From contig CALUNE010000010.1 in NCBI GenBank assembly GCA_944321945.1, positions 15,560 through 79,559 on the forward strand: a stretch of DNA of 64,000 nucleotides, written 5' to 3'. Origin of the DNA: an uncultured Alistipes sp. (GTDB lineage: Bacteria > Bacteroidota > Bacteroidia > Bacteroidales > Rikenellaceae). Below are positions 1-64,000 of the stretch, in pieces (position 1 is the first letter of the stretch; every line of letters starts with the position of its first letter). The notes beneath the pieces are model-generated. The model was not told the origin of the DNA and did not search any database. It saw only the letters and a program-made list of their open reading frames with translations. The translations under genes were made by a program, and so were the position numbers.

Positions 1-2
1 AT

Positions 3-155
3 AGCAAAGTGATGGTCGACGACATGGAGGTGGGCCATGGTGCCGGAGATTCGAAAAAGGAGGCCGAGCAACATGCCGCCTACTCGGTTTCACAGGCGTT
101 GACCGATGAGCAGTGTGCTTCATTGCTCGATAAAATTGATCGTCTCTCGCATTGA
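3..155 (+). CDS. rnc: Ribonuclease III, C-terminal dsRNA-binding domain (partial; gene starts before the window)
   Basis: Frame 3 reads SKVMVDDMEVGHGAGDSKKEAEQHAAYSVSQAL...RLSH*, matching the dsRBD G-x-G-x-SKKEAEQ-x-AA signature; TGA at 153-155. Confidence 0.85.
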   Translation, partial: SKVMVDDMEVGHGAGDSKKEAEQHAAYSVSQALTDEQCASLLDKIDRLSH

Positions 156-416
156 CGGCGGCTCGAGAGCAGGGCGTACACGAAGTGCGGGAGCGGAGGC
201 GCGAAGGAACGAGGGGCCGGGAACGGGGCTGGGGCAGAAACGAGACCTGGCGCGTAAAGAGTGGGGCCGGGAACGGGCGGGAGCCAGAAAAGAAATCCGA
301 AACAGAATCGCCAAATCGCCGGAGCGTAAAGAGCGGGACCGGGGGTGGGCCCGAAACGTGACTTGAAACCGGAGCGGTCCATGTAGATCAAATACGGGTA
401 TTAACCGTTGTCAATC

Positions 417-1055
417 ATGCAGAACATACGCAATAAGATGACTTCGCGGGGTGTCGAGGCTCTCGACGACCGGGAGTTGTTGTCGCTTCTGCTCGAGGAT
501 GAACAGTTGGCCGAGGTGCTTTTGTCGACCTATGGAGGCTCGTTGTCGCGTTTGACGTCGGAACCCGAGGCTCGGTTGCGTATGGTCGGCGGTCTGGGGC
601 TCAAACGGGCCCGGATGTTGCTGTTGGCGACGGAATTCGGACGTCGGGTGGCGGCGGCCGGTGCGGCGGAGTCCGATTTCATAGCGACGAGTGACGATGT
701 GGTGCGGATCTTTCGTCCGCAGTTGGAGCGCCTGTCGCATGAGGAGTGCTGGGCGGTTTATCTTACGGCGTCGAACCGCGTCATCGAGCGTCAGCGTGTG
801 AGCCAGGGCGGCGTGACGGGTACGGTGGTCGATCATCGATTGATTGTCAAACGTGCGTTGGAACTTCTGGCCACACAACTCATTTTGGTTCATAACCATC
901 CGTCGGGTACTCCTGAAGCCAGCGCACAGGATCGGGCCTTGACCGAGCGCATTGCCAGGGCGGCGGCCCTGTTTGACATCCGGCTGTTGGATCATGTGAT
1001 TATCGCCCGTGGCGGTGATTATTTTTCGTTTCGCGAGGGCGGTATGATTGGCTGA
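417..1055 (+). CDS. radC: RadC/JAB (MPN) domain protein
   Basis: G.EAL.D.ELL N-terminus, HEECWAVYL, HNHPSG..EAS.QD and LLDHVII motifs; ATG 417 preferred over TTG 408. Confidence 0.92.
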   Translation: MQNIRNKMTSRGVEALDDRELLSLLLEDEQLAEVLLSTYGGSLSRLTSEPEARLRMVGGLGLKRARMLLLATEFGRRVAAAGAAESDFIATSDDVVRIFRPQLERLSHEECWAVYLTASNRVIERQRVSQGGVTGTVVDHRLIVKRALELLATQLILVHNHPSGTPEASAQDRALTERIARAAALFDIRLLDHVIIARGGDYFSFREGGMIG

Positions 1056-1114
1056 CCGTGGAACCAGGTGATTGACTGACTGCGGACCCTTTGGATGAAT
1101 GGGCTCCTGAAGAT

Positions 1115-1152
1115 AAAAAACGACGGCTTCGCGCATGGAAGCCGTCGTTTTT
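1115..1152. terminator. Bidirectional intrinsic terminator
   Basis: AAAAAACGACGGCTTC-gcgcatg-GAAGCCGTCGTTTTT between convergent genes. Confidence 0.85.
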
Positions 1153-1171
1153 CGTGTTACGGTTGTCGGGA

Positions 1172-2407
1172 TCAGATCCCTTCGAAGGTCAGCACATAGC
1201 GGTATTGCCCGCCTTCGCTGCTGTCGAGCGTGATCTCCATGCCGTCGATCTTCTCGCCGGGCTGCCAGCCGTCGAGTGAGTTGTACTGGTAGGAGAGGGT
1301 CTCCGTCACGGGTGATCCGTTGGGCCATGCCGAGACCACCTTGACGGGCAGCAGATCATCCGTTTGTCCGAGCATTCCGAGGCTTCGCAGCATGTCGGAT
1401 TCATAGATGAAGCAGAGCCCGGGATTGAACCCGCGAAAGCCCTCGAAGAGGCGTTGATGTTCGTTCGAGTGGCGCGAAAACCGCTCGTCATAGGTAAAGG
1501 TTTGGGTCAGACCGCTGTTTTTCCAGCGGATCTGGGTGCAGGTGTTGCTGTTGTCGTAGACCAGATGAATCTCCTCCTGCGACGAGAGGCCTCCGTCGTA
1601 GTAAAAGTCCTGATAGCAGTCGGTGATTCGGTCGCCATCGTATTCGAACCCGTAGATCCGGGTCGATTTCGGATCCAGCAGGTCGGTCAGGGTGGCATGG
1701 TTGATGGCCGCAAAGCCGTTTGCGTTCTGGAATCCGCCGCCCTCGCACTCCCAGACACGACCGTAAGCCGGCGTCTTGTCGTAATACGTTTCGGTGATGG
1801 TGACCTTCGAGGAGTTGTTGGGGTCGTAGGCGAATTCCCAGGACATATAGGGATCTGTGAAGACCGCATACGAAAAACCCTTGATCGAGAGGAGGCGTCC
1901 CTCGTCGTCATAGGCGAGGTCCATGTAATACTCCGCCTTGCCGTTGTCATACTCGGTGATGCGGACCGGGCGGCCGTTCGGCAGGCGTCCCTGCGAGTTG
2001 TCGTCCTCATCCGGGTCGCTGCCCGAGGCCTTCTGCGTGATGGAGATTTCGATCTGCGTCGCCCCGCAGGTGATCGTGATGAAGGCCGTGCGGGCCTCCG
2101 ATCCGGTATTGGGCTGCAGGGTGATTTCGACGGTGTAGCTGCCGGCCTGGTCGCCGTGGTCGGGCGAGATCGAGATCCAGTCGGGAACTCCGGTGCCGGC
2201 ATCACGGATCGAGGCGCTCCATGCGGCCAGGGCGGTGAAGCGGACGCTCGTAGAGCCTGCTCCGGCTTCGGCCATCTGGGCCAGCTGCGAGACGTCGGGA
2301 ACCTGGATCTCGCCAAAGTCGCCCGACTGTGGCTTGTCATCGTCGCTGCAGGCTGCCATCATGAGCGCCGAGACGAAGAACAGCATGAAAAGTGAAACGT
2401 GTTTCAT
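1172..2407 (-). CDS. Surface lipoprotein with BACON domain and DUF4595-like C-terminal domain
   Basis: MKHVSLF...MMAAC-SDDD lipobox plus acidic export signal; W..S.....PDWISISP..G...V.ITLQPN.GSEARTA.ITI BACON pattern; LGMLG....LPVK motif; promoter TATATTTG on minus strand at 2473-2480. Confidence 0.72.
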   Translation of the reverse strand: MKHVSLFMLFFVSALMMAACSDDDKPQSGDFGEIQVPDVSQLAQMAEAGAGSTSVRFTALAAWSASIRDAGTGVPDWISISPDHGDQAGSYTVEITLQPNTGSEARTAFITITCGATQIEISITQKASGSDPDEDDNSQGRLPNGRPVRITEYDNGKAEYYMDLAYDDEGRLLSIKGFSYAVFTDPYMSWEFAYDPNNSSKVTITETYYDKTPAYGRVWECEGGGFQNANGFAAINHATLTDLLDPKSTRIYGFEYDGDRITDCYQDFYYDGGLSSQEEIHLVYDNSNTCTQIRWKNSGLTQTFTYDERFSRHSNEHQRLFEGFRGFNPGLCFIYESDMLRSLGMLGQTDDLLPVKVVSAWPNGSPVTETLSYQYNSLDGWQPGEKIDGMEITLDSSEGGQYRYVLTFEGI

Positions 2408-2575
2408 CCTCTTGAGTTGTTTTATGGTGATAAGTCTTCGAAAAAGTCCCCTCGCAGGAATATGCATTCTAACAAATATACGAAATAAATCGGTACGGGC
2501 TGCGGCATTTCTGTTTTATTTTGTATTTTTGCCATTTAGAATAACGAACAGGCAAATCAGTAAAAACAAAATACG

Positions 2576-4120
2576 ATGACTCAGGAAGAACTTTTCAAGA
2601 AGCTGGTCGCTCACTGCAAGGAGTACGGATTCGTATTCCCCTCGAGCGAGATCTACGACGGTCTGGGTGCGGTCTACGATTACGGACAGAACGGCGTCGA
2701 ATTGAAGAACAACATCAAGCGCTACTGGTGGGATTCAATGGTCAAGCTGCACGAGAATATCGTCGGTATCGACGCGGCGATCTTCATGCACCCCAAGACG
2801 TGGGAGGCTTCGGGTCACGTGGCGGCGTTCAACGACCCGCTGATCGACAACAAGGATTCGAAGAAACGCTATCGCGCCGACGTGCTGATCGAGGACTGGA
2901 TCGCCAAGCAGGATGAAAAGATCGAGAAGGAGGTCGAGAAGGCCCGCAAACGCTTCGGCGCCGACTTCGACGAGGCCAAATACCGCGCTACGTCGCCGCG
3001 TGTGGCCGAGACCCAGACCAAACGCGACGAGGTGCACCGCCGTTATGCCGAGGCGATGAATGCCAACGACCTGGCGGCCCTGCGTCAGATCATCCTCGAC
3101 TGCGAGATCGCCTGCCCGATCTCCGGCACGCGCAACTGGACCGAGGTGCGCCAGTTCAACCTGATGTTCTCGACGCAGATGGGCTCCACGTCCGAGGGCT
3201 CGTCGACGATCTACCTGCGTCCGGAGACGGCTCAGGGTATCTTCGTCAACTTCCTGAACGTGCAGAAGACCGGCCGCATGAAGATCCCGTTCGGTATCGC
3301 ACAGATCGGCAAGGCGTTCCGCAACGAGATCGTGGCGCGTCAGTTCATCTTCCGCATGCGCGAGTTCGAACAGATGGAGATGCAGTTCTTCGTCCGCCCG
3401 GGCACCGAGATGCAGTGGTGGAACGAGTGGCGCAACACGCGTATGGCCTGGCACCGTGCGCTGGGCTTCGGCGACGACAACTACCGCTTCCACGACCATG
3501 AGAAGCTGGCCCACTACGCCAACGCCGCAACCGATATCGAGTACAACTTCCCGTTCGGGTTCAAGGAGGTCGAGGGTATCCACTCGCGTACGGACTTCGA
3601 CCTGGGCAACCACCAGAAGTATTCGGGCAAGAAGATGCAGTATTTCGACCCGGAGACGGGCGAAAGCTACGTGCCCTACGTGGTCGAGACCTCGATCGGC
3701 GTCGACCGCATGTTCCTGCAGGTGATGTCGGCCGCCTATACCGAGGAGAAGCTCGAGGGCGGCGATTCGCGCGTGGTGCTGCGCTTCCCGGCGGCGCTGG
3801 CTCCGGTGAAGGTGGCCGTTCTGCCGCTTGTGAAGAAGGACGGCATGCCCGAAGTGGCCCAGAAGATCGTCGATCAGCTCAAGTACGACTACAACGTCGT
3901 CTACGACGAGAAGGATTCGGTGGGCAAGCGTTACCGCCGTCAGGATGCCATCGGAACGCCGTTCTGCGTGACAGTCGACGGACAGACGCTCGAGGACGGT
4001 ACGGTGACCGTCCGTCATCGCGATACGATGCAGCAGGAGCGCGTGAAGATCGAGGCGCTGCACGCCCTGGTCGACGAGGAGTGCTCCTACCGCAAACTGT
4101 TCCGGAAACTGAACCTGTAG
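2576..4120 (+). CDS. glyQS: Glycine--tRNA ligase (homodimeric type)
   Basis: SEIYDGL, LRPETAQG, FRNEI, FRMREFEQME and RYRRQDAIGTP motifs. Confidence 0.97.
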   Translation: MTQEELFKKLVAHCKEYGFVFPSSEIYDGLGAVYDYGQNGVELKNNIKRYWWDSMVKLHENIVGIDAAIFMHPKTWEASGHVAAFNDPLIDNKDSKKRYRADVLIEDWIAKQDEKIEKEVEKARKRFGADFDEAKYRATSPRVAETQTKRDEVHRRYAEAMNANDLAALRQIILDCEIACPISGTRNWTEVRQFNLMFSTQMGSTSEGSSTIYLRPETAQGIFVNFLNVQKTGRMKIPFGIAQIGKAFRNEIVARQFIFRMREFEQMEMQFFVRPGTEMQWWNEWRNTRMAWHRALGFGDDNYRFHDHEKLAHYANAATDIEYNFPFGFKEVEGIHSRTDFDLGNHQKYSGKKMQYFDPETGESYVPYVVETSIGVDRMFLQVMSAAYTEEKLEGGDSRVVLRFPAALAPVKVAVLPLVKKDGMPEVAQKIVDQLKYDYNVVYDEKDSVGKRYRRQDAIGTPFCVTVDGQTLEDGTVTVRHRDTMQQERVKIEALHALVDEECSYRKLFRKLNL

Positions 4121-4142
4121 CCGCACGGCGGACGCATCCGAC

Positions 4143-4556
4143 ATGGGACGGATTCTGGCCATCGATTACGGCACCAAACGCACGGGGATCGCGGTGAGCG
4201 ATCCTCTGCGGTTGATTGCCGGGGGGTTGGTGACCGTGCCGACCCACGATCTGGAACGCTGGCTGGCGGACTATTTCGCGCGCGAGGAGGTCTCGACCAT
4301 CGTCGTGGGCAAACCCGCGCGCATGGACGGAACGCCGTCCGACACGTGGCGCTTCATCGAGCCTCTGGCAAGACGTTTGCAGCGCACGTGGCCCGACAAG
4401 GAGGTCGTCTTCCACGACGAACGCTTCACCTCGGTGCTGGCCCACCGCACGATGCTCGAAAGCGGCATCGGTCGCATGGCCCGCCGCGACAAGGCGTTGG
4501 TCGACAAGATCTCCGCGACGATCATTTTACAAAGTTACATGGAATTCAACCGATGA
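4143..4556 (+). CDS. ruvX: YqgF/RuvX pre-16S rRNA nuclease
   Basis: ILAIDYGTKRTGIAVSDP, DERFTS and VDKISATIILQSY motifs. Confidence 0.95.
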   Translation: MGRILAIDYGTKRTGIAVSDPLRLIAGGLVTVPTHDLERWLADYFAREEVSTIVVGKPARMDGTPSDTWRFIEPLARRLQRTWPDKEVVFHDERFTSVLAHRTMLESGIGRMARRDKALVDKISATIILQSYMEFNR

Positions 4557-5098
4557 TTTATCCGATCGTGATCTATGGAGACGAGGTGCTGCGCAAGGCG
4601 TGTGCGCCCGTCACGCCCGATACGCTCGACGTGAAGAAGTTCGAGGAGGACATGTTCCTGACGCTCGACGAGGCCGGCGGCGTAGGGCTTGCCGCCCCGC
4701 AGGTGGGCAAGAACCTGCGCTTCTTCGTGGTCGACTGCACGCCGTGGGCCGAGGAGGACCCCGCCTGCGCCGACTACAAACGCGCCTTCATGAATGCCGA
4801 AATCTACGAGTACTCCGACGAAACGAAGACCTACAACGAAGGCTGCCTGTCGTTTCCGGGCATCTATGCCGACGTGCAGCGCTCGCTGCGGATCCGGATG
4901 CGCTACCAGGATACGGACTTCGTCGAACACGACGAGGAGTTCACGGGCCTCAAGGCGTGGGTCATCCAGCACGAGTACGACCATATCCAGGGCAAGGTCT
5001 TTACGGACCGGATCTCGCCGCTGCGCCGTCAGCTGCTCAAGAGCAAACTGTTGAACCTGGCCAAGGGAAAGTTCCGTTGCGCCTACAAAACCCGATAG
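4553..5098 (+). CDS. def: Peptide deformylase
   Basis: GVGLAAPQVG, EGCLS and QHEYDH motifs; true ATG at 4553 overlaps the ruvX stop (ATGA). Confidence 0.96.
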   Translation: MIYPIVIYGDEVLRKACAPVTPDTLDVKKFEEDMFLTLDEAGGVGLAAPQVGKNLRFFVVDCTPWAEEDPACADYKRAFMNAEIYEYSDETKTYNEGCLSFPGIYADVQRSLRIRMRYQDTDFVEHDEEFTGLKAWVIQHEYDHIQGKVFTDRISPLRRQLLKSKLLNLAKGKFRCAYKTR

Positions 5099-5099
5099 C

Positions 5100-5408
5100 A
5101 TGAAAAAATTCTTAATCGGAGCATTCGCCGCCGCAGCCCTGCTGATGACGGGATGCGTGAAGTCGCCGGTGACGGGCTTCGCCTATACGGACATCAAGGA
5201 CGGCATGGCCGTCACGGGCAATGCCGGTTCGAGCAAGGTCGGTACGGCCGAGGTCAAGGGGTATGTCGGGCTGGTGGCGCTGGGCGACGCCAGCATCCAG
5301 ACGGCGGCCCGCGATGCCGGTATCACGCGCATCCATCACGTCGATTACCAGGTGAAATCCTATGTCGGCGTCTATACGATCTACACGATCATCGTCTACG
5401 GTGACTGA
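5100..5408 (+). CDS. TRL-like family lipoprotein
   Basis: Lipobox LMTGC; GLVALGDASI..AA..AGITRIHHVDY pattern typical of TRL-like proteins. Confidence 0.75.
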   Translation: MKKFLIGAFAAAALLMTGCVKSPVTGFAYTDIKDGMAVTGNAGSSKVGTAEVKGYVGLVALGDASIQTAARDAGITRIHHVDYQVKSYVGVYTIYTIIVYGD

Positions 5409-5937
5409 TCGGCGGCTCACGAGGTGGTTGGCCGGGGGAATTCTTCTGCTCGGCATGTCGCTGCCGGCTGCGGCTCAGGAGATCCGTTCGCATTACGTCT
5501 CGAAGGCCGAGGCGGACGGCGTGATCTATCACACCCTTCCGGTGACGCTGTTCGAACACCCCGAGGCGGGTGATCTGACCTTCGACATCACCTACAAGGA
5601 GCATCGCGGCGGGCATGCGACGCTGAATTTCACCTGCCGCATGCCGCGCCCCGAAACGGTGGATTCCGTTCGCTTCGTTTCGGGGGGTGCAATCCTCTCC
5701 GGACCGGTCTGCAAACTCTATCTCGAGCCCGAAAAACGGGGCTGGAAACACCGTTATACGTTCGATCTGGATGCTTCGCGGTTGTGTGCCTTCTTCGACG
5801 AGACGCAGCTGCCCGAGGTGACGCTCTATATCGACGATCAGCCGTGGATCTATCGGGCAAAACGGTCGGCATGGCGCTCCTATGCCCCGATCGGCTACCG
5901 GATCTTCGAGATGATCCGCGTCAACGAGGCGCATTGA
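5401..5937 (+). CDS. Hypothetical exported protein
   Basis: GTG start overlapping the upstream stop; signal peptide ending PAAA-QE; coding-like codon use. Confidence 0.65.
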   Translation: MTDRRLTRWLAGGILLLGMSLPAAAQEIRSHYVSKAEADGVIYHTLPVTLFEHPEAGDLTFDITYKEHRGGHATLNFTCRMPRPETVDSVRFVSGGAILSGPVCKLYLEPEKRGWKHRYTFDLDASRLCAFFDETQLPEVTLYIDDQPWIYRAKRSAWRSYAPIGYRIFEMIRVNEAH

Positions 5938-6096
5938 TCCGCGCAAGGATCGCCCTGCCATGAGGCCCGTGCGGTCCTGCTTCAGCGGAATGCGTCCGGG
6001 CGGTTTGCCTCTTTTTGCCGCAGGCCGGCGGGGGCGGTCCGGTTTGGCCCGGATTGGTTTACTCCCGGCGGCTGCCTGTCTTGAAACGTACAATCG

Positions 6097-6131
6097 AAAA
6101 CCCCGACTGTCGGAAGACGGTCGGGGTTTTT
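6097..6131. terminator. Bidirectional intrinsic terminator
   Basis: AAAACCCCGACTGTC-GGAA-GACGGTCGGGGTTTTT. Confidence 0.85.
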
Positions 6132-6150
6132 CAATATGCGTGGTCTGTGA

Positions 6151-6612
6151 TCAGAAGCGATAGCAGGCTCCGATGCTGATAGTCACGGGATTTTTGCGCA
6201 CATCGTCGAACATGGGCTGCCATTTGAGGCCGGCCGTGAGATCCCAGTCGCGGGCGACACGGTAGTCGAAACCGCCACCGATGTTCAGACCGGCAGCCCA
6301 GCGGCCGATGTCGTTGGCCGTGAGACCCACAGCGGGATAGATCTTCCAGTCGTCACTCAGATGGAAGACATATTGTACGTCGACATTCAGATCAATCGAA
6401 CATTGGTTGTGCAACAGGGCGATCATCGACGGTTCGATCCGCCAATTATCCGTAAAGCTGTATCGTGCGAAGCCTCCCAGACCGACCACTCCGTCTCCGG
6501 TATTCGTGTAGATATTCATACGCGGGCCAATTGCCCATTTGCCTGCATCTTGAGCCGATGCTGCCGAGACCACGAAAAGTGCAGCGATCGCGGAAAGAAG
6601 AATTTTTTTCAT
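6151..6612 (-). CDS. Small outer-membrane beta-barrel protein
   Basis: Signal peptide MKKILLSAIAALFVVSAASAQ; alternating beta strands; C-terminal YRF; promoter TATATTTG (minus) at 6659-6666. Confidence 0.85.
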   Translation of the reverse strand: MKKILLSAIAALFVVSAASAQDAGKWAIGPRMNIYTNTGDGVVGLGGFARYSFTDNWRIEPSMIALLHNQCSIDLNVDVQYVFHLSDDWKIYPAVGLTANDIGRWAAGLNIGGGFDYRVARDWDLTAGLKWQPMFDDVRKNPVTISIGACYRF

Positions 6613-6727
6613 GACCAGTTGTTGTTTGATGAACGAACTATTCAAAAACTTTACCAAACAAATATAAGGAAAAAGGGAATCTGCCGCAAATAATTTCAAC
6701 CAAACCGATACATTTGTCAACATACGG

Positions 6728-6757
6728 AAAATCCCGCAGCCAAGGCTGCGGGATTTT
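6728..6757 (-). terminator. Intrinsic terminator after ppdK
   Basis: AAAATCCCGCAGCC-AA-GGCTGCGGGATTTT. Confidence 0.85.
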
Positions 6758-6804
6758 GGCGAATCGGAATCGGACGGGGTGTGAGCCCATCCCGCATCCG
6801 GAGT

Positions 6805-9534
6805 CTATTTTTCGTTCAGCGCGGCGTGGGCGGCGGCCAGGCGGGCGATGGGCACGCGGAAGGGCGAGCAGCTCACGTAGTTCAGACCGGCATAGTGGCA
6901 GAACTCCACCGACGAGGGTTCGCCGCCGTGTTCGCCGCAGATGCCGCACTTGAGAGTCGGACGTGTGCCACGGCCCTTGAAGACGGCTTCGCGGATCAAC
7001 TGGCCTACGCCGTTACGGTCGAGGATCTGGAACGGGTCGTTCTTCAGAATGCCCTTCTCCAGGTAGACGGGCAGGAACTTGCCGATATCGTCGCGCGAGA
7101 ATCCGAGGGTCATCTGCGTCAGGTCGTTCGTGCCGAACGAGAAGAACTCGGCCACTTCGGCGATCTGGTTGGCGGTGACGGCTGCACGCGGCACCTCGAT
7201 CATCGTGCCGACCATGTATTCGATACGGTCGTTGCGCTCGTTGAAGACCTGTTCGGCCGTTGCGTCGATAATCTTCTTCTGGTAGCGGAGCTCCTTGTGG
7301 TTGCCCACCAGCGGAACCATGATCTCGACGTGTACGGGGATGCCCGTAGCCTTGACGTTCATGGCCGCCTCGATGATGGCGCGGGTCTGCATTTCGGTGA
7401 TTTCGGGATAGGTGTTGCCCAGACGGCAGCCGCGGTGACCCAGCATCGGGTTGAACTCGGCCAGCGACTCGACCTTCTCGACAATCTTGTGCAAGGGCAC
7501 TCCCATCTCTTCGGCCATCTCCTTCTGACCCTTCTCGTCGTGGGGCACGAACTCGTGCAGAGGGGGATCGAGCAGACGCACCGTCACGGGGTATCCGTTC
7601 ATGACCTTGAACAGCCCTTCGAAGTCGCCGCGCTGCATGGGGAGCAGTTTGGCCAGAGCGACGCGGCGTCCGGCCTCGTCATCGGCCAGGATCATCTCGC
7701 GGATGGCCTTGATGCGGTCGCCCTCGAAGAACATGTGCTCCGTACGGCAGAGGCCGATACCTTCGGCGCCGAAGGCGAAGGCCTGTGCGGCATCCTTCGG
7801 GGTATCGGCGTTGGCGCGCACCTTGAGCACCGAGTATTTCGAAGCCAGCTCCATGAGCTTGCCGAAGTCGCCGCTCAGATCGGCGGCCTTCGTGGCCACC
7901 TGACCCAGGTAGACTTCACCCGTCGAGCCGTTGAGCGAGATCCAGTCGCCCTCCTTGACCGTAAATCCGTTGACCTGGATCGTGCGGGCCTTGTAGTCGA
8001 TCTGCAGTTCGCCGGCGCCCGAGACGCAGCATTTGCCCATACCGCGGGCCACGACGGCGGCGTGCGAGGTCATACCGCCGCGGGCGGTGAGGATACCTGC
8101 GGCGTCGAGCATACCCTTCAGGTCTTCGGGCGAGGTCTCGATGCGCACCAGAATGGCTTTCTGACCCGTCTTTGCGAAGACCTTTTCGGCATCTTCGGCG
8201 AAGAAGACCACGGGACCCGTGGCGGCGCCGGGCGATGCGGGCAGACCCTTGGTGATGACCTGGGCCGAGGCGATGGCCTTCTTGTCGAAGACCGGGTGGA
8301 GCAGTTCGTCGAGTTTCGAGGGCTCGCAGCGCAGCACGGCGGTCTTCTCGTCGATCAGACCTTCGCGCAGCATGTCCATGGCGATCTTCACCATGGCGGC
8401 ACCCGTACGTTTGCCGTTGCGGCACTGCAGCATCCAGAGCTTGCCGTCCTGGATCGTGAACTCGATGTCCTGCATGTCGGTGAAGTACTGCTCCAGGTGG
8501 TGCTGGATTTCGTTGAGCTCCTTGTAGACTTCGGGCATCACCTCCTCGAGCGAGGGATATTTGCTCTTGCGCTCCTCTTCGGAGATGTTCTGGGCCTTGG
8601 CCCAGCGTTTCGAGCCCTCGATGGTGATCTGCTGCGGGGTGCGGATACCGGCCACGACATCCTCGCCCTGGGCGTTGATCAGGTATTCGCCGTTGAAGAT
8701 GTTCTCACCCGTTGCGGCGTCGCGCGAGAAGGCCACGCCCGTAGCCGAGTTGTTGCCCATGTTGCCGAATACCATGGCCTGTACGGAGACGGCCGTACCC
8801 CACTCCTGGGGGATGTTGTTGAGTTTGCGGTAGAGGATGGCGCGTTCGTTCATCCACGATCCGAAGACGGCGCAGATGGCTCCCCAGAGCTGGTCCCACG
8901 GATTGGTGGGGAAGTCCTCGCCGGTCTGCTTCTTGACGGCGGCCTTGAACTCCTTGACCAGCTCCTTGAGGTCATCGGTGGTCAGGTCGGTGTCGTTCTT
9001 TACGCCGCGTTTGGTTTTCAGGGCATCGATGATCTCCTCGAAGGGGTCGTGATCCTCCTTCGAGGCGGGTTTCATGCCCAGCACGACGTCGCCGTACATC
9101 TGGACGAAACGACGATACGAGTCCCAGGCGAAGCGGGGGTTGCCCGTACGTTTGGCGACGGCTTCGACGGCCTGGTCGTTCATGCCGAGGTTGAGGATCG
9201 TGTCCATCATGCCGGGCATCGAGGCGCGGGCGCCCGAGCGTACCGATACGAGCAGGGGCATCTCCTTGTCGCCGAACTTCATGCCGGTGAGGGTTTCGAT
9301 ATTCTTCATGGCCTTTTCGACCTCGGGCTTGAGGAGTTTGATGACGGCCTCTTTGCCGTGGCTGTAGTATTCGGTGCACACTTCGGTGGTGATGGTGAAT
9401 CCCGGGGGTACGGGGATGCCGATGAGGTTCATTTCGGCGAGGTTGGCACCCTTACCGCCGAGCAGCTCCCGCATTTTGCCATTTCCTTCGGCCTCTTTGT
9501 TACCGAAGGTGTAGACTCGTTTAACGTCTGCCAT
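6805..9534 (-). CDS. ppdK: Pyruvate, phosphate dikinase
   Basis: [25 protein letters not shown] (phospho-His), [21 protein letters not shown] and CGEHGG motifs. Confidence 0.98.
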
Positions 9535-9699
9535 AGTTTTTGATTTTAGAATTGTATCGTTAAAAATAAAAAAAATTTCACAAAATCAGCCCCTTGGAGC
9601 CGAAAAAATCGCGGTGACGAAATTCGGCCGCGTCAAAAAAAGGTTATTTTCGCTCGGAGGGATTGCGAAAATAGGAAAACTTTTCTGAAATTCCAAATC

Positions 9700-10515
9700 T
9701 TACGGGCGGATATATACAAAAACGGGCAACGAATATCCAAAACCGCCCTGATAGCGTCCGCGCGAGAAGGTCGGGCGGGGGTTACCGCTCTTTTGGTCAA
9801 CCAGATAGCGCCGGACGAAGACGTCTGCTCCGAAGGCATGCAACGTTGTGTCGACGAGTATCCGGTCGCGCATCTCCCAGCGGCCGGCCCGACGGATGGT
9901 GCCGCGTCCGGCCTTTTCGGCGCGGGCCGTGGCATCGACGAGACCGAACGTTGCGGCGGGCAGTTTTCCGATGCGTCCCAGCACGACGAGCGGAATGCCG
10001 GGGTGTTCGTCGCGCAGGTCTCCGATGAGCCAGCGGGCCGTTGACTCGTCACCGCACAGGGCCAGTCCGACGATCCGTCCCTCCAGTTCACCCTCGACGT
10101 AGAGGTAGCGTCGTCCGACCTCGACATCCAGCGGATAGAACCGGTCGCCGTAGTAGAGCAGGGCAAAGTCCATGCCGTCGAGCGTATTGAGCGTGCGGTG
10201 GAGGTAGGAGTATTCGCCGCGGCAGGCCGTCGCCAGATCGCGCACGACCTGTTCGTTCTCGACGCCCCACAGCGCCACGATGTCCAGTGCCATGGTATCG
10301 ATGACGGCGGCCGTGTTTCGGATCTTGCGTTGATAACGCTCCGTGTTCCAGCGGTAACGGCCCTGGGGCGTATGCTCTTCGTCGTTGTAGAACAGGGCGG
10401 GCAGGGTGTCGTAGATGCGGTCGACGTCGTAGAAGGCCACACCGACGGGCCGGCGGCCGAAGGCGGCAAGTCCCGCCAGCATCAGCGGCACGAGGATCGA
10501 CAGCAGACGCATCAT
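9700..10515 (-). CDS. Exported endonuclease/exonuclease/phosphatase-fold protein, degenerate active site
   Basis: Signal peptide; VAFYDVDRIYD, WNTERYQRKI, DFALLY and GRYQGGFGYSLPV align by eye to the Bacteroidota EEP family. Confidence 0.7.
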   Translation of the reverse strand: MMRLLSILVPLMLAGLAAFGRRPVGVAFYDVDRIYDTLPALFYNDEEHTPQGRYRWNTERYQRKIRNTAAVIDTMALDIVALWGVENEQVVRDLATACRGEYSYLHRTLNTLDGMDFALLYYGDRFYPLDVEVGRRYLYVEGELEGRIVGLALCGDESTARWLIGDLRDEHPGIPLVVLGRIGKLPAATFGLVDATARAEKAGRGTIRRAGRWEMRDRILVDTTLHAFGADVFVRRYLVDQKSGNPRPTFSRGRYQGGFGYSLPVFVYIRP

Positions 10516-10530
10516 GGCCGGCCTGAGGGG

Positions 10531-10758
10531 TTAGAGGGGTTTTTCGGGCAGGAAATCGCGCGGCGAACAGCCGAGAAACTTGGCAATTTCGTTGATATGG
10601 TGAGGATTGTATTTGATGTCGTATTTGGGGCTCTCGACCTGCCCGATGAAACTTTTAGATACACCGATTCCATACGCCAGCATGGATTGAGAGATGTTCT
10701 GGCGTTTCCGTTCTTTACGAACAGCGTCGATAATATATTGATCGATCGGGTATATCAC
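10531..10758 (-). CDS. XRE-family helix-turn-helix protein
   Basis: VRKERKRQNISQSMLAYGIGVSKSFIGQVES HTH pattern; AT-rich; GTG start. Confidence 0.85.
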   Translation of the reverse strand: MIYPIDQYIIDAVRKERKRQNISQSMLAYGIGVSKSFIGQVESPKYDIKYNPHHINEIAKFLGCSPRDFLPEKPL

Positions 10759-10880
10759 AAGTTGCTTGTTTTATCAGGTAAAACTAAGCAACTTATTCTT
10801 CGGAACGCTTGTGTATACACAAGCGATGCTCAGTGATAACTGAGCATCCTTTCGAAAGAGTGCAGGTCTCCTCTCTTTTT
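10759..10880. promoter_or_regulatory. Array of five consecutive inverted repeats plus a T-tract upstream of the XRE gene
   Basis: IRs at 10759-10794, 10796-10805, 10806-10825, 10825-10848 and 10849-10858, then CTCTCTTTTT. Confidence 0.6.
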
Positions 10881-10936
10881 GGCCAGGTTGCGCTCAATTG
10901 CTACAGAATTCGCTGAGGCCCGGCCTTTTCTGGAGA

Positions 10937-12142
10937 TTACGCCTCGATGACCCCCGAACCGACCAACTCGTCGCCGTCGTACCAGGCGGCGAACTGTCCC
11001 GGGGTGATGCCCCGCTGGGGTTCGTCGAAAAGCAGATAGGCCCCGCTCTCACGCAGGTAGAGCCGTGCGCCCTGTAGCGGCTGCCGATAGCGGATGCGGA
11101 CCGAAAAACGCTGCACCTCACCCGGTTTCATCTCACGCGTAGGATTGACCCAGTGGATGTCCTGCGGCAGGATGCGCAGTGCCGGACGCCACAGCCCCGG
11201 ATGCGAATCGCCCTCGCCGACGTAGATCACGTTCTGCACGGTGTCCGTCGCCAGAATGAACAGCGACTCCTTGCGGCCGCCGATGCCGAGCCCCTTGCGC
11301 TGACCGATCGTGTAGAAATGGGCGCCGTTGTGTTCGCCGATCTTCTTGCCGTCGCGCACCGTATAGTGCCACGGTTCGGCCAGCGCAGCGAGCTGTTCGT
11401 CCGTGGGATCCTCGTCGGGGGCCGGTCGTTCGGCCTTGCGGGCATATTTGGGCCACGAGGGGAGAATCTCGTGGACATTGCCCCGCTTCGAGGCGAGTTT
11501 CTGCTGGAGGAAGACCGGCAGATCGACCTTCCCGACGAAGCAGATCCCCTGCGAATCCTTCCGACGGGCCGTAGCCAGCCCCTGCTCGGCGGCGATGCGC
11601 CGCACTTCGGGCTTCAGCAGTCCGCCGACCGGGAACAGCGCCCGGCTCAGCTGCTCCTGCGACAGCTGGCACAGGAAGTAGCTTTGATCCTTGTTGGGGT
11701 CCGAACCGGCCAGCAGACGGTAGATGACGCGACCGTCTGCGAGGGTCTCCTGCTCCTTGCGGCAGTAGTGGCCCGTGGCGACGTAATCGGCTCCGAGCTT
11801 CAGCGCTTCGCGCAGGAAGACGTCGAACTTGATCTCGCGGTTGCACAGCACGTCGGGATTGGGCGTGCGGCCGCGTTCGTACTCGGCAAACATGTAGTCG
11901 ACCACGCGTGTGCGGTAGTCGGCCGAGAGATCCACGACATGGAGCGGAATGTCGAGCTTTTTGGCGACCAGTTCGGCGAACAGCCGGTCGTCGTGCCACG
12001 GACAGTCGCCTTCGAGCGTGCCGGTGGTGTCGTGCCAGTTGATCATGAAGAGGCCGATGACCTCATGCCCCTGCTGCTTGAGGAGCCAGGCGGCGACCGA
12101 CGAATCGACGCCGCCCGAGAGTCCGATCACTACGCGTGCCAT
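10937..12142 (-). CDS. mnmA: tRNA-specific 2-thiouridylase MnmA
   Basis: GLSGGVDSSVAA, TPNPDVLCNREIKF, ATGHY, KDQSYFL, DSQGICF and TPGQ motifs. Confidence 0.97.
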   Translation of the reverse strand: MARVVIGLSGGVDSSVAAWLLKQQGHEVIGLFMINWHDTTGTLEGDCPWHDDRLFAELVAKKLDIPLHVVDLSADYRTRVVDYMFAEYERGRTPNPDVLCNREIKFDVFLREALKLGADYVATGHYCRKEQETLADGRVIYRLLAGSDPNKDQSYFLCQLSQEQLSRALFPVGGLLKPEVRRIAAEQGLATARRKDSQGICFVGKVDLPVFLQQKLASKRGNVHEILPSWPKYARKAERPAPDEDPTDEQLAALAEPWHYTVRDGKKIGEHNGAHFYTIGQRKGLGIGGRKESLFILATDTVQNVIYVGEGDSHPGLWRPALRILPQDIHWVNPTREMKPGEVQRFSVRIRYRQPLQGARLYLRESGAYLLFDEPQRGITPGQFAAWYDGDELVGSGVIEA

Positions 12143-12143
12143 G

Positions 12144-12659
12144 TCATTCGAGCGTTAGGAGGCCTTCGGGCAGGACGAGGTGCATCGTGCGGCCTTCGAA
12201 ATCGATATGGGCGATGAACTCTTCGGCGGCCGGGACCAGAATGCGGCGGCCGTCGATCTCCACCTCGAAGAGGGGATTCATCTCGTTGTCGTAGAAGTCG
12301 GTGACGCTTCCCGAGTGATGTGCGGCGGAGCCGGCCTCCTCGATCTGGGCGCGGAAGCCGATGAGGTCCTCCAGATAGAATTCGTCCTCCTCGTCGCCGG
12401 GGGCTTCGATGCGGAATTCGAGCCCGACGAGCTCCTGCGCGCGGCGTTCGGTGTCGATGTCGGCAAAGGTGGCCGTGGCGCCGGAGATGCCGCGGCGTTC
12501 GAAACGATCGCACCAGAGCGGAACCTCCAGGGCGTCGATCGTTACCAGGAGCGGCATGGTTGCCGGGTCGAAGTCGTCGGGGAAAGCGGGGTAGAGCGAG
12601 AGCATCAGGCCCCCGTCCGTCCCGAAAAGTTTGTTGATGCGTCCTGCAGTTGCAGCCAT
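12144..12659 (-). CDS. rimM: Ribosome maturation factor RimM
   Basis: GRINKLFGTDG, EFYLEDLIGF and ILVPAAEEFI...LPEGLL motifs; own promoter TATCTTTG (minus) at 12679-12686. Confidence 0.92.
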   Translation of the reverse strand: MAATAGRINKLFGTDGGLMLSLYPAFPDDFDPATMPLLVTIDALEVPLWCDRFERRGISGATATFADIDTERRAQELVGLEFRIEAPGDEEDEFYLEDLIGFRAQIEEAGSAAHHSGSVTDFYDNEMNPLFEVEIDGRRILVPAAEEFIAHIDFEGRTMHLVLPEGLLTLE

Positions 12660-12895
12660 GAGACTTAATTTAACTGCCCAAAGATAGTGAAGCGTTACGA
12701 GAATTTCAAATTTATTATACAGAGAGTTATTCTTCTGGTGAGTGAATATAATTCGATAATATGGACGTAATTGTTTGGTATATGATGGTAAAATGACTAT
12801 TTTTGTCTAATCAAAGACCGTTTTGTTGCCTCCAACGGTATTAAATGAATAATTGCATCTTTGGAGGTGGATGCTATACCTAAACTTTTTATGGA

Positions 12896-13837
12896 ATGAA
12901 ACATTTATTCTATCTTCTCTCCTTGTTTGTGTTGAGTGCCTGCGCTTCGTCGGAAGATGGTGACACCGGCAATCCGAATCTTCCGGGACCTTTGCAGACG
13001 GGCCGTCAGGTTTCCGAGATTGTCATGCATTATACACCGTATGACGTTCCGGCACATGATGTAAAAGTTGTATTTCATTATGATGCGGATGGACGTGTTT
13101 CCAGAATGGATCTGACCAATACGATTCCGAGCGAGGATGTTGAGCAAAGTGGCCAATTCGATTTCTCCTACGAAGGAAATGTTGTGACGTGTGAGGCATC
13201 CTACAATTATGATGGAGAATATACGAAGACGGAGTTGAATGGAATTCTGGGGGATCAGAGCCAGCTCCTTGTGGGATCAGTCAAGGAGTATTATTTCGAT
13301 GGAGAGACAGAGACTTTCGTCGAGGAGATCAGTGAAAGTATTCAATATGAGGTGATCTACGATGCGCTCGGCTACATGAGCAGCACTACTTGCTTTTACA
13401 ACGCGGATGCGGATGCCGGTATTGCGGCTCGTGAAGTCAACAATCAGTTGAGATGGGAAAATGGAAATCCGACGGAGTTAACGTGGGGAACCAAGGGTGA
13501 CGATTACTTGATTCTTGATTGTGCAGAATATGGGAATGTGCAGAACAAGACAAATCTTGATCTTTCATGGTTGCTGTTGACTACGGAGGGTTGGTCCTTT
13601 ATGGTAGGTGATCCCTCGAATTTCTTTGGACTTGCGGGATACTACGGTAACAGATCGCGCACGATGCCCGTTAAAATCTATTACAGATCCCCTGCCTCCT
13701 CCGATAATCCCATTGATTCTTTTACCCAAATTACCTATCAACTCGATGATGAGGGATATATCGAGAAAATAACGGAGAAGTACGTGGGTTCGGACTACGA
13801 AGAAACCACGGTTTATACGATTTCGTACCGAAATTAG
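12896..13837 (+). CDS. DUF4595-like lipoprotein (AT-rich accessory gene)
   Basis: Lipobox LSAC; FHYDADGRV, WENGNP, NKTNLDL, GYYGNRSRTMPVK and YQLDDEGYI motifs; visibly lower GC than flanks. Confidence 0.7.
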   Translation: MKHLFYLLSLFVLSACASSEDGDTGNPNLPGPLQTGRQVSEIVMHYTPYDVPAHDVKVVFHYDADGRVSRMDLTNTIPSEDVEQSGQFDFSYEGNVVTCEASYNYDGEYTKTELNGILGDQSQLLVGSVKEYYFDGETETFVEEISESIQYEVIYDALGYMSSTTCFYNADADAGIAAREVNNQLRWENGNPTELTWGTKGDDYLILDCAEYGNVQNKTNLDLSWLLLTTEGWSFMVGDPSNFFGLAGYYGNRSRTMPVKIYYRSPASSDNPIDSFTQITYQLDDEGYIEKITEKYVGSDYEETTVYTISYRN

Positions 13838-13973
13838 TGTCGTATATCGGCGGCAAGAGCCGGAGGATCCTTCTTGGGGAAGTCGGTTCACGGAACTTGT
13901 TCGTATGGGAGATCTTCCTTTTTGTGGGGAGATCTCTTTTTTTGATGGGGAGGCTGGCTGCGTACCATGAGAA

Positions 13974-14009
13974 AAAGAGAAGGGTCCGTCATAACGGACC
14001 CTTCTCTTT
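13974..14009. terminator. Bidirectional terminator after rpsP
   Basis: AAAGAGAAGGGTCCGT-CATA-ACGGACCCTTCTCTTT, 16-bp stem. Confidence 0.88.
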
Positions 14010-14026
14010 ACTTATTTGACGCAGCT

Positions 14027-14578
14027 CTATTCGGCGGCGGGAGCCTCCGGAGCAGCCTCTTCGGCATTTGCAGCCTCGGCAGCGGCAGCTTCTGCGGCCT
14101 CGCGGGCAGCAGCTTCAGCGGCAGCCTTCTTCTCGGCGATGGCAGCGGCGCGGTCCTCCTTGATCTTGGTCTCGGCAGCCAGACGGGCCTTTGCGGCCGA
14201 TTTGGCGTCGGTAGCGATCTTGTTGGTCTTGGCCTCGATTTTGCCGGTCTTGGCCTCCATCCACTTGTTGAAGCGGGCCTCGGCCTCGGTCTCCGAGAAG
14301 GCACCCTTGGCTACGCCGCCCAGCAGGTGTTTCTTGTAGAGTACGCCCTTGTACGAAAGGATAGCCCGACAGGTATCCGTAGGTTGTGCGCCTTTGAGTA
14401 ACCAATCCAGAGCTTTCTCGAAGTTCAGATCGATCGTAGCAGGATTCGTGTTGGGGTTGTAGGTACCCAACTTCTCGATGAATTTACCATCACGTGGCGC
14501 TCTGCTATCTGCGGCAACGATGTGATAGAAGGCGTAGCCCTTCTTACCATGACGTGCCAGACGAATTTTAACAGCCAT
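14027..14578 (-). CDS. rpsP: 30S ribosomal protein S16 (long Bacteroidota form)
   Basis: [40 protein letters not shown]; Ala/Glu-rich tail; promoter TAAATTTG (minus) at 14639-14646. Confidence 0.98.
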
Positions 14579-14707
14579 TTGCTATAAAATTTTGTTTGAA
14601 TAATAAAAACGCTCACCCGGTTCGGGCTTTTAAGCGTGCAAATTTAGGGAAAAAATTCCGGTTGGCCAAATAAAAGGGCGAAAAAGCCCCGTGAAAGAGA
14701 AAAAAAG

Positions 14708-14781
14708 TGATCCCGGCGCGGCTCGAACGCGCGGCCGGCAGATTAGAAATCTGCTGCTCTATCCAACTGAGCTACGGGACC
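14708..14781 (-). tRNA. tRNA-Arg (anticodon TCT), CCA not encoded
   Basis: GGTCCCG TAGCTCAGTTGGATAGAGC A GCAGA-TTTCTAA-TCTGC ... GCGCG-TTCGAGC-CGCGC CGGGATC A cloverleaf; promoter TAATTTTG (minus) at 14801-14808. Confidence 0.96.
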
Positions 14782-14964
14782 GACTTTGCGTAAATCGGTG
14801 CAAAATTATAAAATAAATCCTCAAATGCAAAGCGATTGTCGGCGGAAATGCGTACGGCGGTGGCATTTTGTCCGCAAGGATGGCTTTTTCCATCCTGACG
14901 GGATCCGTTGGAAATCTGTTCCGCACCGGGCGGAGGTCCGGGTGGAACGGGTGCACGGGCGGGA

Positions 14965-15471
14965 TCAGCGGTCGAGCGGGCGAACCGTCCCTTTGGCGGT
15001 TCCTTCCGCTACGTCGCGTTCGGAGCGGAACTCCAGGAAGGCCCGGTCGGAGTCGTGGAAGAGGGTCACCAGACAGGAGCGCCTTCTCTGTTGCCATCCC
15101 CACCGGCCGTGGATTCGGAACTGAATATCCCCGTTTCGTTTCGTGCCGATCTTCTCCAGACGGCCCTGTTCGTCCGAGGTGCGCAGTTGGTCCATCTGTT
15201 GAGAGGTTCGCGGGCTGAAGAAGTCGGGGGCGAAGCTGACCTCGAGCTGCGACCCCTGCATGCTGACGTAACTCTGATGGGTGTCCAGACGTTTCCCTTT
15301 TCGGGTGTAGACCTCGTCGATGTTGATGACGAATCGTTGCGATTCGAGAGCGGCAAGTGCCGTTTGGTGGGCTGAGTTGCCGGAATCCGCTGCGGCTGTT
15401 GCTTGTCGTTGCGAGGCGCATCCCGACAGCAGGGCGGCCAGCGGCAGCAGCAGAAATGTGGAGATTCTCAT
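14965..15471 (-). CDS. DUF4251-like lipoprotein
   Basis: Lipobox LSGC after MRISTFLLLPLAAL; A.AALESQRFVI...VY..KG pattern resembles DUF4251. Confidence 0.65.
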   Translation of the reverse strand: MRISTFLLLPLAALLSGCASQRQATAAADSGNSAHQTALAALESQRFVINIDEVYTRKGKRLDTHQSYVSMQGSQLEVSFAPDFFSPRTSQQMDQLRTSDEQGRLEKIGTKRNGDIQFRIHGRWGWQQRRRSCLVTLFHDSDRAFLEFRSERDVAEGTAKGTVRPLDR

Positions 15472-15565
15472 TTTCACAGGTTTTTTACGGGTGTGGCTTC
15501 CCCATGACAAGATACGAAAAATAATAAAATCATGCAACGTTGAAAAAATATTGATACCTTTGCAC

Positions 15566-15707
15566 GCGGTATCCGGGAGAGGACCGCACGTTCGCCGAAG
15601 TCCCGAAGAGTGGCTGAATGCGGTGCGGCTCGGACATTCCGAACGGCATCTCCCTGCATGAGGCGACCCGAAGATTGGTTTGGCGCGGGTTTTGATCCTC
15701 GGACCGC
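15566..15707 (+). ncRNA. Candidate structured ncRNA or cis-regulatory leader (rod-shaped)
   Basis: Begins just after TACCTTTG (15555-15562); end-to-end nested helices; see findings. Confidence 0.5.
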
Positions 15708-15735
15708 AAACAACACCTTATAAAAAATAACGATC

Positions 15736-16158
15736 ATGAAAAAAATGCTTGCTGCCGCAGCGCTTCTTTTCGCCATGACGGCCTGCTGCTGCTCCCAGAA
15801 GAATCTGCCGCTGGAGGGCACCACGTGGAAACTCACCCGGATGGATTCGATCCCCGCTTCGGCCATCACGGCCGAGGAGGATGCCTTCACGCTGCAGTTC
15901 AATGCCGCCGACATGCTGGTGGCCGGACGCACCAACTGCAACCGCTTCTTCGGCCCCTATGAACTCAAGGAGAAGAGCCTCAGCTTCGGGGATCTGGGCA
16001 TGACCCGGATGGCCTGTCCCGATCTGCAGTATGAGGATCTCTTCGTACGGATGCTCGATCGTGTAAACGGATTCGAGATCAAGGGATCGGATCTGAAGCT
16101 GCTTGACGGAAAGCAGGTTCTGGCCGAATTCAAGGGGACGCAGGCTGCCGCCGAATAA
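15736..16158 (+). CDS. META/HslJ domain lipoprotein
   Basis: Lipobox MTAC; LEGTTWKL, GRTNCNRFFG.Y and MTRMACP META motifs. Confidence 0.92.
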   Translation: MKKMLAAAALLFAMTACCCSQKNLPLEGTTWKLTRMDSIPASAITAEEDAFTLQFNAADMLVAGRTNCNRFFGPYELKEKSLSFGDLGMTRMACPDLQYEDLFVRMLDRVNGFEIKGSDLKLLDGKQVLAEFKGTQAAAE

Positions 16159-16203
16159 CCTCTTCCGGGCCGAATCGCTGACATGGTCGCGACAAAGTCT
16201 TCA

Positions 16204-16230
16204 GGGCCGTCCAGCAGGGCGGCCCTTTTT
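16204..16230 (+). terminator. Intrinsic terminator
   Basis: GGGCCGTCC-AGCA-GGGCGGCCC-TTTTT. Confidence 0.85.
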
Positions 16231-16477
16231 ATCTTTTATCGACGGATGCCCGCTTGGCCACCTCTCCCGTCCGCCGCGGGAGATCTCTCTCCGCAACGGA
16301 CCGGGGTATCTTCTGCCGCCATGAAACCGCCGGGCCATTCTCGATGCGGCCTCTCCCCTCACCGGAATCCGTCTCTGGAATCCCGACCGAGGTCCGGCAT
16401 CCTCGTTCTTTTTTTGCGGAGAGCCCTCCCCGTACCGATCTTTCCGTATATTTGCGGGATCAAACATCGAGCAAGAC

Positions 16478-17128
16478 ATGAAAAAATATCTGTTGTTGGT
16501 TGTGGGGGTGCTTGCGATGGCATCCTGCTCGGAAACTCTGACACCCGAAGGCGAAATTGTCGATCGCAAAATCGAGATGCCCGATGCGGTTGACCGCATT
16601 GAGGTAGGCGACGGCATGACACTTGTCCTCACGGAGGATGTCCCGGTAGGCGAGGTTCTGATCCGGACGCATGGCAACGTGCAGCCCTATGTCGGAGTTG
16701 AGATCGATGCCGACCGGGTTGCCTTCACGATTCAGGCCAGGCGGTTCAGAAATCTCGACGTAACGGTCGAGGCCTCGCTGGATCAGTATCGGGCCTTTTC
16801 CGCTTCGGGCGGAGCGAGCATATCCACCGACGGACCCTTGTCGCTTTCAGAGGCCGTATTTACGGTTTCGGGCGGATCGCAGGCCGTTTTTTCGGGAACA
16901 TGCACTTCGGCTCGGATCGATTGCTCGGGAGGATCCGTCTTTCACGGTTACGGACTTTCGGCGGGAGTCGCCGAGGTCGTGAATTCCGGAGGGAGCCGCC
17001 TGGAGATAACCGTCACGCAGGCGCTTGCGGGCGAGAACTCCGGCGGTTCGGTCCTGCTGTACAGAGGGGAGCCTTCGATGCTCAACGTGGACAACAACGG
17101 AGGTTCGCAGACGATACGCGAGGAGTGA
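16478..17128 (+). CDS. DUF2807 (GIN domain) beta-solenoid lipoprotein
   Basis: Lipobox MASC; repeated SGG(A/S) motifs; Y.GEP near C-terminus; promoter TATATTTG just upstream. Confidence 0.85.
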   Translation: MKKYLLLVVGVLAMASCSETLTPEGEIVDRKIEMPDAVDRIEVGDGMTLVLTEDVPVGEVLIRTHGNVQPYVGVEIDADRVAFTIQARRFRNLDVTVEASLDQYRAFSASGGASISTDGPLSLSEAVFTVSGGSQAVFSGTCTSARIDCSGGSVFHGYGLSAGVAEVVNSGGSRLEITVTQALAGENSGGSVLLYRGEPSMLNVDNNGGSQTIREE

Positions 17129-17185
17129 TTGCCGGCTTTGCGTTCCGGTCTGCAGAGAGGGGCTTCGGATCCGGTATGAACGCGT

Positions 17186-17220
17186 AAAAAACGGCCCCCT
17201 TCCGTCGGAAGGAGGCCGTT
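17186..17220. terminator. Terminator after rpmA
   Basis: AAAAAACGGCC-C-CCTTCC-GTC-GGAAGG-A-GGCCGTT. Confidence 0.75.
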
Positions 17221-17240
17221 ATCGTCTTTCGGGAGAGGGA

Positions 17241-17501
17241 CTACTCGCTCAGCGGCGTTACGCTGACATACGATTTGCCTTCGCCTTTCTTGCAGAACTC
17301 GACGGTTCCGTCCACGAGAGCGAAGAGCGTGTGGTCCTTGCCCATGCCGACATTCAAGCCGGCATTGTGTACCGTTCCGCGCTGACGAACGATGATGTTG
17401 CCCGCCTTTGCGAACTGACCGCCGAACAATTTGATGCCGAGTCGCTTGCTTTCCGACTCACGGCCGTTCTTCGAACTACCTACACCTTTCTTGTGTGCCA
17501 T
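17241..17501 (-). CDS. rpmA: 50S ribosomal protein L27
   Basis: [22 protein letters not shown]...IIVRQRGT. Confidence 0.98.
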
Positions 17502-17522
17502 GATGCTTCAGTTTTTAAAGGT

Positions 17523-17834
17523 TTATGCAACGATTTCTTCCACGAGGATCTGGGTGAGGTACTGGCGATGGCCGTTGCACTTCTGGTATCCGGTGCGGCG
17601 CTTTTTCTTGAAGACCAGAACCTTGTCATCCTTCAGATGCTTGAGGATCTTGCACTTTACTGCGGCGCCTTCAACTACAGGTGCGCCGACTTTGACCTGA
17701 CCGTCATTGTCTGTGAGCAGGACTTTGTCGAAACTTACGGACGAGTTTTCTTCGCCCTGAAGACGGTGAACATAAAGTTTCCGACCTTTTTCAGCTTTGA
17801 ATTGCTGACCTGCGATCTCTACGATTACGTACAT
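17523..17834 (-). CDS. rplU: 50S ribosomal protein L21
   Basis: [13 protein letters not shown]...[17 protein letters not shown]; ATG at 17834; promoter TATATTTG (minus) at 17863-17870. Confidence 0.97.
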
Positions 17835-18047
17835 TCTAATGTATTTGAATGAATTCGGGATGCAAATATACGGATATTTTCCGATAAACCATACGCTGTC
17901 GGGAAATTTTTTTCGTGCAGCCATCCGGGCACGGTTTTCGAAGGGCGAAGTGGCGTTTTTCGGATCGATCGTGTACTCTTTGACGGGAAGTCGAGGCGGC
18001 GGGATGCGAAAAATTTTCCGGTCTCGTAAATTCTTGTTACCTTTACC

Positions 18048-18938
18048 ATGGCAATAAAAATAGAAGTATCCGACCCTAAATTACGAGTGACGATGATTAA
18101 CGACAAGGTGCGCATGTATCTGCTGCCGCCGCTTTTCAATGCAGCAGTCAGAGCCGGAGCCTCGATCATGCAGGTATACAAGAACTTCGACGACTACGAT
18201 ATCAGCCTCAAGGCCGACTGTACGCCCATCACGCTGGCCGATCGCCTGGCCCACCGGACGATCCGCGAATTCCTGGGGCCGACGCGCATTCCGATCCTTT
18301 CGGAGGAGGGGCGCGAGATGCGTTACGACGAACGCCGCAACTGGGAGCTCTACTGGCTGGTGGATCCGCTCGACGGCACCGTCGAGTTCATCAAGGGCAA
18401 CAACGAATTCACGGTCAACATTGCGCTGATGGAGAACAACGTCTGCATCGGGGCGGTGATCTACGTGCCCTATTTCGAGAAGATGTACATCGCTGGGCGT
18501 GATTCGGGGTCGTACCTGAAGGAGCATGTGACGCCGGATGCCGCGGCGAACTACTCTTACGAACAGATCGTCGAGGGGTGGACGCGGCTGCCGCTGGCCG
18601 GTGAGGCGCATCACGAGCATCTGCGGGTGGCGCTTTCGCGGTCACATCAAACCCGCGAGACGCACGAAGCGGTCGAACGGCTCCGGGAGCGTTATCCCGA
18701 TCTGGAGATCGTCGAGCAGGGCAGTTCCTACAAGTTCTGCCTGCTGGCCGAGGGGCGTGTCGACTACTACGTCCGCACGACCCACACCTACGAGTGGGAT
18801 ACGGCGGCCGGCGAGTTGATTCTTGCCGAGGCGGGGGGCTCCACACGGTCGCTGCCCGACGACCGGGAGTTGCGTTACAACGAGGAGGATCTGCACAATC
18901 CGTGGTTCTGCTGCCGCTCGAAGTACTGTCCATTCTGA
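18048..18938 (+). CDS. cysQ: 3'(2'),5'-bisphosphate nucleotidase CysQ (start may be 18093)
   Basis: [36 protein letters not shown] and EWDTAAG motifs. Confidence 0.92.
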
Positions 18939-18990
18939 AAGGGGGATACCCTAATATATTTATAGGGGATTCCGGCATGTTTCATCGTAG

Positions 18991-19027
18991 ATCCCGGCCG
19001 CCGAGGGGTGTGCCGGGATTTTTTTTG
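18991..19027 (+). terminator. Intrinsic terminator after cysQ
   Basis: ATCCCGGC...GCCGGGAT followed by a run of T. Confidence 0.75.
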
Positions 19028-19158
19028 CGGCGGGCTCCCTGATGCGCGGCGATTCAGACGGCAGGGACCGTTCGTGAGGAGTTTTGCAGAGGCGGCCGGT
19101 TGGAGATGATCGATCGGAACTTGTGGGTGATAACCCCGGATATGGACGGAAGAGGGGG

Positions 19159-19425
19159 CTACCGGGTGGTCTTGTGTTCGATGTCGCAGGCGCCGCAGTT
19201 CCCCGAACATCCGGCTGCGGAGTGGCTGTCGGCGCAGTCAGCCGTACCGTCGGCCTCACGGGTCTCCTGTACGGCGCATTTGATGCCGAGTCGCTGCATG
19301 TCCTTGTTGGTGGAGATCTCCGAGTCGATGTGATGGCCCTTGATCATCAGCGTCAGGGACATTCCGACGACGAAAAAGGCAACGGCGATGACGGCGCAGA
19401 GCAGAACGATTAACCAGGCGGGCAT
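19159..19425 (-). CDS. Small single-pass membrane protein with Cys-rich C-terminus
   Basis: MPAWLIVLLCAVIAVAFFVVGMSLTL TM helix; C-terminal GCSGNCGAC; promoter TACATTTG (minus) at 19467-19474. Confidence 0.75.
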   Translation of the reverse strand: MPAWLIVLLCAVIAVAFFVVGMSLTLMIKGHHIDSEISTNKDMQRLGIKCAVQETREADGTADCADSHSAAGCSGNCGACDIEHKTTR

Positions 19426-19466
19426 GGCGGTGTGTTTTTGTGAATTGAAATTTTGGCTTTCGGGGA

Positions 19467-19482
19467 CAAATGTATATATTTG
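19467..19482. promoter_or_regulatory. Back-to-back divergent Bacteroidota -7 promoter elements
   Basis: CAAATGTA (minus-strand TACATTTG) abuts TATATTTG (plus strand, toward trkA). Confidence 0.65.
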
Positions 19483-19683
19483 TAGGATAAATTGCAAGAA
19501 TGTTGCCCGGAGGTTTCGGGCGAGGGGCCGCTTCGGCGTCAGGCTGCGTGAGAGCCCGCAAAATGACCGGCAGGTCATCGGACGGGAGCCGTCGGGTCGT
19601 GGAGTCATGACACGCCCGGATCGTCGTGAAAGGGTGGCAGATTGCAGAAGCACAGTCCCGGAAAATCAAATGCGCAGGCGGAT

Positions 19684-21024
19684 ATGAAAATCGTAATAGC
19701 GGGAGCCGGAGAGATGGGCAGCCATCTGGCACGCATGCTCAGCGGCAACGGACACGACATCACGGTGATTGACAGCGATCAGAAGCTGCTGGCCGAGGTG
19801 GGGGCCCTGGCCGACGTAATCACGGTCGAGGGGGATTCGACCACCTTTGCGGTGCTGCGCCGTGCGGCGGTCCGCAAGTGCGACCTGTTCATCGCCGTCA
19901 ACCACGAGGAGAATGACAATATCGTGGCGGCGATGCTGGCCAAGAAGCTCGGGGCGCGGAAATCCATCGCCCGCATCGACAACAACGAATACCTCGAACC
20001 CAACAACAAGGAGATGTTCATCGACATGGGCATCGACTACCTGTTCTATCCCGAGAAGGTGGCGGCCCGCGAGGTCATCAACCTGCTGGGCCATACCTCG
20101 ACGACGGAGTACGTCGACTTTTCGAGCGGCAAGCTGTCGCTGGTGGTCTTCCGGCTCGAACCGGCCTCGCCGCTGGTGGGGCAGGTGCTGTCGGGATTCG
20201 ACGACGACCAGGCTCCGTTGAGCTACCGCACGGTGGCCATCACGCGCGGCGGGCAGACCATCATCCCGCGCGAGGGCGAGGAGTTCATGGAGGGCGACAT
20301 GATTTACGTCATCGCCCGCCAGGATGCCGTCCACGAGGTGATGGAGTTCTCCGGACAGTCGAACATCGAGATCCGCAACATGATGATTCTGGGCGGATCG
20401 CGCATCGGCATCCGCGTGGCCACGGAGCTGCAGGACGAGGTGAACATCAAACTCATCGACTACAATGCCGAGAAGGCCTACCGACTGGCCGAGATGCTGG
20501 ACAAGACGCTGATCATCAACGAGGACGGCCGCAATACGGACGCCATGATGGAGGAGGGTCTGTCGAACATGGACGCCTTCGTGGCCGTAACGGGCCGCAG
20601 CGAGACGAACATCCTGGCGGCGATGCTCGCCAAGCGGATGGGTGTCAAGAAGGTGATCGCCGAGGTTGAGAACCTGAACTACATCAACCTGGCCGAGTCG
20701 ATCGGTATCGACACGATCATCAACAAGAAACTGGTGACGGCGTCGAACATCTTCCGCTTCACGATGTCGACCGACGTGCAGGCGATCAAGTGCCTGACGG
20801 GCAGCGACGCCGAGGTGCTGGAGTTCATCGTCAAGCCCAATTCGCCGGCAACCAAGTGCCGGATCAAGGATCTGGGGCTGCCCGAGGATACGATCATCGG
20901 CGGCATCGTGCGCGGCGACAAGGTCTTCATCGCCGTGGACAACATGGAGATCAACCCCTACGACCGGGTGGTGGTATTTGCCATGCCGGCTTCGGTGGGC
21001 AAAGTGGGATATTATTTTAACTGA
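19684..21024 (+). CDS. trkA: Trk potassium uptake NAD-binding subunit TrkA
   Basis: MKIVIAGAGEMG and MILGGSRIG Rossmann motifs; two RCK-N/RCK-C repeats. Confidence 0.95.
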   Translation: MKIVIAGAGEMGSHLARMLSGNGHDITVIDSDQKLLAEVGALADVITVEGDSTTFAVLRRAAVRKCDLFIAVNHEENDNIVAAMLAKKLGARKSIARIDNNEYLEPNNKEMFIDMGIDYLFYPEKVAAREVINLLGHTSTTEYVDFSSGKLSLVVFRLEPASPLVGQVLSGFDDDQAPLSYRTVAITRGGQTIIPREGEEFMEGDMIYVIARQDAVHEVMEFSGQSNIEIRNMMILGGSRIGIRVATELQDEVNIKLIDYNAEKAYRLAEMLDKTLIINEDGRNTDAMMEEGLSNMDAFVAVTGRSETNILAAMLAKRMGVKKVIAEVENLNYINLAESIGIDTIINKKLVTASNIFRFTMSTDVQAIKCLTGSDAEVLEFIVKPNSPATKCRIKDLGLPEDTIIGGIVRGDKVFIAVDNMEINPYDRVVVFAMPASVGKVGYYFN

Positions 21025-21107
21025 CGGGGAGCGGGCGCGAACGGCTGCCGGGCTGAGCAGAGGCCCGGACCGCAAGCCGGACGATGCTTCGGCCCCATGC
21101 TGGAAAA

Positions 21108-22595
21108 ATGTCTTTGCGAAATTTCATACTCAGAGCGTGGTTCTCGCAGCGCGAACGGTCGATCGACCGCTTCCGCCGGCATCCGGTCGAGACGCAGATG
21201 CGGATGTTCCGCCGGCTGATTCGGCGAGGCAGCATCACGGAGTTCGGCGAACGCTACGACCTGCGGCATATCCGCACGGTGGAGCAGTTCGAGACACTGG
21301 TGGCGACGTTCGACTACGAGACCTTCAAGCCCTATATCGAGCAGATGCGCGCCGGGGCATGGAACGTGACGTGGCCCGGACGGGTGTCGCTGTTCGCACG
21401 CTCGTCGGGCACGACCTCCGACCGCAGCAAATACATCCCGGTGACGGTCGAATCGCTGTGGTGCAACCATACGCTCGGCATGCGCGACGTGGCAACGGTC
21501 TACGCCGCCAATTATCCCCGCAGCCGGGTGCTCGAGGGCAAGACCCTGACGCTGGGCGGATCGTGCGTGGCGGAGGGGCGCAACCTGGTGGGCGACCTCT
21601 CGGCGCTGCTGATCCACGAGACGAAGTTCTGGAGCGGCTGGTTCCGCGCGCCGCGCATCGAGACGGCGATCATTCCGGATTTCGATGCCAAGTGCGAGGC
21701 GATCTGCCGCGAATGCACGGGCGAACACATCACGGCCTTTGCCGGAGTTCCGTCGTGGAATCTGGCGCTGATGCGCCGCGTGCTGGAGTACACCGGGCGG
21801 CGGAATCTGCTGGAGGTGTGGCCCGATCTGGAGATGTTCGCCCACGGCGGGGTGGAGTTCACCCCCTATCGGCGTTCGTTCGAGGAGCTGATCCCCTCGC
21901 CCGAGATGCACTACATGGAGACCTACAACGCCTCGGAGGGCTTCTTCGCGCTGGCCGACGATCCGTCGCGTGACGACATGCTGCTGATGTTGGACTACGG
22001 CACCTTCTTCGAGTTCCGCCACGGCGAGACGATCGTTCCGCTCGAGGGGGTCGAGTGCGGCAAGGTTTATGCCGTGCTGATCACGTCGAACAACGGCCTG
22101 TGGCGCTACGAGATCGGCGACACGGTGGAGTTTACCTCGACGAATCCCTACCGGATCCGTTTTGCGGGGCGTACACGTCAGTATATCAATGTATTCGGGG
22201 AGGAGCTGATTGTCGACAACGCCGAGCGGGCCCTGGCCATGACGTGCCGGCGGACGGGTGCCGTGGTGAGCGAATATACGGTCTCGCCATGCTACATGTC
22301 GCTGCGCGAGCGGGGGGCTCACGAGTGGATCGTGGAGTTCGACCGCGAGCCGGATTCCATGGAGCACTTCGCCGCGACGCTTGACGAGGAGTTGCGGGCC
22401 GTCAATTCGGACTACGATGCCAAACGGCGCACGACGCTCGAGCGGCAGCACGTGTTGTGCATGCCGCGCGGGGGCTTCCTGGCCTGGATGCGGGCGCGGG
22501 GCAAGAACAAGGTGCCGCGCCTGATGAACGACCGCCGGGTGGCCGACGATGTGAAGGCCTTCGCGGGGATCGGTGGCGAAAACACGCCCCGGTAA
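21108..22595 (+). CDS. GH3-family acyl-acid amido synthetase-like protein
   Basis: SSGTT.DRSKYIP, ETYNASEGFF, LWRYEIGD, GR....INVFGEE and NKVPRL motifs. Confidence 0.9.
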   Translation: MSLRNFILRAWFSQRERSIDRFRRHPVETQMRMFRRLIRRGSITEFGERYDLRHIRTVEQFETLVATFDYETFKPYIEQMRAGAWNVTWPGRVSLFARSSGTTSDRSKYIPVTVESLWCNHTLGMRDVATVYAANYPRSRVLEGKTLTLGGSCVAEGRNLVGDLSALLIHETKFWSGWFRAPRIETAIIPDFDAKCEAICRECTGEHITAFAGVPSWNLALMRRVLEYTGRRNLLEVWPDLEMFAHGGVEFTPYRRSFEELIPSPEMHYMETYNASEGFFALADDPSRDDMLLMLDYGTFFEFRHGETIVPLEGVECGKVYAVLITSNNGLWRYEIGDTVEFTSTNPYRIRFAGRTRQYINVFGEELIVDNAERALAMTCRRTGAVVSEYTVSPCYMSLRERGAHEWIVEFDREPDSMEHFAATLDEELRAVNSDYDAKRRTTLERQHVLCMPRGGFLAWMRARGKNKVPRLMNDRRVADDVKAFAGIGGENTPR

Positions 22596-22630
22596 GTCGG
22601 CTGTCGTCCCGGAAGAGCCGGACCCGGGGC

Positions 22631-22790
22631 GGAAGCCGTCGGGTTGACGACGGAGGGGGCGGAAGCAGGCGGTTTGATGACGGAGAGGTCGGAAGCCGTC
22701 GGGTTGACGACGGAGGGGCCGGAAACGGGCGGTTTGATGACGGAGAGGTCGGAAGCTGTCGGGTTGATGACGGAGGGGCCGGAAACGGGC
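22631..22790. repeat. 30-bp tandem repeat (5.3 units, alternating A/B variants)
   Basis: Units like GGAAGCCGTCGGGTTGACGACGGAGGGGCC alternate with units like GGAAACGGGCGGTTTGATGACGGAGAGGTC. Confidence 0.9.
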
Positions 22791-22917
22791 CGTATTGTTG
22801 CCGGACTGTTGCCGGAGCGGAGACCGGAAGCGGGCGGTGCTGTCGGCGGGCCTGTGGGGGGCGGAGAGTTCCCGACCCTTGAAAAAATAGAGATTAATCC
22901 ATAAACCACATACGGTC

Positions 22918-23538
22918 ATGTACATAGCCATTGCAGGAAATATCGGGAGCGGCAAGACGACGCTGACCGAGATGCTGACGCAGCGTTACGATGCCAAGTG
23001 CTATCTGGAGGAGTGTGACAACCCCTACATCGGCGATTTTTACGAGGACATGAACCGTTGGGCGTTCCATCTTCAGATTTCGTTCCTCGGAAGCCGGATC
23101 CAGCAGACGATGGACATGCTCTCGGACAACAAGTCGGGGGTGATCTTCCAGGACCGCACGATCTACGAGGATGCACACATCTTTGCCGACAACCTCCATG
23201 AAATGGGGCTGATGTCGACGCGCGACATCGAGACCTACATGAAGATCTTCCGGCTGGTGACCTCGTTGATCCCGCAGCCCGATCTGCTGATCTATCTGAA
23301 GGCGAGCGTTCCGACGCTCATCTCGCAGATCCGCAAACGGGGCCGCGAATACGAGATGAACATCGATGAACTCTACCTCAAACGCCTGAACGACAAATAC
23401 AACCACTGGATCGACGATATCTACCAGGGCGAGGTCTATGTCGTGGACAAGGATCATGAGGATTTCGTTTCGGATCCGCAGGTCTTCGAGCGGATCTGCG
23501 CCCGTCTGGATGCCCTCAAAGCCGGTCAACAGCGATGA
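22918..23538 (+). CDS. Deoxynucleoside kinase
   Basis: IAIAGNIGSGKTT P-loop; DRTIYED, PDLLIYL and RGREYE motifs. Confidence 0.93.
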   Translation: MYIAIAGNIGSGKTTLTEMLTQRYDAKCYLEECDNPYIGDFYEDMNRWAFHLQISFLGSRIQQTMDMLSDNKSGVIFQDRTIYEDAHIFADNLHEMGLMSTRDIETYMKIFRLVTSLIPQPDLLIYLKASVPTLISQIRKRGREYEMNIDELYLKRLNDKYNHWIDDIYQGEVYVVDKDHEDFVSDPQVFERICARLDALKAGQQR

Positions 23539-25019
23539 GTCTGCCCGAACGATTTGTCGAGCGTCTCCTGCGGGACCTCGGCCCGGAGGAGGGGCGGGCG
23601 CTGTGTGAGGCGCTGGAGAGGGAGGCTCCGACTTCGGTCCGTTTCCATCCGGCCAAGGGCGGTGCGGAACCGATCTCCGGTCCGCAGGGAGCAGCCGGGA
23701 CGGCCGATCCGGTGGGGACTGTTGTTGTCGGGACGGCTGAAGTGGCCGATCCGGCCGGGACGGCGGGGTTGTCCGTCGGATGTCCGCATCTGCCGCTGTC
23801 GGAGCGTGTGCCCTGGTGTGACGCGGGATGGTACCTGCGTGAACGACCGTCGTTTACGTTCGATCCCGACTTTCATGCCGGCGCCTATTACGTGCAGGAG
23901 GCTTCGTCGCAGTTTGTCGGTTACCTGCTTCGGGGAATGCTTCCCGCGGGGGCGCGTCTGCTGGATCTCTGTGCGGCACCGGGCGGCAAGACGACCCTCT
24001 ATGCCTCGCTGGTCGGATGCGACGGACTGGTCGTGGCCAACGAGATCGACCGCCGGAGGGCCTCGGTACTGGCCGACAACGTCCGCAAGTGGGGAACGGG
24101 CAACGTGGCCGTGACGTGTTGCGATGCCGCCTCGCTGGGGCGCTTCGAGGCGTGGTTCGACGTCGTGGCGGTCGATGCCCCCTGCTCGGGCGAGGGGATG
24201 TTCCGCAAGGATCCCGCCGCACGTCAGGAGTGGAGCGAAGCGAACGTCCGCCTGTGTGCCGCGCGGCAGGACGAGATTCTGCGCGAGGCGTGGCGAGCTC
24301 TGAAACCGGGTGGCGTGCTGTTGTACAGCACCTGCACGTTCAACCGCGACGAGGACGAGGGTTCGTTGGAACGGATGCTGGCCTGGGCCGGCGACGAGGT
24401 GACGGAGGCGGATCCCGAGGCCGTCGATCGGTCGTGGGGGATCTGTTGCGGAGAGGTGGGGCCGTTCCGCACCTACCGGTTCTATCCTCACCGGGCATGC
24501 GGCGAGGGCTTCTTCGCAGCCGTGGCCCGCAAGTCGGCGGAGGCCGATGCACGGATGCGGACCCCGCGGGCACGGCGGAGTGTCGTGTCGGCCGTCGACC
24601 GGAAGTGTGTCGCAGAGTTGTCGCGCTGGCTCCGCGAGCCCGGAGAGATGCGTTTCGGCATCGTCGGCGATACGTATTATGCCTGGTATGCCGGGCAGGC
24701 CGAGGAGGTGCGGATGCTCTCCGAGGCACTGCCGGTGATCGGTTCGGGAGTGGCGCTGGGACAGCTCTTCAAGGGGGTGCTGAAGCCCGATCCGGCGCTG
24801 GCCTTCTTCCCGGGGCTGAACCGGGAGGCTCTTCCCGTGGCCGAACTGGATGAACAGGAGGCACTGCGCTATCTGCGACGTCAGGAGATCGCGGCCGGAG
24901 CACTGGCCGAGGGAATGAACCTCATCACGGTGCGCGGCCGCGGACTGGGCTTTGCCAAACGGATCGGTGGACGGGTCAATAACCTGTACCCCAATTCATT
25001 GCGAATTATGAAACAATAG
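23535..25019 (+). CDS. RsmF/RsmB-type rRNA m5C methyltransferase
   Basis: YYVQEASS, LDLCAAPGGKT, DAPCSGEGMFRK and YSTCT motifs; PUA-like C-terminus. Confidence 0.92.
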   Translation: MSLPERFVERLLRDLGPEEGRALCEALEREAPTSVRFHPAKGGAEPISGPQGAAGTADPVGTVVVGTAEVADPAGTAGLSVGCPHLPLSERVPWCDAGWYLRERPSFTFDPDFHAGAYYVQEASSQFVGYLLRGMLPAGARLLDLCAAPGGKTTLYASLVGCDGLVVANEIDRRRASVLADNVRKWGTGNVAVTCCDAASLGRFEAWFDVVAVDAPCSGEGMFRKDPAARQEWSEANVRLCAARQDEILREAWRALKPGGVLLYSTCTFNRDEDEGSLERMLAWAGDEVTEADPEAVDRSWGICCGEVGPFRTYRFYPHRACGEGFFAAVARKSAEADARMRTPRARRSVVSAVDRKCVAELSRWLREPGEMRFGIVGDTYYAWYAGQAEEVRMLSEALPVIGSGVALGQLFKGVLKPDPALAFFPGLNREALPVAELDEQEALRYLRRQEIAAGALAEGMNLITVRGRGLGFAKRIGGRVNNLYPNSLRIMKQ

Positions 25020-25021
25020 AT

Positions 25022-25963
25022 ATGGCCGAACGAATTTTTTATACGATGGGCGAAGTGGCCGAGATGTTCGATGTCAACACCTCGTTGATCCGCCACTGGG
25101 AGACGCAGTTCCCGATGTTGCGTCCCAAGCGCAACAAGAAGGGCAACCGCCTCTTCACTCCGCAGGATGTCGAGTATCTGAAGATGATCTATCACCTGGT
25201 CAAGGAGTGCGGCATGACGCTCGACGGGGCGAAGAAGGCGCTCCGCAAGGGGAGTTCCGCGAAGGGGCTCGAACGCGACATGCAGCTTATGGAGCATCTG
25301 CAGCGGATCCGGGCGATGCTGGTCGAGGTGCGCGAGGACCTGAAGGCATCGGAGGGTGAGCTGGTTGATGACGATGAGGATCTGCAGCCGGTTTCGGAGA
25401 TGGTCTCGGTGGAGGCGTCGGCTGAAATGCCCGTGGTGACACCTGGGGAGGTGTCGGATGAAGGATCGGAAGCATCGGCAATTGTAGAACCCGAAGGGGA
25501 GAAACTTCCCGAAGTGTCGGTCGAGAATCCCGTTTCGCCATTGCATCCGGAACCGGACGTTGAGGAGGCGTCCGTTGAGGAACCGTCCGTTGAGGAGGCG
25601 TTCGTTGACGGGGAAGCTGTGGAGGAGGCGGTTGTCGGAGCGGATCCCGTGGCGGGGGAGCCCGTTGCGGAGGCATGTGCCACGGATGAACCTTCGGTAA
25701 ACGAGGTTGCCGGTGAGCCTGACGTGAAATCCGAAGCGGCTCCTGTTGCCGGATCCGCCGGGACGATTCCGACGATGTTCCCCGAGATGCCGGTGACGGA
25801 GAAACCGGCTTCCGAGGCGGCTGATGCGCATGATGCCGGGCTGCCGGAGGAGGGGAGCGGTCAGCCTCCCCTGCGTACGAGCCGTAAGCCGCGCAGGAAG
25901 AGGGACAAGGAGGAGGTCGAAAACAAGGAGCTGTTCGCCTTCTACGAGCAGTCGCTCTTCTGA
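25022..25963 (+). CDS. MerR-type HTH protein with long acidic disordered tail
   Basis: YTMGEVAEMFDVNTSLIRHWE..F..LRPKRNKKGNRLFT; ~200-aa E/P/A/V-rich tail. Confidence 0.88.
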   Translation: MAERIFYTMGEVAEMFDVNTSLIRHWETQFPMLRPKRNKKGNRLFTPQDVEYLKMIYHLVKECGMTLDGAKKALRKGSSAKGLERDMQLMEHLQRIRAMLVEVREDLKASEGELVDDDEDLQPVSEMVSVEASAEMPVVTPGEVSDEGSEASAIVEPEGEKLPEVSVENPVSPLHPEPDVEEASVEEPSVEEAFVDGEAVEEAVVGADPVAGEPVAEACATDEPSVNEVAGEPDVKSEAAPVAGSAGTIPTMFPEMPVTEKPASEAADAHDAGLPEEGSGQPPLRTSRKPRRKRDKEEVENKELFAFYEQSLF

Positions 25964-26104
25964 GCCCGGACCGGAAGGTGCGTGGTCGGTAGAGATCGAC
26001 AAATCGGTACAGAGCTGAAAATTCAACTGCAGCGGGGCGTGCGGAGCGATCGTGCGGCTGATCGTCCGGCTTGGTTCCCGAATTATGCTAATAAACTGTT
26101 TGCT

Positions 26105-26890
26105 ATGAAAATCAAGGAGATAACAGATGTTATCGAACGCTTTGCTCCGCTTGGGTGGCAGGAATCGTATGACAATGCGGGACTTATCGTCGGATGCGAA
26201 GACGATGAGGTCCATCGGGCGCTGCTGGCCGTGGACGTTACCGAGGAGGTTCTCGACGAGGCTCGGGACGAGGGGTGCGATCTGGTCATCACGCACCATC
26301 CGATCATCTTCCACGCCCTGAAGCGCTTCAATTCGGCCGATCCCGTGCAGCGGTGTGTCGAACGGGCCATCCGCGACCGCATCGCCCTCTATGCCTGTCA
26401 CACGAACCTCGACAGTGCTCCCGACGGTATGAGCTGGCGTCTGGCCGACATGTTGGGAATCACCGCGCTGGAGGTCCTGCAGCCCGCTCCGTCGGGCGAC
26501 GGCGTCGGATTCGGGGTTGTGGGCGATCTGCCCGAGGCGGTCGATATGGTCGAGTACCTGCACCGGGTCCGCCGGCGCCTCGGGGTGGGGGCCATTCGTC
26601 ACAGTGATATCGTCCGCCCGACGGTGCGCCGTGTGGCCCTCTGTACGGGTGCCGGCGCCTCGCTGATTGCCGATGCCCGCCGCGCCTGCGCCGACCTCTA
26701 CATCACGGCCGATCTCAAGTACAACGATTTCATGACCCCCGATCGGGACCTGGTCGTGGCGGATGTCGGTCATTTTGAGAGCGAATATTGCGCAATTCAG
26801 CTATTATTTGATGTTTTGTCGAAAAATTTACGTACCTTTGCGGTTCGCAAGAGTGAACGCTCGCGCAATCCGGTGAATTATCTGATGTAA
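26105..26890 (+). CDS. Nif3-like dinuclear metal-centre protein
   Basis: QESYDNAGL, ITHHP, HTNLD and GHFESE motifs; ATG at 26105. Confidence 0.93.
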   Translation: MKIKEITDVIERFAPLGWQESYDNAGLIVGCEDDEVHRALLAVDVTEEVLDEARDEGCDLVITHHPIIFHALKRFNSADPVQRCVERAIRDRIALYACHTNLDSAPDGMSWRLADMLGITALEVLQPAPSGDGVGFGVVGDLPEAVDMVEYLHRVRRRLGVGAIRHSDIVRPTVRRVALCTGAGASLIADARRACADLYITADLKYNDFMTPDRDLVVADVGHFESEYCAIQLLFDVLSKNLRTFAVRKSERSRNPVNYLM

Positions 26891-26913
26891 GTCTAAACTA
26901 TACAGTACATTAT

Positions 26914-27675
26914 ATGGCAACACAAAAGAAAACTTCCGACGTTGATTATTCGATGCAGGAGAAGATTCTGGCACTTTACGAGTTGCAGAAGATCGACAGC
27001 AAGATCGACCAGATCAACAAGGTGAAAGGTGAACTGCCTCTCGAGGTCCAGGATCTCGAGGATGAAATGGCCGGGATGAAGACCCGTATCGACCACATCA
27101 ACGCCGAGATCGAGGAGCTGAATGCCCTGACCAAACAGCGCAAACGTGAGATTGATCAGGCCAAAATCATGATCGGCAACTACAAGGAGCAGCAGAACAA
27201 CGTCCGCAACAACCGGGAGTTCGATGCCATCTCCAAGGAGATCGAGTATCAGGAACTCGAGATCGAACTGGCCGAAAAACGCCTCAAGGAGTATGCTGCC
27301 GGCATCAAGGCCAAGAAACTCCAGCTGGAGGAGGCCGAAAACCTCTCGAAGGACCGCTCGGCCGATCTGGCCGCCAAGAAGAGCGAACTCGAGGGCATCG
27401 AGGCCGAAACCGCACCGCAGGTAGCCGAATACGAGGCTCAGCGCGAACAGGTCAAGGGCAAGATCGACGAACGCCTGCTGGCAGCCTACGACCGCATCCG
27501 TCGCAACGTCCGCAACGGTCTGGCCGTGGTGACGGTCAAGCGTGACGCCTGCGGAGGCTGCTTCAACCGCATTCCGCCCCAGCGTCAGGTCGACATCCGT
27601 CAGGGCAAGAAGATCATCGTCTGCGAGTATTGCGGCCGCATTCTGGTGGCCGATCCCGAAGCCGCCCAGGAGTAA
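26914..27675 (+). CDS. Coiled-coil C4 zinc-ribbon protein (DUF164/CT398-like)
   Basis: Long coiled coil; ACGGC....CEYCGRIL; promoter TACCTTTG at 26833-26840 inside the upstream gene. Confidence 0.9.
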   Translation: MATQKKTSDVDYSMQEKILALYELQKIDSKIDQINKVKGELPLEVQDLEDEMAGMKTRIDHINAEIEELNALTKQRKREIDQAKIMIGNYKEQQNNVRNNREFDAISKEIEYQELEIELAEKRLKEYAAGIKAKKLQLEEAENLSKDRSADLAAKKSELEGIEAETAPQVAEYEAQREQVKGKIDERLLAAYDRIRRNVRNGLAVVTVKRDACGGCFNRIPPQRQVDIRQGKKIIVCEYCGRILVADPEAAQE

Positions 27676-27880
27676 TACCGGGCGCTGCAGCCGCCGTTTC
27701 GGCGCCTATGGGGGGGTAGAGAGATGGAGTGATAGAAGAGGCGCCAGGAAGATAGGAGGCGCCAGGGAGAGGGGAGGAGACAGACGGAGATAGAGGCCGA
27801 ATGCCGAATATAGAGAGGGCGGTGAAGGACTGAAGACCGAAGCTGGAGGCCCGAAACCGAAAGAGCTTGCCATACTCCGG

Positions 27881-27954
27881 CCGAAATACGTCGACCGAAA
27901 TACGTCGACCGAAATACGTCGACCGAAATACGTCGGCCGAAACACGTCGACCGA
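27881..27954. repeat. 14-bp tandem repeat (5.3 units)
   Basis: CCGAAATACGTCGA repeated at 27881, 27895, 27909, 27923 and 27937. Confidence 0.92.
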
Positions 27955-28141
27955 TCTCCCCGCCGACCGAAAAAGGCGTTTCGAAAGGCGGCGGATCCTC
28001 CGAATCGTTCCGACCGAAACAGATCGGACTGACCTCCTCGCCGGCCGGCATGGATGGCTGCGGAGAGGGTGAATTTTCAAAACGACAGACGCTCGGAAAC
28101 CGCCTGCGAAGAGTTGCCTGGCGGATACATACGTGTAATGG

Positions 28142-28175
28142 AAACGGGATTCCGGAATTGTCCGGGATCCCGTTT
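28142..28175. terminator. Hairpin / probable terminator upstream of the nadE promoter
   Basis: AAACGGGATTCCGGA-ATTG-TCCGGGATCCCGTTT. Confidence 0.7.
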
Positions 28176-28306
28176 GCGTATGCGGTGATTTTTTAAGATT
28201 TTTTTGTAACTCGCTATGTTAATTTATTAACACTGAAAAGTTTTCCGAGTTTTGCAAATAATCCTTAAATTTGCCGCGATGGATTCTTCCGACTTAAATT
28301 ACTGCC

Positions 28307-29893
28307 ATGAAAATAGCCATAGCCCAGTTGAACTACACGATCGGCGATATCGAAGGCAATACCTCGAAAATCATCGATTCCATTAACAAAGCAAAGGCCC
28401 AGCATGCCGATCTGGTCATTTTCGCCGAGCAGGCCGTGAGCGGTACTCCGGCGTTCGACCTCCTTCGGAAAACGACTTTCCTCGAATTGTGCGAAGACGC
28501 CCTGGTGGAGATCGCCTCCTGTTGCGACGGAATCGCCGCCATCGTCGGCCTGCCGATTCTCACCTCCCAGGGTACGATCAGTGCCGCCGCTCTCATCCAG
28601 GATCGCAAGGTCCTCCGCTACGTGGGCAAAAAATACATCTCCGCACGTCGCGAAATGGGATTTCTCGTCCCCTCGAAGGGCTATGAATACGCCACCGTCA
28701 AGGGGCACAAGTTCGCCATCGTCGTGGGCGACGACCTCAGCCGCGAACACGACTTCGACCAGTCGGTCGAGACCATCCTCTCGATCAACGCCCGCCGCTA
28801 TGGCAAGGGTACGATGATCTACCGCTACGAAATGATGCGCAACCTGGCCTTCGTCGAGGGCAAGAATCTCGTCATGGTCAACCAGGTGGGCGGTTCGACC
28901 GAGATCGTCTACGACGGTACCTCCGGCGCCCTGAACAAACGCGGCGAACCCGTGCTGATGATGAAGAACTTCGAGGAGGATTTCCAGATCTTCGATACCA
29001 AGGCCGCCGACAAGATGACGCCCGTGGTGATCCCCTCGACCTACAACGACCGCAACCGGCTGGTCTATGAGGCCGCACGCTGCGGTCTGCGCGACTTCTT
29101 CCACAAGAACAACTACGAAAAGGCCGCCATCGGATTGTCGGGCGGTATCGATTCGGCCGTGGTGGCCTGTCTGGCCGTCGACGCCCTCGGGGCGAAGAAC
29201 GTCCGGGCGCTGCTCATGCCCTCGCAGTTCTCGTCGAACGAATCGGTCGAGGATGCCAAGATGCTGGCCCGCAACCTCGGCATCGAATACAACGTCATCC
29301 CCATCTCGGAGATCTACACCAGCGTGGTCAATACGCTCAAACCCGCCATCGGCGTGACGGAGTTCGACTCCACGGAGGAGAACATCCAGACCCGAATCCG
29401 CACGGTGCTGCTCATGGCCCTGCAGAACAAGACGGGCTACATCCTGCTCAATTCGTCGAACAAGAGCGAAAACGCCCTGGGCCTCTGTACCCTCTACGGC
29501 GATACGGCCGGCGCGTTCAGCCCGACGGGCGACCTCTACAAGAGCGAAATGTACGATGTGGCCCGCTATATCAACCGCCGCTTCAACAACGTCATCCCCG
29601 AAAAGATCCTGACCAAGGAGCCCTCGTCGGAACTCCATCCCGGACAGAAGGACAGCGATATCCTGCCCCCGTACGAGGTGGTCGATGCCATCCTCTTCCG
29701 CATGATCGAGGAGGGGCAGCACCGCGAGGAGATCGTCAATGCCGGATTCGATTCGGCCGTGGTCGAGAAGATCCATTCGATGATCATGCGCAACGAGAAG
29801 AAACGTTTCCAGTTCCCGCCGGTGCTGCGCCTGTCGTCGTGCTCGTTCGGTCACGAACGCCTGATGCCGCTCACGAACAAATACGGAGATTGA
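28307..29893 (+). CDS. nadE: NAD+ synthetase with nitrilase-like N-terminal domain
   Basis: MKIAIAQLN N-terminus; GLSGGIDS, ENIQTRIR, NKSE, PSSEL.PGQKD motifs; promoter TAAATTTG at 28266-28273. Confidence 0.93.
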   Translation: MKIAIAQLNYTIGDIEGNTSKIIDSINKAKAQHADLVIFAEQAVSGTPAFDLLRKTTFLELCEDALVEIASCCDGIAAIVGLPILTSQGTISAAALIQDRKVLRYVGKKYISARREMGFLVPSKGYEYATVKGHKFAIVVGDDLSREHDFDQSVETILSINARRYGKGTMIYRYEMMRNLAFVEGKNLVMVNQVGGSTEIVYDGTSGALNKRGEPVLMMKNFEEDFQIFDTKAADKMTPVVIPSTYNDRNRLVYEAARCGLRDFFHKNNYEKAAIGLSGGIDSAVVACLAVDALGAKNVRALLMPSQFSSNESVEDAKMLARNLGIEYNVIPISEIYTSVVNTLKPAIGVTEFDSTEENIQTRIRTVLLMALQNKTGYILLNSSNKSENALGLCTLYGDTAGAFSPTGDLYKSEMYDVARYINRRFNNVIPEKILTKEPSSELHPGQKDSDILPPYEVVDAILFRMIEEGQHREEIVNAGFDSAVVEKIHSMIMRNEKKRFQFPPVLRLSSCSFGHERLMPLTNKYGD

Positions 29894-29896
29894 GGC

Positions 29897-30319
29897 GTGG
29901 ACAGCGGGATCATCGAACACGAAGGGATCGTGGAGAGCGTCCAAAAGGACGGCGTTCATGTGAAAATCACCTCCCGAAGCGCGTGCGGAGCCTGTCAGGC
30001 CCGGCAAGCGTGCGGCATGGCCGAGGCGCAGGAGAAGATCATCGTCGTCCCGACGTCCGATGCCGCGCAATATCTTCCGGGGGAGAACGTCCTGGTCGGC
30101 GTACGGAAAAAGGCCGGGCGCATCGCTGTTATGCTGGCATATGGCGGTGCGCTTGTCGTTTTGTTGGCGGCGCTCGTCGTGTCGATCGTCGTTCTCGGAG
30201 CCGGCGACGGGGTGGGACTGGTCGCCGCACTGGGCAGCGTGGCGGTCTATTACCTGCTGTTATGGCTCTTCCGCCGCAGAATCGAACACACAATTCAATT
30301 TACAATAACTAAAATCTGA
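29897..30319 (+). CDS. rseC: RseC/MucC family protein
   Basis: EHEGIV, SACGACQARQAC Cys cluster, two TM helices; first gene of the rnf operon. Confidence 0.88.
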   Translation: MDSGIIEHEGIVESVQKDGVHVKITSRSACGACQARQACGMAEAQEKIIVVPTSDAAQYLPGENVLVGVRKKAGRIAVMLAYGGALVVLLAALVVSIVVLGAGDGVGLVAALGSVAVYYLLLWLFRRRIEHTIQFTITKI

Positions 30320-31359
30320 TGGAAGTATTACTTTACACGATCCTGACACTGTGTGTGTTGGGAGTGCTCGCGGCCGTCATCCTCTACTTCGTGGCCCAGA
30401 AGTTCCGCGTCGAGGAGGATCCCCGGATCGACGAGGTGGAGAAAATGCTGCCCGGAGCGAACTGCGGTGGTTGTGGATTCGCCGGATGTCGCGGTATGGC
30501 CGATGCCCTGGTCAAACGCGACGACATCTCCGAACTCTTCTGCCCGGTCGGCGGCAGCGACTGCATGAAGGCCATTGCCGGTTATCTGGGCAAGGCCGCG
30601 GCTGAAAAACAGCCCGAAGTCGCTACGGTACGCTGTGGCGGCACGTGCGAGAAACGCCCCCGCACCAACGAGTACAACGGAGCCCGGTCCTGTGCCGTAG
30701 CTGCGTCACTCTATGTCGGCGAGACGGGTTGTGCGTTCGGCTGTCTGGGTTTCGGCGACTGTGTGGCCGCCTGCGCCTTCGACGCCATCCACATGAACCC
30801 GGCGACGGGTCTGCCCGAGGTCGATCCCGACAAGTGTACGGCGTGCGGAGCCTGTGTGAAGGCCTGCCCGAAGATGGTGATCGAGCTGCGCAAGAAGTGG
30901 CCCAAGAACCGTGCCGTCTACGTGTCGTGCGTCTCGAAGGACAAGGGTGCCGTGGTGATGAAGGCCTGCAAGGCCGGATGTATCGGTTGCGGCAAGTGTG
31001 AGAAGGTTTGCGCGTTCGGGGCCATCACCGTTACGAACAACCTTGCCTACATCGATCCGCAGAAGTGCAAACTCTGCCGCAAGTGCGTGAACGAATGCCC
31101 GACGGGAGCCATCAAGCTCGTGGGCATGGATCCGCTGCCCAAGGAACCCAAGGCTCCGGCCGCTCCGAAGACCGCCCCGGCCGCCGCAAAGGAGGCTGCC
31201 AAGGAGGCGCCGAAGGCTGCTCCGGCCGAAAAGTCCGCCAAGGAGGTTCAGAAGACCGCCCCGGCCGCCGCAAAGGAGGCTCCGAAGGCCGCTCCGGCCG
31301 AAAAGCCCGCCAAGGAGGCTCAGAAGGCTGCTCCGCAAGAGCCCAGTCATGAATCGTAA
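30319..31359 (+). CDS. rnfB: Rnf complex subunit B
   Basis: LPGANCGGCGFAGC and several CxxCxxCxxxCP motifs; repetitive Ala/Lys/Pro tail. Confidence 0.95.
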   Translation: MEVLLYTILTLCVLGVLAAVILYFVAQKFRVEEDPRIDEVEKMLPGANCGGCGFAGCRGMADALVKRDDISELFCPVGGSDCMKAIAGYLGKAAAEKQPEVATVRCGGTCEKRPRTNEYNGARSCAVAASLYVGETGCAFGCLGFGDCVAACAFDAIHMNPATGLPEVDPDKCTACGACVKACPKMVIELRKKWPKNRAVYVSCVSKDKGAVVMKACKAGCIGCGKCEKVCAFGAITVTNNLAYIDPQKCKLCRKCVNECPTGAIKLVGMDPLPKEPKAPAAPKTAPAAAKEAAKEAPKAAPAEKSAKEVQKTAPAAAKEAPKAAPAEKPAKEAQKAAPQEPSHES

Positions 31360-31377
31360 AAAAACGTCAGCAGAGAT

Positions 31378-32727
31378 ATGAAGACATTTCCAATGGGCGG
31401 AGTTCATCCGTCGGAAAACAAATTGAGCAGCGCCAAAGCCATCGAGGTGCTTCCGCTGCCCGAGGTGGTCAACATCCCCCTCGCGCAGCACATCGGAGCT
31501 CCGGCCGTGGCCAAGGTGGCCAAGGGCGACAAGGTCCTTACGGGGCAGCTCATCGCCGAGGCCGGCAGCTTCATGTCGGCAAACATCCACTCCCCGATCT
31601 CGGGAACAGTGACGGCCGTCGATCAGGTGGCCAACGGGCAGGGACTGCGTCAGATGATGATCACCATCAAGCGCGAGGGTGACGAATGGGCCGAGGGCAT
31701 CGACCGTTCGCAGACCCTGGTCAAGGAGTGCAACCTCTCCGCACAGGAGATCATCGCCCGCATCAAGGCCGCCGGTATCGTCGGCATGGGCGGTGCGACG
31801 TTCCCCACGCACGTGAAACTCTCGATTCCGGCCGGCAAGAAGGCCGAATGCGTGATCATCAACGGCGTCGAATGCGAACCCTATCTGACCTCCGACCACC
31901 GCATGATGCTCGAGCACGGCGAGGAGCTGGTCGTGGGCGTCACGATTCTGATGAAGGCCGTGGGGGTCGAAAAGGCCTATATCGGCATCGAGAACAACAA
32001 GCCCGATGCCATCGCCCATCTGCAGAAGATCGTCGCCTCGTATCCGGGCATCGAGGTCGTGCCGCTGAAGGTCCGCTACCCGCAGGGCGGTGAGAAACAG
32101 CTGATCGCCGCCGTGACGGGACGCCAGGTTCCGCCTCCGCCGGCCCTGCCGATCGATGTCGGCGCCGTGGTCTGCAACGCCTCGACGACCTATGCCGTCT
32201 ACCAGGCCGTGCAGAAGGGCATGCCGCTCATCCAGCGCGTGGTGACGATCACCGGCAAGAGCATCAGGGAGCCCAAAAACCTCCTGACGCGTATGGGTAC
32301 GCCCGTCTCGGCACTGATCGCCGCCGCGGGAGGCCTGCCCGAAAACACGGGCAAGGTGATCAACGGCGGCCCGATGATGGGTCGTGCGATGGTCAACCTC
32401 GAATCGCCCGTCACGAAGGGTTGCTCGGGTATCACCGTGCTGTCGGAACACGACGCCCGCCGGCATGTGGCCTCGCAGTGCATCAAGTGCGCCAAGTGTG
32501 TGGCCGCCTGCCCGATGGGTCTGGAGCCCTACTACCTCTCGAAGATGACCCAGAAGAAGAACTGGGACGAGGTCGAGGCCCGCATGATCACCTCGTGCAT
32601 CGAGTGCGGCTGCTGCCAGTCGACCTGCCCGGCCTATCTGCCGCTGCTCGACTGGGTACGCCTCGGCAAACAGACCGTCATGGGCCGCATCCGCGCCCGT
32701 GCCGCAGCCGCCGCTCCCAAAAAATAG
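31378..32727 (+). CDS. rnfC: Rnf complex subunit C
   Basis: QHIGAP, GMGGATFPTHVK, ECEPYLTSD, YPQGGEKQL and two 4Fe-4S motifs. Confidence 0.96.
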   Translation: MKTFPMGGVHPSENKLSSAKAIEVLPLPEVVNIPLAQHIGAPAVAKVAKGDKVLTGQLIAEAGSFMSANIHSPISGTVTAVDQVANGQGLRQMMITIKREGDEWAEGIDRSQTLVKECNLSAQEIIARIKAAGIVGMGGATFPTHVKLSIPAGKKAECVIINGVECEPYLTSDHRMMLEHGEELVVGVTILMKAVGVEKAYIGIENNKPDAIAHLQKIVASYPGIEVVPLKVRYPQGGEKQLIAAVTGRQVPPPPALPIDVGAVVCNASTTYAVYQAVQKGMPLIQRVVTITGKSIREPKNLLTRMGTPVSALIAAAGGLPENTGKVINGGPMMGRAMVNLESPVTKGCSGITVLSEHDARRHVASQCIKCAKCVAACPMGLEPYYLSKMTQKKNWDEVEARMITSCIECGCCQSTCPAYLPLLDWVRLGKQTVMGRIRARAAAAAPKK

Positions 32728-32772
32728 ACCGCGGTCCGTAGAATCGAAAATTAAAAACTTACGATAACCCTT

Positions 32773-33744
32773 ATGGCAAACAAACTTATTGTCGCTCCCG
32801 CACCGCACGTCCAGACTTCGCAGTCGACGGCCCGCATCATGCGCGACGTGGTGATCGCCCTGATGCCCGCGCTGGTGGTCTCGACCATCGTCTTCGGGGT
32901 CGACGTGCTTCGGGTGACGGCCCTCTCGGTCGCTGCCTGCGTGGTGTTCGAATTTCTGATCCAGAAATACGTGGTCCGCGGTCCGCTGACCATCTCCAAC
33001 TGGTCGGCCGTCGTTACGGGCGTACTGCTGGCCTTCAACCTCCCGGCGTCGATTCCGTGGTGGATCGTCCTTATAGGCGCCTTCGTCGCCATCGCCATCG
33101 CCAAGATGACCTTCGGCGGCCTGGGCAAGAACCCCTTCAACCCGGCACTGGTGGGCCGTGTCTTCCTGCTGATCGCCTATCCCGTGCAGATGACCACGTG
33201 GCCCATGCCGGTCAACGGCGGCGCGTTCGACGCCCTGTCGGGGGCCACGCCGCTGGCTGCCGTCAAACACGGCCTGGCCAGCCCCGACGCCCTCGGCGTG
33301 CAGGATCTGCTGCTGGGCAACATGCCCGGATCGATGGGTGAGGTGGCCGCACTGGCACTGCTCGTCGGATTCGTCTACCTGCTCTGGCGCCGCGTCATCA
33401 CGTGGCACATTCCGGTGACGATTCTCGTGACGATGGCCCTGTTCGCCTTCGTGGTGGCTTTGTGCAAGGGTGAGTCCGGTGCCCTGCTGTGGCAGCTGCC
33501 GCTGTTCCACGTGCTGGCCGGCGGTGCCATCCTCGGTTCGGTCTTCATGGCAACCGACTACTCGACCTCGCCGATGACGGTCAAGGGCGGCGTGATCTTC
33601 GCCGTCGGTATCGGCGTCATCACGATGCTCATCCGTCTGTGGGGCGCCTATCCCGAGGGCATGTCGTTCGCCATCCTCTTGATGAACGCCTGCGTGCCCC
33701 TGATCAACAAGTATGTCAAACCCAAACGCTTCGGCGTAAAATAA
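32773..33744 (+). CDS. rnfD: Rnf complex subunit D
   Basis: FGGLGKNPFNPAL, SGATPL flavinylation site, FMATDY.TSP, YPEG. Confidence 0.96.
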   Translation: MANKLIVAPAPHVQTSQSTARIMRDVVIALMPALVVSTIVFGVDVLRVTALSVAACVVFEFLIQKYVVRGPLTISNWSAVVTGVLLAFNLPASIPWWIVLIGAFVAIAIAKMTFGGLGKNPFNPALVGRVFLLIAYPVQMTTWPMPVNGGAFDALSGATPLAAVKHGLASPDALGVQDLLLGNMPGSMGEVAALALLVGFVYLLWRRVITWHIPVTILVTMALFAFVVALCKGESGALLWQLPLFHVLAGGAILGSVFMATDYSTSPMTVKGGVIFAVGIGVITMLIRLWGAYPEGMSFAILLMNACVPLINKYVKPKRFGVK

Positions 33745-33757
33745 GGAGGAAGGATCC

Positions 33758-34423
33758 ATGAAAAGTACACTTGTCAACATGACTGCGGTCCTCTTCGTCA
33801 TTACGCTCGTGGCTTCGGCCTGCGTCGGCGTGGTGAACATGATCACCGAGGAGCCGATCGCCCTGGCCAAGGAGGCTGCCACGAAGGCCGCCCTGACGGA
33901 GGTGCTCCCGGCATTCGATACGACCGAGGAGCAGACCCTGACGATCGATGAACTGCCCATTACGGTCTATACCGCCACGAAGGAGGGCTCCGTAACCGGC
34001 TATGCCGTGCAGACGATGACCAAACAGGGCTTCAACGGCGTGGTCCGGCTGATGGTCGGCTTCAAGCCCGACGGCGAGGTGGTCAACGTCAACGTCCTTG
34101 AACAGTCCGAGACCCCGGGTCTGGGCACCAAGATGGCCGATGAAGGCAACCCGCTGCTGGGGAGCATTCAGGGCCAGAAACTCGAAAACAAGAAACTCGT
34201 CGACGGCAAACTCGCCGTGACGAAGGATGGCGGCGACGTCGATGCACTGACCGCCGCCACCATCTCGTCGCGGGCCTATGTCGATGCGGTGAACCGCGCC
34301 TGGATGGCCTACAAGAGCGTAGCTACGGGCGTCGAACCGACGGATACCGCTTCGGGTGCCTCGAACCCCGCAGCCGTAGAAACCAATGAGCCCGAGGCTC
34401 AGGAAGGAGGTCAAAATGAATAA
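33758..34423 (+). CDS. rnfG: Rnf complex subunit G
   Basis: ETPGLG, DGGDVDALTAATISS FMN-binding motif. Confidence 0.95.
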   Translation: MKSTLVNMTAVLFVITLVASACVGVVNMITEEPIALAKEAATKAALTEVLPAFDTTEEQTLTIDELPITVYTATKEGSVTGYAVQTMTKQGFNGVVRLMVGFKPDGEVVNVNVLEQSETPGLGTKMADEGNPLLGSIQGQKLENKKLVDGKLAVTKDGGDVDALTAATISSRAYVDAVNRAWMAYKSVATGVEPTDTASGASNPAAVETNEPEAQEGGQNE

Positions 34424-35000
34424 ACTGAAAATCGCCCTGAGCGGCATCATCAAGAACAACCCGACGTTCGTGCTGGTGCTGGGCATGTGCCCCACGCTGG
34501 GCACCACGACGTCGGCCGAAAACGGCATGGGCATGGGCCTGGCCACGACCGCCGTGCTGATCATGTCGAACCTCGTCATCTCGCTCATCAAGAACCTTAT
34601 CCCGGACAAGGTGCGCATCCCGGCGTTCATCGTCGTGATCGCCTCGTTCGTGACGGTGATCCAGATGCTGATGCAGGCCTTCGTGCCGGCACTCTACGCC
34701 TCGCTGGGCGTCTTCATCCCGCTGATCGTCGTCAACTGCATCATCCTGGGCCGCGCCGAGGCCTTCGCCTCGAAGAACTCGCCGCTGGATTCGATGCTCG
34801 ACGGTGTGGGGATTGGCCTGGGCTTCACGCTCTCGCTGACGGTCATCGGATCCGTGCGCGAGATCCTCGGCAGCGGTGCCATCTTCGGCATCAACCTCGG
34901 ATTCTCCGACTACACGCCGCTGATCTTCGTCCTGGCCCCGGGCGCCTTCCTCGTGCTGGGATATCTGATGGTTCTGTTTAACAAATTAGCCAAGAAGTAG
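34416..35000 (+). CDS. rnfE: Rnf complex subunit E
   Basis: [39 protein letters not shown]; ATG at 34416. Confidence 0.95.
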
Positions 35001-35002
35001 TC

Positions 35003-35581
35003 ATGGAGATCTCCTATTTCGCAATCATCATCGGCGCCATCTTCGTCAACAACGTCGTACTGGCGCAGTTCCTCGGCATCTGCCCCTTCCTGGGCGTCTC
35101 GTCGAAGGTCGAAACCTCGATGGGCATGGGTGCCGCCGTGACGTTCGTCATGGCCCTTACGGCGCTGGTGGCATGGCCCATTCAGACTTACATCCTCGTG
35201 CCGCTGCACATCGAGTACATGCAGACGATCGTCTTCATTCTGGTCATCGCAGCCCTGGTGCAGATGGTCGAGATCATCCTCAAGAAGGTTTCGCCCTCGC
35301 TCTATCAGGCACTGGGTATCTTCCTGCCGCTGATCACCACGAACTGCGCCGTGCTGGGCGTGGCCATTCTCATGATCCAGAAAGAGTTCAACCTGCTGCA
35401 GAGCGTCGCCTATTCGGTCTCGACGGCCCTGGGCTTCGCGCTGGCGCTGATTCTGTTCGCCGGCATCCGCGAGCGCCTCGATTTCGAGGATGTTCCGAAG
35501 GCCTTCAAGGGAATTCCGATCGCGCTGATCACAGCCGGTATTCTGGCCATGGCCTTCATGGGATTCTCCGGTCTGGTATAG
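35003..35581 (+). CDS. rnfA: Rnf complex subunit A
   Basis: [36 protein letters not shown]. Confidence 0.96.
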
Positions 35582-35772
35582 TCGTCCGGCGGGGTCGCGG
35601 AGCCGCGGCCCGGCAGCCGTTCTGCAAACGGTCCGAACGCCCTTCTGCGCAATGCAGGAGCGTTCGGACCGTTTCTTTGTAAAAAAATGGAACGATTCTT
35701 CGTTTCTTGACGGCAATTCGCTATTTTTGCACTATTGTAAACACAACCATCCCCAAAAATTCCCGAACTGCA

Positions 35773-36315
35773 ATGGAGGATATCATAAAACTTCACGACA
35801 AGAAGTTCAAGATCATGATCCCCGCGGCCAAAATCGACCAGGCGGTCGAAGCCGTCGCCCGGCGGATCAATCACGATTATGCCGACAAGGAGACCCCCCT
35901 GTTTCTGGGCATTCTCAACGGTTCGTTCATGTTCATGAGCGATCTGATCAAGAAGATCGAGTTCCAGAACGAGCTGTCGTTCGTCAAGCTCGCCTCCTAC
36001 GAGGGTACCGAATCCACGGGTCAGGTCCGCAACCTGATCGGCCTGACGACGCCCATCGAGGGACGTCACGTGATCATCGTCGAGGACATCGTCGATACGG
36101 GCGAATCGATCGACCACATGATCCGCGATCTGGAGGCGCGCAAACCCGCCTCGATCGAGGTCTGCACGCTCTTCTTCAAGCCCGCCTCCTACCGCAAGAC
36201 GCGCCCGATCAAGTACCGCGCCATGGAGATCGGCAATGAATTCATCGTCGGATACGGCTTGGACTACAATCAGTTGGGCCGCAGTCTGAAGGATATTTAC
36301 GTGGTGACAGAGTAA
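35773..36315 (+). CDS. hpt: Hypoxanthine phosphoribosyltransferase
   Basis: ILNGSFMF, IIVEDIVDTG PRPP motif, FIVGYGLDY; ATG at 35773. Confidence 0.95.
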   Translation: MEDIIKLHDKKFKIMIPAAKIDQAVEAVARRINHDYADKETPLFLGILNGSFMFMSDLIKKIEFQNELSFVKLASYEGTESTGQVRNLIGLTTPIEGRHVIIVEDIVDTGESIDHMIRDLEARKPASIEVCTLFFKPASYRKTRPIKYRAMEIGNEFIVGYGLDYNQLGRSLKDIYVVTE

Positions 36316-36950
36316 TGGCCCTGACGATTGATCCCGCGATGTTCGACGGGGGACGGCTGCTGCCCCTGGTCGAGGATTTCTATACCATTCAGGGCGAGGG
36401 CTACCACGCCGGCAAGCCGGCCTATTTCATCCGGCTGGGCGGTTGCGACGTGGGGTGCCGCTGGTGTGACGCCAAGTATACGTGGAATCCGAAGCTCTAT
36501 CCGCCCACCGATGTGCGGACGGTCATCGAACGGGCCACGTCCTGTCCGGCGCAGGCCATCGTCATTACGGGCGGCGAACCGTTGCTCTATCCGCTGGGGT
36601 TGCTGACCGACGAACTGCGCGCCCGGGGGCTGGAGATCTTCCTCGAGACCTCGGGGTCACACCCCTTCAGCGGGGTGTTCGACTGGGTGTGCCTCTCGCC
36701 CAAGCGGCAGCAGCCGCCTCTGGACGAGGCCTACGGCCGGGCCGACGAGCTGAAGGTGATCATCGAATCGGAGGCCGACCTGGCGTGGGCCGAGCAGAAT
36801 GCCGCCCGGGTGCGACGCCGCTGCCGACTCTATCTGCAGCCTGAGTGGAGCCGCTCGGAAGAGGTGATGCCGCTGCTGGTCGAGTATGCCAAGGCACATC
36901 CCCGCTGGAACATCTCCATCCAGACGCACAAATACATGCATATTCCGTAG
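36315..36950 (+). CDS. queE: 7-carboxy-7-deazaguanine synthase QueE (radical SAM)
   Basis: FYTIQGEG, RLGGCDVGCRWCD, TGGEP, SPK and QTHK motifs. Confidence 0.93.
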   Translation: MALTIDPAMFDGGRLLPLVEDFYTIQGEGYHAGKPAYFIRLGGCDVGCRWCDAKYTWNPKLYPPTDVRTVIERATSCPAQAIVITGGEPLLYPLGLLTDELRARGLEIFLETSGSHPFSGVFDWVCLSPKRQQPPLDEAYGRADELKVIIESEADLAWAEQNAARVRRRCRLYLQPEWSRSEEVMPLLVEYAKAHPRWNISIQTHKYMHIP

Positions 36951-36955
36951 GGCCG

Positions 36956-37231
36956 ATGAAGATTCAACTCGGGCGCCGTTTCTGGATCGTCTTGACGGCG
37001 ATCATCGTCGTGTTCTCGGTCTTCGTGATCGGGCGCAATGCCCTCCATGCCGTGAAGATCAAGCGGCAGATCAATGCTCTGGAGCGTCAGCACGAGTTCT
37101 ATGTCGGGAAGATTGCGCAGGACAGCACGCTGCTCGAACGGCTGCGTTACGACGACTACCTCGAGGAGTATGCCCGCGAACATTACCACATGCAGCGGCG
37201 CAACGAGGATGTCTACATTCTCGAAGAGTAA
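36956..37231 (+). CDS. Septum formation initiator (FtsB/DivIC family)
   Basis: One TM helix, coiled coil, LEEYARE.YHM....EDVY. Confidence 0.85.
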   Translation: MKIQLGRRFWIVLTAIIVVFSVFVIGRNALHAVKIKRQINALERQHEFYVGKIAQDSTLLERLRYDDYLEEYAREHYHMQRRNEDVYILEE

Positions 37232-37252
37232 CACCCCGCATGCTTGAAATAA

Positions 37253-37295
37253 GACCGGACCCCTTTCCTGACGGAGAGGGGTCCGGTCGTCTTTT
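37253..37295 (+). terminator. Intrinsic terminator
   Basis: GACCGGACCCCTTTCC-TGAC-GGAGAGGGGTCCGGTC-GTCTTTT. Confidence 0.82.
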
Positions 37296-37502
37296 GGAGC
37301 GGTTTCCAACCACGGGACTTGCCCGGGCAGGGGCGGTGCGGATGGAATGCGGGCTTGTCGAAACCGGTTGTTTGCCGGTTCCGGAGGCTGGTTCCGGAGA
37401 CTGTTTTCGGAGGCATCCGGCGGATCGGAGCCGATCGAAGGGATGGCTTTGAGCCTGCTTCGGGCGCTCCGCGGGGGGGCATCACGCGCGAGACGGGGAA
37501 CG

Positions 37503-38441
37503 TCAATAGTGGGTGAACCCGTGCCAGTCGAGTGCCTCGGGCTGCCCGTTGCGGAGCCAGGTGAGGCCGTTGCCGGTCGTGATGCGGCCGATGGGGTAGA
37601 GCGGCGTGCCGAATCGGGCGTGGAACGCTGCGGCCAGGCGGTCGGCCGCTTCGGACGCGGCCGTCAGCAGCAGTTTGTAGTCCTCACCGCCGCAGGCCGC
37701 CGTCTGCAGATCCGATCCCCTGGCCACCGGGATGCTCTCGAGATCGATCTCGGCCCCCGCGTGCGAAAGGTCGAGGATATGGCACAGATCGGAGGCCAGT
37801 CCGTCCGAGAGATCCATCATGGCGTGCACCTCCTGTCGGGCGCCGAGCCAGATCCCCTCGTCGACCTGCGGAGCGGGGTTGCGGTGAGCGTCGGCCAGCG
37901 GCGTATGAAGCCTCCCGGCGAGGATCTCCCGAAGCCCGGCCCCCGAGGCGCCCAGTTCGCCCGCCACGAAGATCCGGTCACCCGGACGTGCATCGCGCCG
38001 GCGTTTGAGGTGGTCGATCGGGGCGCGGCCTATGGCCGTGACGTTGATCGTGATGCCCGTCTCGGAGCGGGTCGTGTCGCCTCCGACGAGCGGCGTGGCG
38101 AAGCGTGCCGAGAGTTCGCGGTAGCCCTCCATGAACTCCAGCGCCCACTGCTGGGAGGCATCCTTCGGCAGGGCGATCGAGAGCAGCGTCGCTGCGGGGC
38201 GCGCCCCCATCGCGGCAACGTCGCTCAGATTGACGGCCAGCGACTTGCGGCCCAGTTCACGGGCCGATGTGGCATGGCGCAGGAAGTGAACCCCCTCGGT
38301 CAGCAGGTCTGAGGTGAAGACCAGTGCCTCGTCCCCGTCGACGGGCAGCACGGCGCAATCGTCGCCGATGCCCTCGAATCCCTGGTCGGGAAGCGTGGCG
38401 AAAAGTCGGCGTATCTGTTCGATGAATCCGAATTCGGTCAT
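37503..38441 (-). CDS. thiL: Thiamine-monophosphate kinase
   Basis: EFGFIE, GIGDDCA, VNLSDVAAMG, GGDT, DLSDGL, GGEDY and GFTHY motifs; promoter TATCTTTG (minus) at 38463-38470. Confidence 0.95.
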   Translation of the reverse strand: MTEFGFIEQIRRLFATLPDQGFEGIGDDCAVLPVDGDEALVFTSDLLTEGVHFLRHATSARELGRKSLAVNLSDVAAMGARPAATLLSIALPKDASQQWALEFMEGYRELSARFATPLVGGDTTRSETGITINVTAIGRAPIDHLKRRRDARPGDRIFVAGELGASGAGLREILAGRLHTPLADAHRNPAPQVDEGIWLGARQEVHAMMDLSDGLASDLCHILDLSHAGAEIDLESIPVARGSDLQTAACGGEDYKLLLTAASEAADRLAAAFHARFGTPLYPIGRITTGNGLTWLRNGQPEALDWHGFTHY

Positions 38442-38554
38442 GTTTTTGTGGTGGCAATCGGGCAAAGATACCGATTTTTCGGCGAAAATAACTACCTTTG
38501 TTACCGAATTGCCCGTCATACGGCGAGGCGTTCGGATTTTTAACCCTACGACAC

Positions 38555-38980
38555 ATGAAAATATTGATTCTCAACGGCCCGAATCTCAATCTGCAGGGAC
38601 GCCGCGATCCTGCCGTCTACGGCACGCAAACCTTCGAGAGCTTCTACGACGAACTCCGCAGGCGTTATCCGGCGGTCGAGTTCGAGTATCGGCAGTCGAA
38701 TCACGAGGGGGTTCTCATCGACACGATCCAGCAGGCCGACGGCCGCTTCGACGGCGTGGTCCTCAATGCCGGAGGCTATACCCATACGTCGGTGGCGCTG
38801 CGCGATGCCGTGGCGGCCGTGCGGGTGCCGGTCGTCGAGGTACACATCTCGTCGATCCTCGCCCGCGAGGAGTTTCGCCATACCTCGCTGCTGGCCCCCG
38901 TGGCCATGGGTTCGATCATGGGCTTCGGCCTGGATTCCTACCGGCTGGGCGTCGAGGCGCTGCTGCAGTCGGCCCGATAG
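38555..38980 (+). CDS. aroQ: Type II 3-dehydroquinate dehydratase
   Basis: LNGPNLNLQG.R.P.VYG, QSNHEG, THTSVALRD and EVHIS...REEFRH motifs. Confidence 0.96.
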   Translation: MKILILNGPNLNLQGRRDPAVYGTQTFESFYDELRRRYPAVEFEYRQSNHEGVLIDTIQQADGRFDGVVLNAGGYTHTSVALRDAVAAVRVPVVEVHISSILAREEFRHTSLLAPVAMGSIMGFGLDSYRLGVEALLQSAR

Positions 38981-39031
38981 TTGAGCATCGCAAGTCATAA
39001 CCGAAAAACAAAGAGTACCGCTATGTATCGC

Positions 39032-40498
39032 ATGAAAAAAACAAAGATCGTCGCCACCATGTCGGATTTCCGCTGCACGGAGGAGTTTGTCCAGAAACTC
39101 TTCGATGCCGGTATGGACGTCGTGCGCGTCAATTCGGCCCACGTCACCGAAGAGGGCGCCACGAAGATCGTCGAGACCGTTCATCGGGTCAATCCCGCCA
39201 TTCCGATCATGATCGACACCAAGGGTCCCGAGATCCGTGTCACGACGATTGCCGACGAATATGGCAACAGCATCCGCTTCCAGGCCGGGGACCGCGTGGC
39301 CGTTCGCGGCTCCGACGGTTCGGACCTCACCACCCGCAAGGTCGTCTACATGAACGTCCCCACGATCGTGCGTGACATTCCGGTCGGTGCCCGCATGCTG
39401 ATTGCCGACGGCGAGCTGGAGATCCGTGTCGTGTCGAAAACCGACGAGGAGCTTGACTGTGAATTCGTGGTCGGCGGCGCCATGCGCTCGCGCAAGAGCG
39501 TCAATGTCCCCGGCGTCTCGATCGACCTTCCGTCGGTGACCGAGAAGGACCGCCGCTTCATCGAGTGGGCCGTGCGCAACGACGTCGACTTCATCGCCCA
39601 TTCGTTTGTCCGTTCGGCTCGCGACGTGCAGGCCGTGCAGTCGATCCTCGACGCCCACCACAGCAATATCAAGATCATCTCGAAGATCGAAAACCAGGAG
39701 GGACTGGACAACATCGACGAGATCATCGAGGCGTCGTACGGCATCATGGTGGCGCGCGGCGACCTGGGTGTCGAACTCCCGGCCGAGGCCATTCCCAATG
39801 CGCAGCGCCGCATCGTCGAGAAGTGTATCTGCGCCAAGCGTCCGGTGATCATCGCCACGCAGATGCTCTATTCGATGGTCAAGTCGCCGCGCCCGACGCG
39901 TGCCGAGGTCAGCGACGTGGCCAGCGCCATCTACGAACGGGTCGATGCCGTGATGCTGAGCGACGAAACGGCCATGGGCGACTATCCCGTCGAGTCGGTC
40001 GAGACGATGGCCCGCGTGGCCCGCGCCATCGAACGCGACGAGGAGCACTTCCAGCCGATGATCGACATGAACATGGTCTCGGTCAACCACGAAATCACGG
40101 CCCAGCTGGCCCGTTCGGCCGTGCGGGCCTCGACCAATCTGCCGATCAAGTACGTACTGCTCGATACCAAAACCGGTCGCACGGGGCGTTATCTGGCCGC
40201 CTTCCGCGGCCGCAAGACCGTTATGGCCGTCTGCTACTCGCGTCATGCCCAGCGGATTCTGGCCCTCTCGTACGGCGTGGTCCCCATTCTGCGCAATCAG
40301 GAGCTTTCGGACCGCTACCACTTCCTGATCGATGCGCTGGAGTTCATCGATCAGTATCGCAAACTCGACGACGAGGATCTGATGGCCATCGTCGGCGGCA
40401 GCTTCGGTCCCGACGGCGGAGCCTCCTACGTCGAGATCTCCAACGTGCGGAACATTCGTCGCCGCAACGACGAGATCAAGGCCCGTCACAACGGTTAG
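39032..40498 (+). CDS. pyk: Pyruvate kinase (start may be 39023)
   Basis: KTKIVAT, DTKGPEIR, SKIEN, MVARGDLG, ATQML.SM and PTRAEVSDVA motifs. Confidence 0.93.
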   Translation: MKKTKIVATMSDFRCTEEFVQKLFDAGMDVVRVNSAHVTEEGATKIVETVHRVNPAIPIMIDTKGPEIRVTTIADEYGNSIRFQAGDRVAVRGSDGSDLTTRKVVYMNVPTIVRDIPVGARMLIADGELEIRVVSKTDEELDCEFVVGGAMRSRKSVNVPGVSIDLPSVTEKDRRFIEWAVRNDVDFIAHSFVRSARDVQAVQSILDAHHSNIKIISKIENQEGLDNIDEIIEASYGIMVARGDLGVELPAEAIPNAQRRIVEKCICAKRPVIIATQMLYSMVKSPRPTRAEVSDVASAIYERVDAVMLSDETAMGDYPVESVETMARVARAIERDEEHFQPMIDMNMVSVNHEITAQLARSAVRASTNLPIKYVLLDTKTGRTGRYLAAFRGRKTVMAVCYSRHAQRILALSYGVVPILRNQELSDRYHFLIDALEFIDQYRKLDDEDLMAIVGGSFGPDGGASYVEISNVRNIRRRNDEIKARHNG

Positions 40499-40501
40499 AC
40501 C

Positions 40502-41953
40502 TTGGCCGGAGAGCTCAAAGAGAAGGTCGCGCGGGGCGTTGCGTGGAGCATGGCCGAGAAGATCGGTTCCATGCTCCTCACGATGGCCGTACGGTTCGTG
40601 ATCCTGCGCCTGCTGACGCGTGAGATCATGGGCTACATGGCCATCCCGACGGCCATCGTCACCGTACTGCTGGTCCTCATCGACGGCGGCTTCTCGCAGG
40701 GGCTCATCCGCCGCAAGGACCCCTCGGATACCGACTACAAGTCGGTCTTCCTGTTCAACATGAGCGTTGCGACGCTCTGCTACGTGCTGATGGTGGCCAC
40801 GGCGCCGCTGGTGGCCCGCTGGTACGACATGCCGGTCATCGCCGAAATCGCTCCGGTCTTCTATCTGCTGCTGCCGCTGACGGCTCTGTGCGCCGTGCAG
40901 AACACGATCTTCATCCGGCAGTTCCGCTTTGCGCTGCTCTCGAAGGTGACCTTCCTCGCGTCGCTCGTCGGCGGACTGGCCGCCATTGCCTTCGCCGTGG
41001 CCGGGTGGGGAATCTGGAGCCTGGTGATCGAACGGGTCGTTTCGGTGGGGCTGCGCACGGCAATCCTCTGGTGGCTGAGCGACTGGCGTCCGCGGGGCCG
41101 CTTCTCGCGACAGCCCCTGCAAGAAATGTCGAAATTCGGCTGCAGCCTCATGGCTACGGACCTGATCTCGAACTTCTACAACAAGATCCCGCAGTTCTTC
41201 CTCGGATCGCTCTATCCGGCTTCGACCCTGGGATCGTTCGACCAGGCCGTCAAGATCAAGGACATGCCCGCCACGACCGGCATGCAGGCCGTGCAGAACG
41301 TCACCTTCCCGGCCTTCTCGAAGATTCGCGACGACCTCCCGAAACTCACCGAAAGCTATCGTCAGGTGGTGATGATCGTCGCCTACGTCATGTTTCCCGT
41401 CATGCTGGGGCTCTCGGCCGTGGCCCACGATCTGTTCGGCGTGCTCCTGTCCGAGGAGTGGATGCCCACGGTGCCCTATTTCGAGGTAGTCTGCCTGGCT
41501 GGCCTCTTCTCGCCCGTGGCCGTCATCTCGATGAACATCCTCAAGGCCCGGAGCGCCGGTCCGCTCATCGTGCGGCTCGAAATCCTCAAGAAGGTGGTCA
41601 TGACGGTGATCTTCGCCGTGACAATCCCCCGCGGCGTCATGGCCGTAGTCTGGGGGCTGGTGGCCATCGCCGCCTGCGAGATGGGGATCAACTTTGTCGC
41701 CACGCTGCGTTTCACCGACCTTACGATCGGGCGCTTCCTGCGTACGCTGCTGCCCGTGGCACTTCTTTCGGCGGGGATGTGGCTGGTCGTGCGCGGCGTC
41801 GGGGCGCTCATTCCGGGCAGCGACATCCTGCGGCTGCTGGCAGAGTTGGTGGTCGGTTTTGTCTTCTATGTCGGAGGATCGGCGCTGTTTCGTTTCGAGG
41901 CTTTCCACGAGGTGTGCGACATCCTCAAAAAACAGATCGCCCACAAGTCGTAG
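40502..41953 (+). CDS. Wzx/WzxC-type polysaccharide flippase
   Basis: LKEKVARGVAWS, DGGFSQGLI, GWGIWSLV; many TM helices; TTG start. Confidence 0.88.
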   Translation: MAGELKEKVARGVAWSMAEKIGSMLLTMAVRFVILRLLTREIMGYMAIPTAIVTVLLVLIDGGFSQGLIRRKDPSDTDYKSVFLFNMSVATLCYVLMVATAPLVARWYDMPVIAEIAPVFYLLLPLTALCAVQNTIFIRQFRFALLSKVTFLASLVGGLAAIAFAVAGWGIWSLVIERVVSVGLRTAILWWLSDWRPRGRFSRQPLQEMSKFGCSLMATDLISNFYNKIPQFFLGSLYPASTLGSFDQAVKIKDMPATTGMQAVQNVTFPAFSKIRDDLPKLTESYRQVVMIVAYVMFPVMLGLSAVAHDLFGVLLSEEWMPTVPYFEVVCLAGLFSPVAVISMNILKARSAGPLIVRLEILKKVVMTVIFAVTIPRGVMAVVWGLVAIAACEMGINFVATLRFTDLTIGRFLRTLLPVALLSAGMWLVVRGVGALIPGSDILRLLAELVVGFVFYVGGSALFRFEAFHEVCDILKKQIAHKS

Positions 41954-41992
41954 GCGATCCGTCTTCCATTTGTTTGCGATTTTTGTCTCCCG

Positions 41993-43060
41993 CTATTTGT
42001 AGACCTTCGGTGTGACGATCCCCCGCAGGACGACCAGTGCGTTCTGCACCAGCGCCTCGAGTTCGTTCTCGCCCGCATAGACCGTCACCGGCGCGATGAA
42101 CGAACAGTGGTTGCGGATGTACTCCACGACCGGTTCGTTGTAGGCGATGCCGCCCGTCAGCAGGATCCCGTCCACCCGCCCTTCGAGGGCGGCGGCCATG
42201 GCTCCGATCTGTTTCGAGATGTTGTAGCACATGGCATCCAGCACCTTGCGGGCCCGTTGATCGCCCTTGTCGATGCGTTCCATGACCTGGATCACGGAGT
42301 TCGTACCCAGATAGGCGACCAGTCCGCCCTTGCTTGAAACATACTTCAGCAGCTCCTCGCGGGTGTATTGCCCCGAAAAGCAGACTTTGATCAGTTCGCT
42401 CGACGGGATACTCCCGGCCCGGTCCGGAGCAAAGGGCCCGTCGCCGTCCAGCGCGTTGTTGACGTCGACGATCCGACCCTGCCGGTGTGCGGCGACCGAG
42501 ATGCCGCCGCCCATGTGGGCCACGATCAGATTGGTCTGTTCGTAGATCCGTCCGCTCTTTTCACAGTGCAGACGGGCGATGGCCTTCTGATTCAGGGCGT
42601 GGAAAATCGGTTTGCGCGGGCACATCGGCATGCCGGTGATGCGGGCCGTGTCGTCCATTTCGTCCACCACGGGCGGATCGGCAATGTAGGCCTTGACCTT
42701 GGCCATGTGTGCAATTTGTGCTGCGAGCAGCCCGCCCAGGTTGCAGGCATGCTTCATCGTCGCGTTGCGCAGGTCGTAGCGCATCCGCGAATTCACCTCG
42801 TATACTCCGGCCGGAATCGGGCGGATCAGTCCGCCGCGGCCGATGACGGCCGACAGTTCGCGCAGCGGGAAGTTCGCTTCGCGCAGGGCCGAAAGTATCA
42901 ATCCTCTCCGCCAATCCAACTGGTCGATGACATCGGTGAAGCGTTGCAGCTCCTCCGTCGAGTGGCGCAGCGTCAAATCCAACAAAGGCCGCTCTTCCTC
43001 GTAAAGAGCGACCTTTGTGGATGTTGAGCCGGGATTTATCGCTAAGATTTTGTAGCTCAT
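41993..43060 (-). CDS. buk: Butyrate (branched-chain acyl) kinase
   Basis: INPGSTSTK, GRGGL, HACNLG, FHALNQKA, HMGGGISV and LTGGIA motifs. Confidence 0.95.
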   Translation of the reverse strand: MSYKILAINPGSTSTKVALYEEERPLLDLTLRHSTEELQRFTDVIDQLDWRRGLILSALREANFPLRELSAVIGRGGLIRPIPAGVYEVNSRMRYDLRNATMKHACNLGGLLAAQIAHMAKVKAYIADPPVVDEMDDTARITGMPMCPRKPIFHALNQKAIARLHCEKSGRIYEQTNLIVAHMGGGISVAAHRQGRIVDVNNALDGDGPFAPDRAGSIPSSELIKVCFSGQYTREELLKYVSSKGGLVAYLGTNSVIQVMERIDKGDQRARKVLDAMCYNISKQIGAMAAALEGRVDGILLTGGIAYNEPVVEYIRNHCSFIAPVTVYAGENELEALVQNALVVLRGIVTPKVYK

Positions 43061-43108
43061 AAAGTTCTCGGTTCAGTCAGGTTAGGTGCGGCTATCCCGC
43101 CGCAAAGG

Positions 43109-44017
43109 TCATTTCTTCACGGCCAGGCAAGCCAGTGCGATCGAGTAAAGCTTCGTGAGGCTGGTATCGCCGCGCGAAGTCAGCACGCAGGGAACGTTCG
43201 TACCCATCACCATGGCGGCCAGTTCGCCGCCGCAGAGGTGCGTGGCGCTCTTGAAGAAGACGTTTGCCGACTCGAGATTCGGGAAGAGCAGGCAGTCCGG
43301 ATCGCCGGCCACCGACGAACCCTTGACCTTCTTGTGTTCGGCGACATCCTTGTAGAGGGCCACGTCGAGTGACAGCGGGCCGTCGACGATGACGTTGCCC
43401 AGCTGGCCGCGGTCGCCCATCTTGGCCAGAATAGCCCCTTCGGTCGACGAGATCACGCTCGTGAGCACCTGCTCCGACGGGGCGATGCAGGCGATCTTCG
43501 GGCAGTCGATGCCCAGCAGCTTGGCCGTCTGGGCCAGGTAGCCGATCTGCTTCATCTTCTGCTTGAAGTCGGGCAGCGGAATAACGGCCACGTCCGAGAT
43601 GATGAGCAGTTTGTGGTAGCAGGGCATTTCGATGATCGAGACATGGCTCAGGACGCCCTTCGGCGGGAAGAGGCCGGCATCCTTGTTCAGGATTCCGCGC
43701 ATGTACTTGTCCGTCGAGACCAGACCCTTCATCAGCACGTCGGCATTGCCTGCCACGACGGCCGCAACGGCCTGCTGGACGCACTTCACGTCATTGGGTT
43801 CGTTGACGATGTTGAAGGCCTTGATGTCGATGTTGTTTTCGGCGCAGACCTGTTCGATGACGGCCTTGTCGCCGAAGAGCGTCGGCTCGACAAGTCCCTC
43901 CTTGTAGGCCTCGTAGACGGCCTGCAGCGTGTGCGAATCCTGGCCGTAAGCTACGGCAAGGCGCTTTTTGCCCCGTTTTCTCGCCTCTTCGACGATCTCG
44001 GTAAGATGCTGAATCAT
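43109..44017 (-). CDS. ptb: Phosphate butyryl/acyltransferase
   Basis: LMKGLVST, LSHV, DGPLSLD, P..LTSRGD motifs. Confidence 0.9.
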   Translation of the reverse strand: MIQHLTEIVEEARKRGKKRLAVAYGQDSHTLQAVYEAYKEGLVEPTLFGDKAVIEQVCAENNIDIKAFNIVNEPNDVKCVQQAVAAVVAGNADVLMKGLVSTDKYMRGILNKDAGLFPPKGVLSHVSIIEMPCYHKLLIISDVAVIPLPDFKQKMKQIGYLAQTAKLLGIDCPKIACIAPSEQVLTSVISSTEGAILAKMGDRGQLGNVIVDGPLSLDVALYKDVAEHKKVKGSSVAGDPDCLLFPNLESANVFFKSATHLCGGELAAMVMGTNVPCVLTSRGDTSLTKLYSIALACLAVKK

Positions 44018-44056
44018 GATGTTTGAGATTTTATGGGATTGTTGTATCCGTTGTTT

Positions 44057-45259
44057 CTATTTGACCAGGTTGTAGGTGTCGGTGGCGATCATCAGCTCCT
44101 CGTCGGTGGCGATGACGGCGACCTTGACCTTCGATTCGGGCTTCGAGAGGATCTTGTTCACGCCGCGCGTGCCGCGGTTGGCCTCCTTGTCGAACTGGAC
44201 GCCCATGAATTCGAGCCCCGAGCAGACCGATTCGCGCATTTCGCTCGAGTTCTCGCCCACGCCGCCCGTGAAGACGATCAGATCCACACCGCCCATCTCG
44301 GCGGCATATTCGCCGACGAACTTCTTGATGCGGCGGTAGTACATGTCGCGGGCCAGAATGGCGCGTTCGTTGCCTTCGTCGTAGGCGTGGTCGATGTCGC
44401 GCATGTCGCTCGAGATGCCCGTCAGGCCCAGCACGCCGGACTTCTTGTTCATCATCGTCTCGAGCTGGGCGTAGCTCATGCCCTCCTTTTCGCCGATGAA
44501 GGTGATGGCGCTGGCGTCGACCTGGCCGCAGCGCGTGCCCATGACCAGACCGTCGAGCGGCGAGAAGCCCATCGACGTATCGAACGACTTGCCGTTGAGC
44601 ACGGCCGTGACGGAGCCTCCGTTGCCGATGTGGCAGGTGACGATCTTCGAGTTTTCGAACTCCAGGCCGGCCAGTTCGGCGCCGACGCGGGCCACGTATT
44701 TGTGGCTGGTTCCGTGGAATCCGTACTTGCGCACGCGGTATTTTTCATAGTATTCGTACGGCAGGGCGTACATGTAGTTGACGGCGGGGATGGTCTGGTG
44801 GAACGACGTGTCGAAGACCGTCACCTGCTTCACGCCCGGGAGTACCTTCTCCACGGCGTTGATACCCTCCAGACTGGCGGGATTGTGCAGCGGGGCGATC
44901 TGGCACAGCGACTGGATCTTGGCCTTGACATCTTCGGTGACGATGCAGCTGGCGGGGAAGAATTCGCCGCCGTGAGCCACGCGGTGGCCGACGGCCTTCA
45001 CCTCGTCGAGCGACGTGATCACGCCGTGCGTGGGGTCGGTCAGTGCGTCGAGGACCAGTTTGATGCCGGTCGTGTGGTCGGGGATCGGCTGGTGGAGTTC
45101 GAACGGCGTCTTGCCGACGGGTTTGTGGGTGAGGTCGCCTTCGGGCAGCCCGATGCGTTCCACGAGACCTTTGGCGAGCAGTTTGCCCGTCTTGCCCTCC
45201 ATGTCGATCACCTGGTATTTGATCGACGAAGAGCCGCAGTTCAATACGAGAATTACCAT
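44057..45259 (-). CDS. ackA: Acetate kinase
   Basis: LNCGSSSIKY, GHRVAHGG, APLHNP, YGFHGTSH, FTGGVGEN and TDEE motifs. Confidence 0.97.
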   Translation of the reverse strand: MVILVLNCGSSSIKYQVIDMEGKTGKLLAKGLVERIGLPEGDLTHKPVGKTPFELHQPIPDHTTGIKLVLDALTDPTHGVITSLDEVKAVGHRVAHGGEFFPASCIVTEDVKAKIQSLCQIAPLHNPASLEGINAVEKVLPGVKQVTVFDTSFHQTIPAVNYMYALPYEYYEKYRVRKYGFHGTSHKYVARVGAELAGLEFENSKIVTCHIGNGGSVTAVLNGKSFDTSMGFSPLDGLVMGTRCGQVDASAITFIGEKEGMSYAQLETMMNKKSGVLGLTGISSDMRDIDHAYDEGNERAILARDMYYRRIKKFVGEYAAEMGGVDLIVFTGGVGENSSEMRESVCSGLEFMGVQFDKEANRGTRGVNKILSKPESKVKVAVIATDEELMIATDTYNLVK

Positions 45260-45358
45260 AATGCGTTATTTTTTAAGTTTTTGTATGATCTTTGTTGTCG
45301 GGATATCGTCCAATCGTCTGCGGTTGATGGGATGTGCCCGATCGTCTTGTCCGTCCCT

Positions 45359-45730
45359 CTACGCACGGGTCTGCGATCCGAGGAGCATGCCCAGAGCCGT
45401 GAATATCAGGCAGACGCATACACTCAGCACCACATACCAGACTGCCGGTCCGTAATCGCCGGCCCGCAGCAGGCGAACCGTATCGGCCGAGAAGGTCGAG
45501 AAGGTGGTGAATCCTCCGCAAAGTCCCACGACGAGCAGCCAGCTCCAGGTCGAGGAGGAGAGCGTCTGGAGCAGGAAGCCGATCAGAAGCGACCCGACGG
45601 CGTTGACCGTAAACGTTCCGAGCGGGAACCCCAGCAGCAGTTGGCCTCCGAGCATCCATGACGAAAGCGCATAGCGGGCCATGCTTCCGATAGCCCCGCC
45701 CAGTCCCACGCAGAAGAGTTCACGAATCAT
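45359..45730 (-). CDS. crcB: Fluoride efflux channel Fluc/CrcB
   Basis: GGAIGSMARY, FPLGTF.VN and GLCGGFTTFSTF motifs. Confidence 0.95.
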   Translation of the reverse strand: MIRELFCVGLGGAIGSMARYALSSWMLGGQLLLGFPLGTFTVNAVGSLLIGFLLQTLSSSTWSWLLVVGLCGGFTTFSTFSADTVRLLRAGDYGPAVWYVVLSVCVCLIFTALGMLLGSQTRA

Positions 45731-45833
45731 AAGTAAATGTAGGTATTATTTTACGGACTTGCAAATTTAAGTAAAAAATGATTACGGATTGTTTCATTTT
45801 TTACCCGAAAAGCGGGATTTTTTATCCGATCGG

Positions 45834-47090
45834 TTACGAGGTGCGGATCTGGCCGTCGCCCGTGACGATGTATTTGTAGGTGGTCAGTTCGGGGAGGCCC
45901 ATCGGACCGCGGGCATGGAGCTTCTGGGTTGAGATGCCGACCTCGGCGCCGAAACCGAACTGTCCGCCGTCGGTGAAGGCCGTCGAGACGTTGACGTAGA
46001 GGCACGCCGCATCGACCCGCCGGGTGAAGATGTCGGCCGTGGTCGGATCTTCGGTCACAATGGCCTCGCTGTGGTGTGACGAGTAGCGGGCGATGTGGTC
46101 CAGCGCCTCGTCGAGCGATCCGACGCTGCGGATGGCCATCTTGTAGTCGAGGAACTCCGTGCCGTAGTCGTCATCGGTGGCTGGACGAAGCAGTTCGGCG
46201 GGGTAGTGGTCCGTGAGGGCGGCGAGGGCCTCGCGGTCGGCGTAGAGCGTGACGTGATGCTCGGCCAGCGGGGCGCACAGTGCGGGCAGATCGCCCAGCC
46301 GGTCGCGGTGGATGATGAGACAGTCCAGCGCGTTGCAGACGCTCACGCGCCGCGTCTTGGCGTTGCAGATCACCCGCCGGCCCTTCTCCACGTCGCCGGC
46401 CGCATCGAAGTAGGTGTGGACGATCCCGGCGCCGGTCTCGATCACCGGGACCCGGGCATGCTCGCGCACGAAGCGGATCAGCCCTGCGCCGCCGCGCGGA
46501 ATGACCACATCGACGTAACCCACGGCGTTGAGCAGTTCGCCCACGGCCGCGTGGTCCGACGGCAGCAGCGTGAAGGCCGCCCGGTCGATCTCCGCCCGGC
46601 GGAGCGCTTCGTGGAGGGCGCGGGCGATCGCTTCGTTCGAGCGGCGGGCGTCGCTGCCGCCCTTCAGCACGCAGGCATTGCCCGTCTTCATGCAGAGTGA
46701 GAAGATGTCGGCCGTGACGTTGGGACGCGCCTCGCAGATCATCCCCACGACGCCGAACGGCACGCGCACCTTGCGGATCGTCATGCCGTTGGGGCGGGTC
46801 CAGGCGTCGAGTGTCTCGCCCTGTGGCGAGGGGAGCGCCGCCACGGCCTCCATGTCGGCGGCAATAGCCTCCAGACGTTCGGGCGTCAGCCGCAGCCGGT
46901 CGCACAGCGGCGACGAGGGATCCATCGCGGCCAGATCCCCGGCATTGGCTGCTAGGATCTCCGGCGTATGGCTGCGGAGCATGTCGGCGGCCGTGCGGAC
47001 CGCTTCGGAGAGCCGTTCGGCGGGGAGATTGCCCAAGGCGGCTCCGGCCTTGCGGGCCGCCTCGAAGAGGGATCGGTAATCGGTTTCCAT
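45834..47090 (-). CDS. proA: Glutamate-5-semialdehyde dehydrogenase
   Basis: EARPNVT, IPRGG, VCNA and STQKLHARGPMGL motifs; ATG at 47090. Confidence 0.96.
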   Translation of the reverse strand: METDYRSLFEAARKAGAALGNLPAERLSEAVRTAADMLRSHTPEILAANAGDLAAMDPSSPLCDRLRLTPERLEAIAADMEAVAALPSPQGETLDAWTRPNGMTIRKVRVPFGVVGMICEARPNVTADIFSLCMKTGNACVLKGGSDARRSNEAIARALHEALRRAEIDRAAFTLLPSDHAAVGELLNAVGYVDVVIPRGGAGLIRFVREHARVPVIETGAGIVHTYFDAAGDVEKGRRVICNAKTRRVSVCNALDCLIIHRDRLGDLPALCAPLAEHHVTLYADREALAALTDHYPAELLRPATDDDYGTEFLDYKMAIRSVGSLDEALDHIARYSSHHSEAIVTEDPTTADIFTRRVDAACLYVNVSTAFTDGGQFGFGAEVGISTQKLHARGPMGLPELTTYKYIVTGDGQIRTS

Positions 47091-47095
47091 GGCCA

Positions 47096-48187
47096 CTATT
47101 CCAGATAAAGATAATCGCAGTGAATCAAAGGTTTGAGTCCTTTTCGGCCCAGATTGCGGCGGGCCGTGTCGCTGTCGCACGAGATGCGTCCCACGCCCAG
47201 CTGGGTGCCGTCGGGCGAGAGGATCCGCACGATGTCGTCGCGTTCGAATTCGCCCTCGACCCCGGTGACGCCCACGGCCAGGATGCTCGCCGCCTGGCTC
47301 CGCCGCACTGCCTCGACGGCTCCGGCATCGAGCCGCAGCGCCCCCTTGGCGAAGCCTTCGCTGCTGGCGATCCACTTCTTGACGCCCGAAGCGCTGTGCG
47401 GAGCCGGTTCGAAACGCGTGCAGACCACGTCGCGGTCGGTCAGCACGAGGTCCGTCAGGATGTTGTCGCGGCGTCCGTTGGCGATCACCACCTCGATGCC
47501 CTCGCCGGCCACGCGGCTTGAGATGCGGCTCTTGGAGGTCATGCCGCCGCGGCCGCGCGACGAACGTGTCGTGTCGATGTACTGCGAGAGGTCGCGTCCC
47601 GGCGCCACACGGCGGATGACCTGCGAGGCGGGGTCCGACGGCGAACCGTCGTAGATGCCGTCGATGTTGCTCAGAATCAGCAGCGCATCGGCTCCCATCA
47701 TCGCCGCCACGAGCCCCGAGAGTTCGTCGTTGTCGGTGAACATCAGCTCCGTGACCGAGATCGTGTCGTTCTCGTTGACGATCGGGATCACGCCGGCGGC
47801 AAGCATCGCCTCCATGCAGTTGCGCTGGTTGAGGTACTGGCGGCGGGTCGAGAGGCTCTCCTTCGTGGTGAGGACCTGTCCGCAGGTGATGCCGTATTCG
47901 TTGAAGAGGTCGTAATAGCGGTTGAGCAACTTGACCTGTCCGACGGCCGAATAGAGCTGGCGCGCCGAGACCGTGTCGATGCGTCCGACGCGTGATTCGA
48001 GCAGGCTGCGTCCCGAGGCCACGGCACCCGACGAGACGACGATCACCTCGATGCGGGCCCGGTGCAGGCGGGCGATCTCGTCGACCAGTGCCGAGATGCG
48101 TGTCGTGTCGGGACGTCCGTCGTCGCGCGTCAGCACGTTGCTGCCGATCTTGATGACGATCCGGCGGTATTTTCCCTGTTGTGTCAT
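47096..48187 (-). CDS. proB: Glutamate 5-kinase
   Basis: VIKIGS, VSSGAV, NEND, DNDELS and GGM.SK motifs; PUA domain. Confidence 0.96.
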   Translation of the reverse strand: MTQQGKYRRIVIKIGSNVLTRDDGRPDTTRISALVDEIARLHRARIEVIVVSSGAVASGRSLLESRVGRIDTVSARQLYSAVGQVKLLNRYYDLFNEYGITCGQVLTTKESLSTRRQYLNQRNCMEAMLAAGVIPIVNENDTISVTELMFTDNDELSGLVAAMMGADALLILSNIDGIYDGSPSDPASQVIRRVAPGRDLSQYIDTTRSSRGRGGMTSKSRISSRVAGEGIEVVIANGRRDNILTDLVLTDRDVVCTRFEPAPHSASGVKKWIASSEGFAKGALRLDAGAVEAVRRSQAASILAVGVTGVEGEFERDDIVRILSPDGTQLGVGRISCDSDTARRNLGRKGLKPLIHCDYLYLE

Positions 48188-48280
48188 GTCTTGAACCTGT
48201 TTAACCTAACCTGTTTTCGTTTGCCGGGGCTCTTCCCGGCGCTCCGATTCGCATCGTCTTGCGGTCCGTCGCGTGCCGGA

Positions 48281-48952
48281 TCAGGGCTCGTACTTGTAGC
48301 CGACGCCCTTGACCGTGACGATGCGTTCGTCGCCGATCTTCTGACGCAGCTTACGGATGTGGACGTCGATCGTGCGGTCGCCCACGACCACCTCCGTGCC
48401 CCAGATCTTGGCGTAGATCTCCTCGCGCGGGATGAGCTTGCCCGGCGAGGAGTAGAGCAGGTCGAGCAGGGCGAACTCCTTGCGCGGAAGGCTGATCTCC
48501 TCGCCGTCGCGGATCACCATGTAGCGTTCGCGGTCGACGGTGATCCCCGGAGAGGAGCTCTTGGCGGGGGCCTCTTCGGCGTCGATGCGCTTGAGGATCG
48601 CCTGCACGCGGCTGACCAGCAGTTTCATCTTGATCGGCTTGGTCAGATAGTCGTCGGCCCCCACGCCGAAGCCGGCCAGCTGCTGCTCCTCCTCGCCCAG
48701 CGCCGAGAGGAAGACGACCATCGTATCCTTCAGTTCGGGGTTTTCGCGGATGGCGCGGCACGTCTGCGCACCGTCCATCACGGGCATCATCATGTCCAGC
48801 AGGATCAGATGCGGATGGCACTCGGCGGCCATCTTCAGCGCCTCGGCGCCGTTCTGGGCCGTGAAGACCTCGTAACCCTCGCGGACGAGGTTGTAACGGA
48901 CGAATTCGAGGATATCGACCTCGTCGTCCACCAGCAGGATGCGATGGCTCAT
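48281..48952 (-). CDS. OmpR/PhoB-family response regulator
   Basis: ILLVDDE, LLDMMMP, GADDYLTKP, RTIDVHIRKLR and TVKGVGY motifs. Confidence 0.94.
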   Translation of the reverse strand: MSHRILLVDDEVDILEFVRYNLVREGYEVFTAQNGAEALKMAAECHPHLILLDMMMPVMDGAQTCRAIRENPELKDTMVVFLSALGEEEQQLAGFGVGADDYLTKPIKMKLLVSRVQAILKRIDAEEAPAKSSSPGITVDRERYMVIRDGEEISLPRKEFALLDLLYSSPGKLIPREEIYAKIWGTEVVVGDRTIDVHIRKLRQKIGDERIVTVKGVGYKYEP

Positions 48953-49208
48953 TGTCGTCAGATTCTGGGACGGCGGTGCGGAATCCGCCGTCGGGTGGTT
49001 CATTTTGCGAAGTTACGAATTTTTTTCCGGAATGCCGCCGCTTTTTCCGACGGATCGGCTCTTCGCCGGGCAAGGATCGGGTATGCCGGGCCGGGTTCGG
49101 AGACTTGATGCAGGTTTTGTCAATTTCTTTTTCGGGTTCCGCATAAAATGGTTATATTTGCGAGATTTATGTACTCCCGCTTGTCGGGAAGCAAAAACCT
49201 CTACTGTG

Positions 49209-51482
49209 ATGGCTACTGAAAAATCGACACTTTCTGCTCCCGAGGAGCAAGTCAGCCCCCTGGCTGAAGATGCGCAGACGTCTCCCGCGGCAACTCCCGC
49301 GGCAACCTCCGAACATTCAGAATCCGCGGCTCCGGCCGATGCGGCAACTCCGTCGGTGACGGATGCCGGAGCGCCTGCCGGAACTCCGGCCCAAACCTCC
49401 GCCGAAGAGACTGCCGCAACCTCCGTTGAGGAGGCTCCGCTGGCGAGCCCCGAGACTGAAGCCGCTCCGGCCGGCGAAGCTGCCGCCGCCACCACGGAGC
49501 GCCCGGCCGATGAGGCGCAGACGGCCGTCGCAGAGGAGGAGACCCCGCGTCCCCGGCGTGTGCGGATCAAACCCGCTGCAGAACCCGTGTCGGATTTCGA
49601 CGAGGAGAGCGCTCCGGCTGATGTACGGGTCGATTTTGCCGATGAGGAGGCCGCTCTGGCCGCTCACGACGCCGGTCTCGAACTGGGCGACGAAACCGCC
49701 GAGGAGGCCGAAGCCGATCAGCTCGCCGGAGAGAAGAACACCGCCGAAGAGAAGTTCGCCGGAAAGAGCAAGGAGGAGCTGGTGGCACTGTTCGCTCGGA
49801 TGCTCGACGAGCAGCCCGTGCAGTCGATCCGCCGCGATGTCGAGGCCCTGAAGATCGCCTTCTACCGCATTCGTCGCGCCGAGGTCGAGGCCGCACGCCG
49901 CCGTTTCCTTGAGGAGGGCGGTGCCGAGGAGGATTTTGCACCCGCAGTCGACGGCGCGGAGATTCAGCTCAAGGAACTTTTCAAGGAGTACCGCCGTCGC
50001 CGCGACATCTTCATCGCCAACCTCGAGGCCGAGAAGGAGGCCAATCTCAAGGTCAAACAGCAGATCATCGAGGAGCTGAAGGAGCTGGTCAATTCCGACG
50101 AGACGCTCAACCATACCTTCACCAAGTTCCGCGAGCTCCAGCAGCGCTGGCGCGATACGGGTCCCGTTCCGCAGCAGTATATCAAGGATCTGTGGGAGAC
50201 CTACAACCTCCATGTCGAGAACTTCTACAACTTCATCAAGATCAACAAGGAGCTGCGCGATCTCGACCTGAAGAAGAACTACGAACAGAAGGTGGCCCTC
50301 TGCGAACAGGCCGAGGCGCTGCTGCTCGAGCCCTCGGTGGTCGAGGCCTTCCACAAGCTGCAGAAGCTCCACGACGAGTGGCGTGAGACGGGTCCCGTGG
50401 CCAACGAATACAAGGAGGCCCTTTGGGAGCGTTTCAAGGCCGCGTCGAGCCGCATCAACAAGCAGCATCAGGAGCATTTCGAGGCTCTGAAGGCCGAGCA
50501 GGTCAAGAACCTCGAACTCAAGACCGGACTCTGCGAGGCGACCGAAGAGCTGGCCTCGCAGCCGCTGACCACCCGCAAGGAGTGGAACCGCGCCAGCGAC
50601 AAGCTGCTCGAAATCCAGAAGACCTGGAAGACCATCGGCTTTGCCCCCAAGAAGGATAACAACCGCATCTACGAACGCTTCCGTACGGCCTGCGACAAGT
50701 TCTTCGAGGCCAAGCGCCAGTTCTACGCCGGGCTGAAGGCCGAGATGGAGCACAACCTGCAGCTGAAGAACGAAATCTGCGAAGCAGCCGAATCGCTCTC
50801 GGGCAGCGAGGACTGGAAGAAGACGACCGATGAACTGATCGCCCTCCAGGCCCGCTGGAAGCAGATCGGTGCCGTATCGCGCCGCCACTCCGAGGCGGTC
50901 TGGAAGCGTTTCCGCGCCGCCTGCGACAAGTTCTTCGAGCGTAAGGCCGCCCACTTCGCATCGGTCGACGGCGAATACGAGGAGAATCTCCGTCGCAAAC
51001 AGGCCCTGCTCGACGAGATGGCTGAGGCCGATGTCCGCACGGGCGGCTACGAGGTGATCCGCGACTTCCAGCGCCGCTGGAGCGAGATCGGATTTGTGCC
51101 CATCAAACAGAAGGATGCCATTCAGAAGCGATACAAGGCTGCCGTGGATCAGCTCTTCAACGTGCTGCGCGGCTCGGAACGCGACCGCTCGATGGGCCGC
51201 TTCCGCGAGAAGATCTCCTCGATGAAGGGTGCGGGCGACCGTCGCCTGCGTTCGGAGCGCGACCGCCTCTACAACAAGGTGCGTCAGCTCGAGCAGGAGA
51301 TCGGCCTGCTGGAGAACAATATCGGATTCTTCGCCAAGTCGAAAAACGCCGAAGCCCTTGTGGCTGACGTGCGTGCCAAGATCGAGCGGGCCCGCGAAGA
51401 GATGGCCGCCACGATCGAGAAGGTTCGTCTGATCGACCGTCAGGAGACCGAAGACAAGGACAGCAAGGACGGCAACGCCTGA
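49209..51482 (+). CDS. DUF349 domain protein with disordered N-terminus
   Basis: Repeated L...W...G.VP......W.RF..ACD.FF...N...K...C units; promoter TATATTTG at 49153-49160. Confidence 0.88.
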   Translation: MATEKSTLSAPEEQVSPLAEDAQTSPAATPAATSEHSESAAPADAATPSVTDAGAPAGTPAQTSAEETAATSVEEAPLASPETEAAPAGEAAAATTERPADEAQTAVAEEETPRPRRVRIKPAAEPVSDFDEESAPADVRVDFADEEAALAAHDAGLELGDETAEEAEADQLAGEKNTAEEKFAGKSKEELVALFARMLDEQPVQSIRRDVEALKIAFYRIRRAEVEAARRRFLEEGGAEEDFAPAVDGAEIQLKELFKEYRRRRDIFIANLEAEKEANLKVKQQIIEELKELVNSDETLNHTFTKFRELQQRWRDTGPVPQQYIKDLWETYNLHVENFYNFIKINKELRDLDLKKNYEQKVALCEQAEALLLEPSVVEAFHKLQKLHDEWRETGPVANEYKEALWERFKAASSRINKQHQEHFEALKAEQVKNLELKTGLCEATEELASQPLTTRKEWNRASDKLLEIQKTWKTIGFAPKKDNNRIYERFRTACDKFFEAKRQFYAGLKAEMEHNLQLKNEICEAAESLSGSEDWKKTTDELIALQARWKQIGAVSRRHSEAVWKRFRAACDKFFERKAAHFASVDGEYEENLRRKQALLDEMAEADVRTGGYEVIRDFQRRWSEIGFVPIKQKDAIQKRYKAAVDQLFNVLRGSERDRSMGRFREKISSMKGAGDRRLRSERDRLYNKVRQLEQEIGLLENNIGFFAKSKNAEALVADVRAKIERAREEMAATIEKVRLIDRQETEDKDSKDGNA

Positions 51483-51556
51483 TCCTTGTTGTCGGATTGC
51501 GAGCAGACCGATAAGCTCCTGCCGGCCCCTTTCCGCGGGAACCGGAAGTTCGGGCG

Positions 51557-51684
51557 GGGCGCACGAGCCGTCGGGCACACGAGAAGCCGGGCACACGAGA
51601 AGCCGGGTACACGAGAGGCGGGGTGCACGAGAAGCCGGGCGCATGAGAGGCCGGGTGCATGAGAGGCCGGGCGCACGAGACCGG
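51557..51684. repeat. 16-bp tandem repeat (8 units)
   Basis: GGG(C/T)(A/G)CA(C/T)GAGA(A/G)GCC consensus repeated head-to-tail. Confidence 0.92.
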
Positions 51685-51837
51685 ACCGGCGGTTACTCCG
51701 TTGAAGAAACAGGTGAGCAAATGTCCCGGAGTATCCCGTAACCTGATTTTCGCAATCCGAAGCCGGACTTCGTTGTAAGTTGAATTTTGAGAACAGACCA
51801 AAAAGACAAAAAACGACAGATCAAATCAAATAAAGGA

Positions 51838-53466
51838 ATGAAACTGACCAAACCCAAGTACATATTCGTGACGGGCGGTGTAGCATCTTCGCTCGGCAAG
51901 GGTATCATCTCCGCTTCGATCGCCCGGCTGTTGCAGGCCCGGGGCTATTCGGTGACCATTCAGAAGCTCGACCCCTACATCAACGTCGACCCCGGAACAC
52001 TCAACCCCTATGAGCACGGCGAGTGTTACGTTACGGAGGACGGTGCCGAAACCGACCTCGATCTCGGTCACTACGAGCGCTTCACGAATCATCCCACCTC
52101 GAAGGCCAACAACGTCACCACGGGCCGCATCTACAAGAGCGTCATCGAGAAGGAGCGCAAGGGCGAATACCTGGGCAAGACCGTGCAGGTGATTCCCCAC
52201 ATCACCGACGAGATCAAACGCCGCATCCAGCTCCTGGGACAGACCAAAAAGTACGATATCATCATCACCGAAATCGGCGGTACGGTGGGCGACATCGAGT
52301 CGCAGCCCTTCATCGAGTCGGTGCGTCAGCTCCGCTATTCGCTCGGATACAGGAACACGGCGCTGGTCCATCTGACGCTGATCCCCTACATGGCGGCTTC
52401 GGGCGAAATGAAGACCAAACCTACGCAGCATTCGGTCAAGGCGCTGCTCGAGAACGGACTTCAGCCCGATATCCTCGTTCTGCGTGCCGAACGCCCCCTG
52501 ACGACCGCTCTCAAACGCAAGGTGGCCCTCTTCTGCAATGTCGACGCCAATGCCGTCATGGAGTCGATCGATGTCCCGTCGATCTACGAAGTGCCGCTGA
52601 TGATGCACGCCCAGCACCTCGACGAGGTGGTGCTCGACAAACTGAACCTCCCGGCCGACAAGGAGCCCGACATGACCGCCTGGCGCGCCTTTGTCGAGAA
52701 GGTGATGCACCCCTCGAAGAAGATCGACATCGCGCTGGTGGGCAAATACACCGAACTCCACGACGCCTACAAGTCGATCAGCGAATCGTTCATCCATGCC
52801 GGCGCCGTCAACGACTGCCATGTCAAGCTCCACTACGTCAATTCGGAGAAGATCACCCCGGAGAATGTCGCCGCACAGCTGGGCAAGATGGCCGGTATTC
52901 TCGTAGCCCCCGGATTCGGCAACCGCGGTATCGAGGGCAAAATCGAAGCCGTACGTTTCGCCCGTGAGAACCGCATTCCGTTCCTGGGTATCTGCCTCGG
53001 CATGCAGTGCGCCGTGATCGAGTTCGCGCGCGACGTCCTGGGTATCGCCGATGCCAACTCCAGCGAAATGGAGCAGACGGCACATCCGGTCATCGACCTG
53101 ATGGAGGAGCAGAAGGGCGTGACGGCCAAGGGCGGAACGATGCGTCTGGGCGCCTATCCCTGCGTGCTGCGCAAGGGCTCGAAGGTGGCCGCCGCCTACG
53201 GCAAACTCAATATCTCGGAGCGTCACCGCCACCGTTACGAGTTCAACAACGACTATCTCGAGCGTTTCGAGGCCGCCGGCATGAAGGCCGTGGGCATAAA
53301 CCCCGATACGAATCTGGTCGAGGTGGTCGAGATCGAGGATCATCCCTGGTTCGTCGGCACGCAGTACCACCCCGAATACAAGAGTACCGTCGAGAGTCCG
53401 TCGCCGCTCTTCGTGGCCTTCGTCAAGGCCGCCCTCGAGTACGACGAGGAGAAGAAAAAGAAGTAA
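51838..53466 (+). CDS. pyrG: CTP synthase
   Basis: [37 protein letters not shown] and QYHPE motifs. Confidence 0.98.
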
Positions 53467-53535
53467 CGGACCTCGCCCGGATGATCGAAACTTCCCCGAA
53501 ACTATCACTCACTGAAAACAAGCAACAACGTTTGA

Positions 53536-55482
53536 ATGGATAAGAAATCGTTTATCGGTATTGGTGTCGTAGCGCTCCTCTTCATCGGATTCGCCTACTT
53601 CAGCAGTAAGGATCAGCAGAAACAACAGCAGCGGCAGGCAATCTATGACGCCTACGTGGATTCGCTGGCACGGGTCTCGCACGCCGCCGAGGCGGCCGAT
53701 TCGGTGGCCGGATCGGAGGCCGTATGGGCGGATTCGCTCACGGCCGATTCGCTGGCCGCCGCGGCGCATCAGCGTCAGGTCGAGACGCTGGGCGAGGCCC
53801 TGACCCGGGCCCGCGAGGCACAGCCCGAAGAGTTCACGGTCGAAAACGACCTGCTCTCGATCCGCTTCTCGACGCTCGGCGGTCAGGTCAAGGGTGTCAC
53901 GCTGAAGGATTACACCAAGTATGCTCCGCGCGACGAACGCAACCAGCCTGTCGAACTGATGGATCCCGCCACGTCGCGCTTCGGACTGTCGTTCTACGTC
54001 AAGAACGGGCTGCGCAATGTCCCGGTCAACACGCTTGACTATGTCTTCGAGGCCGATCCGGTCACGACCGCAGCCGACGGAGCCAAACAGGTGGTCATGC
54101 GTCTGCGCATGGACGAATCGTCGGCCCTGGAGTATCGATACCTTATATATGATACGAAGAGCCCCGAGCGCGACTATCTGGTGGATTTCGACGTGCAGAT
54201 GGTCGACATGGCCCGCGCCATGGCCAACCAGACCCAGATCCTGATCGACTGGACGAACGACACCTATCAGAACGAACGCGGCTTCCAGAACGAGAACATG
54301 TACACGACGCTGGCCTACCGCTTCCCGGGCGAAAGCTCGATCGAGGAGTTGGGCATGAGCGAAAAATCGAAATCGAAGGAGGTCTCGTCCCAGGTCAACT
54401 GGGTGGCCTTCAAGCAGCAGTTCTTCTCGTCGGTCTTCATCGCCCCCGAAAATGTCACCTATGCCAACATGGCCTTCACGACGGCTGCTCCCGAATCGGA
54501 TCTGCTGAAGAGTTTCTCGGCGCAGATGGCCGTGCCCTACACGCCGCAGACGGAAAGTTACGACTTCGCCTTCTATTTCGGCCCGAACAAGTACTCGATC
54601 CTCAAGAAGGTCGAATTCCCGGCGGGTGAGGATATCCACCTGGAGCGTCTCGTGCCGCTGGGCTGGGGAATCTTCGGATGGGTCAACCGCTGGTGCGTGA
54701 TCCCGGTCTTCGACTTCCTGCGCAACTACATCTCGAATTTCGGCATCATCATCCTGATTCTGGTTATCCTGGTCAAACTGGTGATCTTCCCGTTGACCTA
54801 CAAGAGCTACGTCTCGATGGCCAAGATGCGGCTGATCAAGCCCCAGGTCGACGAGCTGAACAAGAAGTATCCCAAACAGGAGGATGCCATGAAGCGTCAG
54901 CAGGCTACGATGGAGCTCTACAAGAAGGCCGGCATCAACCCCATGGGAGGATGTATTCCGATGCTGATCCAGCTGCCGATTCTGATTGCCATGTTCCGCT
55001 TCTTCCCGGCGTCGATCGAGTTGCGCGAGCAGCCGTTCCTGTGGGCCGACGACCTCTCGTCGTATGACAGCGTGCTGAATCTGCCCTTCTCGATCCCGTT
55101 CTACGGCGATCATGTCTCGCTGTTCGCCCTGTTGATGGCCATCTCGCTCTTCGGCTATTCGTGGTACAACTACCAGCAGACGGCTTCGTCGCAGCCCCAG
55201 ATGGCCGGCATGAAGTTCATGATGGTCTATCTGATGCCGTTGATGATGCTTTTCTGGTTCAACAGCTATTCGAGCGGTCTGTGCTACTACTACCTTCTCT
55301 CGAACCTCTTCACCATCGGTCAGACGCTTGTCATCCGCCGTATGGTCGACGACGAGAAGATTCATGCCATCATGCAGGCCAATGCCGCCCGGAAGTCGAA
55401 CGGCAAGAAATCGAAGTTCCAGCAGCGTTACGAAGAGCTGCTCCGTCAGCAGGAGGCTCAGCAGCGTGCCAAGCGCAAGTAA
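53536..55482 (+). CDS. yidC: Membrane protein insertase YidC
   Basis: N-terminal TM, periplasmic domain, SMAKMR, NPMGGCIPMLIQLP and FLWADDLS motifs. Confidence 0.96.
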   Translation: MDKKSFIGIGVVALLFIGFAYFSSKDQQKQQQRQAIYDAYVDSLARVSHAAEAADSVAGSEAVWADSLTADSLAAAAHQRQVETLGEALTRAREAQPEEFTVENDLLSIRFSTLGGQVKGVTLKDYTKYAPRDERNQPVELMDPATSRFGLSFYVKNGLRNVPVNTLDYVFEADPVTTAADGAKQVVMRLRMDESSALEYRYLIYDTKSPERDYLVDFDVQMVDMARAMANQTQILIDWTNDTYQNERGFQNENMYTTLAYRFPGESSIEELGMSEKSKSKEVSSQVNWVAFKQQFFSSVFIAPENVTYANMAFTTAAPESDLLKSFSAQMAVPYTPQTESYDFAFYFGPNKYSILKKVEFPAGEDIHLERLVPLGWGIFGWVNRWCVIPVFDFLRNYISNFGIIILILVILVKLVIFPLTYKSYVSMAKMRLIKPQVDELNKKYPKQEDAMKRQQATMELYKKAGINPMGGCIPMLIQLPILIAMFRFFPASIELREQPFLWADDLSSYDSVLNLPFSIPFYGDHVSLFALLMAISLFGYSWYNYQQTASSQPQMAGMKFMMVYLMPLMMLFWFNSYSSGLCYYYLLSNLFTIGQTLVIRRMVDDEKIHAIMQANAARKSNGKKSKFQQRYEELLRQQEAQQRAKRK

Positions 55483-55569
55483 CGGACGTTGAGGCGGCAT
55501 CCGATCGGACTGGCGACGGATCCGCATGGTGTCTCGGGCCGCTGGTTGAGACTGGCGGACGAGAGGATG

Positions 55570-55604
55570 AAAAAAGGCCCTTCCCGATCGGGAAGGGCCA
55601 TTTT
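55570..55604. terminator. Bidirectional intrinsic terminator
   Basis: AAAAAAGGCCCTTCCC-GATC-GGGAAGGGCC-ATTTT. Confidence 0.85.
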
Positions 55605-55690
55605 GGTTGGGAGCCCGGGCAGAAAGGCGGCAGTCGTCTGAGGACCGGAAGGAGGCGATGCGGTGCCGGGGCGTCTCTGTGCCGACCCGC

Positions 55691-56536
55691 TTATTGGCCG
55701 AACCCGATCGAGAAGAAGGTCAGCGCATCGGGAAGCACCGTCTGCCAGTAGCGCCACGAATGGATTCCGTCTCGCATCCGGTACTGAACCGGGATGTTGT
55801 GCTCGCGCATGAGCGCATAGAAGTCCACGTTGCTTTTCCAGAGGAAGTCGTCGTCGCCGCAGTCTACCCACCAGCGGACCGTGCGCACGGCTTCCAGTTG
55901 TTTGTCGGACATGTTGCGCAGCAGGGCTACCGGCGAATTCTCCACCACGGAGCGCATGAAGGCGTTGTCATAGTCGCGCGGCCCCGGGAAGAGATCGAGC
56001 AGACCGCTCATCGAGCAGGCCGATCCGAAGAGTTCGGGGTGATGCAGTGCATAGGCGGCCGTACCGCCTCCGCCCATCGAGAGGCCGGCAATGGCACGAT
56101 GCTGTTTGTCGGCCAGGATCCGGTAGCGGCGTTCGATCTGGGGCATGAACTCCTCGAAGAAGAAGCGTTCGTAGGGCCACCCTTCGACATCGAAATAGCC
56201 CATGTGTTCTCCGGTGTGGCGTTCGCCCTCACCCGAGGCATCGGGCATGACGATCACCATCGGCGAGGCCAGTCCCGCAGCGATCGCTTCGTCGGTGATC
56301 TGACGCATGTTGCCCTTTTCTGTCCAGGCCGTGTAGGTATCGCTGGCACCGTGCAGCAGGTAGAGTATCGGATAACGGCGATCCGTGTCGCGGTCGTAGC
56401 CGTCGGGCAGGTAGACCATGCAGGTCTTCTCCGCGCCGAGCAGACGGCTGGGGATCGTCACGGTTTCCAGACGGCTTTGGGCCGTCAGCGGGGCGGCGAG
56501 GCTTACCATCGCCGCAAGCATCAGCAGACGTTTCAT
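55691..56536 (-). CDS. Exported alpha/beta-hydrolase esterase (CE1-like)
   Basis: Signal peptide; YLLHG, GLSMGG nucleophile, DCGDDD and G.HSW.YW motifs. Confidence 0.9.
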   Translation of the reverse strand: MKRLLMLAAMVSLAAPLTAQSRLETVTIPSRLLGAEKTCMVYLPDGYDRDTDRRYPILYLLHGASDTYTAWTEKGNMRQITDEAIAAGLASPMVIVMPDASGEGERHTGEHMGYFDVEGWPYERFFFEEFMPQIERRYRILADKQHRAIAGLSMGGGGTAAYALHHPELFGSACSMSGLLDLFPGPRDYDNAFMRSVVENSPVALLRNMSDKQLEAVRTVRWWVDCGDDDFLWKSNVDFYALMREHNIPVQYRMRDGIHSWRYWQTVLPDALTFFSIGFGQ

Positions 56537-56558
56537 GTTGGGCTGTATTTAGGTTGTG

Positions 56559-57758
56559 CTATTCGACGTAGAGAACCAGCCCTTTGAGGTATTCGCCTTC
56601 GGGGTGATAGATGTTGATCGGATGGTCGGCCGGCTGGGTCAGCTGGTGCAGGATCCGGACCTTACGCCCGGCGATGGCCGCTGCCGAGAAGACCGTCGTG
56701 CGGAACAGCTCCTTCGATACGGCCTGTGAGCACGAAAAGGTAAAGAGAATGCCTCCCGGGCGGATCTGCGACAGGGCCCGTGCATTGAGCCGCTTGTAAC
56801 CCTGCATGGCGTTGCTCAGCACCTTGTGGTGTTTGGCGAAGGCCGGCGGGTCGAGGATGATCAGATCGTAGCGGTCGCCGATCTGCTTGAGGTACTCGAC
56901 GGCATCGGCCGCGAGTTCCGTATGGTTGTCCGTTTGGCCGAAGTTCAGCCGCATGTTCTCCGTCGCCAGCTCCACGGCCCGCTCCGACGAATCGACCGAA
57001 ACCACCTCGCGGGCTCCGCCCGAGAGGGCGTAGACCGAGAATCCGCCCGTGTAGCAGAACGTATTGAGGACCGTGCGGCCCTTGGCATAGCGTTTGACGA
57101 GTTCGCGATTTTCGCGCTGATCGAGGAAGAAGCCCGTCTTCTGGCCCTCCTCCCAGTTGACGAGGAACTGTTCGCCGTTTTCGAGCACCACCTGCGAGGC
57201 ACATTCGGCATGGCCCCACAGATAGCCGTCGACGGCCCCCAGATTGGCCTTGAAGGGGAGTGTCTGCGACGATTTGTCGTAGATGGCCGACAGGCGGTCG
57301 CCGTAGGCCGTGCGCAGCGCCTCGGCAATCTCCATGCGCGAGCGGTACATGCCCACCGAGTGGCACTGGATGACGGCCGTCGAGCCGTAGAGGTCCACCA
57401 CCAGTCCCGGCAGTGAATCGCCTTCCCCGTGAATCAGCCGGTAGCAGGTCGTGCGGGGATTGTCCGTCAGCCCGAGTGCCTGGCGTACGTCGCGGGCCAC
57501 GGCCACACGGCGGTTCCACCACGCCTGATCGATCGGTTCGCGGTCGAACGACAGCACCCGTACGGCGATCGATCCGACCTGGTAGTGTCCCTGGGCGATG
57601 AATTCGCCCGAGTGGGTGTAGACTTCGACCAGCGCGCCCTCCGCGAAATCCTCCTCCTCTTCGGCCCGGATGTGATCGATGGCCCCCGAGAAGATCCAGG
57701 GGTGGCGGCGCAGGAGCGACTCCTCCTTGCCTTTGCGCAGAATGACTTGTGGTATCAT
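56559..57758 (-). CDS. rlmI: RlmI-type 23S rRNA m5C methyltransferase
   Basis: RRHPWIFSG, GEGDSLPGL, GQKTGFFLDQRENR, DPPAFAK, FSCS and YLKGL motifs; ATG at 57758. Confidence 0.9.
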   Translation of the reverse strand: MIPQVILRKGKEESLLRRHPWIFSGAIDHIRAEEEEDFAEGALVEVYTHSGEFIAQGHYQVGSIAVRVLSFDREPIDQAWWNRRVAVARDVRQALGLTDNPRTTCYRLIHGEGDSLPGLVVDLYGSTAVIQCHSVGMYRSRMEIAEALRTAYGDRLSAIYDKSSQTLPFKANLGAVDGYLWGHAECASQVVLENGEQFLVNWEEGQKTGFFLDQRENRELVKRYAKGRTVLNTFCYTGGFSVYALSGGAREVVSVDSSERAVELATENMRLNFGQTDNHTELAADAVEYLKQIGDRYDLIILDPPAFAKHHKVLSNAMQGYKRLNARALSQIRPGGILFTFSCSQAVSKELFRTTVFSAAAIAGRKVRILHQLTQPADHPINIYHPEGEYLKGLVLYVE

Positions 57759-58363
57759 GGACGTAACGGTTTTTTCGGGGTGCGGAGCAGTGTTTCGTAG
57801 ATGCGGATGCAGACCCAGGCATCCGTAGCGGCGTAGAGCTGCTGTTTGTCGGTCAATGTTGTGGCCTCCCAGTTGCTCAGCCGCTGGGCCTTCGAGACGC
57901 GCTGTCCGAGTACGATGGCCGAGAGTTTGCGCAGGCTCTTTTCGCCGATGCCCCACTGCGGGGCGATCGACTGCAGATCGATGAAGCCCGCGTCGCGGAA
58001 GTGGCGGATCTGGTGCAGCGAGCGCAGGTCGCCGGCCACGTCGGCGCCGATCTTCATCACCTGTTTGTTCTCCAGCAGCTGGATGATGGGTTTGGCCAGC
58101 GGGATTTTGTTCAGCCGGAAGAGGTAGCAGACCCGGGGGGTCGAGAGTTGCAGAAGCGATACGCGGAACGTTACGCCCGGACGGAACGAGGGGCGGGTTT
58201 CGGTATCGAATCCGATCATGGGTTCGGCGGCGAGGATTTTGCAGGCCTCGGCGATGTCGCGTTCCTGATCGATGATGCGGATCTCGCCTCCGAACTCGAT
58301 GGCCGGAAGGCTGGCTGCATCCTCATTGCTGATTTTGTCCGTAAAATTGTTGACTGTGGTCAT
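57755..58363 (-). CDS. DEDDy 3'-5' exonuclease (WRN/RNase D-like)
   Basis: GFDTETRP, LLQL, SNWE...L...QQLYAATDA motifs. Confidence 0.92.
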   Translation of the reverse strand: MTTVNNFTDKISNEDAASLPAIEFGGEIRIIDQERDIAEACKILAAEPMIGFDTETRPSFRPGVTFRVSLLQLSTPRVCYLFRLNKIPLAKPIIQLLENKQVMKIGADVAGDLRSLHQIRHFRDAGFIDLQSIAPQWGIGEKSLRKLSAIVLGQRVSKAQRLSNWEATTLTDKQQLYAATDAWVCIRIYETLLRTPKKPLRP

Positions 58364-58378
58364 AATGTTAGGGCAAAA

Positions 58379-60565
58379 TTACGGAATAATTTTCAATATC
58401 CCGCCCTCGTCGCTGACGATTTTGCCTTCGGCGAGCAATTCGCGCAGGGCGGCGGCCACGCGTTCGGGCGAGGCGGGGCAGTCGGCAGCCAGTTGTCGGG
58501 GGTCGGCCGGCGCCGAGGCAAGCCGTTCGAGCAGGCGGGTGCGGAGCGTCTGGTCCGACCATGCGGCGGCCGGTTCGGTCGTGGGCGCAGGGGTGTGGCC
58601 GGCGGCTTTCGGGGAAGATTCTCCGCTCGGCCGGGCCGCCGGACTGTCCGAAACCGCCGCGCCGGAATGTGCCGGACCGGGGATCGTCGCGCCGGAATGT
58701 GCCGAATTGGGGACCGTCGCGCCGGAATGTGCCGAATTGGGGAACGTCGCGCCGGAATGTGCCGGACCGGGGACCGTCGCGCCGTCGGATGACCCTTCGT
58801 GAGCATCCGGAGGGGTGCCGTCTCGTGCGGCCTGCGCCTTGGCGGCCCGGCGGCGGGCCAGGCAGACGTCGCAGATACCGCACGGCTCGGGCGCCTCGGA
58901 ACCGAAGTAACGCTCCAGAATCACGCTCCGGCATTCGGTGTCGTTCTCCGCGTAGGCCAGCATTCGCTCGAAGCGTTCGTGCATCAACTCCTGGCGCCGC
59001 CGGTAGGTCTCCGGCGCGATGTAGAGGTCTTCGCGCGGGAGCCGCTCCTCGTTCAGGAAGAGGATCGGCGAGCGGTTCGACGGGATGTAGCGGATCACGC
59101 GCAGCTGCCAAAGCTCCTTGAGCAGCTCCTTGACCCGCTCGACCGTATAGCCGCTCCACGTGGCCAGTTCGCCCTCGTCGATGGGGCGGAAGTCGGTGAA
59201 GATGCCGTTGTAGAGGCGCAGCATCGTGCGGATGAAGGGATCCAGCCGGTCGCGCTGCAGCCGCAGCCGGTAGAGGTCGTCGCGGCTCACGCAGAACATC
59301 ACCCGTGCCGGATTGTCCTGCATGTCGGTCAGTGTCATGTAGCCGTTCTGCTGGAGAAGCTTCACGGCGCTCTGCACCGTCCCCGCATAGAGATGTTCGC
59401 GGGCGCAGAAGTCGTAGAGGTTGAACAGATGGCTCGTCTCGCCGCCTTCGCCGATGCCGATGCGCAGGTAGGAGCAGATGCGTTCGTAGATCTCCTTGAT
59501 CTTCTCGAGCGGCGGGAACTCCTGGTCGAAACGGCGGGCGATGCGGTCGCCGTCGTCCGAGGCCACCAGCAGCAGGGCATAGGCCCGTCGGCCGTCGCGA
59601 CCGGCGCGTCCGGCCTCCTGGTAGTAGCTCTCCAGCGAGTCGCACATCGCGTAGTGGACCACAAAGCGGACGTCGGCCTTGTCGATTCCCATCCCGAAGG
59701 CGTTCGTGGCCACCATTACCCGCACCTGGTTCTGCAGCCACTCCTCCTGACGCCGGGCGCGGTCCGCATGGCCCAGACCTCCGTGGTAGGCTGCGGCGGT
59801 GATTCCGGCATCGCGGAGCTGTTCGGCGAGCTGTTCGGCCCCTTCGCGGGTCCGCGTGTAGACGATCCCCGAGCCGGGAACGTTGTGCAGCAGCCGCAGC
59901 AGCTGACCCAGTTTGTCGTCCGTGTGGCGGACGCTGTACGAAAGGTTCGGGCGGGCGAAACTGCTGCGGATAATGTGCGGTTCGGCGAATTTCAGGTGGT
60001 GCATGATGTCTTCGGCCACGGGCTTCGTCGCCGAGGCCGTCAGTGCCAGCACCGGTACGTCGGGGAGTTTTTCGCGCAGTTCGGCAATGCGCAGGTAGGA
60101 GGGGCGGAAGTCGTAGCCCCACTGCGAGATGCAGTGGGCCTCGTCGACGGCCAGCAGCGTCACGGGCATCCGCACGACCCGCAGCCGGAAGGCCTCGGTG
60201 GCCAGCCGTTCCGGCGCCACGTAGAGAAACTTCGTGTCGCCGTAGACACAGTTGTCCAGCGCGATGTCGATCTGCCGCGGCGAGAGTCCCGAGTGGATTG
60301 CCACGGCCGGGATGCCCATCCGCCGCAGACGGTCGACCTGATCCTTCATCAGGGCGATGAGCGGTGTGACCACCACGCAGAGCCCCTCGCGGGCCATGGT
60401 CGGCACCTGATAGGTGAGCGACTTTCCGCCGCCGGTGGGCATCAGCGCCAGCGTGTCGCGCCCCTCCATCACCGAACGGATGATCTGCTCCTGTACCGAA
60501 CGGAAGGATGTGAAGCCCCAATAGCGTTTGAGTGTCTGAAAGATTTGGTCCGTGGCGGATTCCAT
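58379..60565 (-). CDS. recQ: RecQ-family DNA helicase
   Basis: MPTGGGKS, VDEAHCISQWGYDFRP, ATNAFGMGIDK, QEAGRAGRDG and Zn-binding CR...CGICDVC motifs; promoter TACCTTTG (minus) at 60571-60578. Confidence 0.93.
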   Translation of the reverse strand: MESATDQIFQTLKRYWGFTSFRSVQEQIIRSVMEGRDTLALMPTGGGKSLTYQVPTMAREGLCVVVTPLIALMKDQVDRLRRMGIPAVAIHSGLSPRQIDIALDNCVYGDTKFLYVAPERLATEAFRLRVVRMPVTLLAVDEAHCISQWGYDFRPSYLRIAELREKLPDVPVLALTASATKPVAEDIMHHLKFAEPHIIRSSFARPNLSYSVRHTDDKLGQLLRLLHNVPGSGIVYTRTREGAEQLAEQLRDAGITAAAYHGGLGHADRARRQEEWLQNQVRVMVATNAFGMGIDKADVRFVVHYAMCDSLESYYQEAGRAGRDGRRAYALLLVASDDGDRIARRFDQEFPPLEKIKEIYERICSYLRIGIGEGGETSHLFNLYDFCAREHLYAGTVQSAVKLLQQNGYMTLTDMQDNPARVMFCVSRDDLYRLRLQRDRLDPFIRTMLRLYNGIFTDFRPIDEGELATWSGYTVERVKELLKELWQLRVIRYIPSNRSPILFLNEERLPREDLYIAPETYRRRQELMHERFERMLAYAENDTECRSVILERYFGSEAPEPCGICDVCLARRRAAKAQAARDGTPPDAHEGSSDGATVPGPAHSGATFPNSAHSGATVPNSAHSGATIPGPAHSGAAVSDSPAARPSGESSPKAAGHTPAPTTEPAAAWSDQTLRTRLLERLASAPADPRQLAADCPASPERVAAALRELLAEGKIVSDEGGILKIIP
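58659..58784. repeat. In-frame 30-bp tandem repeat in recQ (4 units, ABBA)
   Basis: GCGCCGGAATGTGCCG(GACC/AATT)GGGGA(T/C/A)CGTC, encoding SGATxP(GP/NS)AH on the minus strand. Confidence 0.92.
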
Positions 60566-60637
60566 ATCCACAAAGGTACGAAAAATTAGGCGATCTGCGG
60601 AATTTTTCCTACATTTGCCCTCGGACAAGTCGCAAGC

Positions 60638-60913
60638 ATGATGAAGATCCGTTCGGAATACAGCCTTCGCGAAATGGCCGGAGAACACGTCGTCGTGATC
60701 CCCGGAGGCGGCGAAACATCCGCTCCGACGCGCATCGTCGCACTCAATCCGTCGGCCTGCTATCTGTGGGAGAGCTTCCGCGGACGGGAGTTCTCGGCCG
60801 ACGATGTCGCTCGGGCCCTCGAGGCGCGTTACGACGTGGAGCCCGGGACGGCCCGGCGCGATGCCCGCCGCTGGATCGATCGACTTGCCGACTGCGGGAT
60901 CATCGAGGCATGA
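60638..60913 (+). CDS. Stand-alone PqqD family (RiPP recognition element-like) protein
   Basis: 91 aa; LREMAGEHVVV, ALNPSACYLWE, L...YDVE...ARRD...WI..L...GII pattern; promoter TACATTTG at 60610-60617. Confidence 0.88.
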   Translation: MMKIRSEYSLREMAGEHVVVIPGGGETSAPTRIVALNPSACYLWESFRGREFSADDVARALEARYDVEPGTARRDARRWIDRLADCGIIEA

Positions 60914-61344
60914 AACTCAAACGCTATATCGCTCTGGTGCTTTGCGCCCTCTACATCGCGGCCACGGCCTCGGTGTCGCTGGCTTCGGTGACCTGCAAGT
61001 GCCTGGATATGAAACGCGCCGTGACGGAACATCGCTGTCCGACGTGTTGCGTGATGCATGACCTCACGCCGGACAATGGCTGCACGGGCGGGCAGATCGG
61101 CTCGGACTGTGACTGCGACCGCCATTCCACCCGAATCGATCTCTACACGTCGTCGCATTCGAACGACAACGACAAATTCATCAAGTGCATCATCTCCGAA
61201 CTGCCGCCTTCGCTGACGGTTGAATGTCCGCCTGCGGCCACTCTTCTTGTCGCAGCGCGCGGTGCGGCATTGCGTGCGGAAGCACTCCCCCGCGATGTCG
61301 TGGCGGAGTGTGCCGGACGAAGGGCTCCTCCCTCCCGGGGCTGA
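60910..61344 (+). CDS. Cys/His-rich exported protein with C-terminal RAPP motif (CruR/DUF2946/HYC_CC_PP-like)
   Basis: ATG overlaps the PqqD-gene stop (ATGA); hydrophobic N-terminus; 12 Cys including CKC, CPTCC and CDC; ends GRRAPPSRG*. Confidence 0.78.
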   Translation: MKLKRYIALVLCALYIAATASVSLASVTCKCLDMKRAVTEHRCPTCCVMHDLTPDNGCTGGQIGSDCDCDRHSTRIDLYTSSHSNDNDKFIKCIISELPPSLTVECPPAATLLVAARGAALRAEALPRDVVAECAGRRAPPSRG

Positions 61345-61688
61345 TTCTGCAAGGACGGAGCCGTGTGTCCGCACCCGGTTCCGTACGGCAGATCCGCCGT
61401 CGGCCTCCGCTGCCCGCCGACAGACAATTACTGTCGGCATCTCCTCCTTTTTCATGGCAATGAATCCGATTGCCGGGGCTGCAGGGCTTGCGGCACCTCT
61501 TTTCCCGGACCGAAATCCATCCTCCCCGCTGTGGCGGAGAGACCGGGCCCGGGTAATCAACCCCTTATCACGGGACAGAGTCCCGATGGCCGGTCGGAAC
61601 GCTCATGCGCTGCCGAAGCAACGGTTTGCAATCCGGTTGCAGGAGCGTTGCGTTACCTTTGCCGGCGAAACAAAACGGAAAATCTCAC

Positions 61689-64000
61689 ATGATTCGCAAA
61701 ATTTTTCTCATGACGGCGTCGGCCGTTCTGGCCGACATCGCGATTGTCGGGGCCCAGGACCTGCGCGGCGTGGTGCGTGACGCCGACCTTCAGCCCCTCG
61801 TCGGAGCCTCGGTCTACTGGGCCGGTACGACCATTGGCGCCAGTACCGATGCCGAGGGCGGTTTCCTGCTCCACCGCGTCAAGGGATACGATCGGCTGGT
61901 GGCCTCGTATCTCGGCTATGTCAATGATACGATCCGGGTCGACGGAGGTGTCGGCCAACTTGAATTTAGGCTTCGTTCCGAAGGCGTCGCGCTCGAGGAT
62001 GTCGTCGTCGAGGGGGCCGTCAGCGGCAACTTCGTCAAGCGTGACGGCATTGTCAAGGGCGAGATGATCTCCTTTGCGGGGCTCTGCAAGATGGCCTGCT
62101 GCAACCTGGCCGAATCGTTCGAAAATTCGGCCTCGGTCACCGTCGGGTACAGCGACGCCATCTCCGGCGCCCGGCAGATCAAGATGCTCGGTCTGGCCGG
62201 CACCTACACCCAGATTCTCGACGAAAACCGCCCGATCATGCACGGTCTGAGCGCCCCCTACGGCATGAGCTACACGCCCGGCATGTGGCTCAATTCGATT
62301 CAGGTCTCGAAGGGCGTCGCCTCGGTGACGGCCGGCCACGAGGCCATCACCGGGCAGATCAACCTCGAACACCGCAAACCGACCGACGAGGAGCGTCTCT
62401 TCCTGAACGTCTATCTCGACGATGAACTGCGCCCGGAGGTCAACCTCTCGTCGGCCTTCCCCGTCTCGAAGAACAAGAAGCTCTCGAGCGTCATCCTGCT
62501 CCACGGTTCGGGCGATACGGATGTGCGCCGCATGGACCACAACGACGACGGATTCCATGATCTGCCTGTTTCGAACCAGATCAACGTGGCCAACAAATGG
62601 CTCTACGCCGCCGACAACGGCATGCAGATCCGCTGGGGCTGGAAGTTCGTCCAGGAAAACCGTCTGGGCGGCATGATGGACTACAGGAACACGGCGGCCA
62701 TGCGCGAGGCGATGCTCAACGACTGGAACTGGCAGGCCGAGGACAAACCCATGCCCCTCTACGGATCGCACATCCGAAACCGCAACGTCAACGGCTATTT
62801 CAAACTCGGCATGCCCGTCGGGCCGTCGGTTTACGATGCCGACGAACAGGACGAGATGCGTTCGAATCTGGCGTTCGTGGCCGATTTCGACCACTTCAAC
62901 GAGGATGCCTACTTCGGGTTGAACAACTACGACGGCAATCAGAACTCCGTGGCGCTGAACCTGATGTACAACCACTACTTCACCTATCGTTCGTCGCTGA
63001 TCGTCGGCGGCCAGCTCCATCTGGACTACTACCGCGAGGGGCTGCTGAACCGTACGCCGTGGATCGAGCAGCTGGCGCAGGCCGATTTCAATCTGGACCG
63101 CAACGAGCGTGAGGCGGGTCTCTATGCCGAGTATACCTACGCCGTCAAGGAGCGGTTCTCCATCGTGGCGGGCATTCGGGGCGACTACAACCACTATTAC
63201 GACCGCTTTTTCGTGACGCCGCGCGGCCACCTGAAGTGGAACATCACCCCGTCGACCACGCTCCGTGCCTCGGCCGGTCTGGGCTACCGTTCGACGAACC
63301 TCCTGACGGACAACATCGGTGTGCTGGCCACGGGCCGCGCCATCCGTCCGGTGACCTTCGAGGACGGCCTGCCCGTCGACGCCTCGTTCCGCGATGTCGA
63401 CCGCATGGAGAAGGCCCTCACCGTGGGCGGAAGCCTCACGCAGAGCTTCGGACTGGTCAAGGCCGAGGATGCCACGTTGAGTGTCGACTACTTCCGCACG
63501 CAGTTCTACAATTCGGTGGTGGCCGATCAGGAGATGTTTGCCGACCGGATCGTCTTCTACAGCACCGACGGCCGCTCCTATACCGATACCTATCAGGTCG
63601 ACTTCTCGTGGTCGCCCGTCGAGCGTCTGGACATCTTCGCCACGTTCCGCTACACGGACAGCGAGATGACGATCCGGCGTGCGGACGGTTCGCCGGCCCG
63701 GGTCGAACGACCGCTGGTCAGCCGTTACAAGACGCTGCTCAATATCCAGTACGCCACGAAGTTCCGTCGCTGGACCTTCGATGCGACGGCCCAGTTGAAC
63801 GGTCCGAGCCGGGTGCCTCTCTTTGTCGACAACGGTGCCGGAGTGCTCATTCCCGACTATGACAACTATTCGCCGCGTTATCCGATGTTCTATGCGCAGG
63901 TGAGCCGCAAGCTTGGCAAGTTCGATCTCTACGTCGGTTGCGAGAATATTGCCGACTACATGCAGAAGGAGCCGATCGTGAATGCGGAGAATCCCTACTC
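61689..64000 (+). CDS. TonB-dependent receptor, probably metal-related (partial; runs off the window; absent from the ORF track)
   Basis: MIRKIFLMTA signal peptide; N-terminal LRGVVRD....LVGASV.W.GT..G..TD.EG.F domain; plug LCKMACCNLAESFENSASV.VGYSDA.SGARQIKMLGL; same frame reads VGCENIADY..KEPIVNAENPY at the window end. Confidence 0.93.
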   Translation, partial: MIRKIFLMTASAVLADIAIVGAQDLRGVVRDADLQPLVGASVYWAGTTIGASTDAEGGFLLHRVKGYDRLVASYLGYVNDTIRVDGGVGQLEFRLRSEGVALEDVVVEGAVSGNFVKRDGIVKGEMISFAGLCKMACCNLAESFENSASVTVGYSDAISGARQIKMLGLAGTYTQILDENRPIMHGLSAPYGMSYTPGMWLNSIQVSKGVASVTAGHEAITGQINLEHRKPTDEERLFLNVYLDDELRPEVNLSSAFPVSKNKKLSSVILLHGSGDTDVRRMDHNDDGFHDLPVSNQINVANKWLYAADNGMQIRWGWKFVQENRLGGMMDYRNTAAMREAMLNDWNWQAEDKPMPLYGSHIRNRNVNGYFKLGMPVGPSVYDADEQDEMRSNLAFVADFDHFNEDAYFGLNNYDGNQNSVALNLMYNHYFTYRSSLIVGGQLHLDYYREGLLNRTPWIEQLAQADFNLDRNEREAGLYAEYTYAVKERFSIVAGIRGDYNHYYDRFFVTPRGHLKWNITPSTTLRASAGLGYRSTNLLTDNIGVLATGRAIRPVTFEDGLPVDASFRDVDRMEKALTVGGSLTQSFGLVKAEDATLSVDYFRTQFYNSVVADQEMFADRIVFYSTDGRSYTDTYQVDFSWSPVERLDIFATFRYTDSEMTIRRADGSPARVERPLVSRYKTLLNIQYATKFRRWTFDATAQLNGPSRVPLFVDNGAGVLIPDYDNYSPRYPMFYAQVSRKLGKFDLYVGCENIADYMQKEPIVNAENPY

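Follow-up and report, generated by a model that had tools for sequence, protein, structure and literature searches.

A conserved RAPP leader gene before a TonB-dependent receptor in Alistipes: a candidate metal-sensing nascent-peptide switch, probably replaced by a Fur-family switch in one sublineage

What does a short, cysteine-rich reading frame ending in Arg-Ala-Pro-Pro do between a PqqD-like gene and a TonB-dependent receptor in an Alistipes genome? Thousands of RAPP leaders standing before TonB-dependent receptors have been catalogued, and CruR of Bordetella is the only one tested. The present locus lies in the last part of a stretch of 64,000 nt, the window. Its main features are:

60610 to 60617, forward strand: Bacteroidota -7 promoter box TACATTTG, 20 nt before the PqqD ATG
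60638 to 60913, forward strand: PqqD/RRE-family gene, 91 aa (Pfam PF05402, E 7.8e-16)
60910 to 61344, forward strand: leader gene, 144 aa, with an N-terminal TM helix, a Cys/His-rich region and RAPP plus 3 residues at the end
61321 to 61332, forward strand: RAPP codons (AGG GCT CCT CCC), where arrest is presumed to occur; S-R-G and the stop come next
61689 to 64000, forward strand: TonB-dependent receptor gene, cut by the window end (Pfam CarbopepD_reg_2, Plug, TonB_dep_Rec_b-barrel)
62085 to 62102, forward strand: CKMACC in the receptor plug, a C-x3-CC motif and part of the family signature ACCNL(A/S)ESFE

The PqqD protein scores 58.6 bits against PF05402, above the gathering cut-off of 23.4, and the TGA of its gene (60911-60913) overlaps the leader ATG (60910-60912) as ATGA. 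The promoter motif TAnnTTTG was counted 31 times in the window, where 7.0 would be expected, and 0 of 100 shuffles came up to this number; in relatives, an equivalent -7 box stands 10-35 nt ahead of the gene that opens the unit. Beyond the window end the contig runs 240 nt further. All the sequence features that an earlier note had read from this DNA were borne out, among them the PqqD-like gene whose stop overlaps the next start, the 144-aa protein with 12 Cys, 4 His and RAPP three codons before its stop, and the receptor with its C-x3-CC plug motif. The promoter box that it placed before the PqqD gene is also present, its position being corrected to that given above.

The family of the leader gene has no name and is nearly confined to Alistipes; it has members in 109 of the 120 Alistipes genomes sampled and in 41 of the 44 high-quality ones. 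RAPP stands exactly 3 codons 5' of the stop in all 35 Alistipes loci compared, with an overall leader identity of 22-61%, and the same ending, RAPP plus exactly 3 residues, recurs in 128 of the 150 best database representatives from a search of 1.84 billion representative proteins. The motif is thus kept in orthologues, as the earlier note had expected. In locus L061 (genome G554), a script-based reading found no intact RAPP ORF. Across 108 sequences the residues C29, C31, C69, R138, P140 and P141 are invariant, although for the rest of the protein, 106 of the other 107 sequences from the database show only 20-44% identity with the one in the window; a C-x-C after the TM helix, a CC or C-x-C, and an H-S-T are also conserved. 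The alignments contain no conserved stretch of 7-10 columns, and the leader gave no Pfam or NCBIfam match at E values up to 10. In an AlphaFold2 model built from the 108-sequence alignment (mean pLDDT 65), helix 2-27 exceeds a pLDDT of 90 and the rest is poorly structured; the TM helix is the only confident part, and a metal site is not readable from the model. The overall explanation that we consider reasonably probable, covering leader, switch, rewiring in the window and PqqD as set out below, starts from the reading that the 144-aa ORF encodes a leader protein of the RAPP arrest-peptide type, anchored in the membrane and rich in Cys and His.

The genes downstream are equally constant. A receptor with 58-88% identity stands 3' of the leader in 35/35 loci, and all 35 Alistipes receptors carry CKMACC, whose CC is also kept in homologous receptors encoded behind HYC_CC_PP genes; by sequence, the receptor has no close solved relative. 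Next after the receptor comes a secreted HMA protein (PF00403) with the motif D-C-E-H-C, as seen in 10 of the 10 loci with enough sequence.

How might such a leader act on the receptor? In 30 of the 35 loci, the codons just after RAPP together with the stop pair with a box just 5' of the receptor ATG, a conserved box lying 9-28 nt upstream of this ATG in most Alistipes. Spacers between leader and receptor measure 53-76 nt in most loci and are filled by a hairpin plus the covarying helix. The same pairing of ORF end and box is returned by RNAalifold for 23 short spacers. Overall, 93.2% of the cells are paired and 13 cells are changed on both sides, a level reached in 0 of 500 shuffles, while slid controls gave 20-52% pairing. 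In a genome of another Bacteroidales family (G343) the same helix recurs with an entirely different sequence. A further genome (G609) has 4 residues after RAPP, yet the helix still starts directly behind the Pro codons. The covarying helix would account for the constant spacing of 3 codons between RAPP and the stop.

In CruR, arrest leaves the Pro codons in the ribosomal P and A sites (PMC12992588). A ribosome arrested in this manner on the Alistipes leader would cover exactly the helix-forming strand, and would therefore keep the initiation region of the receptor open, as in SecM, MifM and ApdA. Metal binding by the Cys/His domain, or its export, may then release the arrest, and the output of receptor and HMA protein would follow the supply of metal, probably zinc. 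Bacteroidota do without Shine-Dalgarno pairing; we therefore assume, for the model, that initiation would be blocked by a helix at -28 to -10, and the output of the Alistipes switch would need to work without such pairing. From these comparisons the Alistipes leader looks like a metal-sensing, SecM-like translational switch, a functional analogue of CruR.

In an alternative scenario the output would be that of CruR itself: the arrested ribosome would mask a Rho loading site in the 3' half of the leader or in the spacer, and its release would lead to Rho-dependent termination before the receptor. The layout, which resembles that of CruR in its protein of 145 aa, its RAPP placed 3 residues before the end and its long spacer rich in G+C, agrees with this (PMC9426467). 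So does base composition, given that C is commoner than G both at 61117-61233 (0.32-0.35 versus 0.15-0.19) and at 61390-61467 (0.37 versus 0.21), and that the mean C-G bias over the last two thirds of 35 leaders is +0.06 to +0.07 versus -0.02 in receptors. This bias is, however, weak, and the short spacers occupied by hairpin and covarying helix in most loci point to a translational output. In the window, moreover, the receptor has its own promoter. We consider a Rho-dependent output unlikely.

A different possibility places the function in the protein rather than in its translation. Although the window protein does not reach the family HMM of HYC_CC_PP (NF047658), profile-profile comparison with hhalign recovers homology over leader residues 1-104 (96.2%, E 2.7e-9), so that the first 100 residues of the leader are distant homologues of HYC_CC_PP proteins. 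HYC_CC_PP genes also precede homologous receptors with the same plug signature while lacking a terminal RAPP, and the window ORF is still intact despite the loss of the helix there (see below). The small protein might accordingly serve above all to work with the receptor, perhaps as a periplasmic metal relay anchored in the membrane, with RAPP a feature of the protein or a minor pause. Against this stand its fast evolution and the predicted disorder outside the TM helix and a few Cys/His residues. Furthermore, the sole invariant C-terminal feature is the strongest known arrest motif, held at a fixed distance from an RNA strand whose covariation is with the receptor start, and the GLRAPPxxx end is found also on unrelated sensor domains, DUF6769 among them. 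A partner role in place of an arrest-based switch thus appears quite improbable to us.

The locus in the window departs from the arrangement seen in most relatives. Here the spacer between leader and receptor measures 344 nt, the helix is absent, and a promoter-operator block takes the place of its 3' strand:

61563 to 61605, forward strand: 3'-end remnant of a Fur-family gene that is intact at this place in four relatives
61627 to 61641, no strand assigned: palindrome TGCAA-TCCGG-TTGCA, a putative Fur-family operator over the -33 region
61654 to 61661, forward strand: -7 promoter box TACCTTTG, 27 nt before the receptor ATG

An intact Fur-family gene (PF01475) lies between leader and receptor in loci L017, L022, L023 and L050, with only the 3' remnant left in the window. 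By blastn, window positions 61563-61686 match a region of the complete genome G128 (72.5% over 131 nt, E 2.8e-15) that comprises the last 43 nt of its Fur-family gene and the receptor promoter. A tblastn search with the G128 Fur-family protein gave no match in the window spacer even at an E value of 10, which leaves the DNA match of the 3' end as the sole significant one. A hint from MAFFT that the spacer begins inside codon 9 of the Fur-family gene was not significant and was dropped. Nor do we propose any gating of the Fur-family gene by the leader: the four Fur-type spacers, each folded by itself, gave no common structure joining leader end and Fur start. The palindrome is located at -58 to -62 of the receptor ATG in 5/5 Fur-type loci and in 0/30 short-spacer loci; similarly, the other Fur-type loci have kept the -7 box before the receptor, and the short-spacer ones lack it. 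On another contig of the window genome (C5), two copies of this palindrome precede a Fur-family paralogue and a Zn/Cd-type P1B ATPase, the regulator encoded there showing weak PerR, Zur and Fur matches. A terminator scan of 60500-61900 returned 1 site versus 1.4 expected.

The most plausible history is that, in the sublineage of the window, a Fur-family gene was inserted between leader and receptor together with its palindromic operator and -7 promoter, and that in the window genome this gene has since decayed to its 3' remnant. The receptor would then most likely be transcribed from its own promoter, under the operator-sharing Fur-family paralogue encoded on the other contig, and the leader would no longer pair with the receptor start. 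The caveat of the earlier note, that a second box might give the receptor a promoter of its own, thus proves decisive, the 61654 box being part of a promoter-operator block conserved with the nearest relative. We propose that the window holds a derived form of the locus, in which transcriptional control of the Fur-family type has come on top of the nascent-peptide switch and has probably taken its place. Rho could still act in the window on read-through transcripts over the 344-nt spacer, a version that we hold to be as unlikely as the Rho scenario at large.

Is the leader then a relic, deprived of any regulatory role by the promoter insertion and the loss of the Fur-family gene, and merely awaiting decay? 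Its helix partner is gone, and the spacer holds a decayed gene plus terminator-like hairpins, as such a relic would predict. The leader ORF is nevertheless intact, RAPP plus 3 residues is present in all five Fur-type loci, and dN/dS relative to the nearest relative is 0.47 overall and 0.09 in the TM segment. Given the intact ORF and this moderate constraint, some function probably remains in the window, and we find the relic scenario improbable. The window may be seen as a natural experiment, a nascent-peptide switch overlaid by a Fur-family switch whose own gene then decayed.

The operator also bears on the identity of the metal. Copper, the metal to which CruR responds, is not indicated; because the HMA protein carries D-C-E-H-C and the operator is shared with a Zn/Cd-type ATPase, the metal is more likely zinc than copper.

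There remains the PqqD gene, which the earlier note took to be a component of the switch, a stand-alone RRE that might bind the nascent Cys-rich leader and tune its arrest or export. PqqD is found in 96 of 121 sampled Alistipes genomes (39-74% identity among 25 relatives) and lies directly 5' of the leader across the whole depth of the genus. The two genes share one promoter, and in most PqqD-bearing loci the stop either overlaps the start or is no more than about 20 nt away from it, a linkage that persists across leaders only 22-30% identical. Moreover, no RiPP enzyme adjoins PqqD, and G128 has PqqD without NTP_transf_5. All of this would suit a role in the switch. Yet each module occurs without the other: leader, receptor and HMA genes can survive in genomes that have PqqD nowhere, five 99%-complete genomes keeping leader and receptor in this way, whereas in G645 and G624 PqqD survives beside recQ without leader or receptor. 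No leader region was found to be conserved only in PqqD-bearing species. What PqqD does follow is NTP_transf_5. Both are present in 83 of the 121 genomes, PqqD alone in 13, NTP_transf_5 alone in 0 and neither in 25, so that NTP_transf_5 occurs in 0/25 PqqD-less versus 83/96 PqqD-bearing genomes, an association overstated by this table since kin are not independent; the joint absences fall in several separate places on the receptor tree. Outside Alistipes, close PqqD relatives of the same subfamily in other families sit in clusters of S24-like peptidase, PqqD, NTP_transf_5 and ABC genes without a RAPP gene.

PqqD therefore looks like a passenger, a separable module sharing the leader's promoter, whose likelier partner is the NTP_transf_5 protein encoded elsewhere in the genome (C2:83941-84687); a working part in the switch is very unlikely. 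More specifically, the stand-alone RRE might act in the cytoplasm, binding the Cys-rich leader as it emerges from the ribosome and so setting the duration of the RAPP arrest, besides any role with NTP_transf_5. We regard this as a long shot; if true, PqqD would give an arrest-peptide switch a protein input acting in trans. The predicted complex of PqqD and leader (score 0.00 with both alignments) does not tip the balance on binding either way. That PqqD and NTP_transf_5 are so tightly lost together is in itself a lead on a widespread, uncharacterised Bacteroidales RRE system.

How does the Alistipes locus compare with known systems? CruR (Bp2923; DUF2946/PF11162) is the leader of the cruR-crtA(bfrG)-bp2921 operon of Bordetella pertussis (PMC9426467), and its arrest has been demonstrated in vitro (PMC12992588). 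The two leaders share a length of about 145 aa, an N-terminal export or TM segment, Cys-based metal ligands, RAPP exactly 3 residues from the C-terminus, and a position directly 5' of a TonB-dependent transporter in a metal-related operon. The proposal of a Bacteroidota version of the CruR circuit thus stands as regards a conserved RAPP-type leader tied to a TonB receptor and an HMA gene, and fails as regards DUF2946: the PF11162 HMM gave no match at E values up to 1 for the window protein or up to 10 for 11 orthologues. A CXXC about 45 residues before RAPP is likewise not conserved, C29, C31, C67 and C69 lying 69-109 residues before R138. The systems differ further in phylum, in the metal (here probably zinc), in the third gene, which encodes a secreted HMA protein here and a PepSY_TM protein in the CruR operon, and in output, which looks translational in the Alistipes relatives, with an RNA helix over the start region, and is Rho-dependent for CruR. 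With a sensor domain unrelated to DUF2946, the Alistipes family offers a clean, testable case in a gut Bacteroidota genus.

The survey of PMC12992588, a bulk catalogue of RAPP/RGPP upstream ORFs before TonB-dependent receptors, lists 5,450 RAPP ORFs standing 5' of genes with a TonB-dependent receptor annotation, Bacteroidota examples among them. Our leaders are of the same class; the survey is a catalogue without analysis of family, RNA structure, Fur rewiring or PqqD, and Alistipes was not found among the supplement entries compared.

HYC_CC_PP proteins resemble the leader in their TM helix, their Cys motifs and the location of their genes directly 5' of homologous ACCNL(A/S)ESFE receptors. 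Unlike them, the leader has (L/V)(S/T)C-x-C in place of HYC, and their PP motif, which is not RAPP, stands 10-25 residues before the end. DUF6769 (PF20558) of Bacteroidales has a TM helix, a His/Cys cluster, the GLRAPPxxx ending and metal genes downstream; these encode, however, a His-rich RND adaptor (efflux), and the sensor domain differs. The leader does not match PF20558, and hhalign similarity is confined to the last 16 residues.

SecM, MifM, VemP, ApdA and ApdP resemble the leader in having a RAPP/RAGP-type motif close to the C-terminus and, at the N-terminus, a signal for export or insertion; they also share with the Alistipes relatives a helix joining the ribosome-covered strand to the downstream start. 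In contrast to these, the downstream gene here is a metal receptor and not Sec/YidC machinery, there is no Shine-Dalgarno to hide in Bacteroidota, and the window lacks the helix. The derived form in the window has a parallel of another kind. Zur controls TonB-dependent zinc receptors such as ZnuD of Neisseria, and here too a putative Fur-family operator overlaps the promoter of a TonB-dependent receptor.

PqqD homologues assign the window to Alistipes, Rikenellaceae. The gene that ends in RAPP lies between a PqqD gene and a TonB-dependent receptor gene on the plus strand of the window (contig C10, positions 15560-79559; the genome measures 2.2 Mb and is 78% complete), in the arrangement listed here.

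Features of the leader-receptor locus in the window
60571-60578, minus strand: -7 box of recQ, which is divergent from the PqqD-leader-receptor unit
60610-60617, plus strand: TACATTTG box, the -7-type promoter box of the PqqD-leader unit
60638-60913, plus strand: PqqD gene, 91 aa (PF05402, E 7.8e-16)
60910-61344, plus strand: leader ORF, 144 aa, its ATG overlapping the PqqD stop
344 nt between the leader ORF and the receptor gene: leader-receptor spacer
61689 to the window end, plus strand: TonB-dependent receptor gene

The pattern TAnnTTTG occurs 31 times in the whole window against 7 expected from shuffling, often in divergent pairs, which fits a role as the Bacteroidota -7 promoter element. 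The C-terminal region of RecQ (58400-58800, minus strand, at the 3' end of recQ) carries several copies of a tandem repeat of about 9-10 residues, PAHSGAT(F/V/I)P(N/G)(S/P), of a kind unusual for RecQ.

The leader encoded in the window has 12 Cys and 4 His, terminates in R-A-P-P-S-R-G, and is predicted to form an N-terminal transmembrane helix (residues 2-27, pLDDT > 90) and to be unstructured elsewhere. A profile of 11 orthologues searched against 1.84 billion proteins (E <= 0.001) matched 259 cluster representatives; among the best 150 of these, RAPP (125) or RGPP (3) stands exactly three residues from the C-terminus, the rest being mostly gene calls that look truncated or frameshifted. An alignment of 108 sequences, most of them sharing 20-44% identity with the window protein, has just six invariant positions (C29, C31, C69, R138, P140 and P141) and six more with conservation of at least 90% (Y15, C67, H72, L78, Y79 and A139). 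The gene, a near-universal single-copy gene of Alistipes, was found in 109 of 120 sampled genomes of the genus (41 of the 44 high-quality ones) and is rare elsewhere in the order Bacteroidales. A receptor gene (58-88% identity), always with CKMACC in the plug, follows the leader in all 35 distinct Alistipes loci, and a secreted HMA protein (PF00403) of about 104 aa with the motif D-C-E-H-C is encoded 3' of the receptor in the 10 of 10 loci with enough sequence. That the Cys-rich ORF behaves like a conserved RAPP-type leader ahead of a TonB receptor, in line with the earlier note, is supported. Membership of DUF2946, the family of Bordetella CruR, is not: no Pfam or NCBIfam model is matched by the window leader, those of DUF2946, DUF6769 and HYC_CC_PP among them.

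Profile-profile comparison shows homology between leader residues 1-104 and HYC_CC_PP (96.2%, E 2.7e-9). In loci L030, L033 and L035, HYC_CC_PP (NF047658) genes lie directly 5' of receptors 37-45% identical to that of the window; the Alistipes receptors have the wider plug signature ACCNL(A/S)ESFE in common with these and with the homologous receptors encoded after such genes in other families. HYC_CC_PP proteins carry their PP motif internally (e.g., YPPPPF, SPPxxPP), where it might act as another kind of pausing signal. To DUF6769 the leader is similar only over its last 16 residues, GLRAPPxxx. DUF6769 (PF20558) proteins of other Bacteroidales families (L029, L031, L032 and L036) combine a transmembrane helix, an HHHH/Cys cluster and an end in GLRAPP plus 2-3 residues, and their genes lie directly 5' of genes for His-rich lipoproteins of about 400 aa resembling RND adaptors (CzcB-like). 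This gene order suggests that in Bacteroidales metal efflux, too, is gated by RAPP leaders.

In 30 of the 35 loci the leader-receptor spacer is short (53-103 nt, mostly 62-76 nt), and RNAalifold predicts a long-range helix on 23 of these spacers. The 5' strand starts at the second Pro codon and takes in the next three codons and the stop; the 3' strand is a conserved box, GTTTTAACCAAT..ACGG, ending 9 nt before the receptor ATG, and a variable hairpin is enclosed between them. The pairs covary (e.g., TTGG/CCAA, TCGG/CCGA, AAGG/CCTT), with 93.2% of cells paired and 13 changed on both sides; none of 500 shuffles equalled the real values, and slid controls gave 20-52% pairing. The same design recurs in two independent cases. 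G343, an AT-rich genome of another family, has it with an entirely different sequence. In G609, where four residues follow RAPP, the paired strand still starts right after the Pro codons. The G609 leader (L104, 2378-2840) is divergent and was missed by the family profile; changes in one strand of its helix are matched by changes in the other (CGGTGACTGG paired with CCAGTCATACGG).

During CruR arrest the two Pro codons occupy the P and A sites (PMC12992588). A ribosome stalled likewise in Alistipes would reach about 15 nt further, covering the 5' strand of the helix; to judge from the predicted pairing, arrest would hold the receptor initiation region open and release would let it close. Such an alternation would explain the fixed spacing between RAPP and the stop. 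A Rho component in this switch is possible, and the leaders do show a weak C-over-G bias.

The earlier note also took PqqD as a component of the circuit. PqqD lies directly 5' of the leader in 22 of 35 loci (by ORF calls, most gaps measure between -4 and about 20 nt and a few reach about 120 nt) and occurs in 96 of 121 sampled Alistipes genomes. Five genomes, each 99% complete, retain leader, receptor and HMA genes but have no PqqD anywhere, and in G645 (L103) and G624 (L105) PqqD is retained next to recQ, followed by neither leader nor receptor, so that each module can stand without the other. In place of the leader, receptor and HMA genes, L103 and L105 have a gene for a lipoprotein and one of 540 aa. 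A role of PqqD in the arrest switch is improbable. Close relatives of PqqD outside Alistipes (E 1e-17 to 1e-37) reside in clusters with S24-like peptidase, NTP_transf_5 and ABC exporter genes and no RAPP gene, and a few Alistipes genomes have a second PqqD adjoining NTP_transf_5. NTP_transf_5 (PF14907) is present in 83 of 96 PqqD-bearing and 0 of 25 PqqD-less genomes (both 83, PqqD only 13, NTP_transf_5 only 0, neither 25), and the genomes lacking both occupy at least five separate positions on a tree of the receptors. PqqD and NTP_transf_5 mostly lie on different contigs; in the window genome NTP_transf_5 stands alone among housekeeping genes (contig C2, 83941-84687). This distribution points to a dispersed RRE-enzyme pair, read most simply as PqqD serving NTP_transf_5 in trans and merely sharing the promoter of the leader.

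The locus in the window is one of the other five, whose spacers are long. Those of G128, G067, G110 and G630 contain an intact Fur-family gene (PF01475). In all five, a palindrome, TGCAA-n5-TTGCA, is located at -58 to -62 relative to the receptor ATG; it is absent from the 30 short-spacer loci, and at least four of the five (window, G128, G067 and G110 scanned) have a TACCTTTG box about 25-27 nt before that ATG; no TACCTTTG or TAnnTTTG box was found in the seven short-spacer loci scanned. Window positions 61563-61686 match a G128 segment comprising the last 43 nt of the Fur-family gene and the promoter block (72.5%, 131 nt, E 2.8e-15), the remainder of the gene being gone. Other sequence now stands in place of the box that supplies the helix with its 3' strand, which leaves the leader end without a partner at the receptor start. 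The window locus is a derived form, and a receptor promoter of its own, raised previously as a caveat, gains support. The leader itself is intact and under moderate constraint (dN/dS against G128 0.47 overall, 0.09 in the transmembrane segment). On the receptor tree, whose backbone is poorly resolved, the five loci fall in two places (window and G128; G067, G110 and G630); two insertion events, or a transfer between lineages, may account for this.

The same palindrome occurs twice as TGCAACCSGGTTGCA on contig C5 (17420-19960; L115, 5415-7960), between a Fur-family paralogue, 44% identical to the G128 gene, and a divergent P1B ATPase, which suggests a small regulon. The window receptor therefore most likely belongs to the regulon of the C5 paralogue. 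By TIGR01512 (500 bits, above cut-off) the ATPase is classed as Zn/Cd-type, the copper model scoring below cut-off. The D-C-x-x-C type of HMA motif is the zinc-binding form, seen in ZntA. Because of this ATPase and the motif type of the HMA protein, the evidence leans towards zinc rather than copper.

A literature search turned up no paper that treats DUF6769 or HYC_CC_PP proteins as leaders. A RAPP leader before a TonB-dependent receptor is already a known kind, of which CruR has been tested; PMC12992588 counts 5,450 RAPP ORFs upstream of such receptors, Bacteroidota examples included. New here are the negative finding for PqqD, including its association with NTP_transf_5, the rewiring of Fur type that has decayed in the window genome, the homology of the leader to HYC_CC_PP and the evidence leaning towards zinc. 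The output proposed for Alistipes would resemble those of SecM, MifM and ApdA, and would be less like that of CruR, which has been shown to be Rho-dependent (PMC9426467).
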